A stretch of 59,689 bases of DNA, filler included, from 6 parts of 6 records of this genome joined end to end with filler, not necessarily neighbours in it, one strand, 5' to 3'; counted from the first letter of the whole stretch, positions 1 through 59,689 are shown. Numbers and translations are program-made. The notes: a model not told the origin generated them from the sequence alone.

Positions 1-92
1 CTCGCAATGACAACATTTTCAATAAATTAACGCCTTAATTAATCATTCAATTTCTAACAACAGTCTTCGACCAACGTGGAGAAGCCTATTTT

Positions 93-1184
93 TTACTGAA
101 CAACTATCTCTTCTGAGGCTTCCGATTTTGGTGATGGGAGTGTTGGGGCTGAATCTTCGACTGGGACAAATTCCTGCAATTTATTGTCTACTTTTCCAAG
201 CCTCTTATCAGCGTCGTCGTACGACTTTCTTGCGTTCTCCAGGTGAGTTCCAAGTTTCGAGTAGACTTTCTGAAAACCTGTGAAATCTTTTTGAATTCGT
301 CCCATCTTAGCGAGAACAGCTTCTGTATGTTTTTCGAGCTGCAGGCCTTTAAGCCCGACAATGATTGTCATTAAATATGCATAGAGGGTGTTCGGGGAGA
401 CGGGTATAACTTTATGTTTCAAGGCATAGTTTAGAAGCTCACGAGCTTCACCGCCAATATCATCCTTGACCGCAACTTCATAATAAATATTTTCTGCAGG
501 GACATACATTAAAGCAAAGTCATAGGTGTTCTCATCTACCCTAATATACTTTGAAACAGCCTGAATATGTTTTTTGATATCATTAATAAACTGACGTCTT
601 ACATTTTTGGGTATTTCATCTTCGTCGGAGTCGACCATTTTTTGAAAATTTTCCAATGGGAACTTGGAATCAATCGGAACAACCTTATCACCCAGATAAA
701 TTACAGCATCAACGAGTTCACCATTCTTAAATTTATATTGGATATCAAAATGCTCTTTTGGAAGAATCTGTGACAAGAGATCGCCCAAAAAAAGTTCACC
801 GAAACCACCGCGTAGTTTAGGAGCCTTGAGGATTGACTGCAAATCATCGATCGATCTTGCAACTGACGACATTTTTCCAAGCTCCTTTTTAACTTCACCT
901 ATTACATTTGCGGCTTTATCCATTCGGTCGTTCAGGTGAGTATTTGTTTTATTCAAAACATCAGTCTGATGGCGCATATGCTCACCAAACTGATCTTGCA
1001 AGTGACGAAGATCTTTTCTTAAAGATTCTGACGTTCCTTCCAAGCCCTTTTGAACAGCGTCTCTGAAAGTCATCATCTCAGAATTCTGTTCTTCTTTTTT
1101 CTTGGTACTTTGAGTGAAGAGATAAAAACCAACACCGAGGATTGACAACAAAACCAATGCATTAATAATAATTAGAGTAGTCAT
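93..1184 (-). CDS. rmuC: DNA recombination protein RmuC
   Basis: N-terminal TM anchor and coiled coil, then RmuC motifs LRGGFGELFL, DAVIYL..VPIDSKFP, DFALMYVPAENIY and IPVSPNTL. Confidence 0.92.
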   Translation of the reverse strand: MTTLIIINALVLLSILGVGFYLFTQSTKKKEEQNSEMMTFRDAVQKGLEGTSESLRKDLRHLQDQFGEHMRHQTDVLNKTNTHLNDRMDKAANVIGEVKKELGKMSSVARSIDDLQSILKAPKLRGGFGELFLGDLLSQILPKEHFDIQYKFKNGELVDAVIYLGDKVVPIDSKFPLENFQKMVDSDEDEIPKNVRRQFINDIKKHIQAVSKYIRVDENTYDFALMYVPAENIYYEVAVKDDIGGEARELLNYALKHKVIPVSPNTLYAYLMTIIVGLKGLQLEKHTEAVLAKMGRIQKDFTGFQKVYSKLGTHLENARKSYDDADKRLGKVDNKLQEFVPVEDSAPTLPSPKSEASEEIVVQ

Positions 1185-1216
1185 AAAAAAGGCTATAACT
1201 GAACGTTATAGCCTTT
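1185..1216 (-). terminator. Rho-independent terminator of the upstream three-gene operon, abutting the rmuC start codon
   Basis: Inverted repeat AAAGGCTATAAC (1188-1199) / GTTATAGCCTTT (1205-1216). On the minus strand the stem is followed by T6 (1185-1190) and then directly by ATG. Confidence 0.75.
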
Positions 1217-1242
1217 GCAACTTATAAATATCTTGAATTTTT

Positions 1243-2790
1243 CTATGCCGTCTCTGTTCTCTTTTGCAGTATTCTAACAAGATCAGCTTTAGCTGTTGCC
1301 AGCGTAAACGAAGGTTTTAAATACTGAGCAAACGCAGGAACAGTATCATCACTTAATGTCTGACCTCTGGTTATTGTCTCCCAATGCTCTCCCAAAGCGT
1401 CTACATATTCAGTCTCAGCCTTAGCAATCAATTCATTCATTTCAGCAGCCCCATCAACACCATCGTACGCAACCAATGCTGTAAAATCTTCAGGTTTCAA
1501 TAGACCTGAATCAAAGAGATGTTTATTCTGTTGAATGAGCGCAGAAACGACACTTCCTTCTACTGCAGTAACAGAATCAGGGGTCCCCATTCCTCTTGCG
1601 ACAGCCTTTTCAATTGCAGATTTAAAGGCTTGCTTTGTAAAATCGCTACGCTTCTTATAACTAAATACCGTACCTGCAATGACTATTTCAGTCCTGTTTT
1701 TTGAATTACCTATTAACGCCTTGATATCCTGAAAAATTGGTAACGTTTCAACTTGAGCTGATGTTGGCACAGTTACACCCTTTTTGTACATCAAAACAAA
1801 TCTTCTAGTTTTACCAATCATCTTTAAAGATATTTGTGGTTTATCAATGGCTGAACCATCACCGTTATATCTAGCAACAAACTGATCAACTACAGTTGGA
1901 GCGTTTGCATCAAGTTGAGCTGAGGATTCTAATCTTACTAATGTCCCTTGCAAAGCATCTTCAAGGTTTGGCTTGGTCAGTGACGGGTGATTTGGAATTA
2001 CTCGTCCAAAAGGACCCGACTTAATAGAAATATCGCTTGGGACAGCCTTTATTAGTGTTAACAATTCATCAATAATTGGAGCATTAGATTTCTTTTTGAA
2101 GGCGCTATGAACTCTGCGCATATAAGCTCGTTGTTTAGGACTTGTTGAAACATCACCTTCTGGGACTATTACTATTTCCCCATTATCAACCTTAATGTCT
2201 GCAATTCCTATTCTTTTAAGCTTTGCTTTGTTTGCAGATGCAAAATCTAACAACGCCTTAACCTTTGGTCGCTCTGCCGTTGTTTTCTTTGGTTCTGCTG
2301 CTGAAGATTCTTCAACATCATCTACATCACCCGCACTACTTGCTGAACTTGATCCACTGGTTCCACCAGAACCTTCGGTCTTACTACCACTACTTCCATC
2401 ACCGCCACCACCGGTTCTCTTAGCATAGAAATCTGGATCATAACTACGGCCACCGTAACCACCATTATTATAACCAAAAGGATTATAACCACAATAACAC
2501 ATAGCCCCTGGACCAAAGCCCCAAGAAACACCTGCACCATTCCCGAAGCTTACACTTCCACAAAAGTAAGCAGGATAAGGCCTTGGAGGACAATAATAAT
2601 GGCCAAATGAAGGATAATTATATCCAGCATAACGACCACCAAAACCGCCTACATGAGGACCGCCTTGACCACCGCCAAGCCAATTGGCAATATTTTGCAT
2701 ATCTGGATTATATCCGCGATTTATCTGCGCACGTAATCCCGCAAAATAATTAGCTCCCGCCATATGTCCTGAATATACATTATAATACAT
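1243..2790 (-). CDS. Hypothetical protein (515 aa): N-terminal G/Y/N-rich low-complexity domain, GS-rich linker, unrecognised charged C-terminal region
   Basis: Long ORF; SD-like GGGTAGG upstream; 14 nt from the preceding gene; no signal peptide or TM helix seen. Confidence 0.8.
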   Translation of the reverse strand: MYYNVYSGHMAGANYFAGLRAQINRGYNPDMQNIANWLGGGQGGPHVGGFGGRYAGYNYPSFGHYYCPPRPYPAYFCGSVSFGNGAGVSWGFGPGAMCYCGYNPFGYNNGGYGGRSYDPDFYAKRTGGGGDGSSGSKTEGSGGTSGSSSASSAGDVDDVEESSAAEPKKTTAERPKVKALLDFASANKAKLKRIGIADIKVDNGEIVIVPEGDVSTSPKQRAYMRRVHSAFKKKSNAPIIDELLTLIKAVPSDISIKSGPFGRVIPNHPSLTKPNLEDALQGTLVRLESSAQLDANAPTVVDQFVARYNGDGSAIDKPQISLKMIGKTRRFVLMYKKGVTVPTSAQVETLPIFQDIKALIGNSKNRTEIVIAGTVFSYKKRSDFTKQAFKSAIEKAVARGMGTPDSVTAVEGSVVSALIQQNKHLFDSGLLKPEDFTALVAYDGVDGAAEMNELIAKAETEYVDALGEHWETITRGQTLSDDTVPAFAQYLKPSFTLATAKADLVRILQKRTETA

Positions 2791-2804
2791 AACAACCTAC
2801 CCCG

Positions 2805-4421
2805 TTATTTAAACTCTACAGTTACTCCATCTCCACTTACCAACTGTTGGATATGAGCCTTAATTTCAGCTTCTATCGTAGCAACATCTTTACTAAAGGA
2901 TGGATCAGCACCCTTCATAAACGCAATATAATCACCAATCTTTGATGTACTAATGGTTACAACTAATTTCTTTGTCACTGGATTAAACTTATATCTAAAA
3001 ACTTTATTATTTTGATATCTCCTTAGAGCCCCAGACATATTCTGGCTAATCTTACGCTTTAAAGCTCTTTGAACCGGTGTCAACCTCGGCCCACTACCTC
3101 CACCAGCTGTACCACCAGCAGGAGTTTCACCTCGCAACCTTGCCATCATCTTACCGAGATCTTCACCTGCAGCCTTGTATGCTTCTTGAACTTGCGTTTG
3201 GATCTTTTTATCATCTTTTTTAACAAGTTTAATATTTTTCAAATACCACGATCCTATCCTTACGGCTCTCGTGACTGAGTCATCACTTTCTTTTGGATCA
3301 GTTATCTCTTCTATGACTCTTCGTTGTTCAATTGGAGATATTCCTTGCATAGCTTTTAGTATTTCGGCAGCTTCACCTGGCTCTGTATATCCTTTTTCTT
3401 CTATGTCTGCTGTAGAAAGCGGTTTTAAGGTCGCTGGTGATTGAGCTTTCACATGCGCCAATGTTCTCTGGAAGAGTGTATTAATGACTCTTTCATAATC
3501 AGCACCGAGTCTATCTTTGAGCTGTCTGACAAACTTCTTAAAGACATCTCCAGGTTTTTGCTCTGGGTTGTAATCTCCAAGTTTTTGGAAAATCTTCTGC
3601 CAGACATCACCCATGTCGTCGCCATCTTCAGCACCTGGTGATAGTATAGCCAACAACTTTTGTTCTGTAGTAATATCACTGCCCCACTCTTCAACTTGCG
3701 CAATGAAACGGGAATAATTTTCTTCTTTATTTTCACCCTCTTTAACCCAAGAATGAATATAGCCAACCAGATCTTTCAAGCTCTGTTCACGTCTTCTAAG
3801 ATCGACATCTTTCGAAAGAGCTTTTCTCCATGCAGCCTTCGATTCTTTACTATAAGGAAGCATCTCTTTGTCTGGATCATTATCATTTGTAATAACCTGC
3901 TCAAAATAATCCTTAGCTCTCTGAGTTATATCTTCGGGGACATCTCCAGTTCCTGTATCACCATCCCCAGCAGCACCAGAACCGGATAAACCTCTAGCAG
4001 CCTTATATTGTTCATAAGCTGCCTGATCAGCTTCGATATAATTACTTGTCCAAGCAGCTTGCGCATATGGATCTGAACCGTAATAACCACCTGATGCCAA
4101 ACGACCCACACCTTGAGCTGCACCTTGGACCGCTCTCCAACCAAAAATTCCGCCGTGTCCATAGTTTCTTTGAATCATTGTTCCCATAGGTGAACAAGCT
4201 CCTGGAGGAAAACAACCAAAGGCACCCATTGTTGCACCTTGACCATAGTTTCTAGCAAAACCACCATAGGATGGCCTTGAACCGAACATCCAATTTAAGC
4301 CACCAAGCGCAAAATCGCCCTGGGAATTGATACCCATCTGAGCATCAAAACTAAAACGAGGCATTCTCATCCCAACATTAAAGGGCTGAAAATTGCTATT
4401 TGGTGAACCTAATTGAAACAT
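2805..4421 (-). CDS. Hypothetical protein (538 aa): N-terminal G/F/Y/Q/M-rich low-complexity domain, acidic G-rich linker, helical charged C-terminal region
   Basis: Long ORF with AGGAG SD; 25 nt from the preceding gene; no recognisable family motif. Confidence 0.8.
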   Translation of the reverse strand: MFQLGSPNSNFQPFNVGMRMPRFSFDAQMGINSQGDFALGGLNWMFGSRPSYGGFARNYGQGATMGAFGCFPPGACSPMGTMIQRNYGHGGIFGWRAVQGAAQGVGRLASGGYYGSDPYAQAAWTSNYIEADQAAYEQYKAARGLSGSGAAGDGDTGTGDVPEDITQRAKDYFEQVITNDNDPDKEMLPYSKESKAAWRKALSKDVDLRRREQSLKDLVGYIHSWVKEGENKEENYSRFIAQVEEWGSDITTEQKLLAILSPGAEDGDDMGDVWQKIFQKLGDYNPEQKPGDVFKKFVRQLKDRLGADYERVINTLFQRTLAHVKAQSPATLKPLSTADIEEKGYTEPGEAAEILKAMQGISPIEQRRVIEEITDPKESDDSVTRAVRIGSWYLKNIKLVKKDDKKIQTQVQEAYKAAGEDLGKMMARLRGETPAGGTAGGGSGPRLTPVQRALKRKISQNMSGALRRYQNNKVFRYKFNPVTKKLVVTISTSKIGDYIAFMKGADPSFSKDVATIEAEIKAHIQQLVSGDGVTVEFK

Positions 4422-4446
4422 CTACATTCTTCTCCTAAAGACCTAT

Positions 4447-5688
4447 TTAGCAAGGTCTACCAATTCCTCTCGGATCTTCTTTTGCTGTTAAACCTGTAGT
4501 AATCTGATCGACTAATTTTCTACCAAGAGCTACTTGAGCTTCTGTCTCTTCAATAAAACCAGGTTCTATCCTCTTACTTAGAGGCTGTGCTCCTGCAACA
4601 TCCCAATTTCCATAGTCGACATCTTCTTTAACAGGTTTAAAAATCACTTTTTCAGCGACCTTTGCTTCGTGTCTTACTCTTTCACTTTCACTAAAATGAG
4701 TAATGTTAGTAAAAGTTGTTGCACCTAATGGATTCTCTTCAATCGGTGTATACTCAACTGTTGGAGTATGAATCTCTGGAGAATCTCCAGGATACATATC
4801 GAAAGGTGACTGCCCACCAAGCAGACTATGAAGATCACCCGCTGCTCTCTGTTCTGCCTCACCTGTATATGCAAATCTTGGAGTAGCAGCCCTCTTCATT
4901 CCTTTTTTATCGTCTTTTTTCTCTAACTTACCTGTCTTCGCATCTTGCTTAACCTTACCACCAGCAACCTTTGCAGCTTCCATTCCAGCGTGAACTGCAC
5001 CTGACTGAGCTGCCAATGTTTCACCAGCTTTTGCTCCTGGCATTGCACCCTTTTTAAGTCCAGCCTGCTCCAAGCCCTTTTTAACTTCTGTTCCTTTTGG
5101 CGCTTGCTTTTGACCCTTTTTGGCAATCGGTTTTTTCTGTTCAGCTGCCTTCTTTGGAGTCTCCGCACCCTTTTTCTGAGGAACAACACCTTTCCTTCCA
5201 TCAGCGACATGAGCTGTTGTACTTCTTGGAACTTCACCCTTCTTACCTTCAGGTCTAAAAGCCTTTCCAGCTTCTGCCTTTGGATCAGCCTTTTTACCAT
5301 CTTCAGCCTTAGGCTGAATTTGAGGCTGCTTTAAAATTGTTTTTTGAAATTCTGTATGAGCTTTACTTGTAGTACTAAAAGCTGAATGCTGACCGTCTTC
5401 AATACCGCGCCTTACAGCTTCGCCTGTATCAGGTTTCTTTCCTTCAAAAGCTTTTGAAGCTTCACCTTTTAACTGACCCCTATCAACTTTTCCTTCAGGA
5501 ACTTTCTGACCACTCTTTGTCAATCCAGAGGAGAATTGGGGTTTCTTGCCTGTCAATTTCTGCTCAAACTGCTGCATTGTCTCCTGGTGATTCTGCTCAT
5601 GACTCTTCTGATAATCTTTATGGAGCTTAGCTGAAGCCTGCCCCTCTGGATTTATTTTCTTTTTATATCTATTATCAATTGTAGACAT
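4447..5688 (-). CDS. Hypothetical K/Q/A/G-rich, probably disordered protein (413 aa), first gene of the operon
   Basis: Long ORF with GAAGGGAG SD just upstream of the ATG; low-complexity composition. Confidence 0.8.
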   Translation of the reverse strand: MSTIDNRYKKKINPEGQASAKLHKDYQKSHEQNHQETMQQFEQKLTGKKPQFSSGLTKSGQKVPEGKVDRGQLKGEASKAFEGKKPDTGEAVRRGIEDGQHSAFSTTSKAHTEFQKTILKQPQIQPKAEDGKKADPKAEAGKAFRPEGKKGEVPRSTTAHVADGRKGVVPQKKGAETPKKAAEQKKPIAKKGQKQAPKGTEVKKGLEQAGLKKGAMPGAKAGETLAAQSGAVHAGMEAAKVAGGKVKQDAKTGKLEKKDDKKGMKRAATPRFAYTGEAEQRAAGDLHSLLGGQSPFDMYPGDSPEIHTPTVEYTPIEENPLGATTFTNITHFSESERVRHEAKVAEKVIFKPVKEDVDYGNWDVAGAQPLSKRIEPGFIEETEAQVALGRKLVDQITTGLTAKEDPRGIGRPC

Positions 5689-5803
5689 ATATCTCCCTTC
5701 AACAATGTCTAAAAAACTCTAAGTTTTCTGTCTATCTACATGTTTTTACTGCATAATTATCAAAACACAGTCATAGATAGACCATTCCTTCATACTCTCA
5801 ATT

Positions 5804-5819
5804 AGCAACATCCATACCA
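5804..5819 (-). promoter_or_regulatory. Sigma54 (-24/-12) promoter
   Basis: Minus strand reads TGGTATGGATGTTGCT: exact GG-N10-GC spacing and a close match to TGGCACGNNNNTTGCW, about 115 nt upstream of the 5688 start. Confidence 0.75.
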
Positions 5820-6021
5820 AAGAGGTTTTAGTGAGCAATAAAGTCTCCAATTATATCTATTTGAATTTATTAGGTTTTATTAAAGTGAATACAGAAAAGG
5901 TTGCGGCGCATAAAAACTAACGGCTTATCAGTGGGGGGTAGAGTCCACAGTTCTTTATCTATTTGGTAAGACAATTTTAAATTCATCTATTTTATATTTA
6001 TCGTAAGGCGCCTTGTTAATT

Positions 6022-6121
6022 NNNNNNNNNNNNNNNNNNNNNNNNNNNNNNNNNNNNNNNNNNNNTTAATTAATTAANNNNNNNNNNNNNNNNNNNNNNN
6101 NNNNNNNNNNNNNNNNNNNNN
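6022..6121. other. Artificial contig linker
   Basis: 100-nt N run with central TTAATTAATTAA (stops in all six frames). Confidence 0.99.
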
Positions 6122-6292
6122 CCTGTCAATCATCGATTTTGTCAAAGAAGAACATACAACCTAATTTTTGAAGTATTCGAAATTAACCTTGCCCCTCTTA
6201 AAGTGGACAAAAAAGTAAAATTGTTGCAGGATAAATAATATATCCTGAATTCATAAAATAGTATCCTTGTTGGAAATAAATTTCTTTTTTAC

Positions 6293-6400
6293 GTCCAGTA
6301 TGGACATACTGAACCATCATGATCGCCCAGGGATTCCCTTCCCTGGGCGCAAAATGAAAAGGGGCATATGCCCCTCACGTACATCGAATCAAAGTATGTC
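6293..6400. repeat. Dense palindromic element (REP-like or structured RNA)
   Basis: GACATACT (6303-6310) pairs with AGTATGTC (6393-6400), enclosing the hairpin CGCCCAGGGA...TCCCTGGGCG and the palindrome AGGGGCATATGCCCCT. Confidence 0.5.
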
Positions 6401-6441
6401 TAAAATAAAATTTTCAGGTCGCCAATTAAAAGGTTATATCC

Positions 6442-6876
6442 TCACTTTTTATCACTAATCATATAAATAATCGCCTCACCCTCCACACACACCGTCCCAT
6501 CCTGTTTGACACACATAATTTTCAGAGTAACGACAGGCTTGTCCTCGCGTAATGTGACCACCTCGGCACTGGCGGTAATGGTATCGCCAATAAACACCGG
6601 TGCTTTCATATCAAAATTATAATTCAATGAAACGCCACCCGGAGTAGTTAATTCACTGGTACAATGCTGCACCATGGAAGCAGTTAAAAATCCGTGCGCA
6701 ATGCGTTTCCCCATCGAGGTCGATTTGGCATATTCTTCATCCACGTGAATACGGTTAAAATCACCAGTGATGCCGGCAAAAAGATAGACATCGCTTTCAC
6801 TCATGGTTTTTATAAAAACACTCTTTTGGCCAATATGTAAATCCGACATGTGTTTTTCTTTGATTGTTTCTGACAT
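6442..6876 (-). CDS. MaoC/PhaJ-family (R)-specific enoyl-CoA hydratase-like dehydratase
   Basis: Hydratase motif FAGITGDFNRIHVDEEYA...RIAHG and APVFIGDTITA. Confidence 0.9.
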   Translation of the reverse strand: MSETIKEKHMSDLHIGQKSVFIKTMSESDVYLFAGITGDFNRIHVDEEYAKSTSMGKRIAHGFLTASMVQHCTSELTTPGGVSLNYNFDMKAPVFIGDTITASAEVVTLREDKPVVTLKIMCVKQDGTVCVEGEAIIYMISDKK

Positions 6877-7031
6877 GATACAGCTCCATTTTTTTCATAC
6901 ATAATTCAACAATTTCATAACTAAAATAACTATTCTGGAACTAAATATCTACTTAATTTAGTTAGATAATCAATAATGAATCTTTCTCACATATTTATTT
7001 TAATTGGGTGAAACCGATTGGGAAAGTCAAT

Positions 7032-7274
7032 ATGAAAAGTTTACCTATAAGACTTTTATTAGACCGGGTCAAAGAATATACAAAAAATATAAATCAGAGT
7101 TTTTCATCTCTGGTTGAAAAGTATTTCTCTTTTCTTAAAAGTTCTGATCCTGTTGATATGGATAGTATTTCACCGAATATAAAAGAGCTGATAGGAATTA
7201 TAGATTCTGTTGAAGAAAAGAATCCGGATGATTTAAGGGACAGATATCTCATGGAGAAATATTTCAATAAATAA
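7032..7274 (+). CDS. DUF6364-like small protein (putative antitoxin)
   Basis: KEY...SFSSLVEKYF...ISPNIKELIGII...YLMEKY matches my recollection of this family, which usually precedes a PIN toxin. Confidence 0.65.
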   Translation: MKSLPIRLLLDRVKEYTKNINQSFSSLVEKYFSFLKSSDPVDMDSISPNIKELIGIIDSVEEKNPDDLRDRYLMEKYFNK

Positions 7275-7332
7275 TACTTTTATCAATGCAAACCTTATCC
7301 TCAATCTGTTGCTTTAGAAATCCCCACTATTC
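7267..7332 (+). pseudogene. Remnant of a PIN/VapC toxin N-terminus
   Basis: A frame overlapping the antitoxin stop reads INNTFINANLILNLLL*KSPLF, like the PIN beta1-alpha1 pattern (hhDTNhhhDhh) but with D to N changes, ATA in place of ATG, and TAG at 7315. Confidence 0.55.
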
Positions 7333-7420
7333 CTTATTAATCTTTTGTAAATCCTTACAAAAAAAATATAAACCTCACACACAATTTAATACCACTTGTA
7401 ATAATCAGTCAGTAAAACTA

Positions 7421-7768
7421 TCAACCCGCCCTTACAGCATAAATCCCGACAAACAAAATCGTAAGACTGACAAAAAAAGCAACAATCGTGAGAATTAAAG
7501 CCGGCTCGGACGTCCAGATAGCCACTGGCAGGAAAATCTTTGGCCTGAGATTTACGAGATCCAGCTGAAATTTGATGTGAAAAAAAACCGAGGTCATTGC
7601 CAGAATAGAACCGGCCACAATCCAGAATATGCCCTGTTTTTTTAATGAGACATTGACCTGGCTTTGTTTTTGAGATATTATTTTTCGTCGCAGAACATGC
7701 AAAATGACCAGACAAATCAAAAATGCAGCAATCAGTATAACGATTCCGAACAGACTAAAATGATACAT
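7421..7768 (-). CDS. Small hypothetical membrane protein (about 3 TM)
   Basis: Three hydrophobic segments; AGGAGG SD upstream of the ATG. Confidence 0.6.
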   Translation of the reverse strand: MYHFSLFGIVILIAAFLICLVILHVLRRKIISQKQSQVNVSLKKQGIFWIVAGSILAMTSVFFHIKFQLDLVNLRPKIFLPVAIWTSEPALILTIVAFFVSLTILFVGIYAVRAG

Positions 7769-7829
7769 TTTATGTCCTCCTTAAATTATTCCACAATGGG
7801 ATTCAATAATCTCAGCCATTGCAAAGAAA

Positions 7830-9292
7830 CTATCCATTCATTTGTGGTGACTCGCTATTTCTCAGAGTATAAAAATAAAACAGTCTCGCAGCAGAACCTC
7901 CCACATAACCACCCAGGATTGCGTAAATCACATCTTCGATACCAGCTGTTCTTGCAGGTATCCACAGTTGAATCACTTCCAATAGCAATCCAATGACGCC
8001 GCAAACAATACAGGACAACAACAATGAAGGCCATTTTTTTTGCTGTAAAAACGCGTTTAAATCGAAAAATAAAAAATAGACAAGCATACCCACAGGCGCG
8101 TAAACCACGATGGACTCGACGATATTCGCCAACACCATCACGTCCGGATTTCGAAAATGATGCAAAAGCGGTATAAAATGCTCCACAGATAACTTTTCCA
8201 TGCCTGCAAACAAATAGGGTCGCAGATCACTAATTAGAACATACAATAAGAAAATAAACAGGAGCATCATAAGACCTTGTCGCGGCTTTTTTGCTGAAAC
8301 GAATACACCCATAAGAGCAATGGGAATGGCTATCACTCCGACCGCGACATGTGTCAAATCAACACCTCCATGCACAATGCCCAGAGATATCAATTCAGCC
8401 AGGAACACAATTATAAAATAGGGTATTAAGGCTTTTTTAACTCTTTTTTAGACTGACTGGCTGCCAAAAGGCCAAACAACACGGTATATGTCAGTAATCG
8501 TTCGGCCACGCTGCCGAGATAATCAGCCGTATAACTGTCAGACAGAGATTGTTGGTTCGAAGAAGGATATAGCCCAAGCTGTTCCCGAATATCCCTTTCC
8601 CTCGGATCAAAGGGGATTATATTGCTTCGTTTAATATTATCAAAAAGAGTATTGGCGCTGCTGATCACATAAAAAGGACGCGCCGAGTCCCAGCAAATGA
8701 CAAGAGCAAAAAAAGCAGCGGCAACAAGAAGCGGATTACTTTTGATCTCGCGCTCAACCCATCTGTTAAGAAAACCGGAAATAAATGTCACATAAAACCA
8801 CCCTGTTACCAATGCCATAAAAGCACCAATAATACCACTGATCATATCCCAAATGGCAGAACCACGATACAGATTAAAATACTGAACAAATTCAACAGCC
8901 AGTGCCATAGCACAGGTCCCGGTAAATGTAACCAAAAGAACCCGTTTCCATACAGGACGCCGGCGCCAGCTTGCAAGAAATAAAAAATGCCCGAAAATGA
9001 AATAGGGCACAATATTACCAACAACATCAGCTCTGGACAAATCAAAATTTTCCGAGGGAATAATCTTCCAGGAAATAGTTCTTGTAGCCGGGTCAAGGGA
9101 TAGGCCGGAAGGAAGTGTGGCCTGGTAAATCATCAAAATAAAAAATATAACAACCGCAGCCCTGGCTGGATTTTCCACAATCCACTGAAGGATCGTCGGC
9201 AGTGTCGGAACGAACAGTTCCTTGTTATCGCTTTTGGACTGAACAGAGGGTTGATTTTGATCTGTGGATTGGGATTTGCTATTAGCAACCAT
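7830..9292 (-). CDS. Multi-TM protein with two VanZ-like domains, split by a frameshift near 8433-8449
   Basis: VanZ-like motifs DVVGNIVPY..FG / VEFVQYFNLYRGSAIWDMISGIIGA and LEVIQLWIPARTAGIEDVIYAILGG. One extra A in an A6 run joins ORFs 8426-9415 and 7830-8408 (SKKRVKKALIPYFIIVFL). Likely start at 9292. Confidence 0.75.
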
Positions 9293-9482
9293 ACTTCTTT
9301 TCCCTTTCAGTTTTTTCAAATTACGTTTACTGAAAATCCCGCAAGGTGATAATGACTTGTTTTCAGACGAGCCCATCCTCTTAGAGAAATACCAGACACC
9401 GACACATTTTTCCATATCCTGGCTATCACTGCTTTACAACTGGAACACAACAAATAACACCCAAACATTACCCCCAAAATAA

Positions 9483-9527
9483 AAAAGGCGTAAAAAGGTC
9501 TCTTTATTAACCTGTTTACGCCTTTTT
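9483..9527. terminator. Bidirectional terminator-like hairpin
   Basis: AAAAGGCGTAAA...TTTACGCCTTTTT inverted repeat flanked by A and T tracts. Confidence 0.6.
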
Positions 9528-9736
9528 AATAATCAGTCATAGGAGCACCCCAGCTCAGTATACCAACATCAAAATAGCTTTAATTTATTTTTAATTACCT
9601 GCACTATACATAAAATATTCAGGAATTTCAAGCAATTTTTAAGAGCTGCAATAGCCTCAAAATAGATTCTATAAATTAACAATACAACCGGCCATTTCAG
9701 ATTGGCCTCTCCTGGATCTGAATTTATAAAAAATCT

Positions 9737-10696
9737 TTATTTCACCTCATCAAAAATAAATAATGTGGATTCGTTGTCTTGAGGAACAAAATAGAGTCGT
9801 ATGCGATGACCAAACAACTCGCAAAAGAATGGATTTCGGCTCATCACCTCCCCTGATTCCAGCCATTTTTGCACAGGAAGTTGAAACACCGCAACCATTA
9901 AATCCAGATCGACCAGCTCCAGCCCGCCTATGGCAATATGCCCTGCATCAGGACTATTATATCCTTTCAGACCACTGCAGAGCATATAGTTGCCCCCTGC
10001 ATATTGGCAGTCCTGATAATCAATATAAAAAGTCCCGTTACGTTGCATCTCATAATCTGGCATCTTCAAAGAGTCCTGTTTTTTCTCCCATCCATCCAAA
10101 ATCCAGGTATAAAACCGTCGCGATCCCCAACTCACACCAACCAGGATATTGTTTTGTCGATTACGGACTATCGCACCTATATGATCGTCAAAATCGAAAA
10201 CCCTGGTAGCTTGCATTGTGTTTGGATCCACCTTGTAAATCATGGAGCGGCTATCCGGCCGGTACTCGGCCACAGGCACCCAGATCACTTCTCCATCAAA
10301 ATCAATACCACCGGGATGATAAACGGTGCTGTCACCCAGGATAACCTGATCTAATAGATTACCCTGCTGGTCAAATTTAAATAAATAACCTGTTCCCATG
10401 CCTGTTCCGCGGGTGTGCCCATCTTTTGGATGTGCATATCTTTCCGGTCTCCTTATGGTCTTTACAGAGGACATGTAAAAATAATCTCCAATCTTGACCA
10501 TTCCCTGAGGATGATAGGTGTCAAACTGTAGTTTGATCTTGCCCAAAAGCTTCCACTCTGTCTCCCGGCTTAAATTTTTAATGTGTTGAACGAGTTCAAT
10601 GGATTTGTCACTCTTTTCACATGAATTGACTGCAGGGATTCTGGCATGCATCATCATGGTATTAAAAAGAACAAATATTATCAGGCGTCTTTTCAC
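9737..10696 (-). CDS. Secreted DUF6454-like (probable beta-propeller) protein
   Basis: Signal-like N-terminus; FDTYHPQGMVK, YHPGGIDFDG, PVAEYRPDS, DHIG, SWGSRRFY and DYQDC motifs. Confidence 0.7.
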   Translation of the reverse strand: MKRRLIIFVLFNTMMMHARIPAVNSCEKSDKSIELVQHIKNLSRETEWKLLGKIKLQFDTYHPQGMVKIGDYFYMSSVKTIRRPERYAHPKDGHTRGTGMGTGYLFKFDQQGNLLDQVILGDSTVYHPGGIDFDGEVIWVPVAEYRPDSRSMIYKVDPNTMQATRVFDFDDHIGAIVRNRQNNILVGVSWGSRRFYTWILDGWEKKQDSLKMPDYEMQRNGTFYIDYQDCQYAGGNYMLCSGLKGYNSPDAGHIAIGGLELVDLDLMVAVFQLPVQKWLESGEVMSRNPFFCELFGHRIRLYFVPQDNESTLFIFDEVK

Positions 10697-10749
10697 AAGG
10701 TCTCTCCTGTTTTCCTGGCATTCATTGCAGCCGGGTAAGTTTTCAAGTC

Positions 10750-11754
10750 CTATCTTATCATGTCTAAAAAAGTTTGATCCATATGTAATTCAGCCAAATC
10801 CGAATCCTTTTCCGCTTGTTTTTTTAAATTGGGATTATTGGTAATAGCCCTTTTAAGCGCCTCTAAAGCTTCTAATCTTTTTCCTGCTGCCAACCGGATG
10901 ACAGCCAAATCATACAAAACCTCGGCATTTTCAGGCGCTAATTGTCCGGTGCGTTCCATGTGTGGTAAAGCTTTAGAATATTCCTTTGCCTGAAAAAGGG
11001 TCCAGGCTTCATTCCAGCTATAATTCATTTGCGCATAATTTAATAATCGCCCCAGTTCCACAAAAGGTTTTTCATGATCATCCACGCGAATATCAATAGC
11101 CCGATCCGTAAAACCACCATAACCGGCGTTCTTTTTCACAACGAGCAGCGCCGCGGATTGTTTGCCGCGCGAATCTCCACCTTTATTGTCTCCTGCCACC
11201 AGCGCGGCATAAAGCCGGTCCGCCAACGTACCCTCTGTTTGCAGAAATGTTTTTTCCATGGCCAGTACAACATCTTTTCCAGCAAGAATATTACCTTGCG
11301 CTGCATAATTTAGGCCACTGACGCCTCCAGCCCAGGCAAGGCAGTCTTTACCCGTGTATGTAGCCGATTGACCGTTTGCCGCGACAATAGCAAACTGCCT
11401 CCTGTCAGGATCTTTATCATTGCGTAACAGGATGTCCACAATTTCCTCTGGAACAGCACCTTTTTCAAGTAACTCTAATCCACGCCAGCCAAACGAGGTG
11501 TTGGCAAAGGATTGGGTGGCCACAGCACCAATATCTGCTTTGGCCCAGGGAACCACAGTGCCGACTGCAAAAAACCGGGAGGCCACGGCAACACCCAATT
11601 CGCCATTTAGCGAATCACGGGCGACGATCGAAAAAGTGGATATATTTTGAGAATTTTTCCCGGCCTGAAGTACTGTTGAGTAAAAGAGTAGGAATACCAG
11701 AATAGATATAAAACGGACCGGATTGTTGTTGCACTGCCTTTTTATATTTCTCAT
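10750..11754 (-). CDS. DUF1028 (Ntn-hydrolase-like) protein with C-terminal TPR
   Basis: TFSIVARD...GVAVAS...GAVATQS, AAQGNILAG, GGDSRGKQSAALLV and DIRVDDH; TPR-like helices at the C-terminus; signal peptide. Confidence 0.9.
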   Translation of the reverse strand: MRNIKRQCNNNPVRFISILVFLLFYSTVLQAGKNSQNISTFSIVARDSLNGELGVAVASRFFAVGTVVPWAKADIGAVATQSFANTSFGWRGLELLEKGAVPEEIVDILLRNDKDPDRRQFAIVAANGQSATYTGKDCLAWAGGVSGLNYAAQGNILAGKDVVLAMEKTFLQTEGTLADRLYAALVAGDNKGGDSRGKQSAALLVVKKNAGYGGFTDRAIDIRVDDHEKPFVELGRLLNYAQMNYSWNEAWTLFQAKEYSKALPHMERTGQLAPENAEVLYDLAVIRLAAGKRLEALEALKRAITNNPNLKKQAEKDSDLAELHMDQTFLDMIR

Positions 11755-11793
11755 AAAAACCTCTCTTTTGATAACAGGATCAAAACAGATAAA

Positions 11794-13329
11794 TTATTCA
11801 TAACCTTTTTTACCATCAACCGGCAAAATGATCTGAAACGTGGTTCCCTGACCCGGCTCACTCTGTACGATTATGTCTCCTCCATGATCCTGGATGATCT
11901 GCTGGCAGATTGCCAGTCCCAGGCCGGTGCCAACACCCACGCCCTTGGTCGTAAATCCGGGATCGAAGATTCTTTTCACATTTTCTTTTTTAATACCTTC
12001 GCCGCTATCTTTAAAAACGATATAAACCTTTCCATCTTTGACATGAGTTTTGACCAGAATATCCCCCTCTTTCCTGATGGCCTGATTCGCGTTGATAATC
12101 ATGTTCAAAAATACCTGGTTGAGTTGGCCGGGATTGCAATAGATCTTTGGCACAGGTCCATACTGTTTTGTTATTGTCACAGATTCTTTGATATCATTTT
12201 GAATCAATGCCAGGGTATCATCCAGTCCTGAATGGATATCGACCTTTTGAAACTCTGCTTCATCCAGACGAGCGAAACTTTTTAATTTTTTGACAATGGA
12301 CATGATGCGGCCTGTACCATCGGTCAGGATATCGTTACCATTATTCAGAACATTTATTATTTTATTTATTTTTTCAGTATGAGCCAGATCAGGCATGGCC
12401 GAAACAACTTCTTTTAGCTTATCCAGGGCCCTTTTATTGGTTTGTATCGTACTTTTTACCGCGCTCAAAGGATTATTGATCTCATGCGCCACGCCGGCCA
12501 CCAATTGTCCCAGCGACGCCATCTTTTCCGTCTGCGCCAGCCTGGCCTGAGCATGTCTCAACTCACGTGTGCGTTCCTCGACCTTTTTCTCCAAAGAAAC
12601 ATTCAACTCATCCACCTGCGCAAACTGATATCGAACAATCGCAATATAAAACATGATGGTCGAAACTGGCAAAGCAAGAAAAGTAATCAATGGCTTTTGG
12701 ACACCGAATAGAGGCAGCAAAATATTCAACAAAATGGCTGGAATAAAAATAAGGTGAAAACCAAGAATATTAAGTATCAAAAATTCCCGGAAATTCTTAT
12801 CCCGAGATTTTCGGTAACCTATTATCAAAAAAGATGAATTCCTCAGAGTACCCATTAAAACAATAAAAGCTAAAACATAGAACAGCGGTGTATAGGAAAC
12901 CCGAATAGGTCCGAAACCGGATATTTGAATATCCTCAATGACGAGCTTGCTAATAAAAAGCGTTCCAAGTAATATAGCATTAAAAGATACAAGAATATTA
13001 AAGGCCGTTCCCAATGTGACTTTTCGCCCAAAAAACTTTATGGATTTATCGATCCGGCCGGTCAAAATAAAAGCATAATAATTGGCAAAGCCAAGTGACA
13101 AAATAGCAAATATCGGCGCTATTCGAATGTAATGATAAATCGCGATTTCATCATCAGAGATTGTCAATAAATAAGTCAGGGCAGAAACAATGGTTAGTGA
13201 AAAACAAAAAAGCGCAAATATGCGATATAATAACTCTCTCTTCCTCGAGAGCAACGCAACAATGCCCAGAGAACCCATAAAAAAAGCACTGAGAAGAGGT
13301 GGAAAAGATTGAGGATGGAAAGAGTCCAT
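11794..13329 (-). CDS. Membrane sensor histidine kinase (about 7 TM, NtrB-like kinase core)
   Basis: EKMASLGQLVAGVAHEINNP H-box; LNQVFLNMIINA N-box; DSGEGI, FDPGFTTK and GTGLGLAI. Confidence 0.92.
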   Translation of the reverse strand: MDSFHPQSFPPLLSAFFMGSLGIVALLSRKRELLYRIFALFCFSLTIVSALTYLLTISDDEIAIYHYIRIAPIFAILSLGFANYYAFILTGRIDKSIKFFGRKVTLGTAFNILVSFNAILLGTLFISKLVIEDIQISGFGPIRVSYTPLFYVLAFIVLMGTLRNSSFLIIGYRKSRDKNFREFLILNILGFHLIFIPAILLNILLPLFGVQKPLITFLALPVSTIMFYIAIVRYQFAQVDELNVSLEKKVEERTRELRHAQARLAQTEKMASLGQLVAGVAHEINNPLSAVKSTIQTNKRALDKLKEVVSAMPDLAHTEKINKIINVLNNGNDILTDGTGRIMSIVKKLKSFARLDEAEFQKVDIHSGLDDTLALIQNDIKESVTITKQYGPVPKIYCNPGQLNQVFLNMIINANQAIRKEGDILVKTHVKDGKVYIVFKDSGEGIKKENVKRIFDPGFTTKGVGVGTGLGLAICQQIIQDHGGDIIVQSEPGQGTTFQIILPVDGKKGYE

Positions 13330-13530
13330 GATAGAAAATATGCCTTTGTTTAATGTCCGATGAAAACGTTATGGTGACTTGTTTATGTTTATCTTATAAC
13401 GTAACGCCAAATTACGAGGAATGCGCAGTGCCAATCAGTAATTTTTTCCAGGTATATAATTATAAACGCTTGAACGGTTATAGCACAGTGATATTATAAA
13501 AAGAGATATTGTCAATAGTTGTGGATCAAA

Positions 13531-13630
13531 NNNNNNNNNNNNNNNNNNNNNNNNNNNNNNNNNNNNNNNNNNNNTTAATTAATTAANNNNNNNNNNNNNN
13601 NNNNNNNNNNNNNNNNNNNNNNNNNNNNNN
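13531..13630. other. Artificial contig linker
   Basis: N run with TTAATTAATTAA. Confidence 0.99.
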
Positions 13631-14317
13631 ACAGTTTGTTATTTTAACATCTTTACAGTCGGTAATATCCAAACCATCATTATTCCAATAAGCTGTGCTC
13701 TGCACTGTAATTCCATTAATAGTTATATCAGTACAGCCATGATAATCCTGTACCCAACCCGATGAGTTTTTAAGTGTAACATCACTAACATTTACCTGAG
13801 AGCATGAGTCAATAACCATTATCATTGCCCGATGTCGTGGTCTTTTTACCAGCCATGTTGAATCTTCTTGAAGTTCACCACTCCTGAGTTTCTTAAAAAC
13901 ATCCAGCATCAACTCCTGCCCCCGCCCATCTATAGTTCCTGCTCCAGTGACAGAAATATTTTTTTGATGTTTGGCATATATAAGCGGACACCTAGCGACC
14001 TCTGCATATTCAGAATAGTTAATTGGACCAAGCAGGCAAGCTCCTTGCTGCAGGTGTAATTCAACTCCTGTTTTTAGAAAAATTGTACCTGTCATGAAGT
14101 TTCCGGGAGGAACAGTTACTCGTCCGCCTCCACTTTCTGAAACTTGATCAATAAGCTGTTGAATTATTTCTGAATTATTTGTTTTACCATCAGCAACAGC
14201 ACCATATGTTGTAATTAGCTTTTCTTTTGATGATTGACAGCCTAACATAAAAAGGACAGTTAGAAGAATAATTTGAATAAATCCAAATCTTCTTCTGTTA
14301 AAAGATATCTGATTCAT
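13631..14317 (-). CDS. GH28 polygalacturonase-family lipoprotein, 3' end cut by the contig end
   Basis: YGAVADGKT, GGGRVTVPPG, ITGxGxIDG-type motif, NNDGLD; lipobox MLGC. Confidence 0.85.
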
Positions 14318-14353
14318 TTGTATGAATTGTAATGATTAAAAAAGTAAGAATAA

Positions 14354-15903
14354 TTAATTGAGTATTTTGACACGTTGATTTTCGACTTGAATGTTTGCCT
14401 GTGTTACTTCTTTCAAAATGAATTGCTTTTCTTCATTTTTTGTTACAATCATTTTTGAAAGATTTAATCCAGCTACATCATCAAATACAAAGGCTGGACG
14501 ATAATCATATTCCTCTGTTTTGACAAAAATATTTTTCATCGTCAACCCTTTTGCATGTCTCACATAAAAAGCATGAGCTGGCAGTTCACCAAACATGGAA
14601 AACTCAGGGTAAGCTTTAACTTTTTCCGGAACCTGATCTAATCTTGAAAGTGGAACATAAGCCATTCCTTTTGTAGCCCTCCCGGGTAAGCTTATTTCAA
14701 CATCTTCAATCAACACATTCTCGATATAATGATTAGGTATTCCTACAATAGATGAAGGGAATGGGTTATGGAAAAATTCACCTCCGGCCCTCGTAGATCA
14801 TAGTTGATATCGGGTCGACCAAATGGTATCTGCACCTTCACATTTTTAATTGAGATATTTTTTACCGTTCCCGGTTTCTCACCATCACGATGTCCCAATC
14901 TTATAAAAATTGCATTTCCTGTATTTACTGCAACAATATTTGAAACCTTAATATTTTCAATATCGCCTCCGTCAACCGATTCAATAGCTATGGCTGAACG
15001 AAATGTATCGAATACCCTGATGTTTTCAATAGTTACATTTTTAAACCCACCATAAGACGCTGTTCCAAACTTAATTGCACTGGCACTGCTTCGGATGGAG
15101 CAATTTGCAATGTAAATACTGTCGTTGAAATGGCCTGGATAATAGGACTTTAAACAAATACCATCATCAGCAGAATTTACATCACAGTTGGTCACTTTTA
15201 CATTCCGGCAGTCTGTAATATCCATACCATCGTTATTCCAATAAGCCCGGTTCGTTAGCTTCAAACTATCAAGAACCATATCTGAACATAGTTCGAATGA
15301 TAATCCCCAACATGCACTATTTTTTAAATGAAGTCCTTTTATACGTATCCTTTTGCACTGTGAAAATCGGAATAACTTAGGTCGGGCTGTTTCATTAGGA
15401 CGCATCCTTCGTTTATTGTACTTAGGATCAATACGAACACCCTCATGATGGAGACTGTCAATATGTAATGCCAAAGCCAAGCCCTGACCATCAATCATTC
15501 CCTCTCCAGTAATACTAACGTTTTGAGCCTTGTAAGCCATCAAAAAAGCCATCTGTGAATTATCATCTTTCTTCGGACTTTCTGGGCGACCTTCTGTATT
15601 CATTTCATTATAATGCTCTGGATTAATACTTCCCAGTAGTACCGCACCTTCTTCTAAATACAAATTTACATTCGACTTAATTTGTAAACTTCCTGATAAA
15701 TATTTGCCAGCAGAAAAAATAAGCGTTCCACCACCATCATTAAAAATCTGGTCAATTGCTTTTTGAATAAGCCCAGTATTTAACGTCTTTCCATCGGGTA
15801 TTGCTCCAAAGTCGGTAATTTTATATTTATGAACAGCTCCACAATCAAAATGCTTTAAGAGCAAAAAGGTAAGGGCAATTATTATAAATTTAGTTGGCTG
15901 CAT
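14354..15903 (-). CDS. GH28 glycoside hydrolase, frameshifted at 14772-14776
   Basis: NNDGMD, ADDGICLKS and IKFGTAS. One extra T in the T5 run gives ..VNFFHNPFPSSIVGIP.. continuing into ORF 14354-14716 (YPEFSMFGELPA). Confidence 0.88.
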
Positions 15904-15911
15904 TCTAGTTT

Positions 15912-18242
15912 TTATTTTATTGATCTTTCCATTCCCCATCCTTTATTCGGTTCAGCTGCCATGTTCAGAATCAAATCACATCCGCTAACTATTTCTTCAT
16001 GTGAGATGCTCCATTGGTTAAGTTCTTTGTTGTTTAAACTTGCCGATTGAATGTATCTGTTGTTCTTTGAATTATTTTTAGTTGTTATCGTAACCCTTTC
16101 CCCGGAATAATAATCAGGATTTAAGTGAATTGTAATTTTTTTAAAAATTGGACTACCCAACTCATAAACAGGTTCTATTTCACAACCACCTTTTATTGAA
16201 AACAAGCCTATTTTCATGAGTACTGAAAGCGCCCCCATTAGTCCCTGATCTTCGTCTCCATTAAAACCTCGTTGAGTACTGAGTCCTTCATAAACTGAGT
16301 GAACCACCTCGCGCGACCAATATTGTGTTTGCCATGGTTGATCCAGATAATTAAAAATAAATGCAGTTTGAATAGATGGCTGATTTCCATAGTTGATAGG
16401 AATCCGACTATATTCAGGATGATGTTCCAGATCGTGAGAAGTTCCAACCGTAAATCCAAGTTCTTTGGCTTTCTTAAACGAGTTGTTTAATTTTTTAGCA
16501 GTAGCATCTTTACCTCCCATCAAATTGGCTAAACCAGATAAGTCTTGTGGAACAAACCAAGTTGACTGAGCTGCATTTGATTCGTTGAATCCATGTTCCC
16601 TCTGGTAAGGATCAAAATCTTTATACCACACACCTTTCACATCCTTAGGACGCATCCACCCTGTTTCTATATTAAATACATTTTTATAGTTTCCCGAGCG
16701 TTTCAAAAAATATTGATAGTCCAAATCATATCCCATTTTTTTAGCCAACTGTGCCAAAGTCCAATCCTGGTATGCATATTCCATAGTCAGACTGGCTCCA
16801 TCCTGATGAAAGCCAAACTCCCCTTCAGGAATAGGATAAGGCACAAATCCATTTTCAAGATAATGCTTCAACCCACCTCCTTGAGCTGTTTTATGCTCGT
16901 ATCCAGCTTTTTCCATGATACCTCCAGGCATGTGACCTTGCTTTAAAGCCTGATAAATTTCTTCCAAATTATCTTTAACAATTCCTTTCTGAATAGCACT
17001 AACTATAAATGGGGTTGCTGAAGCTCCAGTCATTACAAAAGTATAATTCCCTCCTGATGGTCCGCGAGGAATCATTCCTCCATCTCGATAGTATTGCATG
17101 AGTGAATTTACAAACTCATCCATCATTTCAGGATATACCAATCCCCAAAGAGTATTTATTGTCCACTGAGCACCCCAAAATGCATCGGAATTGTAATGAT
17201 TAAATATAGGTTTTCCAGTTTTATCTAAAGGCAACTGCCCAATACGAAAGTTATCGCCCATATTATCTGGATAAGCACCATTTACATCGCTAATGATACG
17301 ACGCCCCTGTAGAGCATGCCACAAATCAGTATAAAAACGTTGCTGCTGATGTATTGTGCCGCCATCAATCTCAATTCGGGAAAGCAATTTATTCCACTCA
17401 TCCTGCGATTCATGAACCACTCTTTCAAAATCCCAATCAGGCAATTCCTGTAGCATATTAATTTCTGCATTATCAGTTGAAGTATATGAAATAGCTACTT
17501 TCATTAAAAGTTCACTCTTTTCGATCTGTTCAAATAGAACTAGATAGTTTCCCGTTGCAGTGTCTTTTTTTACCTGCGAGATTGGCTGACTAAATTCAAC
17601 ATTAAAAAATACGGAGCAATCCTTTGGGCGTCTAATCGTAGAAGCATTAACTACTTTACCTATTAGTTTTTTAGAACCTACCTGTACTAAATCTCCATCC
17701 TTCATAAAGCTAGGTCCCAGCTGTCCATTCAAATTAAAAAGCACTGCATTTTGTTCTTCATTTCCGAACTTATACTTATGAAATCCAACTCGCTTAGTTG
17801 AGGTTAATTCAGTTGCAATTTGAAAACGGTCGAGTTTTAAATAATGATAACCTGGAGTGATAACTTCGGTTTCGTGTGCAAATTTTGATGAGAAGTCTGT
17901 AAATATATTTGATGTATTTTTATCGTTAACAGTAACTGGCATAACAGATAAACCGGACAATTGCCAGGCATGCACATGGCTAAAACCTTTTACCGTATCG
18001 GTATTATACCGATAACCACTTCCCCATGCTCCTCCGGTCTGAGTATCAGGACTCAGGTTTACCATACCAAAAGGTCGACTAGCTGAAGTAAAGAAAAACC
18101 AACGAGAATTGGCAGTATCAACGATTGGAAATACCTGATCAACCGGCCTTAATTGATCATTAGTTTGATTACAATTAACCATTATAAGGATAGTAAAAAT
18201 CAAAACTAATATAACTTTAAACTGAGTTGGTTTAAGTTTCAC
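15912..18242 (-). CDS. GH92 alpha-mannosidase-family protein
   Basis: PFGMVNLSPDT, GFSHVH, SLTMEYAYQDW, FNESNAAQ, GNQPS and GDEDQGLMGA. Confidence 0.9.
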   Translation of the reverse strand: MKLKPTQFKVILVLIFTILIMVNCNQTNDQLRPVDQVFPIVDTANSRWFFFTSASRPFGMVNLSPDTQTGGAWGSGYRYNTDTVKGFSHVHAWQLSGLSVMPVTVNDKNTSNIFTDFSSKFAHETEVITPGYHYLKLDRFQIATELTSTKRVGFHKYKFGNEEQNAVLFNLNGQLGPSFMKDGDLVQVGSKKLIGKVVNASTIRRPKDCSVFFNVEFSQPISQVKKDTATGNYLVLFEQIEKSELLMKVAISYTSTDNAEINMLQELPDWDFERVVHESQDEWNKLLSRIEIDGGTIHQQQRFYTDLWHALQGRRIISDVNGAYPDNMGDNFRIGQLPLDKTGKPIFNHYNSDAFWGAQWTINTLWGLVYPEMMDEFVNSLMQYYRDGGMIPRGPSGGNYTFVMTGASATPFIVSAIQKGIVKDNLEEIYQALKQGHMPGGIMEKAGYEHKTAQGGGLKHYLENGFVPYPIPEGEFGFHQDGASLTMEYAYQDWTLAQLAKKMGYDLDYQYFLKRSGNYKNVFNIETGWMRPKDVKGVWYKDFDPYQREHGFNESNAAQSTWFVPQDLSGLANLMGGKDATAKKLNNSFKKAKELGFTVGTSHDLEHHPEYSRIPINYGNQPSIQTAFIFNYLDQPWQTQYWSREVVHSVYEGLSTQRGFNGDEDQGLMGALSVLMKIGLFSIKGGCEIEPVYELGSPIFKKITIHLNPDYYSGERVTITTKNNSKNNRYIQSASLNNKELNQWSISHEEIVSGCDLILNMAAEPNKGWGMERSIK

Positions 18243-18311
18243 AGCAGAATTTTTTTGTTAAAAATTGTCAAATTCAGATACTATTTGATCCTGCAAAAGC
18301 AAAGATAGACC

Positions 18312-18357
18312 AAAAAATATTCTAGACAGTCTGCAATGCAGCAACCGTCTAGAATAT
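18312..18357 (-). terminator. Stem-loop/terminator after susCD
   Basis: ATATTCTAGAC (18317-18327) / GTCTAGAATAT (18347-18357) followed by a T tract on the minus strand. Confidence 0.65.
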
Positions 18358-18369
18358 ATTAAAAATCAA

Positions 18370-20013
18370 TTAATTATACCCAGGATTTTGCTCCAAAGAA
18401 TAATCAGTTAATAAGATTTCTGAATTCGGTATTGGTCGTAATAGGTAATGATTGTCAATACTTGAATTATGCAAAGACACATGAGGGTTGTTTGCAACTA
18501 CTCTTTCCGACAATTTACCAGTACGTTTTAGCTCAAACCAGCGAGATGTTTCTCCTGCTAATTCACGAGCATATTCATCTAAAATCAAGTTAATATCAAC
18601 ACTGCTGATTTGCAATTCTCCTTCGTGCCCTGATTTTTCAGCTCTACTTCTTATGGTATTAACCCGGTCAACAGCTGTTGCATTATCTCCTGCATTCAAA
18701 TACGCTTCTGCAGCAATCAGATAAGTTTCAGCCAATCTATACAAGAAAACATCCCGGGTTCCTTCACCCTCATCAGTAAAAGGAGCATTCAGATCATCAA
18801 ATTTTTTGAAGAATGGAAACTGAATATTCGTAATATCACTCGTTTCATAACGATCATCCTGATTAAAAACCCAATAATTAACAGCATCTTTTTCTACATC
18901 ACTCCATGCTTCTTTAGGAAAATAAATAACAGTATCACCCACTTCAATTGTCCACCCATTATATGAATCAATGGCATTTGCCAACACTGCACGACGAACT
19001 GTTGCATCTTCTCTTGCATCTACATTTGAATACAAATTATAGAAAAAATCAGTAGGCATCAATGTATTTAATGGTTTTCCATAAGAACTCGTTCTTGTTA
19101 ATCCAGGATAAGCATCATATTGAAATTTCAATATCTGATGTTTGTTATTCCCATCGCCTCCACCATTTACAATATTGTTGTATTGATAGTCTGTTGTAAA
19201 TTGTACACTAAATATGATTTCACTATTAACCTGATTATTGTAATCCATCACTTCTGCGAAATCATCTAATAACTGATAAGATCCTGAATTGATTACCTCA
19301 TCTGCCAAAGCAGCAGCAGTTGCAAAATCAGATGAACCTGCAAAGCTTTCGTAGCCTTTTGTCAAATATACTTTTGCCAGCATATGCTTAGCAGTTCCTT
19401 CGGTAATCCGACCAAACTCTTGAGTTGTTGCAGGCAAAGCAGTAATTGCGGATGTAAGTTCATCAATAATAAAACCGTAAACTTCTTCTGCTGAATCTCT
19501 AATAAAATCAGTGCTGATAGTTGATATTTCTTCTTCAACTATAGGAACGCCTCCAAATTGTTGAAGTAAAAAGAAATAATACCACGCACGAATTGTTTTA
19601 ACCTCAGCAATTCGTAATGATTTAGCAGATTCACTTAAATCCGCAATTTCTTCAGCTCTTGAAATAACTGCATTACATTCAGCAATACATGTATATGTAG
19701 TTTTCCAGGTTGTCTCTACAGTTCCATCAAACGATGTTATATTTGTATAATCATTCAATGGCAAATCACCTTCAATCCGACCATTACGAGTAAAAATATC
19801 GGTACCATACATATTGATTGTATTGAAACGTGCAACACTTCGGAGACCACTATATGCAGAAACGACTAGTTCTTCAAACTCAGACTCTCCAGTTAGAAAA
19901 GTTTCATCCGTTACACTCGAATAGTTCTGCTCTTCAAGAAAGCTATCACAAGATGTAATTCCCAGCAAAATAATTATTCCTAAAAGGTATATAAATTTAT
20001 TTTTATGTGTCAT
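18370..20013 (-). CDS. susD: SusD/RagB-family outer-membrane lipoprotein
   Basis: Lipobox ITSC; RAWYYFFLLQQFGGVPI; RLAETYLIAAEA; ELAGETSRWFELKRTG; ends in QNPGY. Confidence 0.95.
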   Translation of the reverse strand: MTHKNKFIYLLGIIILLGITSCDSFLEEQNYSSVTDETFLTGESEFEELVVSAYSGLRSVARFNTINMYGTDIFTRNGRIEGDLPLNDYTNITSFDGTVETTWKTTYTCIAECNAVISRAEEIADLSESAKSLRIAEVKTIRAWYYFFLLQQFGGVPIVEEEISTISTDFIRDSAEEVYGFIIDELTSAITALPATTQEFGRITEGTAKHMLAKVYLTKGYESFAGSSDFATAAALADEVINSGSYQLLDDFAEVMDYNNQVNSEIIFSVQFTTDYQYNNIVNGGGDGNNKHQILKFQYDAYPGLTRTSSYGKPLNTLMPTDFFYNLYSNVDAREDATVRRAVLANAIDSYNGWTIEVGDTVIYFPKEAWSDVEKDAVNYWVFNQDDRYETSDITNIQFPFFKKFDDLNAPFTDEGEGTRDVFLYRLAETYLIAAEAYLNAGDNATAVDRVNTIRSRAEKSGHEGELQISSVDINLILDEYARELAGETSRWFELKRTGKLSERVVANNPHVSLHNSSIDNHYLLRPIPNSEILLTDYSLEQNPGYN

Positions 20014-20025
20014 TTTCTCTTATTT

Positions 20026-22716
20026 TTAGAATTGAACATTTACACCGAACAAGAATGAACGAGACATAAACGTATCATTCCATGTGTCATTTGAATATTC
20101 TGGATCAAAACCTTCATATTTGGTAAACACAAAAGGATTTTGAACTGAAACATAAACTCTTAATTTCGAAGCATTGATACGATCAAGAACTGGAGATTTG
20201 AAACTATATCCAAGATTGATATAGCCAATTTTTACAAAAGACATGTCTTGATAATTTTCAATGTTACGGTAAGCACCTGCATTTTGAGGTTGATGCCATT
20301 CATTTGAAGGATTGTCAGGAGTCCAATAGTTCTTCATTAATCCATTGAAACGACCATCCTGATCCCATGCAAATTTTTGATGGAATTTACTATAAACCAT
20401 TGATCCTTGACGCGTGTAAACAAACACACTTAAATCTAAATTTTTATATTTCAATGTATTAGTCATACTACCATACCAATCTGGAGTTTCTTTACCAATA
20501 ATTATTTTGTCTTGATCATCAATCTTCTTATCATTGTTTTGATCAACAACCTTTACTTCGCCCGGATCCTGACTATAAACTGCAGCTTCAGTGGCTTCAT
20601 CTAACTGCCATATTCCATCAAATTCATAATCCCAATGCGAGGTAATATCCTCACCAATAAACCAACCGTTTCCGGGGTCATCTTCCTGAGAACCATTGAT
20701 ATCCTTAATTTCGTTTTTGTTTGTTGAGAAAACCATGCTAGTTGTCCAAGAAAAGTCACTAGCATCAATATTAACTGTATTTAATGCAAGTTCTACACCC
20801 TTATTCTTCAACGAACCAATGTTATCCCAAACTGAGCTATACCCTGTTAATGAAGGAATGCTCCTCTGATAAAGAATATCTTCTGATAATCTGTTGTATA
20901 TTTCAATACTACCAGAAACACGACTATTAAAGAATGCATAATCGATACCCATATTAAATTCGGAAGTTTTTTCCCAGCTTAGCAAAGAGTTTGCAATGCC
21001 ATTAATTGACATTCCTGAAGTTCCAGTACCGCCCCAATCATAATATGCAAGAGCCATAGATACCTGTGATTGATATGGATCAACTGATGCATTACCTGTT
21101 TTTCCATAACTTAAACGCAACTTTAGGTTATTAATGTTGCTGTTTTGCATAAAACCTTCTTCGGTAATACGCCATGCAAATGCAGCAGAAGGAAAGAATG
21201 CCCATTTATTACCTGCAGCCAAACGTGAACTTCCATCGTAACGACCGTTTAAGGTTATATAATATTTACCCATATAATCATAAGAAATACGAGCAAGGAA
21301 TGAAGCTAAACTCTCTTGTAAAAATTCAGATGATGCTGTATTTATATCCGAACCAGCTTCGATGTTATAAAATGAATATGAATCTGTTGAAAAGTTTCGG
21401 CGTTGAATTTCACTTGCATCCCACTTTTTCTTATATACAGAAGAAACAACGGTACCTGAGAAATTATGATTATCGTAACTTTTTTTATACTGAAGTATAT
21501 TATCCCAAGTATATTTTATGAAGTTACTTGTTTTATAGTAAGCACGTGTACGACTTTGTTCGCCTCGAGAGTTTTTGGTATACAAACCACGGTATTCTCC
21601 GTAACGATCAAAATAAATATCAGGAGACAAGGTTGTTGTAAAAGTCAGATTTTTGATCGGCTCTAACTTTAGATAAACATTTCCAAAATAGTGAATTGAT
21701 TTAGTTTCTGCATCCTGATACTGCATATCAAGTAACGGATTGGTAATTTGAAGCTCTTTGGTTGAAACTAACAAACTAAGGTTACCATCCTCATCATAAA
21801 CATCACCAGTTGGACGCAAACGATAAGCACTCCTAAAAGTCTCATTAGAACCTTCATTTCGGATTGAAAAAGACATATTATTTTTCACTCCAAATGAGAT
21901 CACATCATTTAATTTTTTCTCATTACTTGATTTAATGGTGTAACGATCATATTGCTCATTTCCAACAACACCTTCTTCACTCAAAACACTTACTCCATAG
22001 TTAAATACATGTCCTTTACTTCCACCTGAGATATTTACTGAGTGATTGGTTATCATGCCATTGTCCGTAATTAAGTCAGGCCAATTCACACTAGAACCAT
22101 TTTGGATATTTCTAATTTCACCTTCACTAAACTGGTCAGACAATTGAGGATCTGTATCTCCTTTACCAACTTGAGAATCCATTGCAAATTGAACAAATTC
22201 TTCAGTATTCATAACATCAGGGAAATTAAAAGCACTTTTTATCCCAACATATCCATTATAATCTACAACTGTTTTACCTTCACGCCCTGAATTAGTCGTT
22301 ACAATAACAACCCCATTTGCTCCTCTCGAACCGTATATTGCACTTGAAGAAGCATCCTTCAAAATATCGATCTTCTTAATATCTTCAGGATTTATATCGT
22401 TGATGTTATCAACAACAATACCATCAACAACATAAAGCGGAGATGTATTTGATCCAAAAGTACTTACTCCTCGAACTTTAATATCAAAACCTCCGCCAGG
22501 CTTATTGCTTGACTTAATAATATCAACCCCTGCCACTTTACCTTGAATAGCAGAGACAGTACTTGTACTTCTTGATTCTACAATTGTTCCTGCATCTACC
22601 GAAGCAACAGACCCTGTTAAATCACTTTTTTTCATCGTACCATAACCAATGGCAACAACCTCTTCAAGCCCAATAGCATCCTCTTTCATTGAAATATTTA
22701 TCGAACTTCTTCCCGC
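20026..22716 (-). CDS. susC: SusC-family TonB-dependent transporter, 5' end cut by the contig end
   Basis: EEVVAIGYGTMKKSDLTGSV, PLYVVDG, ILKDASSSAIYGSRGANGVVIVTT; C-terminal F. Confidence 0.96.
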   Translation of the reverse strand, partial: AGRSSINISMKEDAIGLEEVVAIGYGTMKKSDLTGSVASVDAGTIVESRSTSTVSAIQGKVAGVDIIKSSNKPGGGFDIKVRGVSTFGSNTSPLYVVDGIVVDNINDINPEDIKKIDILKDASSSAIYGSRGANGVVIVTTNSGREGKTVVDYNGYVGIKSAFNFPDVMNTEEFVQFAMDSQVGKGDTDPQLSDQFSEGEIRNIQNGSSVNWPDLITDNGMITNHSVNISGGSKGHVFNYGVSVLSEEGVVGNEQYDRYTIKSSNEKKLNDVISFGVKNNMSFSIRNEGSNETFRSAYRLRPTGDVYDEDGNLSLLVSTKELQITNPLLDMQYQDAETKSIHYFGNVYLKLEPIKNLTFTTTLSPDIYFDRYGEYRGLYTKNSRGEQSRTRAYYKTSNFIKYTWDNILQYKKSYDNHNFSGTVVSSVYKKKWDASEIQRRNFSTDSYSFYNIEAGSDINTASSEFLQESLASFLARISYDYMGKYYITLNGRYDGSSRLAAGNKWAFFPSAAFAWRITEEGFMQNSNINNLKLRLSYGKTGNASVDPYQSQVSMALAYYDWGGTGTSGMSINGIANSLLSWEKTSEFNMGIDYAFFNSRVSGSIEIYNRLSEDILYQRSIPSLTGYSSVWDNIGSLKNKGVELALNTVNIDASDFSWTTSMVFSTNKNEIKDINGSQEDDPGNGWFIGEDITSHWDYEFDGIWQLDEATEAAVYSQDPGEVKVVDQNNDKKIDDQDKIIIGKETPDWYGSMTNTLKYKNLDLSVFVYTRQGSMVYSKFHQKFAWDQDGRFNGLMKNYWTPDNPSNEWHQPQNAGAYRNIENYQDMSFVKIGYINLGYSFKSPVLDRINASKLRVYVSVQNPFVFTKYEGFDPEYSNDTWNDTFMSRSFLFGVNVQF

Positions 22717-22816
22717 NNNNNNNNNNNNNNNNNNNNNNNNNNNNNNNNNNNNNNNNNNNNTTAATTAATTAANNNNNNNNNNNNNNNNNNNNNNNNNNNN
22801 NNNNNNNNNNNNNNNN
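22717..22816. other. Artificial contig linker
   Basis: N run with TTAATTAATTAA. Confidence 0.99.
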
Positions 22817-22818
22817 AC

Positions 22819-25362
22819 AACGGATTAATAAAAATTGAAACAAACAATAGTAAGGATGAGCTACTTAATTTGAACGTTCAAGAATTTGAACATAGCGAGC
22901 AAAGTAAATACACTTTGCGAAGTAATTTTATAAGTGCGGTATTTCGCGACTCACATAAAACGCTTTGGGTAGCAACTGAGGGAGGAGCATTAAGTGAGTT
23001 AGTAGAAAAAGATAATAAAACAATTTTTATTACCTATACAGAACAAGATGGCTTGTCGAATAGTGTTTGTAAAGGAATTGCTGAAAGTAAAAATGGCAAC
23101 TTATATATATCCACAAATAATAAACTTAACGAATTTAATACGACTAATCATTCGTTTAATTACATTACTGAAGAAGATGGATTGTTATCGCATTTTTTTA
23201 CAAATGCAACAGTGACTCTGCCAGACGGTCGATTGGTATTTGCAGGAAACAAAGGGATTACTTTTTTAAATACTGATTTGAAAAATGAAGATACTAATTT
23301 AGCTCAGATTCACTTTGGCGATTTTTTATTATTTGGCGATGTTGTTAAACCGGAATCGATTATCAATAAACGAACGCTGTTACTTGAGGCACTTAACTAC
23401 ACCAGTCAAATCGAATTAAAACACAATGAAAATGTTTTTGCTTTTGACCTTATATCAACTAATTTTAAAAATACTCAAAGTGGAAAATTAAAGTATCGCT
23501 TGCTTGGTTTCGATGAGAATTGGAGAATAGCAAATAGTTCTAGTTTTAGAGTTGAATACGTTAAAGTTCCTCCTGGCGACTATGTTTTTGAATTCACATC
23601 AGCGGTATCGGAAGATGACTGGATTAAACCCAAAAAGGTAGTACAAGTAAAGATTAATCCACCTTTTTGGTTAACATTTTGGGCAATATCTATTTATGTC
23701 ATTTTAACCTTAGGCATCCTGTTTTTAATTTACCGATATCTTAGAAACATTGAGCGCTTAAAAAGTAGAATAGAGATTGAAAAAATCGAAAAAGAGAAAG
23801 AACACGAACTTACCGAAGAAAAAATAAAGTTTTTTACCAATATTGCACATGATTTTAAAACGCCACTTTCTTTAATCAATGGTCCACTAGAAAACTTGCT
23901 TGCAAAATTTACAATAAACGATAATACGAGGCACAATCTTTTTCGTATGAAAAATCAGGTAAGCTATCTATTACTTTTATTGGACCAGTTAATTGAGTTT
24001 CGGAGAATCGAAAATAATAAATTAAACCTGAACTGTTATGAAATAAATATTCTGGATTTTATTTGGAATATAAAGAAGGGATTCGATGATTTATCGGTAA
24101 AGAAGCACATTAAGTTTAATTTTGAAAAAAATGCTGATGAGATATTGATTTGGATAGACCCCAGAAAATTTGAAAAAATAATTTACAACTTACTTTCAAA
24201 TGCATTTAAGTACACTCCCGACTATGGTTCAATTTCAATCACAATTGAAAAACAAAATAATGTAGCAGAAATTTGTGTTTGCGATTCAGGACCAGGAATT
24301 TCGGAAGATGAACTAAATCAAATATTTGATCGTTTTTACAAGGGGAAATCAAATAATGTGCAAGGGGCCGGCATAGGTTTATCCATTGTGAAGTCCATTG
24401 TGGAAGCACATAAAGGGAAGGTAACGGCATACAACAAACCTAAAGGAGGGGCTGTTTTTGAAATAGAACTAATGCTCGGAAATAATCATATTGCTCCTGA
24501 AATGCTAGGTAAAGAAAATAGGAAACTAGAGCCATCACTGATATATCAAAATCTGAATAACACAATAGAGAATTCTAATGATGTGCGTCCTGCTTCACGT
24601 AATCATGTTATTTATGTAGTTGAAGATGTAGCTGAAATGCGGGATTTTATCGCTGAATTATTTTCATCTGACTATCAGGTTTATAAATTCGAGAACGGGC
24701 AACTGGCGCTAAATCATATAAAAACCATTGTCCCTGATGTAATCATAAGTGATTTGAAGATGCCTGTAATGGATGGGGTAGAACTTTGTAAACTCATTAA
24801 AACGAATGTATTAACGGCACATATTCCCATTATTATGCTAACATCGGAATCTGAAATGAGCAGTAAAATAGAAGGCTTTGATATTGGTGCCATAGATTAT
24901 ATAACAAAACCTTTTTCCAATGAATTTTTAGTAACACGGGTCTCGAATATTATTTCAGAGCTAAATACGCTTAAATCAAGATACACGAACAGCCTTAAAG
25001 AAGATGGATTTGTTAAGCAAGAAAATAATAAGGAACGTGAATTTTTATATTCTTTCCTTCAGGTTTTACAACAAGAATACAGTAATGCCGATTTGAACAA
25101 TCATATTTTATCTTCTAGTTTAAACATAAGTAATACGAAATTATTAGTAACCATAAAAAGTCTTACGGGTAAAACCCCTAACGAATTAATTCGCAATTAC
25201 AGGATAAAAAAGTCTGTTATAATGCTTAAAAGCAGTGATGAATCTGTTAGCACTATAATGCAGGCCTGTGGATTTAAAAGTCGAGCATATTTTTACAAAT
25301 GTTTTAAAGAAAAATATAACATGACCCCAAAAGAGTTTCGTGAATCTCTTATGAAAAAATAA
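22819..25362 (+). CDS. Hybrid two-component system (HTCS) regulator, 5' truncated
   Basis: Propeller repeats, Y_Y_Y domain, PPFW TM, FFTNIAHDFKTPL H-box, HATPase, REC (DLKMPVMDG) and AraC HTH (CGFKSRAYFYKCFKEKYNMTP). Confidence 0.95.
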   Translation, partial: NGLIKIETNNSKDELLNLNVQEFEHSEQSKYTLRSNFISAVFRDSHKTLWVATEGGALSELVEKDNKTIFITYTEQDGLSNSVCKGIAESKNGNLYISTNNKLNEFNTTNHSFNYITEEDGLLSHFFTNATVTLPDGRLVFAGNKGITFLNTDLKNEDTNLAQIHFGDFLLFGDVVKPESIINKRTLLLEALNYTSQIELKHNENVFAFDLISTNFKNTQSGKLKYRLLGFDENWRIANSSSFRVEYVKVPPGDYVFEFTSAVSEDDWIKPKKVVQVKINPPFWLTFWAISIYVILTLGILFLIYRYLRNIERLKSRIEIEKIEKEKEHELTEEKIKFFTNIAHDFKTPLSLINGPLENLLAKFTINDNTRHNLFRMKNQVSYLLLLLDQLIEFRRIENNKLNLNCYEINILDFIWNIKKGFDDLSVKKHIKFNFEKNADEILIWIDPRKFEKIIYNLLSNAFKYTPDYGSISITIEKQNNVAEICVCDSGPGISEDELNQIFDRFYKGKSNNVQGAGIGLSIVKSIVEAHKGKVTAYNKPKGGAVFEIELMLGNNHIAPEMLGKENRKLEPSLIYQNLNNTIENSNDVRPASRNHVIYVVEDVAEMRDFIAELFSSDYQVYKFENGQLALNHIKTIVPDVIISDLKMPVMDGVELCKLIKTNVLTAHIPIIMLTSESEMSSKIEGFDIGAIDYITKPFSNEFLVTRVSNIISELNTLKSRYTNSLKEDGFVKQENNKEREFLYSFLQVLQQEYSNADLNNHILSSSLNISNTKLLVTIKSLTGKTPNELIRNYRIKKSVIMLKSSDESVSTIMQACGFKSRAYFYKCFKEKYNMTPKEFRESLMKK

Positions 25363-25560
25363 AGAACTATTCATACTATTAAAATTGTTTGTTTTCAAAG
25401 GTATAGTATGGAACTCGCATGCTTTTAATAACTCGTTTATGTGTGAATATTTCTCATGCTCGTTTCATTTCATTTTAAAGCTGCAGAAATGAAACCTTTT
25501 CGCTCAATAAGGCGATTTTAATATCTGTAATGTCCTTAATTACAGTTTTAAGTGCAATGG

Positions 25561-25661
25561 AGAACAATTTCAGCGCAAAAAAGAACATCCTCATTTTCTT
25601 ATTTTAGCTTCATTTGTTATAAACGATAAATAAAACCTATTATAACAATAATGTAATTTTG
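25561..25661 (+). promoter_or_regulatory. Putative HTCS-dependent PUL promoter
   Basis: AGAACA direct repeat at 25561 and 25582 (21-bp period), plus a Bacteroidota -7 element TAATTTTG (TAnnTTTG) at 25654-25661. Confidence 0.4.
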
Positions 25662-25716
25662 GTATAGATAAATATTCTACCATTTGGATGTTAAATCAAA
25701 TAGAAAAAATAGTTAA

Positions 25717-28002
25717 ATGAGGAAATTTGTTATCATCATCTTTTCTGTATGCTTAAGCATAGCAGCTTTGGCACAAACCACAAACTGGAAAGCCCAATGG
25801 ATAAGGGCTTTTGAACAACAAAACGAAACCAACAACTGGACAGCCTACAATAAAATATTTCAGGTAGATGAGGTGCCAAACGAGGCCCTGGCTAAAATAG
25901 CCTGCGATTCTAAATACTGGATGTGGATTAATGGCGAATTAGCTGTTTTTGAAGGACAATTAAAACGCGGACCATCGCCTGAAGATACCTATTATGACGA
26001 GGTGGATATTGCGCCTTTTCTGAAGAACGGGAAGAACAACATTTCCATTTTGGTTTGGTACTTTGGGAAAGATGGCTTCTCGCACAACAGTAGCGGCAAA
26101 GCAGCACTCATATTCGATTGTCAGGCAGCGGATTTTGAACTCCTTACCGATATGTCCTGGAAAGCATCTATACGCCGCGAGTTTGGAACGGCCGGATTGC
26201 CATTGCCCAATTTCAGGCTACCCGAATCAAGCATTCGATACGATGCACGTATAGGTAATTTTGATTTTACCAAAGCCGATTTTAACAGTGATAAGTGGAG
26301 AGGAGTCATTCTTTTGGGCAAGCCACCTGTTGCACCTTGGAATAAGTTGGTAAAACGCCCGATTCCACAATGGAAAGATTTTGGCATGAAGCTTTATGAA
26401 AATGACATCACTTTCCCTTTTGTTAGCGATGGTGAGACAATCGTTTGTAAGCTGCCCTACAATGCTCAAATAACACCGTTTTTCAAAATTGAGGCTAAGG
26501 GTGGTGAAGAAATTCAGGTATTAACAGATCATTACGAGGGTGGAGGTCCTGTAAATGTTCGTGCTGAATATATAGCCCGTGAAGGAATTCAGGAATATGA
26601 AAACCTGGGCTGGATGAACGGGCAGGAAGTACATTATATTATCCCTGCTGGTGTAAAAGTATCGGATCTGCAATACCGCGAAACAGGCTATAATACCGAA
26701 TTTACAGGATACTTTGATTGTAACGATGATTTTTATAAAAAATTATGGAAAAAGGCTGAGCGTACTTTGTATATAACCATGCGCGATACCTATATGGATT
26801 GCCCCGACCGGGAACGTTCGCAATGGTGGGGAGATATGGTAAACGAAAGTGGAGAAGCTTTTTATGCACTCGACCCTGAAAGTCGTTTTTTAACACAAAA
26901 AGGAATATTGGAACTCATCAAATGGCAACGCGAAGACGGGACTATCTTTTCGCCTATTCCGGCTGGAAACTGGGGGAAGGAACTACCGGGACAAATGTTG
27001 GCAAGTGTTGGTTACTATGGCTTCTGGAACTATTATTGGAATACGGGTGACAAAGAGACTATTGCCAAAGTTTATGATGGTGTGAAACGTTACTTGGATG
27101 TTTGGCAACTTGATAAGAATGGTGTGTTGGTAAAACGAATGACTGATAGTGACAGTAAAGGTTGGTACTGGGGTGACTGGGGTACCAATGTGGACAAAGA
27201 TTTATTAATGAATGAGTGGTATTACCTTGCTTTGAAAGGTTATAAAAACATGTCGGAGCTTTTGGGGAAAGATACAGAAGCCAAATGGGCTGCAGACCTT
27301 ATGATTGATTTCAAAAAGGCATTTAACGATACTTTTTGGAAAGGTGACCAATACCGTTCGTATAACTACAAAGATGATATTGACGACCGCGGACAAGCTC
27401 TTGCAGTAGTTGCCGGATTGGCCGATGCTGATAAGTTTGAGGCCATTTATAAAACACTGCAAACACAGGAATATGCCAGTCCTTATATGGAAAAATATGT
27501 ATGTGAAGCCTTGTTTCTGATGGGTGAATCGGAATATGGTTTGGAGCGTCTTAAAAAACGTTTTCAGCCCATGGTGGATGACAAAAACCACACAACTCTT
27601 TTTGAAGGCTGGGGTATTGGTAAAGATGGCTATGGTGGTGGCTCTACAAACCACGCATGGAGTGGCGGTGGTTTAACCATTTTAGCGCAATACGTTTGTG
27701 GATTGTATCCGTTGGAATCAACCTGGAAAAGCTTTATGGTAAAACCCGATTTGGCTGGTTTGGAATTTGCCGAAACGGGAAATGAAACCATGGCAGGGAA
27801 AGTAGCTGTAAAGGTAAGCAAAGTAAAAAAGGGAATGGACATTGAATTAACGGTTCCCAATGGAAGTGAAGCTGTGGTTTATGTTCCTGTTGCAAACAAA
27901 AAGGTAACAATCGATGGTAAAAAAGCCACTTCAACAGAAAAAGATGGTGATTATACACTATATCGTGTGAAAGGTGGTGATTATAAAATTAGTGCCCGAT
28001 AA
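25717..28002 (+). CDS. GH78-family alpha-L-rhamnosidase-like protein
   Basis: Signal peptide; YMDCPDRERSQWWGD; WGDWG; TTLFEGW...STNHAWSGG. Confidence 0.88.
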   Translation: MRKFVIIIFSVCLSIAALAQTTNWKAQWIRAFEQQNETNNWTAYNKIFQVDEVPNEALAKIACDSKYWMWINGELAVFEGQLKRGPSPEDTYYDEVDIAPFLKNGKNNISILVWYFGKDGFSHNSSGKAALIFDCQAADFELLTDMSWKASIRREFGTAGLPLPNFRLPESSIRYDARIGNFDFTKADFNSDKWRGVILLGKPPVAPWNKLVKRPIPQWKDFGMKLYENDITFPFVSDGETIVCKLPYNAQITPFFKIEAKGGEEIQVLTDHYEGGGPVNVRAEYIAREGIQEYENLGWMNGQEVHYIIPAGVKVSDLQYRETGYNTEFTGYFDCNDDFYKKLWKKAERTLYITMRDTYMDCPDRERSQWWGDMVNESGEAFYALDPESRFLTQKGILELIKWQREDGTIFSPIPAGNWGKELPGQMLASVGYYGFWNYYWNTGDKETIAKVYDGVKRYLDVWQLDKNGVLVKRMTDSDSKGWYWGDWGTNVDKDLLMNEWYYLALKGYKNMSELLGKDTEAKWAADLMIDFKKAFNDTFWKGDQYRSYNYKDDIDDRGQALAVVAGLADADKFEAIYKTLQTQEYASPYMEKYVCEALFLMGESEYGLERLKKRFQPMVDDKNHTTLFEGWGIGKDGYGGGSTNHAWSGGGLTILAQYVCGLYPLESTWKSFMVKPDLAGLEFAETGNETMAGKVAVKVSKVKKGMDIELTVPNGSEAVVYVPVANKKVTIDGKKATSTEKDGDYTLYRVKGGDYKISAR

Positions 28003-28058
28003 AAGAACAATTAGATAGGCCTCAGAAGGACGGCTTGTGCAATACTAAACTAAACCAA

Positions 28059-30323
28059 ATGAAAAAAACGAACCTAATACTTCTAATCTGCTTCCTTAGC
28101 ATGGTAAGCTATGCCCAAACTTCAACATGGAAAGCCAAGCGAATAATAGGTAGAGAGGAGCAAAATGAAGCAAATTCATGGACCAATTTCAGAAAAGACA
28201 TTGAACTTGAATCAGTTCCCCGCATAGCCATTGCAAAAATTGCCTGCGACTCAAAGTATTGGCTATGGGTAAATGGAGAGATGGCTGTTTTTGAAGGACA
28301 ATTAAAGCGTGGACCAAATCCCCACGATACCTATTACGATGAGGTGGATATTGCACCATTCCTAAAAAAGGGAAAGAACTCCATTGCCGTATTAGTATGG
28401 TATTTCGGAAAAGATGGTTTCTCGCACAACAGCAGTGGTGAAACAGGTTTGGTTTTTCAATGCGATGTCATTGATTTAATTAGCGATGAAAGCTGGATGG
28501 GGAGATTGGATAGGGCTTTCGATGATACCGGCCGACCAAAACCCAATTACCGTTTACCAGAGTCAAACATTAAATTTGATGCCCAGCGTGGAAATTTTGA
28601 TTGGACTTTGCTCAATGGAAAGCTTGTAGGTTTTAGAGAAGTTCGGGTTATTGGGGAAGCAGAATCTGTTCCCCAATAAATTGGTTTTACGTCCCATTCC
28701 GCACTGGAAAGATTTTGGAATTCGTGGATATGAAAATGCTGATGAGATTCCTGCCGAAGGAACTGGCGATTGGATTGAATGTAAATTACCCTATAACTGC
28801 CATGTTACTCCAATCTTAGATGTTGAAGCACCGGCAGGTTTAACCATTAAAATGCAAACCGATAACTACGACTACCTGGGTGCCAACAAGTTGTCAGTAC
28901 GCGCAGAATATGTGACAAAAGAAGGCTCACAATATTACGAATCCCTGGGCTGGCAGAATGGACATGTAATGAAATATTTTATCCCCAAAGGCGTAAAAAT
29001 AAATGCGCTGAAATACAGGGAAACAGGATTTAATACTGAATTTACCGGCTATTTTAAAACCAACGATAAATACTACGAAAAACTTTGGCAAAAAGCAGTT
29101 CGTACCTTGTATGTTACCATGCGCGATACCTATATGGATTGTCCGGACCGTGAGCGCGCCCAGTGGTGGGGCGATATGGTAAACGAAAGTGGTGAAGCAT
29201 TTTATGCATTGAGTCCATCGTCAGCCAGCCTAACTCAAAAAGGAATTTTGGAACTGATTAACTGGCAACGTGAGGATGGTACCATATATGCACCCGTACC
29301 AGCTGGAAACTTCAATCGCGAGCTTCCCGGTCAGATGCTGTCCAGTATTGGCTATTACGGATTCTGGAATTATTACCTGAATACCGGCGATAAAGAAACG
29401 ATGGCGAAAGTTTACAAAGGTGTAAAACGTTATCTCGATGTTTGGGAAATTGACAACAATGGCATACTGGTACCCCGTGAAGGTGACTGGTATTGGGGCG
29501 ATTGGGGAAAAATGGTGGATAAGCAACTGGCTTTTAATACATGGTATTACCTGGCATTAAAAGGATACTATAATATGTCGGAACTCTTGGGAGAAACAGC
29601 TGAAGCACGGGAATCCCTAAAAGCGATGGAGGGATTTAAAACCGCATTCAATACCGTTTTGTGGGATGGAAAGGGTTACAGAACTGCAGAATACGAAGGA
29701 GAATATGACGACCGCGGTCAGGCATTGGCTGTGGTGGCCGGTTTGGCTTCAAAAGAAAAATACGATGAATTATTGACGATTTTTAAAAGCTCTTACCTCG
29801 CTAGTCCGTACATGGAAAAATATGTGATGGAAGCTTTATTTGTAATGGAAGAAGCAGAGTTTGGGCTTGAACGAATGAAAAACCGTCACCGCAAAATGGT
29901 TGATTCACCTTATACAACATTGTACGAAAACTTTGGCGGTGGCGAGGATCGTGCAGGTGCAGGAACCAATAACCACGCGTGGAGTGGGGTGGGCTCACTA
30001 TTCTTGCCCAGTATGTTTGCGGACTTTACCCCATTGAACCGGCCTGGAAAACCTTTAAGGTGAAACCACAACTGGGTAGCCTTGAATTTGCCGAAACCGG
30101 AAACGAAACCCTGGCAGGGAAAGTAGCTGTGAAAGTAACCAAAGTAAAAAAAGGTATGGATATTGAACTTACTGTTCCGGCAGGTAGTGAAGCTGTAGTT
30201 TATCTTCCTGTTGCAAATAAAAAGGTAACAATTGATGGTAAAAAAGTTACCTCAAAAGAAAAAGATGGAGACTATACGCTATATCGTGTGAAAGGTGGCG
30301 AATATAGAATTAGCGCAAGATAA
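28059..30323 (+). CDS. Second GH78-family paralog, with frameshifts at about 28671-28674 and 29986-29989
   Basis: ORFs 28035-28679, 28651-30063 and 29979-30323 align colinearly with the upstream paralog (DCPDRERAQWWGD, NHAWSG). The breaks fall in a C4 and a G4 run. Confidence 0.85.
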
Positions 30324-30472
30324 TTTTAAACAACCACGATAGACAAGTTTAAGCAAAAACGAAGATGATTAAAACAGACGAATGGATATTCCGATTCTCA
30401 GCTTCTCAGACAATCTGAATATCCGAATATCTGATATCCTGTGTCTTGGTTCTAATTTTAAACAAATTAAAA

Positions 30473-32287
30473 ATGAAAACAACACTATTTGCTGCAATAT
30501 TCTTTTTCACGACAGCAGTCATTGCAGGTAATCCACCAAAAGATAAAGCCTCCATTCTGGTGGAAGCAGAAAGTTTTAATAATTACGGTGGCTGGTTCGA
30601 CGATACACAGTTTATGGATATTATGGGCTCACCTTATCTCATTGCTCATGGTATTGGAGAAGCTGTGGAAAATGCTTCAACCAAGGTTTCGGTTGATAAA
30701 ACCGGAACTTACCAGGTTTGGGTGCGAACCTACGATTGGGTAGCCCGCTGGAGAGGCGAAGAGTGGCCCGAACGTAAACGAGCTAAAGGAGAGGCTCCCG
30801 GACGATTTTCAATTTTGATTAACGATAAACCAATTGAAGGAACATTTGGAACTGAAGGCGAAAACTGGCATTGGCAAAAAGGTCCGCTAGTACAACTTGA
30901 AAAAGGTTTGTTTAAATTAGCACTTAAAGACTTGACCGGTTTTGATGGTCGTTGCGATGCTATTTTGTTTTCTGAAAATATGGCGTTTACGCCACCAAAT
31001 AGTAATCCAGAAATGAGGAAGTGGCGAAATAAACTTCTTGGTTTAAGCTCAGAACCGCGAAATGAAGGCCAGTACGATTTAGTAGTTGTTGGAGGTGGAG
31101 TAGCCGGAATGTGTGCCGCAATACAGGCCGCGCGATTGGGCGTAAAAGTAGCCTTAATTCAGGACCGCCCGATTTTGGGAGGAAATACCAGTTCTGAGGT
31201 TTGTGTTAATATTTCGGGAGAACTGGGTTTTGAACCCTATCCAAATATTGGAAATATTGTAAAGGAGATTCAGCCGGGGCTTCAAACATACTGGCACAAG
31301 GGGCCATTTGAATCAGGCACACCACAAGATGTGAAAAGAGAAATGCTGGTGCTATCCGAAGAGAACATCGACCTCTATCTAAGCCATCGTGCCAATGGTG
31401 TTGAAATGGACGGTAATTCAATTAAAGCAGTTTTAGCGGATAATACGAAAACAGGTGAATCGGTGCGGTTCACCGCCACTTTGGTTGCCGATTGTACCGG
31501 CGATGGCTGTGTAGGTGCCTTGGCCAAAGCCGATTTTGCAATGACAACTCAGGGCCATATGGGGAGGTCGAATCTTTGGTTTACTCACGATGTTGGTGAA
31601 TCAACTGCATTTCCAAAGTGTCCATGGGCATTAAATCTTTACGATTACGATAAAATCAGGGAAGCTCCCCAAAAAATTAATGGATGGTATTGGGAAAGTG
31701 GATTTAATCACGACCCAATAAAATATGGAGAATACATACGAGACTGGAATTTTCGCGCAGTGTATGGTACTTGGGATGCCCACAAAAACAACAGAAAGGA
31801 TTACAAAACACATAAAATAAAGTGGCTGGCTTATGTTGCAGGAATGCGCGAATCACGTCGTTTAATGGGCGATGTGGTTCTCAATAAATACGATATTCTG
31901 GAAGGAAAGGAATTTGAGGACGGGTGTGTGCCATTGGCCTGGCGATTGGATGTTCACCGGCCAGACCCGAACTACTCTTCAGAATTTGAAGGTGACGAGT
32001 TTATTGCCGATGCTAATCTTATGGGACCTGCAAAGGGGACCATATACAAGGGGCCATACTGGATGCCTTATCGCTGCCTTTACTCAAGAGATGTGCCCAA
32101 CCTTTTTATGGCGGGAAGGAACATAAGTGCTACCCAGGGAGCTTTGGGAGCCGCACGTGTGCAAAGAACCACTGGCATGATGGGAGAAATTGTTGGTAAA
32201 GCTGCATCAATTTGTATCAACAATAATGCTTTGCCCAGAGATGTTTATCTCAAATATTTAGATGAGTTGAAAAGTCTAATGGAGTAA
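30473..32287 (+). CDS. Exported FAD-dependent oxidoreductase (PF12831-like) with an N-terminal beta-sandwich domain
   Basis: Signal peptide; DLVVVGGGVAGMCAA Rossmann motif, LGGNTSSE, DCTGDG, RESRRLMGD and PYRCLYS..NLFMAGRNIS. Confidence 0.85.
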   Translation: MKTTLFAAIFFFTTAVIAGNPPKDKASILVEAESFNNYGGWFDDTQFMDIMGSPYLIAHGIGEAVENASTKVSVDKTGTYQVWVRTYDWVARWRGEEWPERKRAKGEAPGRFSILINDKPIEGTFGTEGENWHWQKGPLVQLEKGLFKLALKDLTGFDGRCDAILFSENMAFTPPNSNPEMRKWRNKLLGLSSEPRNEGQYDLVVVGGGVAGMCAAIQAARLGVKVALIQDRPILGGNTSSEVCVNISGELGFEPYPNIGNIVKEIQPGLQTYWHKGPFESGTPQDVKREMLVLSEENIDLYLSHRANGVEMDGNSIKAVLADNTKTGESVRFTATLVADCTGDGCVGALAKADFAMTTQGHMGRSNLWFTHDVGESTAFPKCPWALNLYDYDKIREAPQKINGWYWESGFNHDPIKYGEYIRDWNFRAVYGTWDAHKNNRKDYKTHKIKWLAYVAGMRESRRLMGDVVLNKYDILEGKEFEDGCVPLAWRLDVHRPDPNYSSEFEGDEFIADANLMGPAKGTIYKGPYWMPYRCLYSRDVPNLFMAGRNISATQGALGAARVQRTTGMMGEIVGKAASICINNNALPRDVYLKYLDELKSLME

Positions 32288-32298
32288 TAGAAGTGAAG

Positions 32299-32319
32299 CC
32301 TGTCTGCCGAACAGGCAGG
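32299..32319. repeat. Small palindromic repeat CCTGTCTGCCGAACAGGCAGG
   Basis: Imperfect palindrome resembling the CCTGCCTGCCGGCAGGCAGG mini-repeat I recall from Bacteroidota genomes. Confidence 0.55.
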
Positions 32320-32384
32320 CAATCTCATTCAATATTTACCGGACATCAATGGAATTAATGTATATAAATCAAAACAAAAGCAAT

Positions 32385-33983
32385 ATGTATTTAAGCAAAA
32401 TTGTATTATTCTTTTTCATTGCAGTAATCGTATTTACTGGGTGTACTCCAAAACAAACGAAACAACAATCACCTCCCAATATCCTGTTTTGTATCGCCGA
32501 CGACCAGTCTTTTCCACATGCCGGAGCTTACGGTTGCGATTGGGTAAAAACACCTGCCTTTGATAAAATCGCAAAAAACGGATTGCTGTTCACTCAAGCA
32601 TACACCTGCAATGCCAAATGTGCCCCATCACGTGCAGCTACCTTAACCGGACGAAATTCCTGGCAGTTGGAAGAAGCTGCCAGCCACGTGGGGTACTTTC
32701 CTACAAAATTTAAAACCGTATTTGAAACACTTGGCGAAGCGGGGTACCAAACCGGCAGAACGGCAAAAGGCTGGGCTCCCGGGATTGTTCGTAAAATCGA
32801 CGGGCAGCCCAGGGAGCTTATTGGCAAAAACTATTCAGCCCTAAAAACAACTCCACCAGCAAAAGGAATGAGCAACATTGATTATTCGGCAAATTTCGAA
32901 GTTTTTTTGGAAGAATGTCCCGATGAGCAACCCTTTGCTTTTTGGTATGGAGGTATTGAGCCCCACAGAGCTTATGAATACAAGTCGGGCGTTGAAAAAG
33001 GAGGCAAGAATATTTCCGAGATTGAAAAAGTACCCGATTACTGGCCCGACAATGAAGTAATTCGGAATGATATGCTTGACTATGCTTTTGAGATTGAATA
33101 TTTCGATAAACACCTGCAAAGTATGCTGGATGCACTTGAAAAAAGAGGAATTCTGGAGAACACATTAATCGTAGTAACTTCTGATAATGGCATGCCTTTC
33201 CCTCGCTGTAAGGCGCAAGAATACCCATCTTCGTGCCATATGCCACTGGCGATTATGTGGGCCGATGGAATAAAGAAAAGCGGAAGAACAATTACCGATT
33301 TTGTGAGTAACATTGATTTTGCCGCTACTTTCCTCGAAGTGGCCGGAATAAATGAAACAGAAAGCGGTATGCAAAGTATTACCGGAAAAAGCCTGGTTTC
33401 AATATTTGAATCACAAAAAAGTGGTCGTGTGGAGGTAGATAGAAACTATGTTTTGGTAGCAAAAGAACGACACGATACCGGAAGACCCAACGATTGGGGC
33501 TATCCTATCCGGGGCATTATTTCGGATGATTATGTGTATCTGAAAAATTATAAACCTGAGCGTTGGCCAACAGGAAGGCCGGAAACCGGCTACCTGGATT
33601 GCGATGGCAGCCCAACAAAAACGGAAATATTAGATGCCTTTAACACCGATCAACACAAATTATGGGAAATGTCGTTTGGGAAAAGAGAAGCAGAAGAGTT
33701 TTTCGATTTACAAAAAGATCCGGATTGTGTGAATAATCTGGCCTTGAATAATACTTACACAGAGAAAAAAGAATACTGGTCGGGAATATTAATGGATCAG
33801 TTAAAAGAGCAGGCTGATCTAAGAGTCCTTGGTAATGGCGATGTGTTTGACAATTATCCTATCATGCCTTCACAAAGCCGCTTTTACGAAAGATATTTTA
33901 ATGGAGAAAAAATGTCTTCCGGCTGGGTGAATAAATCGGATTTCAGACCGGAACAAAACCAGGAACTTACTGATAATAAGTAA
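32385..33983 (+). CDS. S1 sulfatase, Cys-type, lipoprotein
   Basis: PPNILFCIADDQ, TPAFD, CAPSRAATLTGR (CxPxR), TSDNGMPFPR; lipobox FTGC. Confidence 0.93.
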   Translation: MYLSKIVLFFFIAVIVFTGCTPKQTKQQSPPNILFCIADDQSFPHAGAYGCDWVKTPAFDKIAKNGLLFTQAYTCNAKCAPSRAATLTGRNSWQLEEAASHVGYFPTKFKTVFETLGEAGYQTGRTAKGWAPGIVRKIDGQPRELIGKNYSALKTTPPAKGMSNIDYSANFEVFLEECPDEQPFAFWYGGIEPHRAYEYKSGVEKGGKNISEIEKVPDYWPDNEVIRNDMLDYAFEIEYFDKHLQSMLDALEKRGILENTLIVVTSDNGMPFPRCKAQEYPSSCHMPLAIMWADGIKKSGRTITDFVSNIDFAATFLEVAGINETESGMQSITGKSLVSIFESQKSGRVEVDRNYVLVAKERHDTGRPNDWGYPIRGIISDDYVYLKNYKPERWPTGRPETGYLDCDGSPTKTEILDAFNTDQHKLWEMSFGKREAEEFFDLQKDPDCVNNLALNNTYTEKKEYWSGILMDQLKEQADLRVLGNGDVFDNYPIMPSQSRFYERYFNGEKMSSGWVNKSDFRPEQNQELTDNK

Positions 33984-34069
33984 TTAGAAAAACATAAATC
34001 AATCAAGCTGAGTCATATTTAGACATCCGATTTTTTGAATAAACATAAACATAAACAAATAACAAAACT

Positions 34070-37000
34070 ATGAAATCCTTTACTACTATTCTGTATTGCC
34101 TCCTAATTGTGCTTTCATCTTGCGTGTCACGCAAGATGAATAATATCGATCTGGAACCCGGGTTTAAAAATCCGCCTGTTGAATCACAACCACATGTTTG
34201 GTGGCATTGGATAGACGGGCATATTAGTAAAGAAGGGATTACCAAAGACCTGAAAGCAATGGCAGAACAAGGAATAGGTGGTGCTACTATTCTTACCCTT
34301 GGTATCAATACCGACGAGTTTAAGGACAGAAAACCAACTTACGACTATATGTCTCAGGGTTGGAAAGCGATGGTAAAACATGCTTTTTCTGAAGCTGAAA
34401 AATACGGTTTGCGCCTTAGTATTCACAATTGCGATGGCTGGAGTCATTCGGGTGGTCCATGGGTGAGCCCTCAGCAGTCGATGAAAACACTTACATTTTC
34501 TAAAACGTATGTAAATGGCGGACAAACAATCGAACAAGAATTACCGCAACCGCCAGCTAATCTTAATTATTATAAGGATGTTGCTGTATTTGCTTATCCA
34601 ACAACAGCATCCACAAAAAAATCTATGTACGGACAGAAGTTTACGGTAAGTTCCACGCATAAATGCGAAGGCATTGAAAATGCAACAGATGCGAATGTGA
34701 TGTCTGCTGCAAAATTTCATCCCTCCGCGGATTCTGATAAACCAGTAGAATTAATAGTGGAATTTGAAGAGCCTTTTACGGCAACAACAGTAGTAATTGC
34801 CGACTATCTTAACAATCAAAACGAGCATTCTGCAAGATATATTTTGCAATATTCCAATGATGGGAAAAAATACAAATCAATAAATACGGTTTCAGTAAAT
34901 GCACCTAAAGTTGAAAAAACTTTTGAAGCAATTACAGCTAAATACTTTAAGCTGGTAATGACAACACATGGCAGGTATGGCTATTTTAGCTTTCATGAGC
35001 TTGAATTATTGGGAGCTAATGCTAATGCTTCCATTCTGAAGATAAACGACTTTCTGAAAAAATCATCTAATTTTATACGCAGGGGGCGTGATTATCTTTC
35101 TGCAACACCCGTGGACGAAAATTGGTGTATTAATAAACAATCACTCATTAACCTTACATCGCATCTTTCTGCTGATGGTATCCTCAATTGGGATGCTCCC
35201 GAAGGCAAATGGGAAATCATTCGTGTAGGGTACACAACTACAGGGCGCACAAATCATCCTGCAACAGAAGCTGGAACAGGATTAGAATGCGATAAAATGA
35301 ACGCAAAACATGTAGCCGATTATTTTAAGGCAGGTCCTCAAATCCTGGTGGATGAAAACCGTGAATTTATTGGAAAATCTTTTACACATATCTTAACGGA
35401 CAGCTGGGAAGCCCATGCTGCTAACTGGACTGAAAATCTTCCGGAAGAATTTAAAAACCGTCGGGGCTATGATATGACTCCGTTTATGCCGGTATTGTGC
35501 GATGAAGTAGTGGGAAGTGTGGAAGAATCAGAACGTTTTCTGTGGGATCTCAGACGCACCATTGCAGACCTTTACAAGGAGAATTGCTATGTGAAAATAC
35601 AGGAACTTTGCGTGGGCAATGACCTTAATTTTCAGGCAGAAGCATCGGGTGCCCAGCAAAATATGATGGATCCGATTTCTTATCCCTCAATTGTAGATAA
35701 ACCAATGACTGAATTTTGGGTGCGCCCCAATGAAGGTGATAATCCGAGTATGCGCCCCAACGGAGCTTTTATGGGGGCAATTGCATCTTCTCATTTGTAT
35801 GATAAGAAAGTGATTGCTGCAGAGGCGTTTACTGCATCGCGAGGTAATTGGAGGCATGCACCCTATAACTTAAAAAGAGCAGGTGACCAGGCCTACGCAC
35901 TGGGTATAAACATGTTTTATTTTCATGATTATGCTCATCAACCTGACGAGTCTTTGCCGGGCTGGCAAATGGTTCCCTGGGGAATTGCGATGAACCGCAA
36001 ACTTACCTTATGGAATATGGCCTCGCCGTACTTTAATTACCTGGGGCGTTGCCAATACCTGTTGCAACAAGGAAAATTTGTAGGCGATATACTGGCATTT
36101 ATTGGTGAGGGAGCCGGTAACTCGGTCTATTTCGCATATCCTCATGGTGCTAAATGTTATGGCAATAGAGAGCTTAGCAGAAATTATAAGGAAGATTGGT
36201 ATCGAAAATTGTCGCCCAAAGGATATGCCTGGTCGGCTTGTAACACAGAAACCATTGTAAAGCGATTAAAGGTGATAGACGGTCGTTTAGTATTGCCGCA
36301 TGGTGCTTCGTACGAAGTATTAATGCTACCAGAAAATATGGCCTTTACACCTGAGCTACTCTCTGCTATAAAGCAATTGGTTGTCGATGGTGCTACACTG
36401 TACGCTCCCAAACCTCAAAAATCTCCTTCATTGGTTAATTATCCTAATTGCGATGATGAGGTTCAGGTGTTAGCAGATGAAATTTGGGGAAAAGATAGTG
36501 GAGAGATCGTAGAACATTCGCTGGGCAAAGGAAAAGTATATTGGGGTATTACCATGGAAGAGGTGCTTAGCAAGAAAAATATCCAGCCCGATTTCGACTG
36601 GTTTTCAGATACTAACGAAGAACCGGACGTAATGTACTTACACCGAAAACTTGATGGTCAGGACTTGTATTTTGTTTCGAATCAGTCGGGTAAGGATATT
36701 ACTGTTCAGGGTAAATTCCGAATTGAAGGAAAAGTTCCTGAAATATGGAATCCAGAAACGGGTGAGATTAAAAATTGCGATAACTATTTAATTCAGGAGA
36801 ATACCGTTCAAACAACTTTTACATTAGATCCTTATGGCTCTACGTTTATTGTTTTCAGAAACGAAGCTTCTTCCAAAAAAGTGACACCGACAGTTGCTAA
36901 GAAAGATGTTAAAACAATCCTGGTAGAAGGAAACTGGACTGTAAACTTCCCTAAAGGCTGGGGTGCTCCGGAACAAGTGGTTTTTGAGAACTTAAGCTCA

Positions 37001-37411
37001 TGGCACATGCATAGCGATGAAGGTATCAAGTATTTCTCAGGCACTGCAACTTACCAAAAGGAGATTAATATAGCTGATGATTTTATAGAAAGCGGTGCCG
37101 ACTACACCCTTGAATTAGGAAAAGTATGTGAGCTGGCAGAGGTTTATGTAAATGGTAAAAATGCCGGAATTGTATGGAACCCACCTTATGCTACTGATAT
37201 CACTGAGCTCTTGAAAAAAGGTAAAAATACACTGGAAATAAGAGTAGCCAATCATTGGGTAAACAGACTCATTGGCGATGAGCTGGGAAAAGAGGAAGAA
37301 CGATACCTTGAACCGATTACCAGAATGCACTACGACGAGGAAAGCGAGCAGGTGCTTCTTCCCTCAGGATTGATTGGTCAGGTATCCATTCGAAAAATAA
37401 TGTTAAAGTAA
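34070..37411 (+). CDS. GH106 alpha-L-rhamnosidase-like lipoprotein with an inserted discoidin/CBM32-like domain
   Basis: PHVWWHWIDGHISKEGITKDL, GWSHSGGPW, GLECDK, DSWEA, PMTEFW, AAEAFT; C-terminal beta-sandwich (NRLIGD, PSGLIG). Confidence 0.88.
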   Translation: MKSFTTILYCLLIVLSSCVSRKMNNIDLEPGFKNPPVESQPHVWWHWIDGHISKEGITKDLKAMAEQGIGGATILTLGINTDEFKDRKPTYDYMSQGWKAMVKHAFSEAEKYGLRLSIHNCDGWSHSGGPWVSPQQSMKTLTFSKTYVNGGQTIEQELPQPPANLNYYKDVAVFAYPTTASTKKSMYGQKFTVSSTHKCEGIENATDANVMSAAKFHPSADSDKPVELIVEFEEPFTATTVVIADYLNNQNEHSARYILQYSNDGKKYKSINTVSVNAPKVEKTFEAITAKYFKLVMTTHGRYGYFSFHELELLGANANASILKINDFLKKSSNFIRRGRDYLSATPVDENWCINKQSLINLTSHLSADGILNWDAPEGKWEIIRVGYTTTGRTNHPATEAGTGLECDKMNAKHVADYFKAGPQILVDENREFIGKSFTHILTDSWEAHAANWTENLPEEFKNRRGYDMTPFMPVLCDEVVGSVEESERFLWDLRRTIADLYKENCYVKIQELCVGNDLNFQAEASGAQQNMMDPISYPSIVDKPMTEFWVRPNEGDNPSMRPNGAFMGAIASSHLYDKKVIAAEAFTASRGNWRHAPYNLKRAGDQAYALGINMFYFHDYAHQPDESLPGWQMVPWGIAMNRKLTLWNMASPYFNYLGRCQYLLQQGKFVGDILAFIGEGAGNSVYFAYPHGAKCYGNRELSRNYKEDWYRKLSPKGYAWSACNTETIVKRLKVIDGRLVLPHGASYEVLMLPENMAFTPELLSAIKQLVVDGATLYAPKPQKSPSLVNYPNCDDEVQVLADEIWGKDSGEIVEHSLGKGKVYWGITMEEVLSKKNIQPDFDWFSDTNEEPDVMYLHRKLDGQDLYFVSNQSGKDITVQGKFRIEGKVPEIWNPETGEIKNCDNYLIQENTVQTTFTLDPYGSTFIVFRNEASSKKVTPTVAKKDVKTILVEGNWTVNFPKGWGAPEQVVFENLSSWHMHSDEGIKYFSGTATYQKEINIADDFIESGADYTLELGKVCELAEVYVNGKNAGIVWNPPYATDITELLKKGKNTLEIRVANHWVNRLIGDELGKEEERYLEPITRMHYDEESEQVLLPSGLIGQVSIRKIMLK

Positions 37412-37417
37412 ATAGAT

Positions 37418-38260
37418 ATGACTATGATTAAGAATATTGCAGCAGTTCTGTTTATGTGTTTGCTTATGGCGGGCACAAATAGCAACAAAGAATTTCATGT
37501 GGCAAACTATGGTGCCGTGGGCGACGGAATAACCGATGACGGACCAGCTGTGCGTAAAGCTGTAGAGGCAGCAATTATGGCTGGGGCAGGCTCAAAAGTA
37601 GTGTTTGATAAGCTTAGCTACCGCCTCGATAAATACAATGGAAATGCTTCTCATTTCAATTTAAAGGATGTTTCGGGTATTACTATTGAGGGCAATGGAG
37701 CTGAGATTATTAATAACCCTTACAACAGTATTCTGAGTATTGATAATTGTGAAGCGATTACGTTTCGTGGTTTTAAATTTGATTGTTTTCCCTTACCTTT
37801 TACCCAAGGTACGATTACCTCGGTGGACACAGATAAGGGAATGTTTTATTTACAAATACACAAAGGCTATGAAAATCCGGTTAAGGTTTATAAAGAAATA
37901 GGGAAAAAACCTGACTGGGGATGGGGTGTATGTATCGATCCTCAAGAGCGTGAGCGTAAGCCTGAAGCGATTATGCACCTGTTTATAAAAGATGTATCTG
38001 AAATTGATTCGGATAAGAAATTACTTTGCGTTGAGCTAACAGATGAATATAAAAAGAATATCACTGAATTAGAGGAGGATGATCGTTTTGTTATTACCAT
38101 AAAATATGGCCGCGGTGGAAGTAATATTGGGGTGAGAAACAGTGAGGATATTCATTTGGAAGACTATAGCGTATATACTGCAAAGTATGGTATGGTGCAT
38201 TCGTTTTATAATAATACGGGACGGGTATATGTCGATGGTGTCAATATCACATTCAAACCT
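37418..38260 (+). CDS. Right-handed beta-helix (pectin lyase-fold, GH110-like) protein, 3' truncated
   Basis: YGAVGDGITDDGPAVRKA, ITIEGNGA and PLPFTQGTI; signal peptide. Confidence 0.65.
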
Positions 38261-38360
38261 NNNNNNNNNNNNNNNNNNNNNNNNNNNNNNNNNNNNNNNN
38301 NNNNTTAATTAATTAANNNNNNNNNNNNNNNNNNNNNNNNNNNNNNNNNNNNNNNNNNNN
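38261..38360. other. Artificial contig linker
   Basis: N run with TTAATTAATTAA. Confidence 0.99.
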
Positions 38361-38580
38361 TGATGGATGTGATGATGCCGGTTATGGATGGATATGAGGC
38401 CATGCAAATTATTCGAAAAACACCGGAAGTTAAAAACATTCCGATTATCTGCCTGACAGCAAAAGCGATGAAAGAAGATCATGAAAACGCGCTTAGAAAT
38501 GGAGCAAATGACTATTTGGCAAAACCATTGAATGAGGAAAAACTTTTTCAATGTTGAAGATATGGTTGTATGAAAATTAG
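38361..38580 (+). CDS. C-terminal receiver domain of a (probably hybrid) regulator, 5' truncated, frameshift at 38544-38548
   Basis: MDVMMPVMDGYE...IPIICLTAKAM...GANDYLAKP. One extra T gives KLFSMLKIWLYEN* ending at 38580. Confidence 0.85.
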
Positions 38581-38620
38581 GACAAAAGGATGGAGAATAT
38601 TTAACTTGAAGTAATAGCAC

Positions 38621-40219
38621 ATGATTCCTAAAGTATTGATAGTTGATGATTTGATTGAGAACCTGATAAGCTTGGAAGCAATTCTGGAGGATTTTGACAT
38701 TGAGATAGTTCGAGCTCAATCGGGTGTAGAGGCGTTGAAGGTGAGTATGAAAGAGGAATTTGCCTTAGTGATTCTTGATGTTCAGATGCCGGGCATGAAT
38801 GGTTACGAAACTCTAGAGATGATGAGACAACGGAAAAAGACAAAGTACCTTCCGGTAATTTTTGTTTCCGCAATTCATCAAAGTGACCTTCACATTATTA
38901 AAGGCATTGAAACGGGAGCTGTAGATTTTATTCCCAAACCAATAATTCCAGATATTTTGAGAGGAAAGGTGAGGGTATTTCTTGATTTGTACCTTCAGCA
39001 GGTTAAGTTAAATCATCTTCTGCGTGAAATGGAAGAGGTTAATACAAATCTTAAAATAGCTAAAAACAAAGCAGAAGAAGCAACCTGGACCAAATCAATG
39101 TTTCTGGCAAACATGTCACACGAGATTCGGAATCCACTGAATGGGGTAATTGGCATATCTAAGTTGCTGCAGAAAACAAATCTTAATGAAGAGCAGCAAG
39201 AACTTATAGATATTGTCACTAATTCTGGAGAAAATTTAATGTTGATCATTAATGATATTCTCGATTTCTCAAAGATAGAATCAGGACAAGTACAGTTGGA
39301 GATGGTTAATTTCGATTTGAAAGAAATGGTTGATAATGTTTATCAATTAATGAAATTTAAAGCAGAAGAAAAGGGTGTTGAGTTTACTTGTATAATTTCA
39401 GAGAAGATACCTAAGGTGCTTTGTGGAGATCCCTTGAGAATCAATCAGGTTTTAATGAATCTGGTGAACAATGCAATTAAATTTACGCATAAAGGGAGGG
39501 TAGCGTTGAAAATTGAATTAGTAGATTTTGAAAATCATATTCCCCGCCTGTTGTTTCGTGTGATTGATACTGGAATTGGAATTTCGGATGAAGGGAAATT
39601 GATTTTGTTTAAAGAGTTTCATCAAACAGAATCTTCCATTAGTAGGAAATATGGAGGCACTGGTCTTGGCTTGGCTATCTCTCATAATCTGGTGAGTTTA
39701 ATGAATGGCGAAATTGATGTAAATAGTGAATTGGGGAAAGGTTCTGAATTTTGGTTCAGGTTACCATTAAAAGAAGCCCATTTGAAGGAGCCTGATTTTG
39801 TAGAAAGTAAGAATTATATTCCAAAGGATATCCGGATTTTATTAGCTGAGGATAATCCAATTAGTCAAAAGGTTTCGGTACTAACTCTTAAACAATTGGG
39901 TTTTAATTGTGATATAGCCAAAAATGGGAGGGAGGCAGTTGAGATGTATATAACTTCTGCTTATGATGTAATTCTAATGGATATGCAAATGCCTGAATAT
40001 GATGGTTTGGAGGCGACTAGAAAGATTAGGAGATACGAGGAGAGGATTTTGGAGAAGAACCCCACTTTTATTACCGCAGTTACTGCTAATTCAATGGATG
40101 ATGACAGAAAAGATTGTATTATTGCAGGGATGAACAGTTTTTTGAGCAAACCGTTCTCTGAAAAAGATCTCTTGAATATATTATTGGAGGCTTCAGAACC
40201 GATCACCAAAATGAATTGA
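38621..40219 (+). CDS. Cytoplasmic hybrid histidine kinase (REC-HisKA-HATPase-REC)
   Basis: LIVDD..LDVQMPGMNG; FLANMSHEIRNPLNG; NLVNNAIKFT; GGTGLGLAIS; LAEDN..MDMQMP. Confidence 0.93.
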   Translation: MIPKVLIVDDLIENLISLEAILEDFDIEIVRAQSGVEALKVSMKEEFALVILDVQMPGMNGYETLEMMRQRKKTKYLPVIFVSAIHQSDLHIIKGIETGAVDFIPKPIIPDILRGKVRVFLDLYLQQVKLNHLLREMEEVNTNLKIAKNKAEEATWTKSMFLANMSHEIRNPLNGVIGISKLLQKTNLNEEQQELIDIVTNSGENLMLIINDILDFSKIESGQVQLEMVNFDLKEMVDNVYQLMKFKAEEKGVEFTCIISEKIPKVLCGDPLRINQVLMNLVNNAIKFTHKGRVALKIELVDFENHIPRLLFRVIDTGIGISDEGKLILFKEFHQTESSISRKYGGTGLGLAISHNLVSLMNGEIDVNSELGKGSEFWFRLPLKEAHLKEPDFVESKNYIPKDIRILLAEDNPISQKVSVLTLKQLGFNCDIAKNGREAVEMYITSAYDVILMDMQMPEYDGLEATRKIRRYEERILEKNPTFITAVTANSMDDDRKDCIIAGMNSFLSKPFSEKDLLNILLEASEPITKMN

Positions 40220-40226
40220 AACAAAC

Positions 40227-41072
40227 ATGAGTACAAACTATAATGATTCAAATGCAGCTTTGCTGAATATTGAATTGAGTTTGTTGTTGGAGGGTGTTTT
40301 CCTGAAATATGGTTATGATTTTAGGAATTACAGTAAAGCACACGTTAGAAGACGGGTGTTAAATTGCTTGGTAATGAATAAGATAGATACCGTTACAGAA
40401 CTATTGAATAAAGTTTTGCGTGATCCGGATTTCTTTCGCATTTTTTTAGATGATCTATCGATTAATGTAACGGAAATGTACCGGGATCCGGACTTTTATC
40501 GTTCGTTTCGTGAAAAAATAGTGCCATTGCTGAAGACTTACACTTTTTTTAAAATATGGCATGCCGGGTGTTCTACAGGAGAAGAGGTTTATTCGCTTGC
40601 TATTCTATTAGAAGAAGAAGGTTTGTTGGATCGGTGTCAGGTTTATGCAACCGATTTTAACAGAAAAGTACTCGATATTGCCAAAGAAGGGGTTTATCAA
40701 AAAGAAGACATGGTTCAATATGAGCGTAATTACAAGCAGTCTGGAGGTGTGAATAAATTGTCTGATTATTATAAATCCATGTATGGGTCGGTCATGTTTG
40801 ATAAAAACCTTAGCCGACGTATCGTTTTTGCAGATCATAATCTGGTAACAGATAGTGTATTTGCTGAGGTGAATTTGATTATATGCCGCAATGTTTTGAT
40901 TTATTTTGATAAAGAACTTCAGAATAAGGTTTTAAACTTATTTTGCGAAAGTTTAGTGCCATCAGGAATTCTTTGCTTGGGAACGAAAGAAAATATAAAG
41001 TTTACGAAGCTCGAAAGTAAATTCAGTAATGTTGATTTGAAACAAAGGATATTTAAAAAGAAAATTATTTGA
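40227..41072 (+). CDS. cheR: CheR-type protein-glutamate O-methyltransferase
   Basis: YGYDFRNY, INVTEMYRDP, KIWHAGCSTGEEVYS and ICRNVLIYF. Confidence 0.93.
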   Translation: MSTNYNDSNAALLNIELSLLLEGVFLKYGYDFRNYSKAHVRRRVLNCLVMNKIDTVTELLNKVLRDPDFFRIFLDDLSINVTEMYRDPDFYRSFREKIVPLLKTYTFFKIWHAGCSTGEEVYSLAILLEEEGLLDRCQVYATDFNRKVLDIAKEGVYQKEDMVQYERNYKQSGGVNKLSDYYKSMYGSVMFDKNLSRRIVFADHNLVTDSVFAEVNLIICRNVLIYFDKELQNKVLNLFCESLVPSGILCLGTKENIKFTKLESKFSNVDLKQRIFKKKII

Positions 41073-41638
41073 TGTATAAGGCTATTGTTATAGGTACTTC
41101 TTATGGAGGACTTGAAGCTTTATCAGCCATCCTTCCTAAGTTTAAAAAGGGATTCCCTATTCCTGTAATAATAGTGTTACATATTGGGGAGCATAATAAT
41201 GAAATGTTTATCAGTCATTTAAATGAGATTTGTGAATTGCATGTTAAAGAAGCCGAAAGCAAAGAATCAATAGAGAATGGCACTATCTACTTTGCACCTC
41301 CGAATTATCATTTACTAATTGAAGAAGATTTTACATTTTCACTTTCGTCTGATGCGAAATTGAATTACTCCAGACCATCCATTGATATTCTTTTTGAATC
41401 GGCAGCCTGGGCTTATAAAAAAGAACTAATTGGGGTCATACTTACAGGTGCAAATTCAGATGGAGCAAAGGGATTGGGCGTAATTAAAGAGTTTGGAGGA
41501 ATGACAATTATAGAAAATCCTTGTCGCGCAACTTCTCCTGCAATGCCGCGGTTTGCTTTAAAAATTATGAAACCTAAAATTATAGTAAGCCTAGATAAGA
41601 TTGCAGATAAACTTATTGAACTTACAAACCTGAGTTGA
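41069..41638 (+). CDS. cheB: Stand-alone CheB methylesterase (no receiver domain)
   Basis: VIGTSYGG, IVLH, APPNYHL, RPSIDILFESAA and ILTGANSDGAKG. Confidence 0.92.
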   Translation: MMYKAIVIGTSYGGLEALSAILPKFKKGFPIPVIIVLHIGEHNNEMFISHLNEICELHVKEAESKESIENGTIYFAPPNYHLLIEEDFTFSLSSDAKLNYSRPSIDILFESAAWAYKKELIGVILTGANSDGAKGLGVIKEFGGMTIIENPCRATSPAMPRFALKIMKPKIIVSLDKIADKLIELTNLS

Positions 41639-41647
41639 TGCTGTTTT

Positions 41648-43546
41648 TTATACTTTAAAATAGGCAATGGCCAGTTCTAATTCTTTAGCTAATTGTGTTA
41701 GTTTTTTTGCATTTTCAGAAAATAATGAAGCTGCTGAAGAGTTTTGCTGAGTAACTAAATTTAATTCTTGAATCGAGCTGTTTACCTGCTCGGCTTCTGA
41801 ATGTTGTTCTACACTGGCAAAAGCAATTTCGTGGATAAGTTGTGCTGTTTTTTCAATGTTCGGAATGATTTTATCTAGCTCGTCTCCTGATCGATTCGAT
41901 ACCTTCAACCCATTTTTAGTTAGATTAATAATTTCGGAAGCTGCTTCCTGTGATCTTTCAGCTAACTTTTTGACCTCATTGCTGACCACTGCAAATCCCT
42001 TCCCTTGTTCGCCAGCACGAGCTGCTTCAACTGCCGCATTTAAAGCTAAAATATTGGTTTGGGTTGCGATTTCATCAATAATGGTAATTCTTTCAGCAAT
42101 GCGTTTCATCGATAAAGTAGCTTCATTGTTCAGTTCCTTACCAGTAATCATCCCTTCAACTGCTTTTCGGGCAATTACTTCAGTTTCTTTTGCATTCTCA
42201 CTGTTTTTTTGAATGGTGTTTACCATTTCTTCCATAGATGCACTAATTTCCTCGGCAGTAGCAGCCTGACTGGATGCTCTTTGGTTTAGTTCACTAGCCG
42301 ATTTGGATAAATCATCACTTGATAAATCAATAACTTTAGCTGCTTTTTTAATCTCAAAAATGGTTCCTTTAACATTTGACGCCATTAATTGCAATGCTCT
42401 TCCAAGATCTCCAACTTCATCATTGCGTTCAATTTTCAATTTGCTATTTAAATGACCGAATGCAATTTGTTCTGAAAAATCGACACTTTCATTTACTGGT
42501 TTAATTATGTTAGTTGCAATCCAATAAATAGAAATATATAAAAATACAAGTCCTAAGATTCCAATAATAATACTTTGAGTAAAAATCTTATTTACACTCT
42601 TGTGCAAAACATTTACAGGTACTTCAGCTCCAATTGTCCATGTTTTTGGAACACCATCAAAATTAATGGGAGCGAGGTACACATAGTATTCGTTACCCGA
42701 TACTCCTTTTTTATATTGAAAGTTTACATCTTGACGAAATTCAATATTTTGTAGTGCTGAAGAATATGATAGGGTGTCTATTGACGAATCATCAAATAGT
42801 TTTTTTCCTACAATCGAATTGTTTGTATGCGCAACAATGCTTCTGTTTGGGGATAAGAAGAATGATTCAGCTCCTTCAAATGGATGCATATCCGTGATAA
42901 TGGAATTCATATTCGCAAGGCTAATATCAACACCAACCATTCCTTGGAATTTTCCGTTATCTCTAATGGGGAAAACAAATGAAGTCATTAAAATTCCTGC
43001 TAATTCTTTGGTTAGCATGTCATAGTAGGGGTCTTGTATGTTGTCAGTATTTGCCTTTCGTAAATCGTAGTACAAACCGGTTAAATCTTTGTTGTTCTGA
43101 TCAACCGTATTTACTGTTTGACTCACTTTCCCATCTTTTCTATAGAAAACATTTCGTTTTCTACCATTTTTCAATTTGTAAGTTGGGTCGAGAGCTTTTA
43201 TCTCCCATATTTGCCAGGTCGATAGGTAATTCGGATTATTTTCCAGCCAACTTCTTAGTAGTTCGTTATAGAACACATCTTTATTTTCACTTGGAACTGA
43301 TAAATAACTCTGGTACATGTCACGGATAACAGCTGTTTCATCATATACTTTCATCATGTTCGAACGTACAAGATTTCGATGTTCCAATACACTGGTATTA
43401 ATAATGGTTTTTGCATCGTCTAAAGCTTTCCTTTTTACATTGTAACTAATATAAATAAGCGTGAACCCATAAATAAGTGTGAAAACTGTTAAAACATACA
43501 GCAATAGCTTGTTTCTCAGACGTAGTTTTCTAATAATATCCATCAT
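41648..43546 (-). CDS. Methyl-accepting chemotaxis protein (TM-Cache-TM-HAMP-MA)
   Basis: IATQTNILALNAAVEAARAGEQGKGFAVVSNEVKKLAERS; two TM helices; DPYYD and GVDISL Cache motifs. Confidence 0.95.
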   Translation of the reverse strand: MMDIIRKLRLRNKLLLYVLTVFTLIYGFTLIYISYNVKRKALDDAKTIINTSVLEHRNLVRSNMMKVYDETAVIRDMYQSYLSVPSENKDVFYNELLRSWLENNPNYLSTWQIWEIKALDPTYKLKNGRKRNVFYRKDGKVSQTVNTVDQNNKDLTGLYYDLRKANTDNIQDPYYDMLTKELAGILMTSFVFPIRDNGKFQGMVGVDISLANMNSIITDMHPFEGAESFFLSPNRSIVAHTNNSIVGKKLFDDSSIDTLSYSSALQNIEFRQDVNFQYKKGVSGNEYYVYLAPINFDGVPKTWTIGAEVPVNVLHKSVNKIFTQSIIIGILGLVFLYISIYWIATNIIKPVNESVDFSEQIAFGHLNSKLKIERNDEVGDLGRALQLMASNVKGTIFEIKKAAKVIDLSSDDLSKSASELNQRASSQAATAEEISASMEEMVNTIQKNSENAKETEVIARKAVEGMITGKELNNEATLSMKRIAERITIIDEIATQTNILALNAAVEAARAGEQGKGFAVVSNEVKKLAERSQEAASEIINLTKNGLKVSNRSGDELDKIIPNIEKTAQLIHEIAFASVEQHSEAEQVNSSIQELNLVTQQNSSAASLFSENAKKLTQLAKELELAIAYFKV

Positions 43547-43953
43547 AGTAATATTCCTTTGTCTCTATAAAAGCTAGTCTATAGAAATAGATAACCTCTT
43601 CTTGAAATGTTGATTCATCCATCCTTTCGAAGGATTTTACCCTAATAGCCCGAAGATAAAAAATTTACTCGATTCAGATTAAGCATAACTTTTTTTAGTG
43701 AACAATCCTTAATTATTTATATTCATTATGAGTAATTAATTAAAGATCGTATTATAAGCTATTTTGCATTCTGAAATTGAGCATAATAAAGTTTGGAAAG
43801 TTTATTTTTAAATACGATAACAAAGTGCAATAACTTTTAGTGCTAAAAACGGAGGATCAAATAAATTGTTCTCTATGATATTTGACAGTTTATTTCTCCG
43901 GCTTGTTTTTTTAACTTGTACTGTTGTTTCAGTTTTAAAAAAGCAAAAGAAGT

Positions 43954-45201
43954 ATGAAGCTTATTCTGCAAAATATAAAGGAGTTAGTGCAGGTTGAAAA
44001 AAAAGCAAGAACTTGGGTTACCGGAAAAGAAATGGCAAAGATACCTGTTTTGAATGATGCCTACCTTATTGTTCAGGATGATCATATAGAGTCTTTTGGA
44101 TTGATGAAGGATTTTCGGTTTGATGATTTGAATGATGATATGGTCATGGAAATTGATTGTTCGGGGAAAATTGTCATGCCTTCCTATTGTGATTCGCATA
44201 CTCATTTGGTTTTTCCTGAAAGCCGTGAGAAAGAGTTTGTTGATCGAATAAATGGGCTAAGCTATGAAAAAATTGCCCAAAATGGAGGTGGTATTCTCAA
44301 TTCTGCCAAAAAAATGGAGGCGGTGTGTGAGGATGAGTTATTCGACTCAGCGATCTTGCGATTAAATGAAATCAGTTCATTGGGAACTGGCGCTGTTGAA
44401 ATTAAAAGTGGTTACGGCCTTTCTGTGGAATCTGAGTTGAAAATGTTGAGGGTAATTCGTCGTTTGAAAGAGATTAGTCCATTGATTATTAAGTCTACTT
44501 TTTTGGGAGCGCATGCAATTCCAGCTAAGTACAAGAATAATCGTAATGAATACATTGATCTTATTATTAATGAAATGATCCCATTGGTTGCAAATGAAGA
44601 ATTGGCTGACTATATGGATGTGTTTTGTGATCAAGGGTTTTTTACGGTTGAAGAAACAGATCGATTATTAATGGCTGGGCTTAAATATGGCTTACGACCA
44701 AAAATTCATGCCAATGAACTTGGTTTAACTGGTGGTATTCAGGTTGGAGTAAAAAACAATGCTCTCACTGTCGATCATCTCGAATTTGTTGGAGAGGAAG
44801 AAATTGAAGCATTAAAAGGTTCTGAAACAATGCCAACAGTGTTGCCCGGAGCAGCTTTCTTTTTAAATATGCGTTGTTCACCAGTTCGTGAAATGATGAA
44901 TGCAGGACTTCCATTAGCATTAGCTTCAGATTATAATCCGGGTTCGTCACCTTCGGGAAATATAAATCTCATTCAGTCTCTAGCTTGTGTGAATTATAAA
45001 ATGACCCCTGCTGAAGCAATTAATGCAGTGACTATAAATTCAGCTTATGCTATGGGGCTGGAGAAAATGTGTGGGAGTATTTGCCCTGGAAAGCAAGCCA
45101 ATCTTTTTATTACCAAGGAACTTCCCGGATATGAATCAATTCCGTATTATTTTGGGAGTAACCCTGTTGAAACAGTTATTTTAGGTGGAGAAATTCAATA
45201 A
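43954..45201 (+). CDS. hutI: Imidazolonepropionase
   Basis: DSHTHLVF, EIKSGYGL, TFLGAHA, DVFCD, KIHANEL and ASDYNPGSSP. Confidence 0.95.
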   Translation: MKLILQNIKELVQVEKKARTWVTGKEMAKIPVLNDAYLIVQDDHIESFGLMKDFRFDDLNDDMVMEIDCSGKIVMPSYCDSHTHLVFPESREKEFVDRINGLSYEKIAQNGGGILNSAKKMEAVCEDELFDSAILRLNEISSLGTGAVEIKSGYGLSVESELKMLRVIRRLKEISPLIIKSTFLGAHAIPAKYKNNRNEYIDLIINEMIPLVANEELADYMDVFCDQGFFTVEETDRLLMAGLKYGLRPKIHANELGLTGGIQVGVKNNALTVDHLEFVGEEEIEALKGSETMPTVLPGAAFFLNMRCSPVREMMNAGLPLALASDYNPGSSPSGNINLIQSLACVNYKMTPAEAINAVTINSAYAMGLEKMCGSICPGKQANLFITKELPGYESIPYYFGSNPVETVILGGEIQ

Positions 45202-45211
45202 ATTAGTTGCT

Positions 45212-46891
45212 ATGAACCAGTTGATAGAATGTGTTCCCAATTTTAGCGAAGGTCGTAACCCACAGGTAATTAAACAAATTACGAATACTATCGAAAATAT
45301 TGAAGGTGTAAAGCTACTTAACGTAGATCCTGGCAAGGCAACCAATCGTACCGTGGTAACTTTTGTTGGGACTCCTGATAATGTAATCGAAGCAGCTTTT
45401 CAGGCAGTAAAAAAGGCAGCCGAAGTAATTGATATGAGCAAGCACCGTGGAGAGCATCCCCGGTTCGGTGCTACTGATGTTTGTCCGTTGGTGCCCATTG
45501 CGAATATTAGCATGGAAGAAACTGTGAAGTATGCCCATAAACTTGCAAAACGGATAGGCGAAGAATTATCTATTCCGATTTATTGCTACGAATTTGCAGC
45601 TCAAAAAGAAGAGCGTCGAAGTTTGGCAAATTGCCGTTCTGGTGAATATGAGGGGTTGCCTGAGAAGTTGAAAGACCCAAACTGGAAGCCTGATTTTGGT
45701 CCTTCTGAGTTTAACGCGTCTGCTGGTGCAACTGCTGTAAGTGCTCGTAATTTTCTTGTTGCCTATAATGTGAATCTAAATACAACTTCAACCCGACGAG
45801 CCAATTCTGTTGCCTTTGATGTGCGTGAAGCAGGTCGGGTAAAACGAGAGGGAAATCCAATTACCGGGAAAATTATTAAAGATGAAAATAATGAGTCGGT
45901 TCGAATTCCCGGTACGCTGAAAAAAGTCCGTGCCATTGGCTGGTATATTGAGGAATATGGTGTTGCTCAAATTTCGATGAATCTAACAGATATAACAGTT
46001 ACCCCTGTTCATATTGCTTTTGATGAAGTTTGTAAAAGTGCCGAAAAACGAGGGATGCGTGTTACTGGATCAGAGTTGGTTGGCTTAATTCCACTTCAGG
46101 CTATGTTAGATTCCGGTAAATACTTTCTGAAAAAACAGGAGCGTTCTGCAGGAGTTTCGGATGATGAAATTATTAAAATTGCAATCAAATCAATGGGGCT
46201 TGATGAACTTGGTGAATTTAATCCAAGGGAGCGTATCATTGAATATTTACTAGAAGACGATAAGTCTGAGCTAAAAGATTTTTCATTGAAAATCTTTATG
46301 GAAGAAACAGCTTCAGAATCACCAGCTCCTGGAGGTGGTTCAATTTCTGCTTATGTTGGAGCGTTAGGTGCAGCGTTGGGAGGTATGGTTGCAAACCTAT
46401 CGTCGCATAAACGAGGTTGGGATGAACGCTGGGAGGAGTTTTCGGATTGGGCTGAAAAAGGCAAAATGTATCAGAAGAAATTGCTTAAACTGGTTGATGA
46501 AGATACTGATGCTTTCAATCAGATTATGGCTGCATTTGCTTTGCCAAAAAGTACTGAAGATGAAAAGTCTTTTCGGGTGCAATCCATTCAGGATGCTACT
46601 TTAAATGCTATTTTAACTCCATTGAAAGTTATGGAGACTGCTTTTGAATCTATGGAAGTATTGCAGGCTATGGCAGAAATTGGAAATCCGAATTCAGTTT
46701 CAGATGCAGGGGTTGGGGCTTTGTGTGCCCGGACTGCAGTTCAAGGGGCTTACTTAAATGTAAGAATCAATTTGGGTGATTTGAAGGATGAAGAAAAAGT
46801 AGCTCAACTAAAGCATGAAGCCGAAGAGATTCTTTTTCGGGCAGAAACCAAAGAGCAGCTTATTTTAAAATTAGTTGAAGAGAAGATATAG
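45212..46891 (+). CDS. ftcd: Bifunctional glutamate formimidoyltransferase / formiminotetrahydrofolate cyclodeaminase
   Basis: ECVPNFSEGR, HPRFGATDVCP, QISMNL and SPAPGGGS; directly follows hutI. Confidence 0.95.
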   Translation: MNQLIECVPNFSEGRNPQVIKQITNTIENIEGVKLLNVDPGKATNRTVVTFVGTPDNVIEAAFQAVKKAAEVIDMSKHRGEHPRFGATDVCPLVPIANISMEETVKYAHKLAKRIGEELSIPIYCYEFAAQKEERRSLANCRSGEYEGLPEKLKDPNWKPDFGPSEFNASAGATAVSARNFLVAYNVNLNTTSTRRANSVAFDVREAGRVKREGNPITGKIIKDENNESVRIPGTLKKVRAIGWYIEEYGVAQISMNLTDITVTPVHIAFDEVCKSAEKRGMRVTGSELVGLIPLQAMLDSGKYFLKKQERSAGVSDDEIIKIAIKSMGLDELGEFNPRERIIEYLLEDDKSELKDFSLKIFMEETASESPAPGGGSISAYVGALGAALGGMVANLSSHKRGWDERWEEFSDWAEKGKMYQKKLLKLVDEDTDAFNQIMAAFALPKSTEDEKSFRVQSIQDATLNAILTPLKVMETAFESMEVLQAMAEIGNPNSVSDAGVGALCARTAVQGAYLNVRINLGDLKDEEKVAQLKHEAEEILFRAETKEQLILKLVEEKI

Positions 46892-46969
46892 TGAATATTA
46901 AGAATCGAAAACCATTCTTGCTTATGCAGTGTGTAAAACGAGAAAGATAATTCTTTTTCCTTTGTGTTT

Positions 46970-47575
46970 TTAAATTTCAATCATCATACCTGCACTTAGT
47001 GTAAACGTATTAATTCCCATGTTTGGTGGTTTTGTGCCTGCATTGCTAATGTGTCTGAATCCAGGTCTTAGATCAAAGTAAGTTTTGTTCATAAGCTTTA
47101 CGGTAAAGCCAAAATCAAGATATGTTGAAAAAATAAAGCCTTTTGCCTGTCGTCTGGGAGAATCGGAAATGTAATGAGGTCCAGCTCCAATTATGCTATA
47201 AAAACCAATGATGTCACGAACCAGATTTGTTCTTGCCAATATTCCAGCGCTTAGTCCGTATTCTTTACCATCTACATTTTCAATGATTTCTCCAATTTTT
47301 GTAAAATTCGAAAGATTATATTGAGGTTGAAGTACAGCCTCCCAGTTCCATTTTTCTTTTTGAGAAAAAGTATAAGAGTATTCTAGCTGAAAAAGAACAA
47401 CCTCATAATTATATCTTGCCGGAAATATTACCTGATCACCAACTCCGGATATAAAACCAAATTTGTGTCTTGATACTTCTTCTGCGGGAGCTTTTTGGCT
47501 CCAAAGAACATGGCTTGTAAGTATGAATATAATGTTTAGTAAAATGAATTTAATCAGGCAGGTATTTAGTCTCAT
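46970..47575 (-). CDS. PagL-like lipid A deacylase / acyloxyacyl hydrolase outer-membrane protein
   Basis: Signal peptide, amphipathic beta strands, and the C-terminal FRHISNAG..PNMGIN motif. Confidence 0.8.
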   Translation of the reverse strand: MRLNTCLIKFILLNIIFILTSHVLWSQKAPAEEVSRHKFGFISGVGDQVIFPARYNYEVVLFQLEYSYTFSQKEKWNWEAVLQPQYNLSNFTKIGEIIENVDGKEYGLSAGILARTNLVRDIIGFYSIIGAGPHYISDSPRRQAKGFIFSTYLDFGFTVKLMNKTYFDLRPGFRHISNAGTKPPNMGINTFTLSAGMMIEI

Positions 47576-47724
47576 TTCGTTCAGCTTTTATTTTCAGCAT
47601 GCCAATATACAAAATTGATTGCATTTGTAAGAGAACTTCAGGATTGAATCAATTCTAATTCATACTGTTATTTATCAGAACCTTGTAAATTGAAACGCAT
47701 CGGTAAAATTTATTAATATTTGTT

Positions 47725-47754
47725 TTTGCTTTCGATTATTTTCGATTACTTTTG
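47725..47754 (+). promoter_or_regulatory. Bacteroidota promoter overlapped by a putative DeoR operator
   Basis: TACTTTTG -7 element at 47747-47754; TTTG at 47725-47728; direct repeat TTTCGATTA at 47730 and 47740. Confidence 0.55.
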
Positions 47755-47776
47755 AAAAATAAAAATACGAAACAGT

Positions 47777-48544
47777 ATGCTAGCAAATCAACGACGCGAA
47801 AAAATTCTGGAATTGCTGAAAGAAGATGGTTCAGCAAAGGTTATAAAACTATCTAAAATTTTTAAAGTATCAGAGGTAACTATCCGGCAAGATCTTGAGA
47901 AACTTGAAAAGGATGGTTATATCAAGCGTGAACACGGTGGCGCTTTTCTTAAAGATGTTGAAGACAGCGTAAAGTCGTTTATGCCTCTAAATAAAGATAA
48001 TCTTGATCGCAAACAAATAATTGGGAAAATGGCTGCAGAGCTGATTGAAACAGGAGAGATTATCATTCTTGATTCAGGCTCAACGACTACCGAAATTGCC
48101 AAAAACCTTGTTGGTAGAAAAGGGATTACGGTTATTACAAATGCTTTAAATATTGCACTTCTGTTAGGTGCAGAACAAGGGATTGAAGTTATTGTTACAG
48201 GTGGAGAATTTAAACCTCCTACAATTTCACTTACCGGACAAAAAGCTGCTACCTTTTTTGATGATATTCATGTGGATAAATTATTTCTGGCAACTGCAGG
48301 AATATCGCTAAAGTTTGGACTTACATACCCAAGTAGTAGTGATATTGTTGTGAAGAAAGCGATGATAGATGCAGCAGATATTACCTATTTGGTTGCTGAT
48401 TCTTCTAAAATTGGAAAAAATTCTTTTGCCAGCCTGGGAGCACTATCCTTAATCGATTACATTATTACTGATCCGGATATTGATGAGGCTGAACTTCAGA
48501 TTTTTAAAGATAACGAGATCGAGATATTAATTACCGATAATTAG
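47777..48544 (+). CDS. DeoR/GlpR-family transcriptional regulator
   Basis: VSEVTIRQDL..L HTH, REHGGA, LDSGSTT, VITNAL and ADSSKIG. Confidence 0.95.
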   Translation: MLANQRREKILELLKEDGSAKVIKLSKIFKVSEVTIRQDLEKLEKDGYIKREHGGAFLKDVEDSVKSFMPLNKDNLDRKQIIGKMAAELIETGEIIILDSGSTTTEIAKNLVGRKGITVITNALNIALLLGAEQGIEVIVTGGEFKPPTISLTGQKAATFFDDIHVDKLFLATAGISLKFGLTYPSSSDIVVKKAMIDAADITYLVADSSKIGKNSFASLGALSLIDYIITDPDIDEAELQIFKDNEIEILITDN

Positions 48545-48567
48545 GACAAAAAGAATTGAACATTTTT

Positions 48568-50061
48568 ATGAATCAATCAAAACAATATATTATTGCTATT
48601 GACCAAAGTACCTCAGCTTCTAAGGTCATTTTGTTTAATCGAAAAGCTGAGCTAATTCATCGTGTTAGTATTTCGCATCAGCAGTTTTATCCTGAAGATG
48701 GATTTGTGGAGCACGATGCCATGGAGATTCTCAATAATGTAGTTTCCGCTTTAAAAACATTGCTCTCTGAAACAAATATTTCAGAAGATGATGTAGTTGG
48801 CATTGGAATTACCAACCAACGGGAAACAGCAATGATTTGGGATAAAACTACCGGATTACCGGTTGCAAATGCCGCGGTTTGGCAATGCCAGCGTGGAGCT
48901 GAATATTGTAAAGAAATCATTGAAACGGAGTGGAATGAAATTATTAGTGAAAAAACTGGACTAAGGATTGATCCCTATTTCTCAGCTAGCAAGTTAAGGT
49001 GGCTGATGAAAAATGTTGATGGGCTAAAAGAAAAAGCGAAGAATGGTGATTTGCTCCTTGGCACGATGGATAGCTGGTTGCTATATAAACTTACCGGTGA
49101 TCAGGTTCATGCTACAGATTACTCAAATGCCTGCCGCACCATGCTTTTCAATATTAATTCGTTGGAATGGGATGCTGAAATCTCAAAAAAGTTCGAGTTG
49201 GAGTTATCTATGTTTCCTGAAGTGAAATTTAGTGATGAAATTTTTGGCTATACGAATCCATCTGTTGTTTTTGAAAAACCTTTACCTATTTCAGGCTTGA
49301 TTGGTGATTCGCACGGAGCATTGTTTGGGCAGAATTGTTTTTCTCCCGGAATGGCAAAATCTACTTATGGGACGGGTTCTTCCATGATGATGAATATTGG
49401 CGAAGAATCACAAAAAGCACCAGAAGGACTGGTAACTTCTATTGGATACAGTTGCAATAAGAAAATACATTATGTGTTTGAAGGAAACATTCATTGCACA
49501 GGCGATACCTTAAACTGGCTTAAAAATGAAGTGCAGTTAATCGCAGATGCTAAGGAGACAGAACCGTTAGCAAAATCTGTTGACGGTAATAACGGTGTTT
49601 ACCTGGTTCCTGCATTTGTTGGACTTGGTGCTCCATACTGGGACAATGAAGCCAGAGCCTGTTTGTCGGGGATGCCCCGAAATACAACAAAAGCTCACAT
49701 TGTTAGGGCAGCACTAGAGAGTATTGCCTACCAGGTTAAAGATCTGGTTTCCTTAATGGAAGAGCAGGGTGGCATTCCACTAAAAGAGCTTCGTGTGGAT
49801 GGCGGACCAACCCGAAATAAATTTTTAATGCAATTTCAATCTGATATTCTCAACCGGGAAGTAGTTGCTTCTGATATAGAAGAAATTTCAGCACTTGGAG
49901 CGACTTTCCTTGCCGGACTTGCTTTTGGGTTCTGGGAAAGCCTGAATGAAATTGCTTCATTACGAAAAACAGGGAATAAATTTCAACCAGATATGCCTGA
50001 AGAAACAATTAGCCAATTAAATACGGGTTGGAAAAAAGCAGTAGAGAGGGCAAGACTATAA
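48568..50061 (+). CDS. FGGY-family carbohydrate kinase (glycerol-kinase-like; substrate probably not glycerol)
   Basis: IAIDQSTS, GITNQRET, DPYFSASK, KSTYGTGS and LRVDGG; has GDSHGAL where GlpK has GDQQAAL. Confidence 0.85.
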   Translation: MNQSKQYIIAIDQSTSASKVILFNRKAELIHRVSISHQQFYPEDGFVEHDAMEILNNVVSALKTLLSETNISEDDVVGIGITNQRETAMIWDKTTGLPVANAAVWQCQRGAEYCKEIIETEWNEIISEKTGLRIDPYFSASKLRWLMKNVDGLKEKAKNGDLLLGTMDSWLLYKLTGDQVHATDYSNACRTMLFNINSLEWDAEISKKFELELSMFPEVKFSDEIFGYTNPSVVFEKPLPISGLIGDSHGALFGQNCFSPGMAKSTYGTGSSMMMNIGEESQKAPEGLVTSIGYSCNKKIHYVFEGNIHCTGDTLNWLKNEVQLIADAKETEPLAKSVDGNNGVYLVPAFVGLGAPYWDNEARACLSGMPRNTTKAHIVRAALESIAYQVKDLVSLMEEQGGIPLKELRVDGGPTRNKFLMQFQSDILNREVVASDIEEISALGATFLAGLAFGFWESLNEIASLRKTGNKFQPDMPEETISQLNTGWKKAVERARL

Positions 50062-50100
50062 ATATAAAATAGGATAAAAATAATTTAAAGAAATATAAAA

Positions 50101-50652
50101 ATGGAAAAGCAAACATTTGGTGTAATTATCGCTACACGAAATATTTTTAATTCGAAACTGGCTGTTGAAGCTCGTGCAAAAGTTTTAGACAAACTTGAGA
50201 AATTAGGTTACGGTTCTGTTATTCTGCCAACTGAAGAAACGCCAACAGGAAATGTTGAAGGTTATGCTGACGCTGTTAAATGTGCAGAATTTTTTAAAAA
50301 GCATGCTGATAAAATTGAAGGTATAATTGTAGTGTTACCCAATTTTGGAGATGAGCTGGGTGTGGTTAATTCAATTCAGATGGCAGGCTTAAATGTACCT
50401 GTCTTGGTTCAGGCTGTTGATGATGATAATGATAAAGTGGATGTGAAAAGCCGCCGTGATTCATTCTGTGGGAAACTTTCAGTTTGCAATAACTTCTATC
50501 AGTATGGAATAAAATTTACCGATACAATTTATCACACATATAGCCTCGATAGTGAAGAGTTTGTAAAAGACATAAATAAATTTGCCGGAATTTGCCGTGT
50601 GGTAAAAGGGTTACGTGGCCTGCGGGTTGGAGCAATCGGCACTCGTCCAATT
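50101..50652 (+). CDS. L-fucose/L-arabinose isomerase-family protein, 3' truncated
   Basis: LPNFGDE, RRDSFCGKLSVCNN and GAIGTRP. Confidence 0.8.
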
Positions 50653-50752
50653 NNNNNNNNNNNNNNNNNNNNNNNNNNNNNNNNNNNNNNNNNNNNTTAA
50701 TTAATTAANNNNNNNNNNNNNNNNNNNNNNNNNNNNNNNNNNNNNNNNNNNN
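50653..50752. other. Artificial contig linker
   Basis: N run with TTAATTAATTAA. Confidence 0.99.
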
Positions 50753-51644
50753 TTTTATGTGTCCAGAGCCACTGTTCTGGAGCCTGAGAGATAATCTCTG
50801 ATAATTCGTTATTTATTTCTGTCAAAATCCGGAGGCGTTCCTTAGCAGATTTATTGGTGACATCAGGGATTATAGGTTTTCCTGCAGTAATCTGAAAATG
50901 CATAGCTTTACCATTTATACGATGTACTGCTACAGGGATAATCGGAGCGCCTGTTTTTAACGCCATGTCGGCAATAGCAATGCCGGTACTGGCTGGTCTG
51001 CCTAAAAAAGGGATTCTTACTCCCTGTTCACCAGCATCCTGATCGACTAGAATACCGACTGCTTTCTTCTTTTTAATTGTTCTCAGTGTATTTATGAGAG
51101 CACCTTCTTTATACCAGATTTTCTGACCGGAAACAGTTCTGAATTCTTTTACCTTGTTGTTTATCAGCGGGTTATCCAGAGGTCTGGCTATAGAGCCCTC
51201 AAGAATACCTGCCAGGCTTCCTGCAGCACCAGTAAATTCCCAGTTGCCTATATGACCAGTTGCCAGAAAAACACCTTTTTTATGCTCTTTTTTGAGGCGT
51301 TCAAAAGTCTTTTTGAATTCAGTGGTATCCAGATGCTTATCAATGTTATCTTTGTTAAGTTTATCTATACGGACACACTCAGCAAAAAGGCAGCCAAAAT
51401 GTTTATAAAACTCTTTGACAAATTTATCATATTCTGCATCAGTATAACGATTTCTGAAGCAGGTCTTCATCTGCTGTTTTATAAAATGCGGAGACCTTCG
51501 AGAGAGCAGGCAGAAAAATCTCGCCAGAACTTCTCCGAGCTTGATAGCAATACAGAGAGGTAAAAATCTCAAAATACCTGCGGCCAACAAGAATCCGGCA
51601 TACTGTAGATAAACTATAAACTTTTTGGTGCACGGGAGTCTCAT
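50753..51644 (-). CDS. Lipid A biosynthesis acyltransferase (LpxL/HtrB family), 3' end cut by the contig end
   Basis: GHIGNWE, RPLDNP, LVDQDA, PFLGRPA and PEQWLWTH. Confidence 0.9.
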
Positions 51645-51651
51645 TATAAGC

Positions 51652-52572
51652 TTAAAACTCCCACTTTTTTGCAGAAATTTTCTCAAATGCTTCGATATAT
51701 TTACTGCGGGTTTTAAGTACTACATCTTCCGGAAGAACCGGAGCCGGAGCTGTTTTATCCCAATCTGTACCTTCCAGCCAGTCACGGACAAACTGTTTGT
51801 CGAATGATGGAGGGTTTGAGCCTGTCTTATAGGTTTCTTGTGGCCAGAAGCGCGAACTGTCTGGAGTTAGAACTTCATCAATCAGGATTAGTTCGTCATT
51901 ATACATGCCGAATTCAAACTTGGTGTCAGCAATAATAATACCTTTTGTAAGGGCAAATTCTGCAGCCTTAGTATAGAGATCGATTGAGGCTTTACGAACT
52001 TTTTCAGCGAGTTCCTGTCCTAGAGTCTCTACCATCTGCTCATAGCTGATATTTTCGTCATGATCACCAATTTCTGCTTTGGTTGAAGGGGTAAAGATTG
52101 GTTCTGGGAGTTTGGCGGCCTGCTCCAGTCCTGCAGGTAGTTTTATACCGCATACGGTGCCACTTTCTTGATATTCTTTCCAGCCACTGCCTACGAGGTA
52201 GCCACGTACAATACACTCAACTGGTAGCGGAGCAGCTTTCTTGACAATCATACTTCTGCCCCGAAGCTTATCCTTTGTGTCTTCAGAAATATTGAGCTTT
52301 TCAACAGATCCGCTTATTAAGTGATTGTCGATAATATCTTTAAGATAATCAAACCAGAAGAAACTCAACTGGGTAAGGGCTTTCCCTTTATCACCTATAG
52401 CCGGATCCAAGACAACGTCGAAGGCACTGATTCTATCTGTTGTAATAATCAGCAGGCTGTCGCCGAGATCATATAGATCACGGACTTTTCCTTTGTTGAT
52501 CAGTTTTAAACCTGGGATGTCTGTACTTTCAAGAGCATTTGCGTAAATTTCTTCTGTTGTGCGGTTATCCAT
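51652..52572 (-). CDS. purC: SAICAR synthase
   Basis: [45 protein letters not shown] and [12 protein letters not shown]. Confidence 0.97.
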
Positions 52573-52689
52573 AATGATAAGTTTTCATCCTTCTGAAAGC
52601 TGAATAAACAATATTATTGCAAATTATAGTATAAAATATTTTAACATTAAAATGTAAAAACTCAATGGCAAAAAGTTAATTGCTTGAAT

Positions 52690-52733
52690 AAAATCGGGAT
52701 TTAAAAAGCATATGCCTTTTAAATCCCGATTTT
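52690..52733 (-). terminator. Terminator after the porin gene
   Basis: AAAATCGGGATTTAAAA...TTTTAAATCCCGATTTT long inverted repeat. Confidence 0.75.
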
Positions 52734-52760
52734 CGGTTATTTTATAATATTATATATAGC

Positions 52761-54107
52761 TTAAAAGGCAACACCTGCTTCAAAGACTACAGAATCTCTA
52801 CTTTTGATCCCGTTATCACCTACACCGCTTGTATTGAAGAAAATATGATCATATTCGAGTTTATACCACATACCACAGTCGAATTTATAAAGTGCAGCTA
52901 CTCTTCCTCTGATATTGGTGCTTTCGATATGAGAGGTGTTGTTTGTGCCGGTTATTACGGTCTTATAAAGTTCATTGCCTGTGTTGAGCATCCCGATATC
53001 ACCACCTGCAGCAATTTTGAATCTTTCAGTTATGGCGTAATCTCCACCTATTGAAACACACCAGGCTGAGGTGTCAGAGTAAAAATTTCTGCCTAGGTTG
53101 TAGTCGGCTTCAATATATAAAGAATATTTATCCTGAATATAAGCAGCACCTATGTCGAATTGCGGGTTATAACCTGTACCTCGACGATCTGCTTGAGTGG
53201 ATACTCCCTGACCGATATCAATATTTCCAATATAAGTCAAAGCGAAATTGAGACCCTCAACAAATGCAGGCATATATTCAAACATCAAAGAGTGGTTCAT
53301 AACACCATTATTGCGGACATCACCATTACTTGACAGGATAGAACCGGAATTGTTAGCATCATAGCCGATGAGCAGGTCATTTGGAGAGCCAAGATCGGTA
53401 TCTGAGAATATAGTGCCGGTAATGATGTACTGGTCTTTAGTGTAGCGGAGTTTTATGCCCATACGTTTGATATCGTCATTTGGGTTGTCGGAAGCGCTCC
53501 TGTCCTCGGAAGAGTAGACAAAGCTGAAGCTTTTTGTGCCGGGGTTGGTTATGAAAACATTTCCCCATGGATTAAAGCTGCTTGAGTACATACCTCCGGG
53601 AATGCCAGTAAAACCAACCTCTGTACCGAAGTTTGTGCCGGCAATGTTATTCCAGTAGAAATAGGCTTTGTCAAATTTATTTGGTCTGATATCAATAAAA
53701 GCGCCTAGATCGTCATTCATTGCAATATTAAAAGTTAGAGAAGGGGTGTCAAAGTCCCAGCCGATTCTATCAGCGTATTCACCACCGAAAGGTTTGTTGC
53801 TGCCTACTTTTTCGTAATAATATTTAAAATCAGCATAATACCTCACTGCAAGTGTTCCGCCAATTTGAACCGTGGCATTATTGCCTTTTGTGCGTAGTGC
53901 TTCAGGTGCACCTCCAGCACTATCTCTGAGTTCTTCTCTTTCCTGATCATATTGTTTTTTCAGAATATTCATATCCTCCTGCATCTCTGTGAGCGCTGTT
54001 TTGAACTGGCGTAGTTCTGTAGAGTGACTGTCCTCAGCATAGCTGCTTGAAGTCATGCAGGAAATAAGGGTTAGTAAAGAAAATGATATTGCTTTTGCGA
54101 ACTTCAT
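52761..54107 (-). CDS. Outer-membrane beta-barrel (porin-like) protein with an N-terminal coiled coil
   Basis: Signal peptide (..SSYA), coiled coil, alternating beta strands, C-terminal ..FEAGVAF. Confidence 0.7.
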   Translation of the reverse strand: MKFAKAISFSLLTLISCMTSSSYAEDSHSTELRQFKTALTEMQEDMNILKKQYDQEREELRDSAGGAPEALRTKGNNATVQIGGTLAVRYYADFKYYYEKVGSNKPFGGEYADRIGWDFDTPSLTFNIAMNDDLGAFIDIRPNKFDKAYFYWNNIAGTNFGTEVGFTGIPGGMYSSSFNPWGNVFITNPGTKSFSFVYSSEDRSASDNPNDDIKRMGIKLRYTKDQYIITGTIFSDTDLGSPNDLLIGYDANNSGSILSSNGDVRNNGVMNHSLMFEYMPAFVEGLNFALTYIGNIDIGQGVSTQADRRGTGYNPQFDIGAAYIQDKYSLYIEADYNLGRNFYSDTSAWCVSIGGDYAITERFKIAAGGDIGMLNTGNELYKTVITGTNNTSHIESTNIRGRVAALYKFDCGMWYKLEYDHIFFNTSGVGDNGIKSRDSVVFEAGVAF

Positions 54108-54258
54108 AAGTTTTCCTAAGCTAATTGAATAATGATAATTAAAAAGCGATTTTTTGTAATCATACATGACTGGGAAGATTTTTGAAAGTATAAATTAGAA
54201 TAAAACATTTTTTATTGTATAATTGATTTATGAGAGAAAATAGCTATAACATGGTAAT

Positions 54259-54274
54259 TGGCACGAAAATTGTA
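54259..54274 (+). promoter_or_regulatory. Sigma54-like site upstream of rpoN with GT instead of GC at -12
   Basis: TGGCACGAAAATTGTA: perfect -24 half and exact spacing, ending 52 nt before the 54327 ATG. Confidence 0.6.
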
Positions 54275-54326
54275 TTTGTTCTATGCTCGAAATAAATATG
54301 TTGTTATAAAAGAAAGCAGGTTGAGA

Positions 54327-56099
54327 ATGGCTCCAGAGATGTACCATGGCATGAATTTGCAGATGGCGCAGCGTCAGGAAATGGTAATGACTCCACAGAT
54401 GATTCAGTCTATGGAGATGTTGCAGATGCCTCTTCTTGAATTGGAGCAGAAGATTCAGAAAGAGTTACTGGAGAATCCGGCACTTGAACTGCAGGATATG
54501 AAGAATGATGATAATAGCGGTAATGCTGCCAGTTCTGAGAATTCGGATAGTAGCGTAGAAGGTAATGATAGTGTATTGGAAACCGGTACCGAATATGTAG
54601 ATGATTTCAATGATCTGCGTTATGCTGACGAGGTTGATTATAACTGGAATGATGTCTACGATGATATTATGCCACGTAGAAGCTCGGATGATGAAGAGTT
54701 TGATCTTATTGCCAATGCCGAGAGCCATGCAGACTCTTTTATTGAGTCACTCATCAAACAACTCCATCTGCTCGATATCTCTGAGAGAATAAAAGATATT
54801 GCAGAGGTGCTTATCTCTTCGCTTGATGAGTCGGGTTATCTCACCATGCCGTTTGCAGAAATTGATTTTAGCGATCTTTTTCCTGAGCCATCTGAAGATG
54901 AATTTGAAGAAGCACTCGATGAACTACAGCATTTGCAGCCACCGGGGATTGCTGCTCGTGATTTTAAGGAATCGCTTCTCCTCCAGTTAGATACCATTGA
55001 TGATCCTGCAAATCTGCTGGCAAGTGAGATAGTGGAGAAGCATCTTGAAGACCTTGCTGCAAACAGACTGCCGCTTATCGCTAAATCTTTAAAAGCAGAT
55101 ATTGAAGAGGTCAAGATAGCTGTCGGTCTGATAAAGAATCTTCATCCATATCCGGTTACAGGTTATAGCAGTCAGAATGCAAAAGTTGCTAGAGCGGATA
55201 TTATTGTTGAGGTTGTAGAGACCACAGCGGAAGCGAAGAAGAAGGCTAAGGCAAAGGTATTTGCTGCGCAGATGAAGGTGCAGGAAGCAGAGATAAATAA
55301 TTATGATGAGAAGACAGAGTATATTGTAAGGGCAGCAAAAGCAAGCCTCCATGATGCGCGTATTGAGTTGGCACTCTTTGAGAATGATGGCACTGTCTGG
55401 GAACTTAGTCTGCCTGATTATCCCACACCTGAGGTGTCTGATACATTCCTTGCTCTCTATGATAGTACTGGTCGTGGTGAGATAGTGAGGCAGGCAATTA
55501 TGAATGATCCGAAAAGGAAAGATGAATTTCTGGCAATGCAGAAATCGCTCAAATCTTCCGGGCAGAACAAAATATTCAGAGAGCGTTTTCAGTCTGCATT
55601 TGATATTGTCAAGGCTATACAGCAGCGTGAGCTCACACTGACAAGAGTGGTGCGGGAGATTGTGGTGAGGCAGAAAGAATACCTATCAGGACAGATAGCT
55701 GCTCCTGCTCCTCTTATGATGAAAGACGTGGCTGAGTTGCTTGATATTGATATCGGTACAGTCAGCAGAGCAGCCAGAGATAAATTTATTCAGTCTCCTA
55801 TAGGGCTCAAGCCACTCCGTACTTTCTTTACCCGTTCAGTGCCTGCTAATACCGTCTCTATTGCCAGTGTTGGTGCAGCAGATGGTAAACTCAAAGTGCC
55901 TGAGGGTGGGTTCAGTAATATCCAGATCAGAAATAGAGTAAAAGAGATGATTGATTCTGAGGATAAAAAAAAGCCGCTTAAAGATGATCAGATTCAGGTG
56001 ATGCTGGAGAAAGAAGGTATTGTTATCAAGAGAAGAACTGTTGCAAAACATCGCCTCAAAATTGGATACAAGAATTATTCGCAACGGCGGGAGTATTGA
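54327..56099 (+). CDS. rpoN: RNA polymerase sigma54 factor with internal insertions
   Basis: MTPQMIQSMEMLQMP..LLENPALE activator-interacting region; SLDESGYL and PPGIAARDFKESLLLQL core-binding region; TVSRA HTH; RRTVAK RpoN box. Confidence 0.93.
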   Translation: MAPEMYHGMNLQMAQRQEMVMTPQMIQSMEMLQMPLLELEQKIQKELLENPALELQDMKNDDNSGNAASSENSDSSVEGNDSVLETGTEYVDDFNDLRYADEVDYNWNDVYDDIMPRRSSDDEEFDLIANAESHADSFIESLIKQLHLLDISERIKDIAEVLISSLDESGYLTMPFAEIDFSDLFPEPSEDEFEEALDELQHLQPPGIAARDFKESLLLQLDTIDDPANLLASEIVEKHLEDLAANRLPLIAKSLKADIEEVKIAVGLIKNLHPYPVTGYSSQNAKVARADIIVEVVETTAEAKKKAKAKVFAAQMKVQEAEINNYDEKTEYIVRAAKASLHDARIELALFENDGTVWELSLPDYPTPEVSDTFLALYDSTGRGEIVRQAIMNDPKRKDEFLAMQKSLKSSGQNKIFRERFQSAFDIVKAIQQRELTLTRVVREIVVRQKEYLSGQIAAPAPLMMKDVAELLDIDIGTVSRAARDKFIQSPIGLKPLRTFFTRSVPANTVSIASVGAADGKLKVPEGGFSNIQIRNRVKEMIDSEDKKKPLKDDQIQVMLEKEGIVIKRRTVAKHRLKIGYKNYSQRREY

Positions 56100-56141
56100 T
56101 CTTACTATAAGCAGTAATTACGTGTTTGTTAAGGGAGAGTT

Positions 56142-56927
56142 ATGTCAATCAATTCCAGAAAACATCAAGATGAGTCAAAGTTGAGAAGTGAGCGTCTTGC
56201 ATATGTAGGGGCTCTGGCTGCAGGGCTGGTGCATGAGGTGCGTACTCCGCTCCATGCAATACAGCTCAATGCACAGCTGCTGGCTGAGGATGCGGCTAAT
56301 CTTCCCGAAGATTGTTCGCAGAAATTTTCTCGTCGCAGTCAGCGTATCTTCTCTGAGGTAAAAGCTCTCTCAAAAACTTTGGAAATGTTTCTCACTTTTG
56401 CCAGACCACCTCGCATGGATCCTGAACCGCTCGACCTCAATAGGTTTCTGCGAGAGTTATGTGAATTTGTACAGCCGGAGATGGATGAGAATGGGGTTGA
56501 GTTGGAGACCCATCTTGCTCCGGATATGTATCCTGTAGTAATTGATCAGAATCAGTTTACTCATGTTATTCTCAATCTACTGCGTAACGCCAATGAGGCT
56601 ATAGATCAACGTCGTGATATTGGTGATGATTTTGAAGGCGTTGTCAAGCTGTCAACTTTTGAGGAGGATAAGACTATACGTATAGAAGTTGAGGATAATG
56701 GTATAGGGATTAATCCAGAGAATGAAGATAAGATTTTTGAGGTTTTTTATACTACTAAAGAAAAAGGTACAGGTCTTGGTCTTGGTATTGTCAATCGTAT
56801 AATAGAAGATCATCGCGGGGCAATCAAAGTGATGAGTAAGGATACTCATGGGGCTATTTTTAATATTATTCTGCCACGTGGTTATCTGATTGCTTCCAGT
56901 GATCTGGCTGGTGAGGAAGAAAATTAA
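56142..56927 (+). CDS. Sensor-less NtrB-like histidine kinase
   Basis: ERLAYVGALAAGLVHEVRTPL, NLLRNA, DNGIGI and FYTTKEKGTGLGL; only about 15 aa precede the DHp helix. Confidence 0.9.
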   Translation: MSINSRKHQDESKLRSERLAYVGALAAGLVHEVRTPLHAIQLNAQLLAEDAANLPEDCSQKFSRRSQRIFSEVKALSKTLEMFLTFARPPRMDPEPLDLNRFLRELCEFVQPEMDENGVELETHLAPDMYPVVIDQNQFTHVILNLLRNANEAIDQRRDIGDDFEGVVKLSTFEEDKTIRIEVEDNGIGINPENEDKIFEVFYTTKEKGTGLGLGIVNRIIEDHRGAIKVMSKDTHGAIFNIILPRGYLIASSDLAGEEEN

Positions 56928-59689
56928 AAGAGAGAGATTCTTTTTTGTGGAGCAGTTTTATTTTTGCTCAGAGTAGTGGCTGCTTTATTATTTGCTAAGA
57001 AGTCAAAACTTTTTACTGTTGCAGAAGGTTGTTGTTTGGTGGAGGCTTTGGGGTTTAAATTAAAGAGTGAGCTTAGCTGTAATTGGGTACTTGAGATTTG
57101 ACCGCAGTCAATGCTGGCTGTGGTCTCTTTTTTTGCAGGAATAAGATTGTGCGAAGCCTCTGCAGGGGTTTCTGTTGCTGGAATTATTATTGCTTTTGTG
57201 ATTGGTCTGCGATTAGTCAGCTTTGGGAATAGAGCAACAAAATCTTGCGGTGCAGCGTTTTCTGTATACTTGATCTTCTTTTTAGTGAAGAGTTCAAAAT
57301 TATTTACTGGTGTTGCAGGTTTTAGTTTGATTGAAGCTTTAGGGGTGAGCCTGAAGAGTGTGCTTAGTTGTAGTTGCGTCTTGGCTATTGAAGCTGAGGC
57401 AGATGTAGTTATACCTTCTTCTTTTTTGCTGATATTATTTGCGTAAGAAAAGATCTTCTTGGTTTGAGGTATTTCAATTTTGCGTAATTTGCCACTATTT
57501 ATGTTAGCAAAAAGATGGTGTTTATACTTGTGAGTATTGTATGCTGATTCAATCTTCGCAGGTTTGTTATTGAAAAGGTCAAAATTGTTTGTTGTAATTA
57601 TATTATCTTTAATTTCAGCATTTACAGCAGAGTTATGATGATGGAAAAGAGGACTCAACTTCAGAGATGATCGTTGATGGGACTGGTTGGTTTTTTCTGG
57701 GCTGTTTTCAGTTATAACTGATTGTGAAGTTGTATCATTATTTTTCATGACTACACCAGTTGTTAGATCTGATGATTTGAATGTACGCTTTATAGGTAGA
57801 ATTGCAAATAGCGCAAAATTGTTATTAGTGCTATTTGTTTCTTTTATTTTTGGAGTATTATTGTTGAATAATACGAAACTATTTCTCTTCTCTGCAGTTT
57901 TATCTGTCGTTTTTTTTGTGTTAAATATTAGCGTACATGCAAGCTGAAGCTGCTGATATACTCTGCTTGATGCAGGAGCTTTTTTAGAAAGTTTTGTGAT
58001 ATTATCGTTGATCTGTGGCGTCACCTTGCGAGTTGTTTTGCTGAGATCAGTTTTCGGTACAGGCAATTTATATGTGCGTTTTGCGGGTAGAGTATGGAAT
58101 AGCCCAAAATTGTCGGTATTATTATTTGCTGCGTTAGTTTTTGATATAATACTATTATTGAATACCAAGAAATTATTTCTCTTCGCTGTAGGTTTGATAC
58201 TATCTCTATTTGTGTTGAATGCGAAGGCATCTGTAAGATGTTGAGGCTGAGGCGACCTGCTTGGAGTTGCTGTATCCTGTACGTCAACTTCACGGGTTGA
58301 TTCCGTGATGTTTTTTGCTGCCTGTTCAAGTTTAGAATTATCCTTTGACTTTACAGTTGTTGTCGTGATTATTTCTTTCTCGGCGTTTATGCTGCTGCTG
58401 TATTTTGTGTTGAGTAATTTAGAGAATAAAGGATAACGATTATTCTCCGCTGTTGAGAGAATATTGTGTGTGTCACATTTTAGTGTAAGAAAGTCTGAGT
58501 GTCTTTTGAGTTTAATATCTGTTGATTGTTTTAGGGATTTTAATGCAAAGATATTAGCCAGATTCAAAGGTGATTTTATAATACTCTGTCTCTCTGTCTT
58601 TACTACTTCTGTCTTATTGTATTTCTCCTGATTTTTGTGTTTTGCTTGAGAAGCAAGAACTATAGGGTGTTGTGTCTGGTTCAGCGTTGCTGGTGCTGAT
58701 AGTATTTTTCTGGGCTGTTGTATCAGTGCTGGAAATGCTGGTACTTTCCGCTGAGACAGCCTGCTGAGTTCAGCAGGTTTGTTCTTGCCAAGTATCATAG
58801 ATAGTTTGAGGCTTTGTCTTTTCACTCCTGTAGTTCTGGTGTGGTTTCTGCAGTTGCTGAAAATATTGCTGATACGTTGTGGTGAAGACGAAAGATATTT
58901 TACTGGAGTATTAGCAGAAGTTGTGAGGTTGTCTTTTTTAATGATTTTTTTATGCTCTTCTACTTCTTCTTTGAGTACGGTTTCCTGCTGAGAATTTAAT
59001 TCTTCATGATACTCGGCATAATCAATAAAGTATATCTCTGAAAAATCAACAGATTGCTGAGCGACAATTTTATTGAGGCGGATAAGTTCGAGGATAGCGA
59101 TAAAGAAACCGACCATCTCGTCTTCTGTCGGTGAGTCTGAGAGGATACTTGTAAAGCTTGCGCGCTTGCGCTGCACTACGACTTCCTCGATCTGCTGTAT
59201 TCTTACTTCTGTCGGCACTTCTTCACTGACAATCTCACGTGGAGCGTTTTCATTGAGCATTCTTCTGGCGATACGCTGGAATGCTGCAAGGAGGTCGAGC
59301 GCCCCTAGCTGCTCGGCTTTGTCTTTGACTACTGCCTTGAATTGAGGTATCTCTACATTACGTGTATAGCGCTCGCTGAACTGATCAGACATCTTTTCCA
59401 GTTCTGCGGCTACTTCCTTGAATTTTTTATATTCGAGCAAGGCTTCGACAAGTCCCTGACGTGGGTCATATATTTCGTCCTCGTCTTCATCTTCTGCTTT
59501 GACTTCCGGCAGCAGCATCCGCCCTTTTATTTCTGTCAGCATTGATGCCATAGCCAAGAATTCCCCGCCAGCATCAACATCAATTTCAGGCATTCTATTT
59601 ACTTCATTTAGATATTCTCTGGTGACATGGCTTATCGGAATATCATGAATATCTATCTCGTCACGCCTGACAAGGTAGAGCAGGAGATC
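56924..59689 (-). CDS. scpA: Segregation/condensation protein A (kleisin) with a ~700-aa C-terminal repeat extension; start lies beyond the window
   Basis: The frame stays open to the window edge and reads DLLLYLVRRDEIDIHDIPI..YL..; then GEFLAMAS..EIKGRMLLP, DPRQGLVEALLEYKKFK, and the winged-helix end FIAILELIR...QSVDFSEI. Confidence 0.9.
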   Translation of the reverse strand, partial: DLLLYLVRRDEIDIHDIPISHVTREYLNEVNRMPEIDVDAGGEFLAMASMLTEIKGRMLLPEVKAEDEDEDEIYDPRQGLVEALLEYKKFKEVAAELEKMSDQFSERYTRNVEIPQFKAVVKDKAEQLGALDLLAAFQRIARRMLNENAPREIVSEEVPTEVRIQQIEEVVVQRKRASFTSILSDSPTEDEMVGFFIAILELIRLNKIVAQQSVDFSEIYFIDYAEYHEELNSQQETVLKEEVEEHKKIIKKDNLTTSANTPVKYLSSSPQRISNIFSNCRNHTRTTGVKRQSLKLSMILGKNKPAELSRLSQRKVPAFPALIQQPRKILSAPATLNQTQHPIVLASQAKHKNQEKYNKTEVVKTERQSIIKSPLNLANIFALKSLKQSTDIKLKRHSDFLTLKCDTHNILSTAENNRYPLFSKLLNTKYSSSINAEKEIITTTTVKSKDNSKLEQAAKNITESTREVDVQDTATPSRSPQPQHLTDAFAFNTNRDSIKPTAKRNNFLVFNNSIISKTNAANNNTDNFGLFHTLPAKRTYKLPVPKTDLSKTTRKVTPQINDNITKLSKKAPASSRVYQQLQLACTLIFNTKKTTDKTAEKRNSFVLFNNNTPKIKETNSTNNNFALFAILPIKRTFKSSDLTTGVVMKNNDTTSQSVITENSPEKTNQSHQRSSLKLSPLFHHHNSAVNAEIKDNIITTNNFDLFNNKPAKIESAYNTHKYKHHLFANINSGKLRKIEIPQTKKIFSYANNISKKEEGITTSASASIAKTQLQLSTLFRLTPKASIKLKPATPVNNFELFTKKKIKYTENAAPQDFVALFPKLTNRRPITKAIIIPATETPAEASHNLIPAKKETTASIDCGQISSTQLQLSSLFNLNPKASTKQQPSATVKSFDFLANNKAATTLSKNKTAPQKRISLF

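Follow-up and report, generated by a model that had tools for sequence, protein, structure and literature searches.

The kleisin ScpA encoded at the end of the window (the whole stretch of DNA analysed here, 59,689 nucleotides) belongs to a canonical Smc-ScpAB condensin and has acquired a long C-terminal extension which is polybasic and predicted to be disordered. This extra sequence is not junk, as its motifs are ordered, spaced, selectively retained and repeated up to seven times, and it is located outside the Smc-kleisin ring. The usual picture of bacterial Smc-ScpAB is that of a minimal loop extruder of three subunits whose kleisin is small; in the present case, an entire lineage retains a kleisin of almost four times the usual length. 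We tentatively propose that the extension acts as a multivalent docking and DNA-tethering device on the Smc head, with a putative partner protein. A multivalent tether for a partner, the membrane or DNA had also been suggested from the sequence alone.

The scpA reading frame is on the minus strand (56924-59689, stop codon at 56924-56926), with 921 codons inside the window. It runs past the window end, and in relatives ScpA has another 15 residues ahead of the first codon present. Thus, about 15 N-terminal codons are removed by the window edge, and an ATG at 59593 is internal to the gene and not its start; the sequence-only reading had considered the ScpA complete, which is incorrect. Pfam model SMC_ScpA (PF02616) matches residues 6-220 (E 1e-34, 121 bits with a cut-off of 24.6) and is covered from profile position 1 to 228 of 232. 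Four NCBIfam ScpA equivalog models also match (E 3e-45 to 9e-34) and reach residues 222-228 of the frame, but none attains its curated cut-off (e.g. 154.6 vs 315 bits). The window protein is a divergent ScpA, below the NCBI equivalog thresholds. In the AF2 model, core helices at residues 2-147 are followed by the helix-strand pattern of a winged helix at 160-223, with pLDDT 86-93 over residues 160-230.

As the core match ends near residue 228, the tail comprises residues 229-921 (693 residues, window 59005 down to 56927), which is the extent that had been claimed, in frame with the ScpA core. Canonical bacterial ScpA (PF02616, about 240-290 residues) has the same N-terminal helical domain, central region and C-terminal winged helix, and Smc, ScpB and ParB are likewise present in genomes related to that of the window. 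The difference consists of about 690 residues added past the winged helix. A chance frame is excluded, because 693 codons remain open in DNA of 32-39% G+C and the architecture is conserved in relatives. The features are listed in Table 1.

Table 1. Features of the scpA region, with positions counted from the first nucleotide of the window.
Feature	Residues	Window	Strand	Remarks	Basis
ScpA core	1-228	59006..59689	-	N-terminal helical domain and C-terminal winged helix	Pfam, NCBIfam, AF2
Acidic helix	224-252	58934..59020	-	links winged helix to tail	AF2, pLDDT 75-89 dropping to 50
Polybasic tail, predicted disordered	253-921	56927..58933	-	seven tripartite units	AF2, composition, self-alignment
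Unit 1	266-327	58709..58894	-	A RISNIF, B degenerate, C PAFPAL	unit profile
Unit 2	370-430	58400..58582	-		unit profile
Unit 3	478-539	58073..58258	-		unit profile, self-alignment
Unit 4	578-636	57782..57958	-	nearest to unit 3	unit profile, self-alignment
Unit 5	671-735	57485..57679	-		unit profile
Unit 6	768-829	57203..57388	-		unit profile
Unit 7	865-921	56927..57097	-	motif C forms the final five residues of the protein	unit profile
Small HisKA/HATPase histidine kinase		56142..56927	+	convergent neighbour (context only)	Pfam

The tail is rich in Lys, Thr, Asn and Ser (82, 75, 67 and 67 per 693 residues) and basic (K+R 107 vs D+E 51, net charge +54 to +56). Tails are generally basic (net +24 to +98), while ScpA cores range from -19 to -25. 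The disorder that had been suspected is supported by the AF2 model of the whole protein, which was built on a shallow alignment of 22 rows: block-mean pLDDT is 32-43 over residues 261-921, almost all residues from 256 onward are below 50, and secondary structure stops at 252. One unit modelled alone, again on a shallow alignment (13 rows), gave pTM 0.15 and pLDDT 65.6 and was coil except for one 4-residue helix. Several motifs are directly followed by proline, and aliphatic residues are few between motifs. The tail is therefore predicted to be an intrinsically disordered region with short linear motifs. It matches no characterised repeat family: in Pfam the only hit was TolB_N (E 0.047, under its cut-off), NCBIfam gave no match beyond ScpA, the unit profile had 0 matches to PDB sequences at E<=10, and a cluster search of the Atlas with the tail returned no usable match. 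A literature search likewise found no description of an ScpA with such a motif-repeat tail, in agreement with the sequence-only reading, which knew of none.

The tail is repetitive. Its best off-diagonal local self-alignment scores 127, whereas shuffled tails give 63.7±9.2 and at most 90 (0 of 200 attain 127). A unit profile built from the window only reached just 17 units; the final profile was seeded with the window and L001. In its first pass, it gave 27 matches, of which 13 were seeds or near-copies, and it also matched units in proteins outside the seed set. In the window tail, exactly seven units of about 100 residues are matched, the number given by the sequence-only reading. Its closest pairs were also correct: the highest-scoring self-alignment is that of units 3 and 4, and unit 7 is nearest to unit 6 (41% identity).

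Each unit consists of a tripartite module of about 55 residues, followed by a fast-evolving basic linker of about 50 residues. The module carries motif A ([FL]xLS[NS][IP]F), motif B (N[KR]FD[MF]L) and motif C (F[LP][KP]L), always in this order, with conserved polar residues in A (Ser) and B (Asn and Asp). While the recurrence of the motif trio had been described correctly, motif B is degenerate beyond recognition in unit 1, and unit 2 has only a weak copy. The distance from A to B is 20.3±2.1 residues (range 16-24, 38 units) and that from B to C is 23.8±1.3 residues (range 21-26, n=36 units). Between the motifs, the tail sequence is nearly unconserved. The final copy of motif C is at the extreme C-terminus. 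P0002-P0007 and P0009 also terminate in a hydrophobic motif, and in P0008 this motif is 2 residues short of the end. As a side observation, relatives likewise have a motif C of the F-P-P-L type in their first unit.

A search for long homologues retrieved 24 ScpA relatives of 506-1612 residues. The unit was found in 9 of the 25 proteins P0001-P0025 (38 units in total), so that eight long ScpAs besides that of the window (P0002-P0009) have it. Among the long ScpAs, cores are 79-94% identical, while tails share only 23-46%. Nevertheless, Phe is aligned to Phe in the tails at 27 of 33 positions for P0005 vs P0006 and at 18 of 31 for P0001 vs P0002, and unit positions are kept among relatives. For genomes G013 and G015, dN/dS is 0.05 in the core and 0.48 in the tail (279 tail codons); for G016 and G014 it is 0.04 and 0.33, with dS near saturation. 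Tail values of 0.33-0.84 overall correspond to weak overall constraint, one piece of 79 codons being near neutral. Selection acts on anchor residues of the tail amid drifting sequence.

This architecture is shared by independent assemblies, including four single-contig genomes (G014-G017) and the L001 chromosome. In G013, scpA is broken into three frames, and the downstream frames still code for intact units. A protein of 268 residues (P0028) was considered as a tail-free close relative but was rejected, as frame changes interrupt its gene and the units further downstream are intact. A second candidate for such a relative is P0029 (243 residues). Judged from these sequences, the long unit-bearing ScpA tail is a conserved and genuine family inside one order of Planctomycetota. 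In one public DNA run, 5 small contigs agree fully with the window and cover 14 of 30 bins. The contig at 58872-59022 crosses codons ~223-273, where the final helix passes into the tail, with no variant and no joint. These contigs weigh little because depth is low and the run is possibly the window's own source. RNA runs were not found among the public runs matching the window.

This order is an uncultured group in which ScpA is present in all 37 genomes. The 26 tails that could be read completely have 25-389 residues and five more exceed 490 residues. With the exception of one split gene, the tails are net neutral to basic and carry Phe motifs. At 75 other evaluable ScpA loci, the longest tail has 115 residues. 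Of the 30 tails with at least 40 residues there, 28 are net acidic. The closest genome, G001 (ScpA core 69% identical), was used as a stand-in for the organism of the window. At E<=1, the unit profile matches only the six units of ScpA itself in the whole G001 genome, and among 1.84 billion representatives it retrieved only 3 proteins, all of them pieces of ScpA. The organism of the window belongs to a subclade where the ScpA extension grew to six or seven units of about 100 residues.

The remaining canonical machinery is common in the order: of its 37 genomes, 34 have ScpB, 31 the Smc hinge, 32 ParB_N, 37 HU and 34 DnaN. A role of the tail as replacement for ScpB, ParB or HU was rejected, as all three occur in the order. 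The lengths of Smc, ScpB and DnaN show no difference that follows ScpA tail length, and acidic extensions of ScpB are not correlated with it (rho -0.15, p 0.54, n=19). In profile-profile comparison with the ScpA family, the unit matches tail units only, and not the ScpB-binding centre.

In the explanation that we favour, the tail hangs outside the Smc-kleisin ring, as it exits from the winged helix, which is seated on the Smc head. The basic linkers would hold DNA non-specifically, and each module would wrap one copy of a protein ligand, which would provide up to seven docking sites on one condensin. Fixed motif spacing in drifting sequence suggests that a module lies on one surface, since independent motifs would have no such need. 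As the module is absent from other proteins, the most economical ligand would be a part of Smc-ScpAB (Smc arm, hinge or head, or ScpB from another complex) or a dedicated partner found only with condensin. As an outcome, condensin would be clustered or anchored on the nucleoid. More speculatively, the kleisin might be a seven-valent docking hub, each module capturing another Smc-ScpAB or an unrecognised accessory protein of condensin. If so, the kleisin tail would determine how loop extruders assemble at a higher order or are anchored on the chromosome, in a prokaryotic, independently evolved counterpart to partner docking on eukaryotic kleisins, and valency would have been tuned by evolution within a single order, from one or two motifs up to seven modules.

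The extension might instead be a polycation of the sticker-and-spacer type which has no specific ligand, its linkers binding DNA and its motifs sticking weakly together, resulting in histone-like compaction or condensates. The basic charge of the tails and their complete predicted disorder would fit, as would aromatic and aliphatic stickers at regular spacing in a unit that occurs in no other protein. Tail length grades continuously across the order from about 65 to about 690 residues, as is expected for a dose-like property. We nevertheless consider this explanation unlikely: three unlike motifs with conserved polar residues of their own, in fixed order and with a spacing sd of 1.3-2.1 residues, are more specific than generic stickers require, and the presence of HU throughout the order leaves no obvious gap to be filled by a nucleoid protein. 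A tail that binds nothing but DNA would represent a new coupling of a polycation to a loop extruder.

DnaN had been named as a possible partner, and degenerate clamp-binding motifs could tie condensin to beta clamps on newly replicated DNA. According to the accessible text of PMC12309361, positions 1, 4 and 5 are critical in the clamp-binding consensus, which is QL[S/D]LF or QxxLF, and clients have short hydrophobic motifs ending in [LMI]-F, in some polymerases at the extreme C-terminus, which is also the location of the last motif here. Many motif copies read x-hydrophobic-x-[LMI]-F. The window tail has 16 copies of [LMI]F vs 4.9 in shuffles and 3 of Qxxx[LMI]F vs 0.3 (0 of 300 shuffles reach these counts), and DnaN is widespread in the order. 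However, the canonical QL[S/D]LF or QxxLF is found in none of the 9 tails, the position-1 Gln being absent, and [LMI]F is enriched in P0001 and P0002 only and not in the remaining 7 of 9 tails. Two Y-family polymerase homologues of G001 retain a Q-first motif, which indicates that the clamp of this lineage still requires Gln. Three unlike motif types in fixed order and at fixed spacing are also not a known trait of clamp clients. The proposal of DnaN as partner thus failed the test for the canonical motif, and a clamp tether is improbable.

It is similarly doubtful that the unit of about 100 residues, or its 55-residue core, is a small domain missed by AlphaFold, the tail then being a beads-on-a-string rod. 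The tight spacing between motifs would agree with a fold, and the pLDDT of the single unit is middling and not very low, with both alignments being shallow. On the other hand, the predicted secondary structure is limited to the one short helix, motifs are followed by prolines, the sequence is K/T/N/S-rich and poor in aliphatic residues, nearly nothing is conserved between motifs and PDB sequences gave no match.

An insertion of basic residues and Phe/Leu motifs into the inner membrane, anchoring condensin or the nucleoid, is still less probable. The tail is polybasic with hydrophobic motifs, the C-terminal motif adjoins Lys/Arg, and there may be a resemblance to C-terminal membrane-targeting sequences of other bacterial proteins. 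However, the motifs have helical hydrophobic moments of 0.26-0.59 (tail average 0.27±0.13) at a mean hydrophobicity of ~0, and the 12 windows of highest moment all have their centres away from the motifs, so that there is no strong amphipathic-helix signature. Prolines after many motifs and the conserved Asp of motif B are ill-suited to membrane insertion. Finally, an artefact of assembly (frame fusion, chimeric join or untranslated read-through) is close to refuted, for although the window ends within the gene, only one public run, of low depth, has parts of it and a close relative (G013) has the gene in three frames, the independent assemblies share the architecture with conserved unit positions, the downstream frames of G013 code for intact units and the tail frame stays open over its full length.

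When the docking explanation is compared with known systems, eukaryotic kleisins (Scc1/Rad21 and the condensin kleisins) are similar in principle, as their long disordered stretches dock partner subunits. In both cases, disordered kleisin sequence carries short conserved motifs and the kleisin sets valency, docking being putative for the window protein. The analogy, which had been drawn before, is a loose one and holds for the disordered motif-bearing region but not for its position: in eukaryotic kleisins the disorder is between the two Smc-binding domains, in the ring, while here it follows the C-terminal domain. At the sequence level the two are unrelated, since Pfam gives only SMC_ScpA, and we know of no HEAT-repeat kleisin partners in bacteria. 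If the modules dock a protein, they would provide a natural system for the role of kleisin valency in SMC clustering, anchoring or loading, and a means to find new condensin partners in Planctomycetota, a phylum of unusual cell biology.

Long disordered tails on bacterial core proteins are known from RNase E, where the C-terminal half serves as a scaffold. IF2 and Rho are reported to have extensions that differ between bacteria, Planctomycetota among them, according to the accessible parts of PMC12919033 and PMC11347177. The ScpA tail shares with such tails its length, basic charge, lack of predicted structure and small conserved microdomains, and the host, though a different one, is likewise a conserved housekeeping protein. 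To our knowledge, a periodic, seven-fold tripartite module does not occur in RNase E-, IF2- or Rho-type tails. A bacterial precedent for a kleisin that sets higher-order SMC assembly is MukF, the kleisin of MukBEF, which multimerises its complex, as stated in the accessible text of PMC5812716. MukF dimerises via a folded N-terminal domain, while the candidate element in the window protein is a disordered C-terminal array that would act in multimerisation. The graded tail lengths in one order, from about 65 to about 690 residues, represent a ready evolutionary titration.

The genomic neighbourhood offers no operon partner that would hint at a ligand, because scpA is flanked by a MarC gene that is divergent to it and by the convergent kinase gene. 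The stops of the kinase gene and of scpA overlap by 4 nt, and the gene order scpA / kinase / rpoN / outer-membrane barrel is kept in L001.

Profile and fold identify the protein encoded at the end of the window as an ScpA; it is not an NCBIfam equivalog. The Pfam family SMC_ScpA matches residues 6-220 (E 1e-34, 121 bits with a cut-off of 24.6) and four ScpA models of NCBIfam align as far as residues 222-228, while the equivalog cut-off is reached with none of the four. The sequence-only reading had taken this ScpA to be complete, but full-length relatives start 15 residues upstream of the first codon present, and thus the window's edge cuts the gene. An ATG at 59593 was rejected as the scpA start; it is internal to the gene, as relatives begin further upstream. 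The long in-frame tail that had been described behind the ScpA core was recovered and comprises 693 residues (229-921), among them 82 K, 75 T, 67 N and 67 S. It is basic (K+R 107 versus D+E 51). The DNA encoding it has 32-39% G+C, and an open frame of 693 codons at this composition rules out chance.

Coordinates of scpA, its tail and other features in the window and in related genomes
Feature	Location	Strand	Extent and remarks
scpA open frame	window 59689 (last base) to stop 56924-56926	minus	921 codons
ScpA tail	window 59005 down to 56927	minus	693 residues, in frame after ScpA core
Overlap of scpA (-) and HisKA/HATPase kinase (+) stop codons	window 56924-56927		4 nt
Protein without significant Pfam match (DUF2490 at E 0.012 only)	window 52761-54167	minus	468 aa
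scpA of G013	L099:253-2217	minus	core, 79-aa piece in another frame, ~300 aa back in first frame
ScpB of G001	L081:1279-2385	minus	N-terminal extension 125 aa, net -45; C-terminal extension 68 aa, net -16
Long open frame around ScpB, G031	G031:C61:24777-25274		1042 aa
Long open frame around ScpB, G024	G024:C24:6825-7322		568 aa
Long open frame around ScpA, G020	G020:C27:6619-7275		866 aa, excess upstream of core
Y-family polymerase homologue, G001	L149:1456-2697	plus	Q-first clamp-binding-like pentapeptide
Y-family polymerase homologue, G001	L150:1489-2745	plus	Q-first clamp-binding-like pentapeptide

When the tail is aligned locally with itself, overlaps excluded, the top score is 127. In 200 composition-preserving shuffles the score was 63.7±9.2 (at most 90), and none of the 200 was as high, so that the internal repeat is statistically significant. 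The top alignment pairs units 3 and 4, and unit 7 is nearest to unit 6 (41% identity); these are the two pairs that had been named as closest. When anchored on the first motif, seven units with a period of about 100 residues can be placed (Phe anchors at residues 277, 381, 489, 589, 682, 779 and 876), and a unit profile matches the window's tail exactly seven times. Across 38 units, the order of the motifs A ([FL]-x-L-S-[NS]-[IP]-F), B (N-[KR]-F-D-[MF]-L) and C (F-[LP]-[KP]-L) is invariable. The spacing is 20.3±2.1 residues from A to B (range 16-24) and, in the 36 units where it was measured, 23.8±1.3 from B to C (range 21-26). In the window, unit 1 has lost motif B and unit 2 has a weak form of it. 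The last motif C forms the very end of the protein in the window and in P0002-P0007 and P0009, which are long relatives; in a further one, P0008, it lies two residues short of the end.

A search limited to long proteins resulted in 24 ScpA homologues of 535-1504 aa. The same units are present in eight of these (P0002-P0009, 626-920 aa), the cores of which are 79-94% identical to that of the window. The unit profile was seeded with 13 units from the window and from L001, a locus on a Planctomycetota MAG chromosome; it detected 27 units in its first round and 38 once it had converged, spread over nine of the 25 proteins P0001-P0025 (the window's included). Unit starts are near-constant across proteins (about 274, 373, 471, 571, 672, 774 and 872), and motif C of the first unit is of the F-P-P-L type in all unit-bearing proteins, which indicates that the array is old and not a recent local duplication. 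Judged by these comparisons, the unit-bearing tail is a family trait rather than a peculiarity of the window; the proposed tail and repeats are thus confirmed and extended to a family in one order. The great length of two distant homologues, P0024 (1069 aa) and P0025 (1504 aa), has other causes. In P0024, PF02616 is accompanied by the amino-acid permease domains PF13520 and PF00324, which may result from a fusion or from an error in gene calling.

From 185,579 species genomes, 80 ScpA loci were kept, 77 of them evaluable. Only L001 (810 aa) and L002 (592 aa) have long tails. The tails of the remaining 75 do not exceed 115 aa, and 28 of the 30 that have at least 40 aa are net acidic. In the taxonomic order of L001, ScpA was found in all 37 species genomes. 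Among 30 ScpA loci of the order, tails have 25-389 aa where they could be read to the end; five further tails reach the locus edge at 492-493 aa, where open frames of 780-922 aa imply about 535-680 aa. These tails are net neutral to basic and have Phe motifs, with one short exception, genome G013. There, an ScpA of 268 aa is followed by two same-strand frames which still encode intact units, and G013 was rejected as a tail-less relative; the gene is split or mis-assembled. The frame breaks there may come from faulty assembly or from a recent disruption of the gene. P0029, listed at 243 aa, is the other short protein among the close relatives. Tail length ranks the genomes as does DnaN identity to G001, the genome closest to that of the window (81-88% in a tight clade of six genomes, 59-61% in two, 33-44% in the others). 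Unusually long open frames around ScpB in two genomes and around ScpA in another may point to further extensions or fusions within the order.

In an AlphaFold2 model of the whole protein (22-row alignment), the ScpA core is folded and a helix spans residues 224-252; no secondary structure follows it. The block means of pLDDT lie at 32-43 over residues 261-921, with values below 50 for almost all residues from 256 onward. A single unit (13-row alignment) was modelled as coil with a pTM of 0.15. Family members have net charges of +24 to +98 in their tails versus -19 to -25 in their cores, and are 79-94% identical in the cores versus 23-46% in the tails. Phe anchors are retained at 27 of 33 positions between P0005 and P0006 and at 18 of 31 between P0001 and P0002. 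For genomes G013 and G015 of the order, dN/dS is 0.05 in the core and 0.48 in the tail (279 codons), and 0.84 in 79 tail codons that adjoin the frame breaks; for G016 and G014 it is 0.04 in the core and 0.33 in the tail, with dS near saturation. Anchor retention and dN/dS together are the pattern of a predicted disordered region in which short anchors would be selected while linkers drift.

The tail has no match to any described family in Pfam, NCBIfam, the Atlas or PDB sequences, and thus to no characterised repeat family there. In searches of the full texts of papers, neither a long-tailed ScpA nor modules of this kind were found described. In an uncultured Planctomycetota order, a bacterial kleisin carries a conserved, expandable, motif-bearing tail that is predicted to be disordered. 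We consider this tail, tentatively, a candidate multivalent tether that would lie outside the ring, where the Smc head is. Its basic linkers would hold DNA, and each module would dock one copy of a condensin-specific ligand. Most economically, this ligand would be another part of Smc-ScpAB, and complexes might thereby be clustered or anchored. This function, read from sequence, is plausible.

The main rival explanation is a sticker-and-spacer polycation that has no ligand. Independent sticky patches, as far as sequence can argue, would not need a fixed order and tight spacing; three unlike motifs with both features favour a module that binds as a whole to a single surface. The unit profile has no similarity to ScpA's own ScpB-binding centre by profile comparison. 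Searched against the whole G001 genome, it matched at E<=1 only ScpA's own units, and among 1.84 billion representative proteins it had only three matches, all to ScpA fragments. If the motifs served a general hub, further clients should have them too.

The sliding clamp DnaN had been named among the proteins to model with repeat peptides; were it the partner, the motifs would be degenerate clamp-binding motifs. The clamp-binding consensus is QL[S/D]LF or QxxLF, in which positions 1, 4 and 5 are critical (PMC12309361). The window's tail has three copies of Qxxx[LMI]F and an enrichment of [LMI]F, but the copies are not common to the relatives, the enrichment is confined to this tail and that of P0002 among nine tails, and QxxLF is absent from all nine. 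Q-first motifs are kept by two Y-family polymerase homologues of G001, near the C-terminus in one of them, and appear to show how genuine clamp motifs look in this lineage. The tail motifs thus fall outside the canonical definition, and this explanation is disfavoured, with binding in a degenerate mode as a less likely possibility. Anchoring to the membrane is made less likely by the helical hydrophobic moments at the motifs, which are unremarkable, and by the prolines that follow many motifs.

The likeness to eukaryotic kleisins is limited to the concept of disordered kleisin sequence that bears docking motifs; the topology differs, as the tail comes after the C-terminal domain. MukF is an earlier case of a kleisin by which an SMC complex is multimerised; it uses a folded domain for this (PMC5812716), whereas the ScpA tail is predicted to be disordered.

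The tail adds to a canonical condensin and replaces no missing part, since ScpB (34 of 37 genomes), the Smc hinge (31), ParB_N (32) and HU (all 37) are present in the order; Smc has about 1247 aa. ScpB extensions, surveyed in 30 genomes of the order (loci L151-L179 and L081), are strongly acidic at both termini; the two together come to about -7 to -125 net, and a range of net -10 to -125 per chain is likewise given. Polyacidic ScpB tails in one complex with a polybasic tail of ScpA suggest a possible electrostatic interplay. Between the acidic extensions and the length of the ScpA tail there is no correlation (rho -0.15, p 0.54, n=19).

The scpB gene is not beside scpA; the two are 2.2 Mb apart in G001. 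The scpA gene stands alone; in L001 it has a divergent MarC-family gene upstream and, downstream, a convergent small histidine kinase (also in the window), then rpoN and an outer-membrane barrel. The arrangement of scpA, kinase, rpoN and barrel is common to the window and L001. The window's 468-aa protein has no significant Pfam match, and its counterpart in L001 has weak matches to outer-membrane beta-barrel families.
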